NCBI RefSeq assembly: GCF_000143415.4
Contig: NW_003314261.1
Coordinates: forward strand, 4,442,691-4,506,690
From: Selaginella moellendorffii
Lineage: Eukaryota > Plantae > Lycopodiophyta
DNA length: 64,000 nt
Direction of reading: 5' to 3'
Shown one piece after another: positions 1 to 64,000 of the stretch (within the stretch, counting starts at the first letter, position 1; every line of letters begins with the position of its first letter). A program made the translations under genes and the position numbers. The notes under the pieces were generated by a model. The model was not told the DNA's origin and made no database searches. It saw only the letters and a program-made list of their open reading frames with translations.

Positions 1-1407
1 AAAGAGGCCTAATTTAAAACGCTTCAAGGCCATTCACCTTCAAGATAACTTGGTTCCCACAGGGCATATCAAACCAATTTTGAACAGTTGAGGAGTGTGC
101 TCTTTTTAGTGGCCAAAACCAGGTCGTCACCGGGCCAAAGAATAGAATTTTTTATTGAATTTATCTTTGTTGATTGAGTATATTTTTCTTGATTTTTTTT
201 TTTTTTTTGCCAATTGATAGAGGCTCTTGGGACATAAACATTATTAAAATGTAAATGTCATATAATTTAAATTCAGGTCTAGATATTCCCGTGCGCTTTT
301 TTAGTGGTCATTGGGTCAAAGAGTTTTTTTTTTTTTTTTTACTGAGTATATTTGTCATTACCAAGTACAATTTTTCAGCCACTCTAGTGTGTTTAACTAT
401 AAGTATATTATTCTTCCTTGCAATATATTATGTGCAAATTATTATGAATAATTGTTTGATGGGGCCCCAACAAAATTGGCCAGAAAAAAGGGTTCCTCAT
501 AGCTGTTGAGGATGCTTCTCAATCTGCTTCTTCCACCGTACCTGCTTACACCCTCTCGTGATTCCAGCATTATTTTCAGCCTTCTTATTCTGTTCCAGCA
601 CAGCATCCACCAAATTCACCTCTGTCCACATCCTCCACATTCATGTGTAAGTCCAAGGTAAGGACCTGTGTTATGTCAGTTAGGCCATAATCAGCCTGCT
701 TCACTTTCACCTAGCCACCTTCCCATTCTCATCAATGTAGAATTGGTCCACCCCTCATGTAACCATTGTGAATCTTCTTTTTGCCCCCTGTAAATCTGTA
801 AGAGTCATATTTTTTAGATATTCACTTAAAATATTTTGTTCCCTATTTTCCTTTACTTTGTTTAAAATAAAATAATGTTTTTTAAACCTTTATAAATTAT
901 AATTTAAAAAGCTGTAAATGAGGAAAGTTGGTTATGAAAGTTGAGTAGTCTGCATTCAAAGGGGTGGGCAAATTGGTTGCTAAATCCACTTTCAAACTCG
1001 GCAGCCAGCCCTAACCTTAAAGAAACTAAATTTAATGGTTGGGTCAACCATTAAATTGTGGAAACTCGAGTCTGGAACTGTTAACATGAGCCGGAACATT
1101 AGCAAGCCAATTATGGATGTATGTATACTTTGAAAACTCAAAATTTTGATCCATCCTTGTCGATCATCACCACTGAGTAGAGTTCCAAGGCGTCAGATTC
1201 TCAACTTGAATTTCAGGCTGCCATATTCAAAATATTAAAAGATGTTCTTTGCTGCAATCCAATCCCGAAGTTTCCTAGAACATGCTAACATTGTCGAAGT
1301 CAAAGAAATACCTGTGCTGACGTGCGAAAACGTCCTCTTGCCGCTGCTCCGTAGCGTACACGCGGAGAACTCCCAAGACTATTTACACACAGGCGTTCGA
1401 TCCCAAA

Positions 1408-2826
1408 TTGAAGATGAAAATGAGGGGTTTTCAGAATGGCCTCATCTCCCTGACATTGCTCCTGCTGTCATTCTGCTTCCAGTGTCATGCCAATCGTCCT
1501 GTCTTCGCTCACTACATGCTCTACGCTCCTTCAGGTCCCGATAATCTGGATGGCTACAAGGCCGAGATTCAGTACGCCAAGTCCAAGGGGATTGATGCAT
1601 TTGCGCTCAACACAAATAGCTGGGAGGACGTGTACAAGACCCGCGCTGACGGGATCTACCAGGCTGCCGACGAGCTTGGCTTCAAAATCTTCTTCTCGCT
1701 CGACATGCACAGGGACAACACGCACCTCACTGCGGAGAATGTCAAAGAGATGATTACCCGCTACTCGAGCAGGGCCAGCCAGTACTCCTATAACGGTAAG
1801 CAGTTTGTATCTACTTGGCTCGGCAACGAGGACACTGTGTTTGATGGCTACTCCAACGCGCTTGAGGGCTGGAACAAGGCGGTGTTCGATCAGATTGGTG
1901 GACGTGACAAGTACTACTTTGTAACTTTCTTTCCAACCGGCGGTACCGAGCAGGAGGTGACCAGCATGATCAATAAGTTCAACTCGCTGATCGATGGTCT
2001 TTATGCCTGGGATACTTCGGCTTGGCCTTATTCCAGCGCGGACAACTTCAATTCTCCTTCCAACGATAAAGATCAAGCGTATCTTCGAGCTTGCAAGAAC
2101 GCTGGGAAGTCGTATATGGCGAGCGTCAGCCCCTGGTTCTTCAAGCACGACGGATGCTGCAACGATGTCTGTACAACTCCGAAGGACCAGACCAGCTGTG
2201 GATGCCAGGTGAAGGGGAACTATCAGGGATCCGGTCTCTGGATAAAACGGTGGGAGCAGATCATAAAAGACCAACCAGATTTTGTAGAAATAGTTACCTG
2301 GAATGACTGGGTCGAGAGGACCTATGTTGCAAAAATGAACAATCCGAATTGGGGACCTCAGCAGTCCAACGACCAGGACTTTCCTCACGAAGCGTTCCTG
2401 GAGCTGGGCTCGTACTACATAAGCTGGTATAAGACCGGGCAGCAGCCTTCAATCACCGATGACTCCGTCTTCATCTTCTACTACTCGCAGAGCGCCAAAG
2501 TCACTGCGACGAACGATCCTTGCAAGCCTCAGAACGCGAATGTGTTGGATGATCGTGTTTATGTGGTCACCAAGCTCAAGTCCCCAGCCAGCGTTGAGGT
2601 GCAGTCAGGAGGTTCAACACAGAGCTTTCCTGTTGAAGCAGGCGTGACGACTGTGTCCATGCCGTTCCAAGAAGGCCAGCAAAGTGCCAAAGTGACGAGG
2701 GATGGCGCACAAATTCTTCAAGTTGTTGGAAGAAAGGGCATCAGCAACAGCTTCTCAACATATGACTATAATGTGTACTCAGGCTTCAGTGCGCTGGTCC
2801 TTCCTGAGTTCCTGACTGCAGCATAA
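1408..2826 (+). CDS. Secreted glycoside hydrolase family 71 (alpha-1,3-glucanase/mutanase), intronless
   Basis: 472-aa ORF with an N-terminal signal peptide. GH71 motifs VFAHYM, GIDAFALN, FKIFFSLD, YNGKQFVSTW, YMASVSPWFF, EIVTWNDWxE and C-terminal YDYNVYSG. Confidence 0.9.
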   Translation: MKMKMRGFQNGLISLTLLLLSFCFQCHANRPVFAHYMLYAPSGPDNLDGYKAEIQYAKSKGIDAFALNTNSWEDVYKTRADGIYQAADELGFKIFFSLDMHRDNTHLTAENVKEMITRYSSRASQYSYNGKQFVSTWLGNEDTVFDGYSNALEGWNKAVFDQIGGRDKYYFVTFFPTGGTEQEVTSMINKFNSLIDGLYAWDTSAWPYSSADNFNSPSNDKDQAYLRACKNAGKSYMASVSPWFFKHDGCCNDVCTTPKDQTSCGCQVKGNYQGSGLWIKRWEQIIKDQPDFVEIVTWNDWVERTYVAKMNNPNWGPQQSNDQDFPHEAFLELGSYYISWYKTGQQPSITDDSVFIFYYSQSAKVTATNDPCKPQNANVLDDRVYVVTKLKSPASVEVQSGGSTQSFPVEAGVTTVSMPFQEGQQSAKVTRDGAQILQVVGRKGISNSFSTYDYNVYSGFSALVLPEFLTAA

Positions 2827-3358
2827 AGATTAAAGTACTGTGAGGCTACTGTGAGAGAAAGCAACTTAAAATTTTGACAAAGACCTGTGCAGTTTCGCGC
2901 GAAAGGGAAACCGCTGAGTTGGTAGAACACAATAGTTAGCTCACAAGCAAAAAAACAGTAGGTAAACATTCCGCACAGAGAAACTTGACTCGATCAAAGG
3001 TGTCAGACACCGATTTGAGATAAAAACAGTTACTCGGGCGCCAAGAACACGAAATGTAAGTATAAGTGATTATGTGAACTTGTAAAAGGAAAAAAGAGCG
3101 AGAGCCAGACCTGGCTTGTTCTTCAAAAAAATAGAGTTGATGTTGGGACCTGTGTGTGATAATAGTACTCTCTAGAGCTTGTGATTCGAGCAGCCAGCGA
3201 CGGAAAGAAACATCCGACGCTTATTCCCGTTGCAATCTACAAAGCCGGAATGATAAGAACAAGAACAAAGAGCACTTTCCCACACTCGTACCTGGTGATC
3301 TAGCTTCGACGTTGGAGGCGCGGATACCACATCCGGAGAAGTTTCTCGCAAACAAAGC
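2789..3358 (+). repeat. ~570-bp direct repeat, copy 1 (copy 2 at 18236-18802)
   Basis: Near-identical from gtgcgctggtccttcctgagttcc to gtttctcgcaaacaaagc in both places. Confidence 0.95.
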
Positions 3359-3420
3359 TTATTTACATTATACGTTGCCCTCTTTTCTGAGCGCACACAG
3401 AGGCATTTTGGAGATTAGAA

Positions 3421-3722
3421 ATGGACGCAGAATGGGAGCACGTCCAGATGCCAAGATGCCAAGGATGGTGCATTAAAACCAGGTTCAATGGATCCAACAA
3501 TGCATGTTGGCACTCCCAGCATTGCCCAGAAGGGGCAACTGCTGGTGCGGAGAAATGTGAGGTCATTGGTGGCGGTCAGAACTATGGGGCAGGGAAGGAG
3601 AGTGTTCACTCTGCATCAGAGAGTAGGATTCCAAAGCTGTGGGTGAAACAGAGTACCGTAGAGGTAAATGTGGCTGTGAGGCAATTCTTTTATGCAAATG
3701 CCCTTCCTTTCAATTCTCCCTT
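3421..3722 (+). mobile_element. Degenerate hAT-family transposase fragment (BED-finger-like start)
   Basis: EWEHV..C..(W)C...F.G...H..HCP followed by AVRQFFYANALPFNSPFF, which resembles the plant hAT/DUF659 motif ARFFYxNxIPFN. The DNA is CpG-poor. Confidence 0.55.
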
Positions 3723-4177
3723 CTTTCCAGTCAAACACAGTTAACTAAAAGTCAAAGAAATTGCGGTGACTAGATTCTACCCAGAGAAAGTTATGTCACC
3801 CATCTCAGTTGTGCGAATCCATATTCTGTTTAGAATTTCGATACTTAGAACTCAGCCTTCTTTGGATGATGTTTGATACAAGACGTCTGAACGTCCTGGA
3901 CCTGTCGCAATATTAACAATGCGTTCTGTCCATTTATAAAAGGAGTGCTTGCATTTATAGAGATCCCAATTGCAAGTCTCAAGTAAAGCACACCGGCTAC
4001 TTGTTTCTCTAACCATATAAATGGGGTTTCTCATGCCAGTCAAACTGCATACATCTGAGTTTCGCAGTCTTTTGTTTTCTAGAGAAGAACGTTTCTTAGT
4101 GGGTGGCTACTGACTCTTGCTCGCATATTTGTACCATTTTCTCTTTTCCTTCTACATACTATCCTCCTCCTTTGGTC

Positions 4178-5294
4178 ATGGCTAGCAAGAATGATTCAAG
4201 TCTGACCAATGAAAGTGTTCTGGCCACTGCCAGTGGTGGGCGGGCTCTCCGTGGTTTCAAAGTGAGTGGCAAAGAGCCTGGGCCAGTGCTTAGCACGCAC
4301 GTCCTTCAGGTCCCCAGCAATCAGGGGCCCGGTGGATCCACAGAAGACCGAGACGTTGAAGTTCTCCAGCATTGAGGATTACAATACATTTCAAGAGAAG
4401 CTCAGCACTCAAGGATGGACTCTTGCGACAAAGGTCGGGGTGAGTTTGGGTAAATTGACCATGAAGCTGCAGGGTGATTACTCCGAAGAGGAGAAGGAGA
4501 AACACAAGAAAGAAATGCACAAAAAAGTTCGCACGGTCATCGTCACCGAGTCTTTGTATGTCCCCATGAAGTGCTTTCAGATCCCTCAACTCCAAATGAC
4601 CCTGACTGATGAAGCCAAGGCAGATGCTCGACGTGTTACCAGCGCTACTGAGGCGACAACTTTCTTGGAGAAATACAGCTCTCATGTGTATGCCGGTTTG
4701 TACCATGTTGGTGGCGTGCTCTTTAGGGAGGTGAACGTCACCAGCAGCCATGAGACCAATGCATGCTTGCTGATGCGCAGAGGATTATGCAAGCTGGAAA
4801 TCTCAGGTGAAGTTAGTTACAGCTCGCCATTTTTCGATGGCAAAGCTGAGGGTACGTTTTCACAATTCTCTGATACCGAGTCCTACGAGTTTGCCAACTC
4901 AAGCCTTCAGTTTGAAACATCGAAAGTAACAGTCCGTGTTTGGGGAGCAACATCAGTCGAGGCCAAGGACGAATTTCTGAAGAAGCTGGATGCTGATCAT
5001 GCTGCATGGGCCTTCATTGACAAGGATATCGACCAGCTGAAAGATCTGGTGGGTATTTGGGAGCTCATGGCAATCGACAGAGATCTGAAGAAGCCCGCAC
5101 TGGAGATTTGCAAACAATGGCACACAACATCAAGTGGAGAAGTTGCAGAACTTGCATCGTCAAAAACTGACGAGGACAAAAACAGAAGCAAATGGTTGAA
5201 GTCACTATTGGATAGGGGTAAGGCTTTTCAGGATGCTATACAGAAAGAAATCAACCAATCGAACTCCGGTACAGGAGATAACAAACCAAAGTAA
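4178..5294 (+). pseudogene. Frameshifted copy of the GVIN-N/MACPF-like gene
   Basis: An 8-bp deletion at ~4318 between gcaat microhomologies (cagcaatatagcaatcagg in copy 2 versus cagcaatcagg here) shifts the frame. Confidence 0.85.
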
Positions 5295-6754
5295 ACAAGA
5301 AAAAAGAAAAAAAGAAAAAAGTATTATAATATATAATATAGGGAGTGTACAAAATGCAGCTTCTTGAGACTACTGGACAGAGAAATTGGGGGCAACTCTG
5401 GATGCCTCCATGCGTAGATCTCGAGCAGCTGGTTTTCTGGTGTGGAAGCCATCGCCGGAAAGAGAGAAATGCATGGCAAATTTTCTTGCATCAACCTCGC
5501 CCACAGTGCATGGCGAATGAGACACACCTAAAACGTTGCCAAGCAAAAATTTGACCTGATCACTCCAACAGCAACATCGAGACCTGGTGGCGGCAGTAGA
5601 CGACCCTTTGGCCACCCTCGTTGGGTGAACCCCCTCTCAGATTGCAAAGGAGCTGGCAGATGATGCAATCAACGGGCGCCGAAGGCCCGCATTGCTCTTG
5701 GGTCCGCAACTCTGGCCCAGAGAAATAACATCGACCTGAACGCATCCCACAAAAGAATATCGGTCGTTACTTTAGACTTATCTTAGAATGATCATTCCTT
5801 GCGCCGAATAAGCCCGTAAAGATCTATTTGATGTAGAGCTTGCTCATTCGATCTATAATCTTCAGAAAGGAAACAACAAAATTCAAAACAAAGACGCCTC
5901 CTCCTCTACGTGGACGGAGCGCAGCACACGGAATGCAAGGCTCATCGGAAGATAGCTTGAAAGATCACAGAGCTGGTCCAAGAATTCAGTTGCTACGATT
6001 ACAAAACAAAACAGTGAGATTGCCAGAGGCAAGACAATAACAAATAAGAAAAACGTGGCTCCATCAGATGACAAACTCATTGTGGTGACGCAGAATGTTT
6101 CCATCATCGCGTTGATTGACATCTCGATGTTCTCCAGAATCCAGGCCTCAATCATTTGCTCGGAATGTTTCTGAGCAATCATCTTTTGATCAGATCTGCG
6201 CTCGAAGCGCTTAATCCACAGCAGCATGCAAGCGCACAGGAAAAAAAAATGCGACATAAGCAGCGAACGTTATTGTTAAAGCCTCTGGGACGTCATGAGA
6301 GCAACGTACAAGTATGGAACGAGTGCCCAGGTAGAATCGCCAGCTCCTCCCAAGTTCAAGAAAATGGACTGGACGACCTTTGAGTCCTGGTCTTTGCTTG
6401 CTCCAAACTGGCACGCTAGCATCTTCACCTTTGAGACTGCAGAAAAGATGGCGGTGCATGCATTGCAAAGTCCGAGACGAGTGAAGAGCACTTGATACGA
6501 GGACTTGCGAGGCGGCTACAGCGAGGAGGCATCGGAAGCTCAAGATATGGCCGACTTGGAGCGAGAAGTTCATAAGTGTCTCAAGCTCGGTCAAGCTCTT
6601 CAGCGCAGCGTCGCGGTCCCTTTTGCTGTGGAGATTGGAGGCAAGTTCTTTATTGGAGCCTAGGTGCAATTCAATAGCACCGCAAGAGATTGTTGTCCAG
6701 CTCTAAGTTCCACTTATTTCAATCTTCTTAACTTGGAAACAAAGCCTTCGAGCT

Positions 6755-8220
6755 TCAGGGATCATAGACATAAGCATGGAGAGTGAGCCACCTCTCCTCT
6801 CCCTCACATGACTCCAAGAGCTTATCTCGACCACATTCGTGGGCCGCCTGGTAGAGCTCGGCATGGCTACCCTCGAGAAGACTCTCCACGCTGTCCGAGA
6901 ATATCACACCTCCTGTGTCGCGCGTAAGCCTCCCAGCCTCCAGCAGTGCACGCCTCGCCAGCTTGTCTCCCACCTCCATGTCTGTCTTGCTCGCCGCGAG
7001 TCTCTCCTCCAATTTCTCGAGCGCTTGCTCCCCCACGCGGACTTCTTCCTCCAGCTCGGAAACTCTCTGATGAAGAGCCTCCAGATCGACCGGCGTTGGA
7101 TCCTCTACGACCGGTGGATGGTCGTGTGCCTTGGTGACCAGCTCCAAGACCCTCTCCTCGCATTCCTGGTCGATCTTTGCAAGCGCGAGCTGCCTCTCCG
7201 CCTTGGCAAGATCCTTGGCCAGGAAGTGCTGCTTGGTCGTGACAAGAAGGACGTTTCGATCATCCAGCTCCCACTTCCCTGCAGCGCAAGCAAACGCGTG
7301 CAAGTCATCCGGAGAAACCAGCACCTTGGAAGCGATCGCCGGCAGCCTCGAGGCATTTCTCCCGATTGCTGTCCTCGATGCCAAGATCGACCGCCAGCGC
7401 CGGATCCACATACTGCACCTTGTACATGGCGCCATCGAAGACGAATTCCATCGTGAGAGCCGAATCGCCAAATGCCGCTGTGACGACCACCATCTCGGCG
7501 AGAGCCCAATCTATCAAAACCATGGAAGTTTAGACACGATATAAAAGAAAGCTCCCGGCGGATATCAGGAAGATCGATCTGCCTGGGAAAGATAGAAATC
7601 TGTGAGAACGCAAGCTCAAGCATCCACATCTCCAAAGATCACAGACGATGGCCGTTGCTCGTAGAGGGTGGTAAAGAGCTCGCTCCACACGTGTTGTCCA
7701 CAAACCGCCCCGGCCTCGTCCACGATCGGGAACTCCTTGACCGCGTCGTGAAGATCTTGCACGTCCTTGCCGCTCTGGCACAGGAACTCCAGCGATCGAT
7801 CGTCCAGGCCAATGCGATCGCGCTGCTGGCGTCCCATTGCCTCGCGGAAGAAGTAGTCCCAGCTCATTCCTCGAGTGTAAGGCTTGCCGCTCTTCTCCAC
7901 CGCCTTGTTCCTCGCCATCTCCAGAAGTATCCGCCTCCTCACTAGCCGTGCGCGCTTCACATAGGCCTCCATTCCGCCCAGCGCGAGCTCCTTGTCCGTG
8001 CGATCCACATCGATCTGGGCCTTCTGCGCTTCCAGCCGGGCCACCAACTCCTCGAGATCCTGTGCGCTAGCTCCCTCTTCCTTGCCATGGATCGCCTGGC
8101 CTTGGCGCTCGGGTGCTTCTTGGTGCTTGGCATTATCTTTCCCCAAGACCACCACCGTGAATCTCTCGGGCAGCGGGCGATCGTGATCTTGGAGATCGAG
8201 CATCCGGAATCTTGCCGACA
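6755..8220 (-). pseudogene. Degenerate copy of orphan coiled-coil gene 11613-13341
   Basis: 5-bp deletion at ~7340, lost splice acceptor, internal deletions, and a 5' end replaced by a PPR fragment. Confidence 0.8.
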
Positions 8221-8392
8221 AGTGGACCAGGAGATTTCCCAGGAATCGATCGTCACGGAGCTGTGCCGAGGAGGATATCTGCGAATGCAGCTGGATTCCC
8301 CGCGCGAGATCCCTGGAATTGGCACACGAGCGCAGGAGTGAGGCGTAGCGCTCTCGGATCTCGTCTAGAGTCTCGCCCCCATGAGAAATCAT
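8221..8392 (-). pseudogene. N-terminal PPR gene fragment fused at the duplication junction
   Basis: YASLLRSCANSRDLARGIQLHSQI...DRFLGNLLV matches the PPR N-terminus, compare 16163 ORF FITILQSCSRRRDLPQGQRVHAQI...LLANLLI. Confidence 0.8.
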
Positions 8393-8423
8393 GGACCGAG
8401 GAAACCGCGATTTTTAGGCTTCT

Positions 8424-11400
8424 TTCTTTCCAGTCAAATACGGTCAACTAAAACTCAAAGATATTCTGTTGACTAACTTCTAACTATGCCAATCTCAGTT
8501 GTGCGAATCCATATGCTATTTAAAATCTCGATACTTAGAGCTCAGCCTTCTTTGGATGATGTTTGATACAAGACACCTGGCACACTTCTATCTCACAACT
8601 CTCATCAGCAATTTCAACAAGTCTGAACGTCTTGGACCTGTCGCAATATTAACAATCCGTTCTGTCCATTTATAAAAGGAGATTCTATGCTTGCTTGCAT
8701 TTCTAGAGATCCCAATTGCAAGTCTCAAGTAAAGCACACCGGCTACTTGTTTCTCTAACCATATAAATGGGGTTTCTCATGCCAGTCAAACTGCATACAT
8801 CTGAGTTTCGCAGTCTTCTGTCTTCTAGAGAACAACATTTCTTAGTGGGTGGCTACTGACTCTTGCTCGCATATTTGTACCATTTTCTCTTTTCCTTCTA
8901 CATACTATCCTCCTCCTTTGGTCATGGCTAGCGAGAATGATTCAAGTCTGACCAATGAAAGTGTTCTGGCCACTGCCAGTGGTGGGCGGGCTCTCCGTGG
9001 TTTCAAAGTGAGTGGCAAAGAGCCTGGGCCAGTGCTTAGCACGCACGTCCTTCAGGTCCCCAGCAATATAGCAATCAGGGGGCCGGTGGATCCACAGAAG
9101 ACCGAGACGTTGAAGTTCTCCAGCATTGAGGATTACAATACATTTCAAGAGAAGCTCGGCACTCAAGGATGGACTCTTGCGACAAAGGTCGGGGTGAGTT
9201 TGGGTAAATTGACCATGAAGCTGCAGGGTGATTACTCCGAAGAGGAGAAGGAGAAACACAAGAAAGAAATGCACAAAAAAGTTCGCACGGTCATCGTCAC
9301 TGAGTCTTTGTATGTCCCCATGAAGTGCTTTCAGATCCCTCAACTCCAAATGACCCTGACTGATGAAGCCAAGGCAGATGCTCGACGTGTTACCGGCGCT
9401 ACTGAGGCGACATCTTTCTTGGAGAAATACAGCTCTCATGTGTATGCCGGTTTGTACCATGTTGGTGGCGTGCTCTTTAGGGAGGTGAACGTCACCAGCA
9501 GCCATGAGACCAATGCATGCTTGCTGATGCGCAGAGGATTACGCAAGCTGGAAATCTCAGCTGAAGCTAGTTACAGCTCGCCATTTTTCGATGGCAAAGC
9601 TGAGGGTAAGTTTTCACAAATCTCTGATACCGAGTCCTACGAGTTTGCCAACTCGAGCCTTCAGTTTGAAACATCGAAAGTAACAGTCCGTGTTTGGGGA
9701 GCAACATCAGTCGAGGCCAAGGACGAATTTCTGAAGAAGCTGGATGCTGATCATGCTGCATGGGCCATCATTGACAAGGATATCGACCAGCTGAAAGATC
9801 TGGTGGGTATTTGGGAGCTCATGGCAATCGACAGAGATCTGAAGAAGCCCGCATTGGAGATCTGCAAACAATGGCACACAACATCAAGTGGAGAAGTTGC
9901 AGAACTTGCATCTTCAAAAAGTGACGAGGACAAAAACAGAAGCAAATGGTTGCAGTCACTATTGGATAGGGGCAAGGCTTTTCAGGATACTATACAGAAA
10001 GAAATCAACCAGTCGAACTCCAGTACAGGAGATAACAAGTAAACATTAACACAAAAAGGCAAAAAGGTAAAAGAAAAAAGAAAAAATATATAAAAGAAAA
10101 AGAGAAAAAGAAAGAAAGTAATAACTATATAAACCAATATTTAAATATAATATATGAATGTATAAAATGCTGAGACTACTGGACAGAGAAAATTGGGGGC
10201 AACTCTGGACGCCTCCATGCGTAAATGTCAGGCTTTTCTTGTTTGGAAGCCATCGCCAGAAAGAGAGAGATGCATGGCAAAATTTCTTTCATCAACCTCG
10301 CCCACAGTAAAAAGTTGCCAAAAGCAAAAATTTGACCTGATCACTCCAACAGCAACATCGAAACCTGGTGGCGGCAGCAGACGAGCCTTTGCTCACCCTC
10401 GTTGGTTACCGTTTCCTATTGCAAAGGAGCTGGTAGATGATGCAATCAACGGGCGTCGCCTGAGGCACGTATTGCTCTTTGGAGGTCCGGAACTCTGGCC
10501 CAGAGAAACAACACCAGAACGCATACAATGAGTATCCCTAGAAAATTCCCGATCAAGTCCAAGTCAACGGTCGTAAAGATCGATTTGATGTAGAGATTGC
10601 TCATCTGATCTATAATCATTCAAAACAAAAGACGCACGAAGTCGCAGATCTTTCGCCGAGCCTTGCATTCCGCGCCCGTTGTTTTGAATGCGCAAGGCTC
10701 GGGGAAAGATGATCCGCAGATCATCGGGCGTGGAATGCAAGGCTCATCGGCAGATAGCTTGAAAGATCACAGAGCTGGTCCAAGAATATCAGTTGCTACG
10801 ATTACAAAACAAAACAGTGAGATTGCCAGAGGCAAGAAAATAACAAATAAGAAAAACATGGCTACAGAATGTTTTCATCATCGCCTTGGTTGACATCTCG
10901 ATGTTCTCCAGAGTCAATCATTTGCTCGGGATGTTTCTGAGCAATCATCTTCTGCCCAGATCTGCGCTCGAAGCGTTTAATCCACATATCTGACGTAGAT
11001 CTATGTCTGATATATCTACAGCAGAAACAAGCGACAGGAAAAAAAATTACGACATACCTCACTAAGCAGTGAATGTTATTGTTGAAGCCTCCGGCATGCA
11101 TGTCGTCCTAGACGCTAGACGTCATGAGAGTCCCATAAAGACTCTGGAGAACTTGCCACCAGACTCCACAGCAAAAGGGACCGAGATGCTGCGCTGAAGA
11201 GCTTGACCGAGTTTGAGACGCTCATGAACTTCTCGCTCCAAGCCGGCCATATCTTGAGCTTCCAATGCCTCCTCGCCGAAGCGGCCTCGCAAGTCCTCGA
11301 ATCAAGCGCACCTTTGCTGGCTTCACTCGTCTCGGACTTTGCAAGGCGCGCACCGCCATCTTTTCCGGAGAAGCCAGCAGTATCAAAGGTGAAGATGCTA

Positions 11401-33524: not shown

Positions 33525-36500
33525 TCAGATTGATACGCTATTCGGAACTCCTCTACCAGTCAGCCCGAGCCCCGACGACGGGCACAGCAGAGTGAAGGGC
33601 ACCTCCGCCGGTCCTCTCCTGTTCTCCAGGCTCGGCTCTTCGTTCCTCAACTCGATATCGTCCTCGGCGGCCTCCAGTCTCTGCGAGAAGCTCTCGAAGG
33701 CAGCCATCACGCGTTGGTCCGACGTCCATTTGGAGCTCGGCTGCTCCCCCAGGAACTCCTGCCCGGGCAGGTGGCTCGACAGCAGCTCGATCGCGCACAG
33801 CAGAGTTATGGTCTCGAGCCGGTTGGCCAGCGTCGAGCAGAAGAACTTCTCCGGGTCCTGGAGCAGCTCCTGGTGCTCCTCACTCCCGGCCTCGGGGATG
33901 AACCGGTGCGTGATGGTGGGGCGGTTTGGAGTGAAACCAGCGTAAGCAAACTGGCCGAAGTTCACGGCCGCGTGGTGGGCCGAGGCTAGCCAGATGACAG
34001 TCGTGAGGACCTCTTTCAACGCGGATTTGGTGCTCAGATCTTGCCAGCCTTCTTTCTTGTCAGCGTGGCCGACCTCGGTGATCTCCCTCCACCAGTTCTG
34101 GAGCTCCGTGTCCGCGCAGACTGAAACGTCGTACATGTAGAAGATATTGACGTAGTCGTCCACCCAGGTTTGGATCGACGACCAGATCTCCAGGCCATCC
34201 ACCGCATATGGGTAGTCTTCAATGCGGAGCTTGAGGCCGTGCTTTGCTGTGGGATCCCTGACAGCCATTCCTCTGCAAAGAAAAAATTAAGCTTGTTAAA
34301 AGGATTTCTTTTCTCTTTAGCTGATTCCTTACCGTTTGAGAAGATCAGCTGGCAGGCCTTGCTCGTCGAATCTCCACGAGCTCTTGTAGAAGAGGGAGCT
34401 GATCTCCAGCGTGTACTTCCCGGTGAAGAACGCTCTCTCGATGATTCCACCAGCGCAGATAAGCAGCCTCCGAGCTTCTGAGTTGATGGAGATGGTGCTC
34501 TTGAGGTGTGGTAGAAGCAGGCCTTTCACTGGATGGAGGTCACTCAGCTGCCTGTGCGTAGCGATGATGAAAGGCTCGAGCACTGCGTGAGTTCTCAACC
34601 TTTGGAAAGAAAAGAGGAGTGATAAAACGTTTTTGATCAAAAGCCTCGAACTTTGCTTCGTACCAGTGACTGATGGCCTGGTGATATGCTGCATCGTTTG
34701 TTGATGCGTGGACCTTGGCGAGCTCCCACAACCAATCTCTCTCGCCGGAAGTCTCCCCGGGAACGAACACTCTGTTGATAGCCTCCCCGGGCGATGGGAG
34801 GCTCAGTTCAATCGCCACTGGAGTCAGAGTTCCAGCATCTGTCAAGAAGAATATTGTCCGAGAGGCATAGGACCGGACTCCCTCTTGCGCGTTGATCTTC
34901 TCCAAGTAAGGCATGAAAGCGTCATGGTAGTCCAGGACAAACAATCTACTCGCTTCCAACGCCTGCCACAGACGGAAAGACTAAAACCTTCAGCATCCAG
35001 TGGTTTCACCACGAGTATCAAGCTTGCTACCTCGCTGACGCTCAAGCTTCCCAACTGGCTTTCGATATGAGCTGCGTTTAGAGAAGATGTTTCCGATGGA
35101 TCGAGTCGATGAGGAGGAAACACCTGCGGCGATCGGACATTACATTAAACCTCCAGTCCTTGAAAGAAATTCGATAACATTGCCACATTGTAGTACCTTC
35201 AGGCATTCGATGGTAATAGGATTCAATCCTGCAATTGTCTGTCTTGCGAACTCGGAATCGAGCATCCAGGCGTCGGGATGAGCTGCGAGAAACGCCCGTT
35301 AGCTGACATATACAAGTTTAAACTCCCTTCACGCTATACCTCCAAGAACTTGCGGCAAAGGGAACTTCAAACAGCAGTTGTTGTCGGTTGTCCTACTTTC
35401 CTCCGGCTTTAGATTGAAGCCTTCGGTGAAGAGGCTTCTAAGCTCGCCGACGTTGTCGAAGAAAGGCCTCGAGGCATAAGCCTTGTGAATCTCAGGAATG
35501 AGTTGGTAAAGAGACTGAACAGCATTATCTGCTGCACCACACTGCGTAGCGAAAGCAGGCGCCTCACCAGCCGGGAGATACAATTCTTTCTCGCTAGAAG
35601 CCGAGCTCTCAAAAGTGTTGTCTGCAGTAGAAGCACATATGTAGAGAGAGACACATCAATGCGGATTTACAAGTACCTGTGTTGGATGGCATGCGACCTG
35701 TTCGACACCTTCGAGGATATGGATAAGTGCTGGATCCTCCCAAAACTGGCCTCAGCAAGTCTGGACTGTAGTCAGGATTTCCGAGATCATTGTAGACATC
35801 GTAGTCGTAGATGCGTTCGCCATTGACACGAACTCCACTCCCATTGCCTCGGATGCTTGCTAGCTCGCGCGTCCGAAGCTTCATCAACCCGGAAGGTGTG
35901 TCCAGTGGAAGATAAGCCTGCGCATTGCAACGTTTCGAGTGAGAAAAGTTTCCCATCAACAGGAAATAGTTTCTTTGCTACCTTGTTTGCAAAGAAAACA
36001 CGCTGCTGCCCGTTTGAAATCCAAGTGTCGCACAAGAAACCAATGGTTGTTTTATTTGGCATCTCCAGGACTAGTGACTTCAGCAGCATTGGCGTGCCAT
36101 AGCCGCTGTTCACAAGAATTGCTCCAGGTTCACCAAAATCCTTTCGAATGAGAAACTTGACAGGACACTTGATATCACTCGCAGAAGGCGAAGAATCATG
36201 CAAGTGCCAGTCCACAGTTGCAATGTCGCTTAAAACTTCAAGTCGTGTGGCTGGAAAACATAAAACATGGGGGTCAGAAGTGAAAGGAGAGAGATATCCG
36301 AGCGCATACTGACCAGAGTCTGCCTTGGTGCTAATCAGCTGTAGCGTGATCGCTTGAATGCCCTCTTGCTCTTGCTTTTGGAAAGTTGCATAGCCTAGCA
36401 GCTCAACAGTGCTGGCGGAGCTGAGCACCTTGAAGGCCTCGGCGAAGAGCTTCACAAAATGGCCATCCTGCGTCACAGGTGAGCTCCTTCTGTGTCCAAC

Positions 36501-36617
36501 ACCCGAGAAGTAGCTAAGTTGCGACCGCGTCATGACACTTTTTGCTGCCGGAGCCATCCGAGGAGAAAATCTCCTCCCCCCGTAGACAACAGCAGACATC
36601 TGAAACGCCGCGGCCAT
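33525..36617 (-). CDS. LOX: Lipoxygenase with probable plastid transit peptide (multi-exon)
   Basis: Ser/Arg/Ala-rich N-terminus, [44 protein letters not shown]. Confidence 0.93.
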
Positions 36618-38447
36618 GGCTCTACAAGAAGCAAGAGAAGAATCGCTACAACTTTGCTGAGCACTCGGGGATGCAATCTTTGCCGAGCAGCACTCGAGAA
36701 TGTCAAGGCGCTAACACCGACGACTTTCACAGCAACCTCACGAAACGCGAGCGGGAGACCACTGCTGCTTTCACTGCGGCGAGATACCACAGCCAGAAGC
36801 AACGAGGTATTTATAAGCCCGACTTGAGAGTGACATGAGAATCCTTTTAGGACCTTTCACCGCACAGCAGAGGAGCTCATCTCCACTGCTGCAAATGACC
36901 ACTGTTGCAATGGACGACACAATCAATGACATCTTACATTCCGGCAGAGATTTCTTTCTGCCACTCGACACCTTTGACCGACTCCACTCCGCCGGCTCAC
37001 AAACAAACCGTCAGGTTCCCAAACCCCCGGACACTTCCTTGTGGTTAGATAAATGGAAAAAGAGAAGAGCCGAAAGAAGAAAGAAGAAGGAAAGCAAATT
37101 GCCACGGAGGGGGGCGAATGGGCCCGAGTGGACACCGAAATTCGACCGTGCACGATGCGACACAAGTGACAAACCACGCTTGGACTATCGAAGGAATCCA
37201 TAGCCAGCCTGTTGTTTGACGCTAGAGACTAAGACATCAAGCCGCTGTAGCTCTAAAAAGTCTTACCAGAGACGCGGAGCTCCAGTTGCGTGCGATCCTA
37301 GGATAGATCTAGCGCCTGGAAAACGCGCGCCGGTGGTTGATCCATCCGGGGCGCCGTCCGGGCCGCGAGCGGCGCCTGGGCGGGCGGGCGGGCGGGCGGG
37401 ACTAGAAAAAACTGCGACGAACCCTAAACCCTGGCGGGATATTCTTCGGTTGACCGTTGGGGGTGACGATGCCGTGACGTGGCGGCGTCCGGCTCAAGCC
37501 GTCCACGTGGCACCAGATCTTACGGCTGCGTTTGTGTCTCATTAGATTCATGAATGATCAACGCGAGGGGGGATCTCTATGAGTGATTTGCACGACCGCA
37601 CTCCATTTTTGCTTTTTTAAATTTATTTTCTTCTTGGCTTTCAAGTTCTTCTTTGATGAGCGATTTGATTCTCATCGGTTTAGAATATCTTTGGATTGTG
37701 ATAACTGGCTTGTAAAGTCGTAGAGGAGATTGACACGATAAGAGCAGCCATTGCTACAGGAGCTCTCTCGAGGCTTGGTATCGAGTTCGCATTACCGAAT
37801 GGTGAGATTCGCGCCCATTGAAAAGAAATACTTGTCATTGTCACTCCGAATGATCGCGCTCGCGAATGTCAAGGGAGCGCCCGCGAATGTGTTGCACTAT
37901 AAGAGAACGCGGAAGGGAAAAAGAAAGAAATCCACGATGAACGAGGGAATAGGGAATGCGATCGCACAGAAAAGACGAGCTTTCTTGTTTGACAGAGTCA
38001 AGTGCCAATGATCGGTGAGCATAGCATGACAGCGCAAAAGCTCTCTCGATTTGTCAAAAACTTGAAACAGTCAAGTCTGGAAGAACACACGCGCGCTGAA
38101 AAGCTCGAAGAAGCTTATCGTCGCATCATGGGAAACGAATAGAGAGATTTTGATGCTTCGTTTCGATGGATTGCAACGAGACAAGTCAACGCACTCTGTA
38201 CAGCAAATCAACCAGCGAAAAAATCGAAGAAAACTAGAAACAAACACCAAAAAAATCGTGATAGCATATCAAAGAGAGGAAGAAACAAGGAAAAAAGAGA
38301 GAGAGAGAGAGGAGAAGTTTGAGGTACTAAGAAGTACCTCGAATAAGTAGCGAGGATGAAGCACTTGGAATCCATCCTCCAAAGATCGAGCTTCTCCCTG
38401 GCGAAGGCGATGGCGATGGAGCGAGCGATGGTGGAAGCAAAGATCAG

Positions 38448-39113
38448 CTAAGAGCAGCAGGCCGATCTTTGCGCCGCCGCCCCGGCCCCCGTCCCGGTCC
38501 CCGGATCCGGCCGCGTGATCTGTATGTTACTGCTCGCCACCTCGGGCCGCGCAGCCTCGCTCTCCTCGAGCCTGCGCTTGATATCCCTGGCGATGGCGAA
38601 GAACGTCTCCTCTACATTCTGCCCGGTCTTGGCGCTCGTCTCGAAGAACCGGATCCCATACTCGTTGGCCAGCGCCTGGCCCTGCGCGGTGGTGACCGCC
38701 CTCTTGCTCTCGTCCATGTCCGCCTTGTTGCCCACCAGCACCCGGCTCACATTCTCGCTCGCGTTCTGCTCGATGTTCTTCACCCAGTTGCGGATGTTGT
38801 TGAACGAGGACTCGTCCGTCACGTCGTAGACGAGGATGATCCCCATGGCGCCGCGGTAGTAGGCGGTGGTGATGGTCCGGAAGCGCTCCTGCCCGGCCGT
38901 GTCCCACACCTGGAGCTTGACGCGCCGCCCGTCCAGCTCGATGGTCCGGATCTTAAAGTCGATGCCGATGGTTGTGATGAAGCTGGTGGTGAAGGAGTCG
39001 TCCGAGAAGCGCAACAGCACGCAGCTCTTGCCCACGCCGCTGTCGCCGATGAGCAGCAGCTTGATGCGGTAGTCGTGGTCGGCGCCAGCGCCGGGCCTCA
39101 CCGCCGAAGACAT
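38448..39113 (-). CDS. RABE1: Rab8/RabE-class small GTPase, intronless
   Basis: [41 protein letters not shown]-terminal CCS. Confidence 0.95.
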
Positions 39114-39490
39114 TACGCCCTCCTCCTCCTCCTCCTCTGGATGATGGATCGGTTCTTCTCGATCGATTGCGATCGATTCCCTTTCCTAGCTCCTCCTAGA
39201 TCTGGACCGCGATTGCGGGATTCCTGCTCGAAATACCTGGCCGCCGCGGACGGAATCCTCGCCGCTCCACGCTCCCACCGCGCGATCGATCAATCAATCA
39301 AAACCCTAGAGCACTGGAAGGCCCTATTCATGTCACTCGGCATAAAGTACGACGAAGCTGTACATCTCAAATTCCAGCCGTTGGATCCCGCTGATCCGAC
39401 CGTCCGTTTGCCAATGGGCCTCGTCTTAGATGGCGGCAAAATTAATATGCACAAACTTTGTCCTCTTATTTGGAGAAAACGTCGAGCAAA

Positions 39491-42400
39491 CTACCTGGGA
39501 TCCTCGTCCGGATCGCCTGCTACAAATCGGTGCTCTAGGAGCTGCGAGAAGAGAAGATCAAAACCAGGTAGAAGAAGAACACCAAACAAGGATAGAAAAC
39601 CTGAGTTGCTGTTGGTCTCAATCTCGGGTCCATTTGAAAACACTGCTGGAGGAAGTCCTTGACACAGCCCGAGCCGTGCTCGGGGATTGGCGGCCCACTG
39701 CTCGCCTTTGCAATGTGGAAGATTGCGCTCCAAGTGTTGTCAATGTCCGGCCAAGGGTGCCTGACAAGATTTCCAAAACTTTAGTTTTGCCAGAAGGACA
39801 CAAAGACGCTTTGCTAGATACTTGAAGAACTAGAACTTGGAAGCTGTGCGAGAGCGACGAAAAGGAAGGAGAGAAACCGATCGAACGAAACTTGAAGAAC
39901 TATGGAAGAGCTAAAAAACCAAGGAACTTACTCTCAACACTTACATGGCTGTGAGCATTTCAATGACTGTGCAGCCGACGCTCCATATATCAGCACGGCG
40001 TCCGTAGCCATCGCCCTTGATAACCTCGGGTGCCATCCAGAAAACCGAGCCCCGTATCGACTTGCATTCGTTCGTCACGGTAGGATCATGGAAAGCCTGT
40101 GAACAAAACTGACAAGTTAACTTCCGAGGGACGAAGAAGAAAGCCAATATTACATACCTTGGAAGCTCCAAAGTCGGCCAACTTAACCACGCCAATAGCG
40201 TCCACGAGAACGTTCCCTCCTTTGATGTCGCGGTGGACGATCCTGTTCTCGTGGAGGTACTGGAGGCCGAGCAGCAGCTGCCGGGTGTAAACTCGGACGA
40301 GAGGCTCACTAAACCGACCGAATCTCTCCAGCATGCTGTTTAAAAGAAAGAGGTGATATGAGAAGATAAAATAAGCAGCTTGCCTTTGGATTGATCCGCC
40401 TGAAACGTACTCGAGGAATATGTACAAGCTTCCACTTTGCTCGTCCTGCTCCATATTGATGTAGCCAACAATGTGCTTGTGCCTCAACTTCCTGTAAAGA
40501 TTGATCTCTCGCTCCAGAGCTGCGAGATAGAAAGACTTTTCTTGTCCTTCGCCAGGATCAATCTTCAGCTGCTTGACAGCCATCAGCTCACCCGTAGACT
40601 GGTTGAGCCCGGAGAAGACCTGAGAAAATCCAGAGCTCCTTAGCAACACGTCTCAACAAACCTCGGATCTTAGCAAGAAAACATGAATTCCACCTTACTT
40701 TTCCATATGCACCCTCACCAAGAAGTTCTCCTTTAGTCCATTTGAATTTGCCCGTTGTCTTAGCTTCCGGTTGTGGGAACAGCTTCTCCGCAACACCTTG
40801 GCTCGACGACGGGCTCGTCTCCGGTACCGCTGCTCCTGCAGCTGCTGCTTGTTGTTGTGGCTGTTCCTGGCACTGTCCACTGCAGTTATCCTTCCCGCAC
40901 CTGTGGCACTGAACTTTAGCTTTCTCAGGCACCGCTGTTTCATCAAGAAACTGCACGGATCTCCTCCTGGATCTCCCACCGGTTTCACTGTCATTGCTCC
41001 GCGACGAGCACTCAGTTCTCAGTCCTGATTCCCGCTCCTCTTTGAGGTTTTCCCTGTCTTGGCCACCTTTCCTCAGCCTCTCCTTCCTCTGTTCCATCAC
41101 TCGCTGTATGTTCTTCGGGCTCTCGCTCCGAGGCGAAACTTTCTGCATTGTCGTCTCGACAAATCCATTCTCGCTGCAAGGTAGTGGCGGAACTGAAACT
41201 GGATTTTGGATCACCACCTTCGAACATCTACTCGTCGGGCTCCGGCACTGGGTTGCGCTATCAGGCGTGGGACTGTCGAACTGAGTTTCCAGACTGCCAA
41301 ACTTCTGGGCAATATTCGACTCGCTGCTGGAGCGCATCCGGCAAGTGAGAAGATGGCGAATCCGACTGTCATGCGTAAGCTGCACCGCAAGTTGGCCATC
41401 GTCAGTCTTATGGAACATGTTGGCACCAGCAACAAGTAAAAGCTTGATAACGCCCCTGCTCGACAAAAGTTCATGAAACTTGCAAGCACGCAAGAAATAA
41501 ATGTTACCGGTGGCCTCCTGCTGCAGCGTGGTGGAGAGCGGTTCCTTTGCTTCTATCTTCGTAGTTTATGTCGGCACCAGCTGCCAGGAGCATTCGCACA
41601 ATTTTCTCGTTCCCAATTGCGGCAGCAAGGATCAAGGGACTAACCTGTGAAGGAAAAGCTGGCCTTGTAACCATCAGCAGCGATCAGATATTCTTAAAGA
41701 ATTAATATTCAACCTTGCAGCGAATATCTCACCTTTGAATTCGCACTATCGTCTGGACTGGCTCCCTGCCGGAGGTAGTAAGCGACCATATCGGGCTGCT
41801 GGGACGTAACAGCTTCTTCCAAAGATGAAGGAACTTCTGTGCAAAGAAGAAACCCATTGCTTCGAAGATTTCAAAATAGAGAGTGCTACCTTCAAATGGC
41901 CGTTCTATGTCTGGGATCACAATGTCCTTATGAGGCCTGTTTGCCGCGTTTTGTTTGGAGTCCTCTTGTATCACGCTGGCTTTCGGAGGAAAACTATGTC
42001 TTCTTGTAAGCCGCGGGGATTCCATCTCTTGTGTTGGCGAACCAGATAACGGTCCTGGCTGCTCAAAACCAAGTTATACCTCGACAGAAGAAGAAAGGAA
42101 ACGTTGGTACCATGACAGCTTTTGGATCGTTGAAGGCCTGCTCGATTCCACTTCCCGGAGGTGTCGCTGGAGAAGACTTGGTGCTTGCTGGCGAAGGAGT
42201 AGAAGATTTAGAGGAGCTGCTGCTGTCACTGGAACGGTGCCAGGGGCCAAAGAACGGACTCGGAGACGGGGAGCTTGGAGTTCGAGGAAGAAAAACTCGG
42301 AGCTGCTTGTTTCGAAGAGGAGGGCGAGCTCCGGAGGCATCCAACGCGTGGTCCGCCACCTCCTCCTCGAGGCAGCTCGGGTTCAACACTGGCGGGCTTG

Positions 42401-42509
42401 GCCGAGAACTGGAGATTCGAATCCCGCCTACTGGAGTAGTGAAAACATACTCATGGACTTTCCCATCGTCTTCTTGGGACTTCGCGCTACTGTTCCCCGA
42501 GGAACTCAT
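39491..42509 (-). CDS. Ankyrin-repeat plus MEKK/STE11-type MAP3K (multi-exon)
   Basis: ANK exon 41509-41644 ([34 protein letters not shown]). Kinase motifs [48 protein letters not shown]. Confidence 0.88.
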
Positions 42510-42890
42510 CTCCTTGGCAGTCTAAGTGATCATCAAGAGTAGCCTGTGAAAGGTAATCGCAGTGAAAAGAAAGCAAAGAAAGACAACGTTCTCAAAGTGT
42601 TTACCTCTTGAAAAGGCGCTCACAACGCTAATGCAGAGAGGACTACACGCACACGCACACGCGCACGCGCGCCAAGTTCTCTCCGTCGACGTCACCTGAC
42701 GGGTTTCATGTGAAAGACCGGTGGCCGTTGGCTACCAGGAGTGCTTTCCAAGATGGAATCACACAAAATCAACGGCAAAAGAGATTGAAACCGGGATACC
42801 ATCCGTTACGAAAAAACAAAACGAAAACTGGTAACTGAACAAAGAAGATAGAATAAACAAGAAGAAAAAAAAGGATAGGATACATACATT

Positions 42891-45800
42891 CTATGTGGTT
42901 GACGATACCAGCCTGCATCTAATGATACCAGCAGCTCCACCGTAACACACCCAGCCAGCGCTGCTCTTGTTCGGGTTCCACTTGACCCTGTGAACTGCCA
43001 CAAGCTTTGAAGGCATCTCTTCCACCGTGTTTGGAGGTTGCACGGCTTTACCGCTGGTATCCAAGGCACTATCTAAAATCTCTTCCTTGCAAACCAACGC
43101 TCCTGCCTGTCCTGCTACTCCAGCCGGTGTTTGAGGTTCTTCCAAGTCCATTGGCCCGGGAAATCCTTCGGTTTCTTCCACGTTTACCACCGGACTGTCG
43201 GCACTGGGAGCGTTTTTTTTCCTGCCCCTCTTTCCCTTTTTCTTGTTTGGGCTGTCTGCCGTAGGTGGTAAAAGACCTGCAGCTATGCTGCTTGCTCTCA
43301 TTTCCTGGTTGACACTAACGGTAAATCCCCGTTTGGACCTCGGTGTGAAGCTCCATTCCGTGAGTGACCTTTTCATTTGAACGGGCCCCTGGAAATCCTG
43401 AGAAACTATGACTAATGCCTTCTTCTCCCTGTTCACTGCGAAGGCACCACATAGGTAGTGAGGTTCCCTGTAGCGTGTACCTCCTTTCTCTATTGCTTTT
43501 TCACTTAGCTGTAAGCAGACAAAGTAAATCTGTGTGTGAAATTTAGAAAAGAATAGCTACCTCAAAGTGAATAACCGATCCATCAGCACTGCAATATGCT
43601 ACAAAGCCTGCATATCTCAAAATAAGAAATATAAAAAACGTAACCATAAAACATACCTGTATTCCGGCACACTTGAATGTTCCAAATTGCAAAAGAGGAG
43701 CAGTAGTAAGATTGCACCCCTTGAGCTTGAGTCCCTGTGAAAGGCTTCCCTGTAACAGGTGTATCAGACAGAGCGTTGTTTAAACTGATGGTCCGCAGCG
43801 TCCCATCGTCCAAGGTCACCAAGATACATCTGAAAACTTTGCATGTTAGCATGCTTCTCAACAGTAGGAAAATACTACCTTGGCACTTCAAGCCAATCCA
43901 TGCATAAAATCTGTCCTCTAGACAGTCTCAGTTCCCACAACGGCCGAAAAGGATCCCTACAGAAATTAAAAAGAGCTCAAAACAAATCAAAGCGAGGAAA
44001 CATTACCTTAGATCCCAAAACTTCAAGTGACCGCTGTGGCCACCGGTCGCAACTATGTGTTCCCCCTCGATACCACTGTTCAAAAGCTTGTCAGATGAAT
44101 ATAAAAGCAGTAACAAATACCTGTTAGAAGGTGCCCACGCTATGGTACGCAAAGCAAAACTATCCGCTATGAAAAACAATAGAGGCCGAGTTTCTGCAAT
44201 CCCCTACTGTTAATAACATCCTAAATGTAGCAAAATACTCACCCTCGTTGGCGTTAGTAGGAGTGAATTTCCAGAGTGCAACCTGTAAACGGTGTAAGTA
44301 AAAAGACTAAAATCGCATGGCGAATTACCGTCCCGTCGTGGCAACCGGCGAGGAGCAAGTCATGTGGAGACGAGGTTGACCACTCAAGAGTCAGCGGAAT
44401 ACTGCAAAAAGATAAATCAGTGGCGTTTGTAGATTATCGTCACATCCACTTACAATACCTCTTTTGACCACCGCTTCTCAGCTCCGAGCATTTGAATACC
44501 GGCGCCATGGAAACGACCATAGGAACACCCTTGGAATCCAAAGTCTCAAATACCTTCGGCAATGGCACGTCAAACCTGAGATCACGCGTTAGAAAGTTTC
44601 GCAGATGAGATAGCCAACAAGCACTTACACTTGCAACGACCCGTCACCTAGTGCTAGCGCAAGAAAACCAAGGCGTAGAAATTCCCGATCTTGATAGTTG
44701 GCAACGGCATTCCTTCCTTCCGCTGGTTGCCACTTTGCATCCCACGTAACTCCACCTTCGTGTGCTATAGCTAGAGCCATCTTTGGAAGTTCCAGATCTC
44801 TTGACCGCCGTCCTGGTCGTTTTGTTCTGGCACTGTCTTTCATTCTGGAGAGTCCCTTGGGAGTTGCCCCCCTGCCACCTCTTCCCCTTCCACGCCTCCC
44901 TCTCCCTCTCCCTCTCCCTCTCCCTCTGCCCCTTCCACCGTCACCTTCGTAAACCACTTCCACATCCATTTCTTCCGTCTCCTCGAGTTGATGTTCTGGC
45001 TGCGCGTGAGCACCGACCGGATCGGCTTCTGTGCCATCGCTGTCTTGTGTTCCATCGTTAGAAAGTTCGTCGGCTTCCGCTGTGAAGCTGTAGGCCCAAA
45101 CCTGAACCAAGGCCTTTCCAGACAAAGGCTCACCGAGTTTGTGATATTCTGACAATGGCTGTCCAAACCTCCTGGGAGTCAATGATGCAGGGTGGGCTCC
45201 AACAGCCAAATACTGCAGAAAAACACTAAGGTAACGAAGTCCAACACAAATGAAAGGATCAGACCTCTTTCTCACAACCATCTTGCAAGATCTTCCAACC
45301 TGGCCGCTGCGGACACCAGTCTAAGCACCAGACAGAACCTCCGACGTGCGAAACAAACTCGTCAGTATTCTCGACGCCAGGCTTCTACACAACAGAACAA
45401 CAAATAAGTCCTTGCAAACTTGATCAAAAGAAGAAACATACTTTTGGAGTCAGCGCCGAAGCAAAGAGAGGAAGTTGAAACTCATCCGAGTTTGTGGCTC
45501 CATCTTCGGAGTTAAAATCAACCTTCGGCGAAAAACTGGCATACTTGCAATCGGATTGCCAAAACCTGGTGAAAAAAACACTTAGAACAACACTGAAACA
45601 TCGTAGCAAAGGAGAGAACGAGACTCACTCGGACACTTGAATTTCGGACGTCCATTGTCTCGCAACTTCCTCCAGTTCCTCCCTGATTTGCTTGAAAGAC
45701 TCGTCCTCCTCCGGATTCTCCAAGCCAGAGTCTCGCCTCCTCCTAGCACTCTTTCCCAAATTTCCCCACGCCCGCCCGCCCTGTGGCCTCTCTCGAGCCC

Positions 45801-46041
45801 CCTCCGCGGCCCTCTTTCCTCTTCCTCGCGATAAATCCTGGCTAAGCGCGCCTTCGATATTCCATCCGGAATCCGGCTCCGTCCTGTGAGCTACCAGCTG
45901 CATTGCGAGGCCTGGCGATTCCAGGGCCGCGGGGCTCGCCCCAGCTCCAGACGTGGTAGCGTAGATCGATCCGTCGGGCCTTACCGCCTCGATGTCGAGA
46001 GCATCCATCCCGGTGCTCTCGAAGGCGTGAATTTCCTCCAT
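42891..46041 (-). CDS. WD40 / AT-hook-like protein, TFIIIC110 (GTF3C2/Tfc6)-like
   Basis: LAVGAHP, GR repeat, LAIAHEGGVTWDAKWQP, LGFLALALGDGSLQV, VHRVKWNPNK...CYGGAAGIIRC. Confidence 0.75.
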
Positions 46042-46100
46042 CTCCAAAAACACCCTAACCCTAAATTTTAAAGGAATCTAGGGCTTTTCGTGGCCTGGCG

Positions 46101-47141
46101 ATGGCGTCGCTGAGAAATGCCGTGAGGCGCCGCGAGCACAAGGAGCGATCGCAGCCGTGAGTGAGCTCATTTCTCACAGGGATTTTCCGACCAAAACAAG
46201 TTCTTGCAGGAGCGAGCGAGCGCGATTTGGATTGCTCGAGAAGCACAAGGATTATGTGCTTCGCGCAAAGGATTTCCACAGGAAGGAGAAGACGATACAA
46301 GTAAGGAAGTTTCTTCTCGTTAGAGGTATGACAGGAATTTCTTCTCTACTGTATAACAGACATTGCAAGAGAAAGCCTTGACTAAAAATCCGGATGAGTT
46401 CTACCATCGAATGATCAGCACTAAAACCGTGAATGGAGTCCACAGGCCCAAGAGCTTGGCAAAGCAGTACACGCAAGAAGAGCTCCTACTCATGAAGACA
46501 CAGGATGTTAAATACATTCTATGCAAAGCACAGTCCGAACAGAAGGTAAAAACTAACCAAGCTCACTCTTCCAAGCCTCAAAATCTCTTTTTTGTGACTC
46601 CAGAAAGTGGATAGATTGCAAGCAGTGTTGCACGGCCTAGACAAAGCTCGAGAGAATCAACACTCTTATTTTGCTGAGAACGGGTAACGGTACTTTCTCT
46701 ATTGTTCGAGTGTGAGATCGATCTTTGGTTTTACAGCGACGAGGTGAATGAGATGCGAGGCAATCTAACAAACGGCGAAGCTCCTTCGAGCAGCAGCGAT
46801 TTACCTCTAGAAGTGAACAGGTAATCAATGATGTTCATCGCAAACAAAACCCCGTTTTGGACTGGAGATTGAGATTGCTTTCTTTACAGGGATCGTGAAG
46901 CTGCGTACAACGAGCTCGCTCAACGAAAGGAGCGATTGGAGAAGCTCAAGAGCATGGTGATAACAATGTCCATGCAAAAGGAAATCATGGTCCGATCTTT
47001 CCTTGCCATCAATACGATCTCGTGAAATCTTTTGGTGTTCCATCGCAGGGAAAGGGAAGGAAGAGGAAGATGAAGAGTGACGAACTCGTCACACCAAGCA
47101 GTATGCCCGTTTTTAAGTGGAGGAACGAGCGAAAAAAGTAA
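46101..47141 (+). CDS. UTP11: U3 snoRNP-associated protein 11 (multi-exon)
   Basis: MASLRNAV.RR.HKERSQP, FGLLEKHKDYVLRAKDFH, KNPDEFY, FKWRNERKK*. Confidence 0.92.
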
Positions 47142-47837
47142 CCAATTAACATACGACCAGCACTTAGGAGGTAAAGTTCATCACTCTTGTCTATCGAATC
47201 GCCATAGATTCGAGATTTTTTTTGTTGTCCAAATAGAAGAGCGCCATTCAATCCCGCCCCCTAGATTCCTGGAAAGATCAAGTATAACATTTGATTCTAT
47301 AGTGTCAATCGGAAGTCGCAATCAAGCCAAATCTTATCCAATCCCAGCTGCCCGCGTGGGCAAATCTCCCACATTGTTGTTCACAGCTAAGCCACGCGGC
47401 GCAAGGTGGCCATCCCTCGCCTTTCTCACGTGGCTTGTATAACCTGGGGTTCGCGGTTGCTTCCGGGGGGACACGCGTCACAAGCCCATGTCTCCTGGCC
47501 ATCGATGCGTGCCACGTCCCGTCAGAGATTGCCGAGCGGCGTGACATCTGGCGCATCGAGTGTCACAGTTGGGCGTTCCGCCGTGTCCGTACGAAGATCA
47601 AGTGACACGGATAACATCCACAGTGGAGAATCCCGGCAATCTATAAAAGACGATCGCGGCTGTTAGGGAGACCATTGTCCAAAAGCATTGGAAGGAATTC
47701 ACACTCGAGGCACACGCGATCGTATTCAATCACAGGGGAAGTAGTAGTCAATCGAATCGATTCATCCAGGTGCTCTGTTCTTGGGGGTCTTGATTTTGCT
47801 AGAGCTGTTCTAGATCCAGCATTGGGCGCGTTCTACA

Positions 47838-48500
47838 ATGGGCAGGATAGTGCGATCACCCATGGCAGCGGGGAAGAGATACAAGGGAGTTAGGATGAGG
47901 AGCTGGGGGAAATGGGTCACAGAGATCAGGGAGCCCAAGAAGCGATCGCGCATTTGGCTGGGATCATACGCCACAGCGGAGGTCGCCGCCAGGGCCTACG
48001 ACGCCGCGCTCATGTGTCTGCGTGGCCCCTCGGCCCAATTCAATTTCCCAGACGCTGTTCCAGCGGATCTTCCATACAATCCACAATGCTCCCCGGCGTT
48101 CGTCCAGAAGGCGGCGGCGGCGGCAGCGGCCCAAGCGGCGGCGGCGCTGGGATCCAGCAGCAGCTCCTCGGATCACGAGGAAGTCTCCAATTCCTCCTCG
48201 TCGGTCCCTTCCTTCGAGACGTGCTCGCCCTCCACCTCGTCCTGCGGGAACGTTTCCTCCTCTTTCTCCTCCGACGAGGAGGTGAGCAACGCAAAGGAGG
48301 AACAGGAAAGCGCGAAATTGGGGATCCAGCAGCAGGGGTCACTCGCATTCGACGATCTCAAGGCGATTCTCGAGTTCCCGGTGAATCTCTCGGAGCTGGA
48401 TGGAGCAATCTTCCAGGGATTGAACGAGGAGAGTGGATTGCTGCTCCAGGGGACTAACACCGGCGTTAATCTGGACGATGGGTTGTGGATTTGGCAGTAG
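47838..48500 (+). CDS. AP2/ERF (DREB-subfamily) transcription factor
   Basis: [39 protein letters not shown]...NFP. Confidence 0.93.
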
Positions 48501-48935
48501 AGCACGTATCGATCGGTTTCTTCTTCGCTTTTGCATCTTCGTCTTTTTGATCGCGAGACAAATGTACATTTTAGATACGATTTAGTGTCCACCAATTTGT
48601 GGCGAATTATATAAACTTTCCTAAATTTCGGATTAGCACTAAGCTGTCAAACGGTCTAATGCGTTCCACGTGGGCGCCGCGCCGAGGGGACGGGTGGCGC
48701 TCTGTTGTGGCGAAATCTGGACCCTCGGTTTGCCAATTCTTACATCCTACTGTAGCCGCCGGATGTGATGATAGCTATGGCACCTTGAAAGGAAAATTTC
48801 TCTTCCTTGCAGGAAACACGGCGCGCGGTTGTGTGAATTTCTCGAATTCTGGGCATGCGCAGCTAAGGGGGATCGGAAGAATCGTCTCGTCTGTGCGTTC
48901 GTCTCCTCGGTTGATCGGCGCGATTGCTAATTGCT

Positions 48936-49400
48936 ATGGCGGATCGTCCGGGCAGCCCCGACAACAGCTCCGATGAATCGGGCGGAGGGGGCAATTTGAG
49001 CTCGCTGTCGCCGCGCGAGCAGGATCGCTTCCTCCCCATCGCCAATGTGAGCCGGATCATGAAGCGCGGGCTGCCCGGCAACGCCAAGATCTCCAAGGAC
49101 GCCAAGGAGACGGTCCAGGAGTGCGTGTCGGAGTTCATCAGCTTCGTCACGGGCGAGGCGTCGGACAAGTGCCAGCGCGAGAAGCGCAAGACGATCAATG
49201 GGGATGATCTGCTGTGGGCGATGAGCACGCTGGGATTCGAGGACTACGTGGAGCCGCTCAGGGTTTACCTCCACAAGTACCGCGAGCAGGAGGGCGAGAA
49301 GGCAATGCTGGCCAAGGCGGGCGAGCGCGAGGCTCACGCCGATCCGGCGCCACTGCCGCGAGCGATGATCATGTCTGGCTATGGATTCCACCACCGCTGA
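48936..49400 (+). CDS. NF-YB: Nuclear factor Y subunit B
   Basis: [17 protein letters not shown]...[17 protein letters not shown]...[14 protein letters not shown]. Confidence 0.95.
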
Positions 49401-49750
49401 TCAAAGACAAGCGATCGATGGGATTTCCAGTTCCTTTCTCCTTAGTAGTAGGAGAAATTGACACCACGCTGAGCTTGTAATCTCTTCCTAGAACTAACAG
49501 CAAATCCTTCCTTCCACTTCTTCCTCTTTGTCGATGTTCTCCCAGTCACTGTTGGGATGGTCAATCAAAATCCCTCCACTTTGGCCGATCGATCGAGCGG
49601 TGGTCACTGTAAAATGGGGCGTGCCAATTCGAAAGTGGAGAATCTGGTGAATCATCAGCGTTGGAATCTTGTCCTTCTCTCCCCGTCTGTCATCCACGCG
49701 TCTCGTCCACAAGAGCGTTTTAGGTGAAACAGGAAGGGAAATAAAAGAAA

Positions 49751-50957
49751 ATGTTCTCCACAGGATTAGGGTTCTTCACTCCCATCGCGAGGATCTATTG
49801 CGCCACAGGCGAGGCGCGCTACAAGACAATGGCGATGGCGTCACAGCAGCATCACTTTGGCGCCCAGCCATATTCACGAGGTATCAAAAGATTCTCTTCT
49901 TCGCATTGATGGCGCCAGCGACGATGCGCCTCTGGAGCAGGACCCAATCCGAGGCCTCTTGTTAAACACCATCCTGTTTCAATCCGAGCTCCCGGAGTTT
50001 GTTTCTAGCGGGAGCAACTGCGAAACGATGCCTTCGATTCTTGATGAAGCAGAACTTTTCGGGGTTCTTCACGGCCACTCCAGTGATGCTCAGCTTGATC
50101 TTCACGGTGCTCTACGTGCCGGCATTCGAGGACCTCTCTTTCGATGAGCAAGCTTTCCGCGAGTTAACGCCGCACGCAGTGTTCCAGATCTTCATGTTTA
50201 GCGTCTCGCTCTGTACGGGACTAGAACCCGAGGTCTCGCCCATCTCTCCGTACACTATGGTTTTCGCCAACGTCAATGCTCTCTTGGCACAGCTCTTGTT
50301 CGCCTTTCTCAGTGGCGCTGGTAAGACTGCTATTCCTTTTTTTTTTCTTTTCTCCTCTGATTACTTGCAGTGTTTTCACGAACCTCGCAACCATCGCGGC
50401 CGATATGATGCTCGTCGATGGCGATCATATCTCGAGAAAGATCAATCTTTCAGGTCAGTGAATTGTTTTGCTTGATTCTTCCACGAAAGAAATTTGATTG
50501 ACTTTGTCGGGCTGGCGAATTCTATCGCAGAGTGCTCATGGGACCACAACCGTGCGAACTGGTTGATCTCAAGGTTGAGCTCACCTTGAAATACACTTTG
50601 CTATCAAAGTCGGGGAAATACTTTTGGGGAATGGAACCTCTCAAGCTCGTAAGACGCTCCCGACAACCTTGAGCTTGAAGTGTTACTTACATTGATCTTT
50701 GTGCTGGTCAGGTTCGCAAGGGATACTTTTATCTCAAATATGGAATGCTTGTGAAGCATGTAATAGACGAGAAGAGCCCACTCTACCAGCGATCTCCGGA
50801 GATGCTGATCAAAGAAGACGCGATCATCTCCCTCGGAGTGGTAAGCTCGTGTTTGTTTACGCATCATCGCAATTCTAATTTCTGTTTCTTCTGGTCTCGA
50901 AAGGTTTCCTCCTCATTAACAAGAACACGAGCGTTTACATTGTCGATCAGACAATAG
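49751..50957 (+). pseudogene. Pseudogene copy of the Kir-like channel
   Basis: Homologous to 51253-52639 with frameshifts, a 17-bp deletion in exon 3 and most of the last exon deleted. Confidence 0.85.
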
Positions 50958-51252
50958 GTTTTGAGTGGAAAATTTTCTAGGATCGTGCGTCATCTTTTTC
51001 TTCGTTGGAGTCCCAGCCTCAATCAAACTGGAAGTTCTCACCGATTACAAGGTATCAGTAAGTTTGAATATCCTTACCAGCAAATTCCTAGAACTTTTAT
51101 CCCACCATCTCGATGGCCACTGCAGTTGGAAAGTGGAGAATCTGGTGAATCATCATCGATGGAATCTTCCCTCCCCTTCTCTCCTCCACGCGTCTCGTCC
51201 ACAAGAGCTTTTAGGCAGCGAGGATGGATGGACAGAAGAGAAATACGAGAAA

Positions 51253-52639
51253 ATGCTGTCCACAGGATTAGGGTTCTTCACTCCCATCGCGAGGATCCAT
51301 TGCGCCAGGGCGCCGCCGACGAGGCGCGCTAGGAGAAAATGGCGATGGCGTCACAAGATCGTCACTTTCGCGCCCAGCCAGATTCACGAGGTATCAAAAG
51401 ATTCTCCTCCTCGCATTGGCGATGGCGATGGCGATGGCGATGGCGCCGGCGACGATGCGCCTCTGGAGCTGGAGCTCACGCAATCCGAGCTCCCGGATAT
51501 TGTTTCTAGCGGGAGCTACCAGGTCTTGCAAGACGATGCCTCCATCGTCTCGGATTTCTACACATTCTTGGTGAAGCAGGACTTTTCGGGGTTCTTCACG
51601 GCCATGGTTGCGGCTCCAGTGATGCTCAGCTTGATCTTCACGGTGCTCTACGTGCCGGCATTCCGGGACCTCTCTTACGAGGATCACGCTTTCCGGGAGT
51701 TAACGCCGCTCGCGCTGTTCCAGATCTTCATGTTTAGCGTCTCGCTCTGTACGGGACTAGAACCCGAGGTCTCGCCCATCTCTCCGTACACAATGGTTCT
51801 CGCCAACGTCAATGCTCTCTTGGCACAGCTCTTGTTCGCCTTTCTCAGTGGCGCTGGTAAGACTACTATTTCCTTTTCTTCTTTCGTGACTCCTCTTGAT
51901 TACTTGCAGTGTTTTCGCGACTCTCGCAACCATCGCGGCCGATAAAATGCTCGTCGATGGCGATCATATCTCGAGAAAGATCAAACTCTTCACGATCTTT
52001 CAGGTGAGCGAGTGGTTTCGCTTGGTTCTTTTGCGAAAGATATGTCTGATTGGTTTTGTGGGTGGCGAATTCTAGCGCAGAGTGCTCATGGCTAGATTCG
52101 TTTTAACGGGACCGCAACCATGCGAACTGGTTGATGTGAAGGTTGAGCTGACCTTGAAATACACTGCTCTATCAAAGTCGGGGAAATACTTCCGAGGAAT
52201 GGAACCCCTCAAGCTAGTAAGAAATACCCGACAACATTGAGCTTCAAACCAGATATTTACATTGTTCTTTGCACTTTTCAGGTTCGAAAGGGATGTTTTT
52301 ATCTCAACTATGGAATGCTTGTGAGGCATGTAATAGACGAGAAGAGTCCACTCTACAATCGAACTCCGGAGATGCTGATCAAAGCAGACGCAGCCATCTC
52401 CCTTGGAGTGGTAAGCTTGTTTCTTTACGCATAAGCAATCCTAAGCATTCTGTTTTTGTTTTTCTCAGGTTGGTCTCGAAAGATCATCCATGCAACCGGT
52501 TTTCCACGTCCAGGAATACTGTGCACGCGAGGGACACATTGTCTGGGACGCGAAATTCAACGATATGATCCTCATTAACAAGAACAAGAGCGTACGCATA
52601 GTTGATCACTCTCGGCTAAGCTCGTGGACTAGACAATAG
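51253..52639 (+). CDS. Inward-rectifier (Kir/KirBac-fold) channel-like protein lacking GYG, probable organelle transit peptide (5 exons)
   Basis: Exons 51253-51856, 51910-52003, 52081-52216, 52282-52410, 52469-52639 form an open frame. It gives two TMs, FMFSVSL pore helix, GAVFSRLSQP, LMARF, HVIDEKSPLY, IVWDAKFNDMI and VDHSRL. Confidence 0.8.
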
Positions 52640-52717
52640 ATTTTGCTACCGGGAAGTTCTCTGAGATAACTAGCATCTAAAGTTAGAGCCGAGAGGAAAA
52701 GTTTTCTATACCCGAGA

Positions 52718-53202
52718 TCACGCTGAGTCTTCCTCGTCATCACCACTGTCGTCAGCGATGAGCTCGCGTCTCTTGTTTCCTCGGTCGAACAGATGAAGCC
52801 ACCAGATCTTTTTCTTCCTTGGCTGCTCGAATTCCACACCTTCGAATTTCAGCTTGGAGTCAAAGTAGCGAGTGCCGTAAGCGCCGCCCAGCCCCCAGCC
52901 AAGTCCTACACCAACGCCGCAGCCTCCACCTAGGAAGATCAATAAAAAATCACTGATTCTCAGCGTGGAAGTTCCCGATCGTACCGATTCCAAGGCCGAG
53001 GGTTTGAATCGAAGCGCCTTGAATTGTCTAGTCAGAGGAAATCTGCGAAAACCGGCTCCATTCTTACCTCCAAATCCCCAGCCGATCCCAAAACCACATC
53101 CAATCCCAGCGCCTGGACGCACATTTCTCAGCTCCGGCGAAACTTTGCTCTAGAGCGCTTACCGAAACCAACGCCTACGCCGTTGAATGGAGTCACAACC
53201 AT
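52718..53202 (-). CDS. TGD5: TRIGALACTOSYLDIACYLGLYCEROL 5-like glycine-rich protein (multi-exon)
   Basis: MVVTPFNGVGVGFG|AGIGCGFGIGWGFGG...GGCGVGVGLGWGLGGAYG....KLKFEGVE. Confidence 0.85.
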
Positions 53203-53432
53203 GGCTAGAACAACAAACCCTAATTCTCTATGGGAACAAAGCTTTATCCAACGGCTGGAATTGCGCTGGATCCAACGGCTGCCATTGCTATAAACCTCGA
53301 TAGATATTTTCACTTATCTACGGTGGATGATGGCATTCCGTGTCGGAATGTACACCCTCGGTTCCCTTACTCGAAATCTCCCCGGGCGAAGCCCACGGCA
53401 ACCAGGCGCTTGGTTCCTTGTTTGTCAATCCA

Positions 53433-54011
53433 ATGGTAAGTGAATTCGCATTGCCGCTAGTTTGGTCGATTTGCAACTAGATTCCCCTATAGATCTCTTT
53501 GTAAGGTTGTAGAATGAGGGTTTAATCCATGGATTGGGGTTCTAGGGGAGCAGCAGACACACAATTGTGCTCTTCCAGCCGTACCCAAACAGGAGTAGTC
53601 GGACGTACATGGAATTCGACAGCGTGTATCAATCGATGGATGGTATGCGCTAGAAATATTTCTCCTCTCAAAGAAATCTTTGCTGAGCGATTGAGATTGT
53701 GAGAAATTTTCGAGCAGGGATTTGTGGGCTGTTTGAGAAGAGGCTCAAGGACAGCAATCCCACGGTCCGGAACCTCACGTACGACGTGAGCGAGCTCTAC
53801 GAGTTCATCGATGCTCTGCCCGATCTCTCGGCACTAATGTAAGCTATCAATCGCGGAAATATTGCTTTTTTCATTGATCGATCGCTCCTTCGTGCTGTGT
53901 AGCTTCGACACCGACCTCCAGGCTTACGTTCCTTACGATCGATCGTGGATTAAGCTGCGCGTCTATCAGCATCTCAAGAAGTACGCGTCGCAAGGCCCGC
54001 GCAATGGATAG
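53433..54011 (+). CDS. ERH: Enhancer of rudimentary homolog, paralogue 1
   Basis: ATG-only first exon, RHTIVLFQP...SRTYMEFDSV, GICGLFEKRLK..NP...LTYDV..LY.FID.LPDLSAL, YVPYDRSWIK. Confidence 0.9.
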
Positions 54012-54198
54012 AAGGAGAAAATCGCGTCATCACTTTGATGATGATCTAGAAGAAGGAAGAATAGAGCAAGAACTTTGGTGTCTAGGCCAGAAGCTTAAAT
54101 ATTCTCTCCTTCCAGGCGAATAGGATTTAGGGATTTGTCTCTTTCGGGAAGGTGGGGCGGCAAGGGTGATCCATCGCGCGCTTGGCGATCGCAACGCA

Positions 54199-55101
54199 AT
54201 GGTACGTCGATCGAAATGCGTAGCTCCTCCGGGCGCTGGATTGTGGGACGCGATTCGTACCCCAGCGCGAGCTCATCAATCTCGCTGTGGATTAGCCGAG
54301 AGCGATTTGTGTGATTGTCTCTTAAGTTTGTCTTTGTTTGTAGCAAAGTGGCAGGCACACGATCGTCTTGTACCAGCCGAGCGCCGCGCGAGGAAGCCGG
54401 ACGTTTCTGGATTACGAGAGCGTCACGCAAGCCATGGATGGTGAGACGAGAAAAAAAAAGTGTTTTTGATCCAATCTTCCTTTTGGTTGCAGGGATTTGC
54501 GGCTTGTTCGAGAAGAAGCTCAAGGACATGAACCCCACGATACGAAACATCACGTACGAGGTCGCGGATTTGTATAGATTCATCGATGAGCTTCCGGACA
54601 TGAGCGCTCTCGTGTAAGTTTCGTTCATCTTGTGGCGCTTTGACTTCTTGTCGTGATCATCCTTTAGAATAGATGTGATCGTAAGAAACCTTGGTTTCAA
54701 CTTTCGCGTGAACTCTCTTTCTTTTCAACGATCGGTATGAAGTTTAAGTTTTCGCTGCATGGGTTTGTGCTCGCTACTGAGCTAAAGGACTTTCTTCCAT
54801 GAACTTCTTTCATTTGCTTAATTTGATTTTCTCTTGCCCGAGCTGGTCTCTCTTTGACAATAGCTCAAGTTTACGTTTTCGCTGCACGAATTTGGGCTCG
54901 CTGCCGAGCCAAGGAACTTTCTCGTGTTTCCTAAGATTTCCTTTCTTTAAAAATGTTCTCTCTTATTGTTCCACCGTGACAATCTCTCCTTGTCCATGCA
55001 GATACGATACCGAGGTGAATGCCTACATCCCATACGACCGGCAATGGATTAAGCTGCGCGCCTTCCAACATCTCCGCAAGCTCGCCGGCCAAGCCGCCTA
55101 G
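54199..55101 (+). CDS. ERH: Enhancer of rudimentary homolog, paralogue 2
   Basis: ATG-only first exon, RHTIVLYQP...SRTFLDYESV, GICGLFEKKLKDMNPTIRNITY, YIPYDRQWIK. Confidence 0.92.
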
Positions 55102-56217
55102 CAAGTCGCTGCTGTGCGCGAGGACGCGCCTGTAAATAACAACATGATGGGGACATGGGCAGCATTTAGCAGCCAGGATTCGCTGTGACAAAACCACGAG
55201 CAGAGTATTTAAAACATCGATTCGAGTGAGAGCGAGCGAGGGGAAAGGAGTCTCAAGAAAAATAAGAGAGAGAAAGCCAAGTGTGTGTGGAGAGAGAGAG
55301 AGAGAGAGCTTATCAATAATTTGGAGAACTGGCAGGCCAAAAGAGATGTGATGTGAGTTCTTCCTCGAACTCGAGACGTCTCAACGTTTCTTGCGTGGTA
55401 CATTGTCGGGATCACGCGATTAAATAAAGAGCCATCGCTCGCTCGCGCGCTCGCTCGCTATCTTCACCACCACCAACGCCAACAAGCGGGAGCCAACCGC
55501 TCACCTTCCGCCACGTGTCCGCCAGGCTGGCGCCGTGACGTGGCGAATTGACCAGCCCACCGCTGAATTTGGCAAATGGGGCGCTCGCCTGCGGCTTCCT
55601 AGATAAAGGTTGGATAAAGACCAATAATTCACACCTCCACTCACGCACCCTGGGATTCGAACCGTGAGCCTCAAGAAGGGTAAAGAAGAACATGGAGGCC
55701 ATGACGGGAATAATCTAAAGCTGGTGCCAGCTACCCAGCGAATCGTGCCAAGGGTATATCCTTCCCGCCCCCACTCAAAAGAAAATTTGGCGGGATTTAT
55801 ATCAGTTCGGCAGGGCCGCTAAAATAAGTTCCAATATATCACTACTAGGTAGCGCGCGCACCAATAGGATGCTAGAATGCGTGGATTGGCGGAAGGCCAG
55901 TGTCCACCTCTCGTTGCCATGGACAAATAGTCGCCACGTCGGACTCCTAAAATTTCGGGGCTCGAACACGAGTGGATAAATATAAAATTTTACTTTTGGC
56001 AATCTGCAACCGTGGCAGAATTAGAGCCGCTAGATCTTTCCCATAATTAGATTTTTACTTTAGCGGTGCCCGATTAAAAACAGCCTTGTTAGAATAATAT
56101 AAAAAAGTTAATTAACCCGGGAGCCCGCCCCTTTTTTCATAGCTTGGGGTTCCCTTCTTCTTTGCTTGGTATTCCACATTGAGACTATTAGGGGTTCTTC
56201 CTCCCAAGCTCGTGGCG

Positions 56218-59024
56218 ATGGCGGCCACGATTCTTAGCGCCTTCCAGGTCGAGATCTTGATCCCGGTGGCGGCGCTCATTGGCATCCTGTTCGCGCTCTT
56301 CCAGTGGTACATCGTGTCGAGGGTTTCGGTCGGCGCCGCCACGCGCGTCAGCTCCAACAATGGCTACAACGACTCGCTGCTCAGCCACGAGGAGGACGGG
56401 GACGAGGGCGCCGAGGCCAAATGTGCCGAGATTCAGCAGGCCATCTCGGAAGGTGAGTGGGATTCGTTGTTGCAATGTTCTTGGCTCGCCTTCTTGGGAT
56501 GTAATCTCCAAGAATATCTGGTCTTGCCTTCCAGATCTGTGGTGATCTTCCTGGGATCTATTGTTGTGACTAATTTTCCCTTTTTTTTTTTTTCTCGCAG
56601 GCGCCGAATCCTTTTTGTTCACCGAGTATGGCTACCTTGGCGTGTTTGTGGTCATCTTCTCGGCGTTCATCTTCGTCTTCTTGAGCTCGGTGGAAGGATT
56701 CAGCACCAAAAAGCTCCCTTGCAAGAGTGACCCCTCGCAGCTATGCGCCTCCGCGGTCGCCAATGCTGGCTTCAGCACCATTGCCTTCATCCTGGGCGCC
56801 CTCACCTCCACACTCTCCGGCTACCTGGGGATGAAGATCGCCACCTATGCCAACGCGAGGACCACCCTCGAGGCCAGGAAAGGCGTCAACAAGGCTTTCA
56901 TCGTGGCATTCCGGTCGGGTTCGGTGATGGGTTTCTTACTCGCCGCTAATGGTTTGCTCGTCCTCTTCATTGCTATCATTCTCTTCAAGCTCTTCTATGG
57001 ATCCGACTGGGAGGGCCTGTACGAGGCCATTGCCGGGTATGGTCTTGGAGGTTCCTCGGTGGCCCTCTTCGGTCGTGTTGGTGGCGGCATTTATACCAAG
57101 GCCGCTGATGTTGGTGCGGACCTGGTAGGAAAGGTGGAGCAGAACATTCCAGAGGACGATCCACGAAATCCTGCCGTAAGTTTTGACTCATTTGGTTTGT
57201 GCTCGGACTACTGTATTGATTGTTGCGCGTGTCTGGTTTTCAGGTGATTGCTGACAATGTTGGGGATAACGTGGGTGATATTGCGGGAATGGGAGCTGAC
57301 CTGTTTGGATCTTTTGCGGAGTCGTCCTGTGCGGCGCTTGTCGTTTCATCCATCTCTTCGTTCGGACTCGACAGGGACTTCGTTGCCATGAGCTTTCCGC
57401 TGCTTATCAGTTCCTTTGGCATCGTTGTCTGCCTCATCACAACGTTGTTTGCCACTGACATTTTCGAGGTGAAGGGTGTCAAGGACATCGAGCCCTCTCT
57501 CAAGAAGCAGCTTATTATATCGACTGTCCTGATGACAGTCGCTATTTTCGTCGTGTGCTACATTGCATTGCCGGCTAAGTTCACCATCAACGTCGTTGGC
57601 CATGAACCAAAGATTGTCAAGTGGTGGTACGTATTTGAGCTTTTCTTCAGTGTCTTGGACTAAGATAGTTCTTTCACGTTGCAGGCAACTATTTTTCTGT
57701 GTTGGTTCTGGACTGTGGGCTGGTCTCATTATTGGTTTCGTCACAGAGTATTTTACTAGCAATGCATACAGGTAACTGATTGATTCTTGTGTACTTTCTG
57801 AATATAGTTTATTTCAGACCCGTCCAAGACGTTGCCGATTCCTGCAAGACTGGAGCTGCCACGAACATTATTTTTGGCCTGGCTCTGGGTTACAAGTCCG
57901 TGATTATTCCCGTTATCGCTATTGCGCTGGCTATCTTCCTCAGCTACACTCTCGCTGCTATGTATGGTATTGCTGTTGCGGCCCTTGGAATGCTGAGTAC
58001 GATTGCCACTGGACTCGCAATCGATGCCTACGGTCCGATCAGTGACAATGCTGGAGGCATTGCCGAAATGGCAGGATTCCCTCACAGCATTCGTGAGAGA
58101 ACCGATGCTCTGGATGCTGCAGGAAACACCACAGCTGCCATTGGCAAGGTTCGACAAGAAAAACTCCCCTTTTATTTCTCGCTTTCCTCTTTCTGATGCT
58201 GTTTCATTGTACAGGGATTTGCGATTGGTTCCGCGGCACTCGTCTCGCTTGCTCTCTTCGGTGCGTTCGTGAGCAGAGCTGGAATCGTAGCTGTGGACGT
58301 TATTTCTCCAAAGGAGTTTGTTGGACTGCTGTTCGGTGCCATGCTCCCGTACTGGTTCTCGGCGATGACAATGAAGAGCGTTGGAAAGGCAGCACTGGCT
58401 ATGGTGGAGGAAGTCCGCTCTCAGTTCCAAAACATCCCAGGCCTCATGGAGGGGCGCGCCAAGCCCGACTACAAGTCGTGCGTCAAGATCTCAACCGATG
58501 CATCGATCAAGGAGATGATTCCCCCCGGTGCTCTCGTGATGGTCACTCCCCTCGTCGTGGGATGGTTCTTTGGACCCCAGACACTCTCGGGCCTTCTCGC
58601 CGGAGCTCTAGTCTCTGGAGTACAGGTACTACGCAACATTTTCTTTGGTAGTTTCCTTCTCTTTGTCTTACCTGCTTGGACGTTACCAGATCGCCATTTC
58701 GGCCTCCAACACCGGTGGAGCATGGGACAATGCGAAGAAGTACATTGAAGTAAGATAGCTGTTTGTATGGTACGTAAACTAGCCCTGAGCTTTGTATTTG
58801 TTTTGTTCCAGGCTGGAGCTTCTGAGCACGCAAAGCAACTCGGCCCGAAGGGCTCCGATGCTCATAAGGCTGCTGTGATTGGAGATACCGTTGGCGATCC
58901 CCTCAAGGATACCTCGGGGCCATCGCTAAACATCTTGATCAAGCTCATGGCCGTGGAGTCCCTGGTGTTTGCTCCATTCTTCGCTAGGCACGGTGGCTTC
59001 GTGTTCAAGTGGCTTGGATTGTGA
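56218..59024 (+). CDS. AVP1: Type I (K+-stimulated) vacuolar H+-pyrophosphatase (multi-exon)
   Basis: [38 protein letters not shown] (Ala at the K+-dependence site), [10 protein letters not shown]. Confidence 0.96.
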
Positions 59025-59318
59025 GAAGGACGAAAGGCACGAAAGCTAGCATCATCTTCTCTATACTGAAAAGCCAACATTTTGCAGGGTACTAGGATAT
59101 CTACGAAAAAAAGACCAAAAGACTACTACTATTGTTATGTTTAATAACTTATTCTTCACTTTAGTTCTTTGCTATTTGTAGTTTTAAGATAAAATCAAAT
59201 TACATATCGGTTTTATTGTAAACTCTTTGGTTTTGTGTAAACTACAAACTTGATAACACAAACAATACCAAGAGAAACAATCAGAGGATAGGATCAAAAT
59301 AATTCCTTCCTGGACTCG

Positions 59319-60869
59319 TCAAGTCCATCTTCGCTATCGAACAAACCCAAGCAAGCCACGCTCAAAACGAGCTCACCGATGGAAAGCCTGCCAGTCCAGC
59401 CCCGAGCGGCAATCCCACCGCCAAAGTAGAATGGAAGACGATCTTCACAACTCTGCTCCTGCTGAGAAGCTTGATGAAGAACTCGGTGAAGAAGTGCGTG
59501 CAAGCATGGACGAGGCACGAGAGCAGCCACACCACCATCCAGTTCCATCCCTGTCCGCCCAAGAGGTAGACGATCTCTTTCCCGACCACGCCGACACACG
59601 AGCCCCCAACCATGAAGATGGTCATCGGCATTGCGCGCTTCGTGGAGCTGAGCGTCTTCTTGCAGATGAAGAGCAGCAGCAGGCACAGCAGCACTCCGAG
59701 GATCGCTCCAGCGCTGCCTCTGGCGATGCAAAGCCAGTAGTTTGTGTTGCCCGTGATAGATCCGACGAAGTTATACCATGCCTTGAAAACGAAAACGAAT
59801 GTTCAGGCGAAAGAAGAGAGGAAAACAAAAGCTCACGAACCTGTTTAGTAGCAGGAGCCGCAGAACACGAGTCTCTCAGCGTCGAGAACCACTCTGGAAG
59901 GTTTCTCCACACGCAGAAAGCCGTGAACGCGAACATGATGAGCAAGCCCGCGAGGAAGTAGTCGGACGTGGATCTCCGAAAGTCGGCACAGGCGGCGGCC
60001 ATTTCGTCTCGTCCAGCCTTGGAGACGTTGAACTTGAGTGTGCTCTTGCTCACGTCCAGCGTCTCCTTGCCGATGTCGATCGATGCTTCTTGCATGTCCA
60101 GCTCTCGCTCCTTGAGCTTCAAGCCCCTCATCGCGCAGACGAGCTCCATCTCCTTGAGAGAGTTGCTTCGCCTTTGCTCCATCAGCGTCTCTTGAAAGAT
60201 GGCGACGCTGCTACCAGTGGTAAACGCCACAAGCTCTTCCGTTCCCCCGGAGTCTTCCTCTTCCTCCACGAAGTACTCCATTTCCTCCACTTCATGGTAC
60301 TGCTCTTGGGATTTCCCTTCCACGAATCCATCCTCCTCCACGATCGACTCTTTCTCCGGATCCGTGATCTCCGGTCTTGGAGCCCCTGATTGCTGGGAAA
60401 CTCTTGTGAACTCCCGTCTTGATCGCTGGAAATCTTTCGAGCACCGACATTTGCCACCGTCCTTCGCTGTTACCTGAGAGCTCGATCTTTCTCTTTCCCG
60501 CTCTCTCTCACCAAAGATCCTGGCGCCGCTTCTCCGATCGCCGAGATCTTCCACACTGGAGCTCCGATCCCCGCGTTTCTCCTTCAAATCCGAGTAGCTA
60601 GTCGAGAAAGACTCGACCAGATCTTCTACTATGGACTCAGTCGTCTCCAGGGAGCTCACTTGGCACAGATGCCCTCGCGCTAAAACTCCCAGCAGCTCTG
60701 CCAGGAATTCCACCCCATCGTTGGCGCGGGACTGGAGAAAGAGAGAAAACGATCACAACCTGGAAGCAATACAATACCATTGTCTTACCACCGTGACCAG
60801 CCCTGCCATAGTCTTGCCCAGCGCGTCAATGACAGCGTTCTCGTCTGGATCGTCGCTCTCCACCGCCAT
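59319..60869 (-). CDS. CPR5: CPR5-like nuclear-pore membrane protein (multi-exon)
   Basis: QRRSNSLKEMEL...LKLKEREL, DYFLAGLLIM, MPMTIF...GVVGK.IV..LGG.G..W...W...C..H. The 3' end is uncertain. Confidence 0.7.
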
Positions 60870-61055
60870 CGCTCGCTACTCCGCTAGAACCCTAAATCTC
60901 AAAATAAAAGGAAAATATACGTTAGTGGGGATCCAAAATAAAAGGAAGATATACGTTAGTACTTCTACTTACCACCTATGGGAGGTTTAAAGATGGCAGT
61001 CAATTAATCGATCAAAGCGTTCAAAGCGAAAACGCTGCCATTTCGTGACAAGAAT

Positions 61056-62330
61056 TCAATCCTCTCGTTTGTGCCGCATCGTCCACACAAAGTTCCGCCT
61101 CTCACAATCCTCAAACATGTTGATCCGCCACGGAACTTGCGCGATGATCTTGTCACGCACCACCGCGAAGCTCACCTGATCGCGCGGCGTGAACCTGTCC
61201 AGCTCGTTGAACCAGAGGCACGAGAAGAGATTGGTGAGCGGCGTGTGCTCCCTCAGCACAACGCAGCTCTCGGGGACGTCGCTCACCAGCGGCATCCTGG
61301 CGGCGCGATCATACGGAAGGAGCCCCTCGTGCGTACGGTAGAAGTCCATCTGGGCATCGAGCTTGGCCTTGCTGTGGTACCTCCGCTCCCGGATGATGGC
61401 CTCGGCCTCCTGGAACGCGTCCGCGCGCTCGAAATGGTTGGAGATGGCCATGGTGTCGTTGCTCCTCCACAGGAATCTCTCGAGGATCTGGATGGGATCC
61501 ACCACCATCTGGAGCTTGGCGTCGATCCAGATGGAGAAGCGCGCGTTTGGGACAAGCCTGTGCAGTAGCATCTTTGGAATCTTGCCCTTGTATCGGTTGT
61601 CTCCCTCATATGCGTTGCTTCGTACGAGGATGGTCCGCCACGCCCCAGCTTGAGCTCCTTCGATCCGGAAAGATTCCAGCGTTTCGACGTCGACGAACAT
61701 CGCGAAGCAAACCGTCCTGGCGCTGGTGCTGCTCAGCTTTTTGGGCTGCTTGAGCACGTCATAGTTGCCAAAGATTGCGGACGCCACCACGATTCCCCTG
61801 CATTCTCGGAGGTAATCCATGTCTGCCTCGTCCTGGATCTCGAATCCGGAGCCCTCTCTCCCTGGCTCCACTCCGGCCCTGGTGAATCCACACGGAACTT
61901 CCATCGACTCTTGGATCTTGAAGGATCTCTCTCGCTCTTCAAGGCTGAAACTTCCGCCAAATGGTGTGGAGTTTCGTGAGTCTGCACGGTGGAGATAAGC
62001 AAGCTTCGAGAGAATAAGTTCTGGGAAGATCCCTTGCGGGGGCAGTGCTTTCAGTGCTTGGTCTACTGGAAGATAGCAGACCTGACACTGCCCAAACCAA
62101 CAGGGACTTTGGAATCTGAGGCAGGGATGGCCTTGGGGAAGCGGTGGATCCATGAAACTCGTGGGCGGGAGTAATCGAATAACTGGATGACTGCTAGAAA
62201 AGGCTATCATGCGTTTTATGACATCTCCATCGTTTATCAAACTCCATGACACCCACAATACAACCATCAAATTACAAATAACAAGAACAATAAAAGGTTT
62301 CCCCATTACTTTACCTATTTTCCAAATCAT
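61056..62330 (-). CDS. DUF616 (MUCI70/TOD1-like) glycosyltransferase-like type II membrane protein, intronless
   Basis: GHPC, VCYLPV, VVASAIFGNYD, KIPKMLLHRL.PNARFSIWIDAKL, NLFSCLWFNE.DRFT.RDQ.SF. Confidence 0.9.
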   Translation of the reverse strand: MIWKIGKVMGKPFIVLVICNLMVVLWVSWSLINDGDVIKRMIAFSSSHPVIRLLPPTSFMDPPLPQGHPCLRFQSPCWFGQCQVCYLPVDQALKALPPQGIFPELILSKLAYLHRADSRNSTPFGGSFSLEERERSFKIQESMEVPCGFTRAGVEPGREGSGFEIQDEADMDYLRECRGIVVASAIFGNYDVLKQPKKLSSTSARTVCFAMFVDVETLESFRIEGAQAGAWRTILVRSNAYEGDNRYKGKIPKMLLHRLVPNARFSIWIDAKLQMVVDPIQILERFLWRSNDTMAISNHFERADAFQEAEAIIRERRYHSKAKLDAQMDFYRTHEGLLPYDRAARMPLVSDVPESCVVLREHTPLTNLFSCLWFNELDRFTPRDQVSFAVVRDKIIAQVPWRINMFEDCERRNFVWTMRHKRED

Positions 62331-63599
62331 GTATTAAAGGTTGCACAATGAAGATTTTCCAGCTTACAAGTGGCACACATAAAATAGTTTGCCATATGTA
62401 ACTTGTTTATAATAATTTGCTAGGCATTGTTGCACGCAATGGTTTTATGGAGTGCAATTTGTAAGTAAAAGATGCATACATTTGCCTTCCAAATAGAATA
62501 TTCTTAATGCTTTTCCAAAATCTACTACGGCCATGATGCCATGCCCATCCCATGGGACAATGGGCCATCTCGGCGTTTAATAGACCCATCCCATGGAGCA
62601 TAAAACCATCCACCAAAGCTGAATCTGCTAACTTCGATTTAAACTTGGACTTTGAGTGGGTTGTGTTATATAGTAGTGACTCAGCTCTTTGGAAGGCTGG
62701 TTTGCATGGGATTAGAGTATTTGTAGTCATTAACAAGAGCAGAAGACCTATTGCTACTACACAGCAAGCAAAGGCTCATATCATATGAGTTCTCACATTC
62801 CCACCCATAAAAAGGCTGAGGCAAAGAGTTAGTAGTTGGGACAAGGTTGGGAACTTCAGATATGATGTTGAAGTAATTACTCTTCCTTCTAATGTTGATG
62901 TTCTAGTGATGCATATCAATACAATGCAAACTCATCAAGTTCATGAAATTAGACTGTAGTAACCATGTCTCTTACTTCTTGTCCTTGCTGCAATACTAAC
63001 CACAGATGAGCTAGTTTGTGATCCCCCAACTGCTTGATCCTCTATAGCTCTAGGTTGACAGACTTATTTGGGATGATCTATAAATTGGTTGCCACTATGC
63101 TGAATTTGCCTGTCAGCTGCTGTGTGGTCTTCTTCTCAGATTGAACAGACTCTTGGTCTTGCTGTTCTCAGCTCCCATTGTCAGGAATTGGAGTTCCAAC
63201 ATTTGGATCTGCTTCTCTAGCTCGCTTAAATGCGTGAGGATGCAAGTACACCCAGAGCACTCCCATCGCCAGGCCGAATTGTCATTGTAAGATGAAGAGT
63301 GGAAGAGGCCACCTTCCTTCCCTAACACCATAATCTCATGTCAAATTTCTGCTACACAACTACTTCAGGGCTCAAATGCAATCTATCACAGCATGCTCAT
63401 GAATACTCTCACATAAAAACCATATAGTTTGAATAAAATAAAACTAGGTGAATATGGTTTAACCATACATGTATTTTACATATATGAGATCCGACTGATT
63501 TTCTTAAAGCATAGTTATGAAACTAGTTATAAATATATTTAATATATGATTTTAAAAATCAATCTAGTGGATAAAATATTATTATCTCAAGAAATATTC

Positions 63600-64000
63600 T
63601 AAAAATATAAATTGATGTGTGTTTTAATGTAGTTAATATATGATTCTCTCAATAATTATTCTGAAAATGAAATATAATTTTTTTTAATATAGATAATATT
63701 GTGGTGTATCATATGTAAACAAACTAGAATAAAATATGGTTTTAAATATAGATAACATATAATTCTTAAGCATTACTCTAGGATTAGAATATAATATAGT
63801 GTTCAATATAGATATTGTTGTGCTGTATTATTTGTAATACAAACTGGAAGACAATATAGATTTTAGTGTATGGAAAATGGTTCTTTCAAGATTAATCTGA
63901 CATTAAAAAATAATATAGTTTTCAATCTAGATAGGGTTATGGTGTAATAAATTTAATACAGAACTAGAATATAATATCATTTTTAATGTTGATGATATTT
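63600..64000. repeat. Degenerate AT-rich ~60-bp tandem repeat
   Basis: (a/g)aactagaat...aatat...tt recurs at ~63661, 63721, 63782, 63841, 63901 and 63961. Confidence 0.6.

Follow-up and report, generated by a model that had tools for sequence, protein, structure and literature searches.

Copy B, a nuclear gene of Selaginella moellendorffii, encodes a cytosolic, stand-alone MACPF-fold protein. Its full length shows homology to the N-terminal head of the VLIG/GVIN giant GTPases, and this head is a MACPF domain in VLIG-type GTPases across eukaryotes. In moss, liverwort, and fern genomes we found the head gene on the same strand as a URGCP/VLIG GTPase gene and immediately upstream of it, an arrangement in plants that is new here. 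On balance, we lean towards reading copy B as the detached MACPF head of a VLIG-type GTPase, which was tandemly duplicated and which may form pores by analogy with other MACPF proteins. The features of the 64,000 nucleotides of DNA that were analysed (the window) are listed in Table 1.

Table 1. Copy B, its parts, and the tandem duplication around it (positions in the window; residues of the copy B protein)
Feature	Position	Strand	Basis or remark
First unit of tandem segmental duplication	3811..8220		Patchy 82-97% identity to second unit
Copy A, tandem paralogue (SELMODRAFT_402708 locus)	4178..5294	+	96.6% DNA identity to copy B
Second unit of tandem segmental duplication, holds copy B	8501..13217		Patchy 82-97% identity to first unit
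Copy B (SELMODRAFT_402710 locus)	8924..10042	+	Intact intronless ORF, 372 aa + stop; stand-alone MACPF-fold protein
First helical cluster, residues 66-118 (CH1/TMH1 equivalent)	9119..9277	+	DSSP of model; between strand 59-65 and long strand 119-137
MACPF signature region, residues 169-182, YSSHVYAGLYHVGG	9428..9469	+	Family alignment; PlyB/C8-alpha profile-PDB alignments
Second helical/disordered cluster, residues 198-237 (CH2/TMH2 equivalent)	9515..9634	+	Model; between long strands 177-197 and 238-258
C-terminal helical hairpin, residues 304-369	9833..10030	+	Model helices 304-329, 334-369, pLDDT 93-98

As an earlier note on this DNA had described, the reading frame of copy B is intact over 372 codons and has no intron; it runs from an ATG at 8924 to a stop codon at 10040-10042. 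All the motifs picked out in that note are present in the translation, which contains LTNESVLATASGGRALRG, ETLKFSSIEDYNTFQEKLGTQGWTL, FLEKYSSHVYAGLYHVGGVLF, and WAIIDKDIDQLKDLVGIWELM. The protein was correctly said to lack a signal peptide (the maximum 19-residue Kyte-Doolittle mean is 0.86, and a transmembrane segment is also absent) and to stand alone, since a Pfam scan placed no GTPase domain in the ORF. It has three cysteines. With the ORF as a single query, scans of Pfam, NCBIfam, and PDB sequences gave no credible match; a weak match to DUF4400 (E 0.085) and matches to Spo0F (E >1) were dismissed as chance. A word-indexed search with the ORF alone matched three Selaginella models only.

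An exhaustive phmmer search was made against a library of 1.84 billion proteins. It returned 180 relatives of the ORF at E<=1e-3, of which 64 reached E<=1e-10, and thus the match is far beyond chance. The best non-self match, P0004, had an E-value of 1e-41 and 33% identity (residues 7-317 of 1,954). Many relatives are 1,900-2,500 aa long, and in these the N-terminal part matches the ORF and a URGCP/VLIG GTPase domain lies further on. Such fused relatives are found in sea urchin, bird, frog, rotifers, oomycetes, a fungus, and an amoebozoan, with URGCP_GTPase, URGCP, and GVIN1_C downstream of the matched head. Their names include 'interferon-induced very large GTPase 1-like' (sea urchin, oomycete) and 'VLIG-type G domain' proteins (bird, frog, fungus, oomycete). 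In transcript-derived relatives the head and the GTPase are in a single ORF of 1,950-2,020 aa. The closest fused relatives are P0004, P0005, P0006, and P0033. By word-indexed search, the profile matched 10 proteins, seven of them without a name, and the head of P0004 matched only P0004 itself.

The similarity to the N-terminal region of GVIN/VLIG proteins, which the earlier note had pointed out, was thus confirmed by HMMER, vertebrate proteins included. VLIG/GVIN proteins are homologous to copy B over residues ~10-320 (E 1e-41 to 1e-6) and share with it the motifs ASGGxALxG, FLxxFGSHVxxGxxHxGG, and TWxxIDRGxxxxxxPVWEL. Both are cytosolic and lack a signal peptide, and the first helices after the head are common to copy B and its VLIG-type relatives. 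While the relatives go on into a linker and the GTPase, copy B ends with the first helical hairpin that follows the head. The URGCP helical domain, the VLIG-type G domain, and GVIN1_C are all missing from it, and it is 372 aa long compared with about 2,000-2,500 aa in VLIG/GVIN. A tblastn match of the Riccia homologue P0016 extends to window position 10033.

The AF2 model of the copy B protein (pLDDT 86.2, pTM 0.83) has a bent central four-strand sheet (strands 59-65, 119-137, 177-197, and 238-258 by DSSP) and two clusters at the TMH1 and TMH2 positions (66-118 and 198-237), the second with pLDDT <50 at residues 217-230. The earlier note's MACPF-like reading was borne out by comparisons of this fold, by profile searches of the PDB, and by Pfam matches within the family. 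The best 50 Foldseek matches of the model were all MACPF structures, led by pleurotolysin B (PlyB) at 1.1e-9, and the ESM Atlas shape matches were also all MACPF. VIA-align gave Z scores of 12.6 for PlyB, 11.9 for C8-alpha, and 11.5 for MPEG-1. Astrotactin-2 was also among the structural matches (Foldseek, VIA-align). When the family profile was searched against the PDB, it matched PlyB at 1.9e-7 and C8-alpha at 1.1e-6. The signature of copy B reads Y169-S-S-H172-V, seven residues, and G181-G182 (consensus Y/W-G-T/S-H-F/Y-X6-G-G), with a spacer one residue longer than that of C8-alpha, and HMMER aligned it to the signatures of PlyB and C8-alpha. In the alignment of 77 family sequences, G181-G182 is invariant and H172 is nearly invariant. 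Individually, 35 of the 77 relatives pass Pfam PF01823 (MACPF), the best at 8.7e-11, and P0007 also passes, with 29.8 bits where the cut-off is 21.5. Copy B itself did not match PF01823, even at E<=10. Automatic labels in UniProt already call these proteins MACPF. PF26771 is precomputed on some relatives.

Among solved structures, the fungal MACPF protein PlyB (PDB 4oej, 9do6, 9do9) was the best match by profile, Foldseek, and VIA-align. It has the central sheet, both TMH clusters, and the GG of the signature in common with copy B, but the identity is just 9-13%. The C-terminal domain of PlyB is beta-rich, and PlyB requires its partner PlyA for membrane binding; copy B has a helical hairpin in place of the beta-rich domain. 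The animal pore formers complement C8-alpha/C9, perforin, and MPEG-1 have the same fold as the copy B model. Unlike copy B, which is cytosolic, has the three cysteines mentioned above, and is without an ancillary domain, they are secreted or luminal proteins, rich in disulfides and fitted with ancillary domains (LDLRA, EGF, C2, MABP). CAD1/NSL1-type plant MACPF proteins, which have been tied to cell death and immunity, belong to the same superfamily as copy B. In a BLASTP survey that started from the Arabidopsis MACPFs, no more than two 'group IV' genes were counted in Selaginella. Copy B would belong to a putative second plant MACPF lineage, unrelated to CAD1/NSL1. The signs that it does not resemble CAD1/NSL1, as the earlier note had stated, are indirect: it does not match PF01823, and its nearest relatives are VLIG heads.

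If the copy B protein forms pores as other MACPF proteins do, it would first bind a target membrane and then oligomerise, and residues 66-118 and 198-237 would unfurl into beta-hairpins that perforate the membrane. The two amphipathic stretches noted earlier do coincide with these clusters, but their beta-periodicity is only weakly above that of shuffled sequences (p ~0.1 each). The best beta-moment windows exceeded the shuffle mean with p ~0.12 for residues 66-118 and p ~0.09 for residues 198-237 (KLEISAEASYS, p about 0.09), neither of which is significant. At 53 and 40 residues, the TMH-equivalent regions are exactly of median length for the family. Both regions carry more charge than the family median, with a charged fraction of 0.34 in residues 66-118 compared with a median of 0.21. 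No recognisable membrane-targeting domain was seen in the protein, and a homodimer prediction scored 0.00, which is evidence neither for nor against assembly.

Several MACPF proteins are non-lytic, and no lytic activity is known for the astrotactins or for CAD1/NSL1 of plants. The free head could likewise be a regulator that caps or seeds full-length MACPF-VLIG assemblies encoded elsewhere, or a signal or decoy protein. Its homology to the part of a larger machine that oligomerises, the lack of a targeting domain of its own, its highly charged TMH regions, and the structural match to astrotactin-2 would all suit such a role. We consider it improbable, since no full-length Selaginella VLIG protein was found among the named matches, and the signature motif and the TMH lengths are typical of the family.

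Returning to a pore-forming head, the GTPase of the fused relatives presumably sets the place and time of perforation. The free head might instead be controlled by its expression, being kept off while the tissue is unchallenged and switched on in defence, or alternatively by co-assembly with another protein. Expression was essentially absent in three 2026 RNA-seq runs: with about 9.2 million reads from each, about one read fell on the ORF. The only other sign of expression is a set of contigs of copy B', its counterpart on the other haplotype, in one run that we guess to be RNA.

The nearest named relatives of copy B are fern and moss sequences, and no seed plants were found among the named plant matches. 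As the phylogeny proposed earlier now shows, the three Selaginella sequences share clades with fern, moss, and GTPase-fused sequences (SH-aLRT support 98 and 99) and sit on a long branch of 1.33. Since the moss, liverwort, and fern heads lie beside a VLIG GTPase gene, the Selaginella gene appears to derive, by truncation, from a family that is resident in plants. The module is also pan-eukaryotic, and thus the earlier description of it as an animal immune module did not hold. We searched the 64-kb window and the other haplotype for a relic of the GTPase or body by tblastn and tblastx, and no relic was found; permissive E-values gave chance-level matches only. Likewise, the ORF ends at residue 372 and the same searches gave no match to the body, including GVIN1_C. 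With no GTPase relic within 64 kb, the Selaginella form is likely to be a derived, detached head, which would have been set free by loss of the GTPase body in the Selaginella lineage.

The intronless copy B could also be a toxin gene recently acquired from a fungus, oomycete, or rotifer, since many of its relatives come from rotifers, oomycetes, and a plant-symbiotic fungus. Moreover, the Riccia homologue groups with oomycetes in the tree and not with other plants, and the upstream neighbour of copy B is a GH71 gene. The GH71 family is known mainly from fungi and bacteria. We nevertheless regard such a transfer as very improbable. The Selaginella sequences are in the clade with fern and moss (support 99) and not with fungal, oomycete, or rotifer sequences, the locus sits between TCP-1 and PPR genes, which are ordinary plant genes, on both haplotypes, and the GC content around copy B is unremarkable.

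The detached head would then have been tandemly duplicated, leaving one intact copy (B, B') and one frameshifted copy (A, A') in each haplotype. The two-copy layout is repeated on the collinear scaffold GL377573.1 of the other haplotype. Therefore, the earlier suggestion that the gene is undergoing duplication stands as far as a tandem copy in both haplotypes is concerned, but one of the two copies in each is frameshifted. In copy A, 8 nt are deleted at codon 47 (near window position 4316), which leads to a stop in the original frame at codon 66, while copy A' has indels of 2 nt and 20 nt.

These independent lesions in two of the four copies would also be expected if the gene is a decaying relic, a 5' remnant of a VLIG-type gene, left after deletion of the body, which is silent, drifting to a pseudogene, and open by chance. 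The near absence of RNA reads in the three runs, the long Selaginella branch, the unusual charge of the TMH regions, and H172Y at the signature histidine of B' point the same way, as do the dN/dS values, no more than moderately below 1, of 0.34-0.67 among the copies (0.53 for B and B') and of 0.82 for B and A in the core. On the other hand, B and B' are both open over 366-372 codons despite ~44 substitutions and two indels. Neither of these two indels shifts the frame, whereas each of the three in A and A' does. By simulation, the chance of no new stop in B/B' is ~0.17; multiplied by ~1/9 for the two in-frame indels, this gives jointly roughly 0.02. Copy B also keeps 12 of the 12 residues that are invariant or nearly so in the family, the model is confident from end to end, C-terminal helices included, and the B' contigs in the probable RNA run argue against a silent gene. 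Taken together, the data weakly suggest constraint on the Selaginella copies, and a decaying relic is a real but lesser possibility. If the free head is silent and inert, the finding shrinks to a story of gene decay.

GVIN1 has recently been shown to coat cytosolic bacteria. The GVIN1 paper treats the N-terminal part as an unnamed 'N-terminal domain' and mentions neither MACPF nor pores, and our literature search for VLIG, GVIN, or URGCP linked with MACPF found no such paper. More speculatively, and we think this rather unlikely as a whole, the GTPase of moss, liverwort, and fern, with its cytosolic perforin-like head, could be one and the same machine in animals, fungi, oomycetes, and amoebae. 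VLIG would then be an ancient, cell-autonomous 'coat and perforate' immune effector of eukaryotes that was kept in seed-free plants, and the free head of Selaginella could be silent until induced as a cytosolic pore-forming executioner or antimicrobial protein. Being small and easily expressed, the Selaginella protein offers a test of whether the VLIG head perforates membranes when separated from the 2,000-aa GTPase. Selaginella is the carrier of the head alone, and the seed-free plants moss, liverwort, and fern carry the head plus the GTPase. L003 is a further head-plus-body locus (the handle of the other-haplotype scaffold above being L006). For a copia element at L003, the nearest Atlas clusters are mostly from Streptophyta.

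The copy B ORF is uninterrupted, and every sequence string cited in the earlier note is present in its translation. In a word-indexed protein search it was near-identical to three public Selaginella moellendorffii models (SELMODRAFT_402710, 402708, and 408165), which UniRef labels 'MACPF domain-containing'; the MACPF label of these proteins is already known from automatic UniProt annotation. Copy B alone matched nothing in Pfam, NCBIfam, or the PDB sequences. With a maximum 19-residue hydropathy mean of 0.86, the protein has no transmembrane segment and, as had been proposed, no signal peptide.

The similarity to GVIN/VLIG proteins proposed in the earlier note is real. An exhaustive phmmer search of 1.84 billion cluster representatives with the copy B protein gave 180 matches at E ≤ 1e-3, 64 of them at E ≤ 1e-10. 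Many are 1,900–2,500 aa long and align to copy B in their N-terminal part, over about 300 residues (the head), downstream of which the giant relatives carry URGCP_GTPase (PF25683), URGCP (PF25496), and GVIN1_C in Pfam. Their sources name them 'interferon-induced very large GTPase 1-like' (sea urchin Lytechinus, oomycete Thraustotheca), 'VLIG-type G domain-containing protein' (Saprolegnia, fungus Jimgerdemannia, bird Zosterops, frog Leptobrachium), or 'up-regulator of cell proliferation' (Pelomyxa); relatives from rotifers and one jellyfish are unnamed. The motifs listed in the earlier note for the GVIN N-terminus agree with the consensus of the common region in our 77-sequence head alignment A3 (ASGGxALxG ... 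FLxxFGSHVxxGxxHxGG ... TWxxIDRGxxxxxxPVWEL). In a GVIN1 study the N-terminal part is given only as an unnamed 'N-terminal domain', and its human protein is that of the longest ORF (1,808 aa; bioRxiv 10.1101/2025.03.24.645074). Since bird and frog VLIG proteins (P0101 and P0117) are about 2,400 aa long with the MACPF head at residues about 160–510, the human ORF studied may lack the head.

That the protein is MACPF-like holds at the family level in Pfam, PDB profile, and structure-model comparisons. Pfam MACPF was passed individually by 35 of the 77 aligned A3 pieces (best 8.7e-11), and among PDB sequences the family profile matched pleurotolysin B (1.9e-7), C8-alpha (1.1e-6), and C8-beta, in an alignment that spans the MACPF signature region. 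With A3 as input, AlphaFold2 gave a confident model for the Selaginella protein (pLDDT 86.2, pTM 0.83; elements in the table). In Foldseek, the comparison that the earlier note had proposed, the best 50 PDB matches were all MACPF, with PlyB first (1.1e-9), followed by C9, TgPLP1, BT_3439, Plu-MACPF, GNIP1Aa, MPEG-1, and perforin. VIA-align, which is independent of Foldseek, gave Z scores of 12.6 for PlyB, 11.9 for C8-alpha, 11.5 for MPEG-1, and 10.5 for GNIP1Aa. Searching the ESM Atlas by shape returned MACPF clusters only, and the search by features was concordant. The signature in copy B reads Y169-S-S-H172-V-(7 residues)-G181-G182, and its spacer exceeds that of C8-alpha by one residue.

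In a maximum-likelihood tree of 82 heads with SH-aLRT support, the three Selaginella heads sit on a long branch (1.33) within a clade (support 98) that contains the fern Ceratopteris and proteins P0004, P0005, P0006, and P0012. The first three of these proteins all have the VLIG GTPase, and P0012 is short (278 aa). One clade further out (support 99), the moss Sphagnum joins, together with the 2,020-aa fused transcript P0033. In each of Sphagnum, Riccia, and Ceratopteris, the neighboring head and GTPase genes (table) probably form one MACPF-VLIG giant GTPase gene that annotation has split. Contig L003 (239 kb) has a head as well as a body of 1,559 aa collinear with P0033, and its copia element mostly resembles those of streptophytes. 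Thus, the head-plus-GTPase arrangement is present in seed-free land plants, the same-strand adjacency in the three named plants being decisive and L003 adding to it. Neither the 64-kb window nor 21 kb of the other haplotype showed any trace of a GTPase body, permissive thresholds included, and the Selaginella protein stops behind the hairpin of helices that comes first after the head in relatives. From these plant loci, the missing body, and the position of the protein end, we infer that copy B is a detached head that arose through body loss. A plant MACPF survey seeded with Arabidopsis members counted two Selaginella genes, both CAD1/NSL1-related 'group IV', and the VLIG-head genes are probably outside these two. 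Among the papers searched, we found none linking VLIG/GVIN/URGCP with MACPF or placing VLIG-type GTPases in plants. What is new here is a lycophyte MACPF protein that belongs to the VLIG-head lineage but lacks the GTPase.

All three NCBI/JGI models (P0001, P0002, and P0003) look mis-built. P0002 splices from residue 297 into a downstream ORF, and its intron would delete the conserved C-terminus with W297 (one of only four invariant family columns) and the conserved WEL motif. The intronless reading of copy B is better, since the unspliced ORF retains both, its AlphaFold2 model is confident right to the C-terminal end, and the contig of the allelic copy B' is continuous over the supposed donor site. 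An A-rich tract starts right after the copy B stop codon (window 10043–10120), and a shorter one lies behind copy A (window about 5295–5330). Together with the intronless state, these tracts could be the poly(A)-tail remnant of a retrocopied truncated transcript.

The duplication claimed for this locus was confirmed and is a patchy tandem one. Over window 1–15846, scaffold GL377573.1 (L006) is collinear at 92–98% identity, with both copies present there too; it is either the other haplotype or a segmental twin of very recent origin. Pairwise dN/dS among the copies is 0.34–0.67. Copy B retains 12 of the 12 invariant or near-invariant family residues, and copy B' has H172Y at the near-invariant MACPF-signature histidine. 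In simulations the ORF was still open in 17% of cases after 44 random substitutions, and the joint chance with both B' indels in frame is roughly 2%, which argues modestly for constraint on the B lineage, with the A lineage decaying. In dS, copy B is nearer to A and A' (0.038–0.039) than to B' (0.066), a hint of gene conversion between copies.

Coordinates of the copies, gene models, neighboring genes, plant head-GTPase loci, and AlphaFold2 model elements
Feature	Location	Strand	Remarks
Copy A	window 4178-5294	+	8-nt deletion at codon 47
Copy B	window 8924-10042	+	intact, 372 aa; ATG at 8924, stop at 10040-10042
Copy A'	L006		2-nt deletion at codon 197, 20-nt deletion at codon 347
Copy B'	L006 14434-15534		intact, 366 aa; in-frame deletions of 6 nt and 9 nt
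P0001	window 4178-5294		begins downstream of copy A frameshift
P0002	window 8924-10531		407 aa
P0003	L006 10001-11090		about 30 residues skipped around 2-nt deletion
Duplication unit 1	window about 3811-8220
Duplication unit 2	window about 8501-13217
Glyco_hydro_71 ORF	window 1408-2826	+	intronless, 472 aa
Glyco_hydro_71 ORF, other haplotype	L006 7457-8863
Unit minus-strand ORFs and flanking PPR and TCP-1/cpn60 genes, jointly	window 7616-8392, 12163-13341, 16163-17938, 13626-15299	-, -, +, -
Sphagnum tenellum OZ234854.1	L007 10001-14001	same	head, then URGCP_GTPase gene; gap 87 nt
Riccia sorocarpa CM100795.1	L008 10001-16643	same	head, then URGCP_GTPase gene; gap 466 nt; GVIN1_C in next gene
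Ceratopteris richardii CM035427.1	L009 10001-15137	same	head, then URGCP_GTPase gene; gap 67 nt
Strand	residues 59-65
Helical cluster (TMH1)	residues 66-118
Long strand, then helices	residues 119-137
Long strand	residues 177-197
Helical and disordered cluster (TMH2)	residues 198-237
Long strand	residues 238-258
C-terminal helical hairpin	residues 304-369

From each of three 2026 raw-read RNA-seq runs, about 9.2 million reads (roughly 12% of the run) were sampled, and about one read fell on the copy B ORF. A 51-nt island 700 nt downstream of the ORF (window 10742–10792) reached 20–40x depth in the three runs, and therefore they do contain S. moellendorffii RNA. The island is repeated at window about 5930–6060; its reads are loose-ended on either side, nearly all of them with A, not C, at 10751. 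They look as though derived from an exon of some other, highly expressed paralogue. A small 2020 run, X1, whose RNA nature is a guess, gave three contigs spanning 9036–9971, in which all 23 listed differences match copy B'. These reads thus neither establish expression of copy B nor show its absence, the outcome that the earlier note counted as a refutation.

Fold and ancestry are what has been established for copy B; by analogy with other MACPF proteins, the protein might perforate membranes. Counted for pore formation are the family-typical lengths of TMH1 and TMH2 (53 and 40 residues), the MACPF signature, and a clean alternating stretch, KLEISAEASYS, in TMH2. Against it count a TMH amphipathicity that is not significant relative to shuffles, a charge above the family median in both TMH regions, the lack of a targeting domain in the protein, and likewise the unproven expression. 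On balance we lean towards copy B being a functional cytosolic MACPF effector, for which pore formation would be the most likely mode. A decaying relic, for which the near-absence of reads has to be set beside the modest evidence of constraint, is rather unlikely. A non-lytic regulator is improbable, and horizontal acquisition is very improbable.

The duplication lies between an intact gene of the PPR type and one for a TCP-1/cpn60 chaperonin. Each duplicated unit has one minus-strand ORF without a Pfam match, and the N-terminus of this ORF looks PPR-like by eye. Beside the MACPF locus, on both haplotypes, is an ORF with a full-length Glyco_hydro_71 match (3.8e-93). Since this family is known mainly from fungi and bacteria, the ORF is a possible candidate for horizontal transfer.
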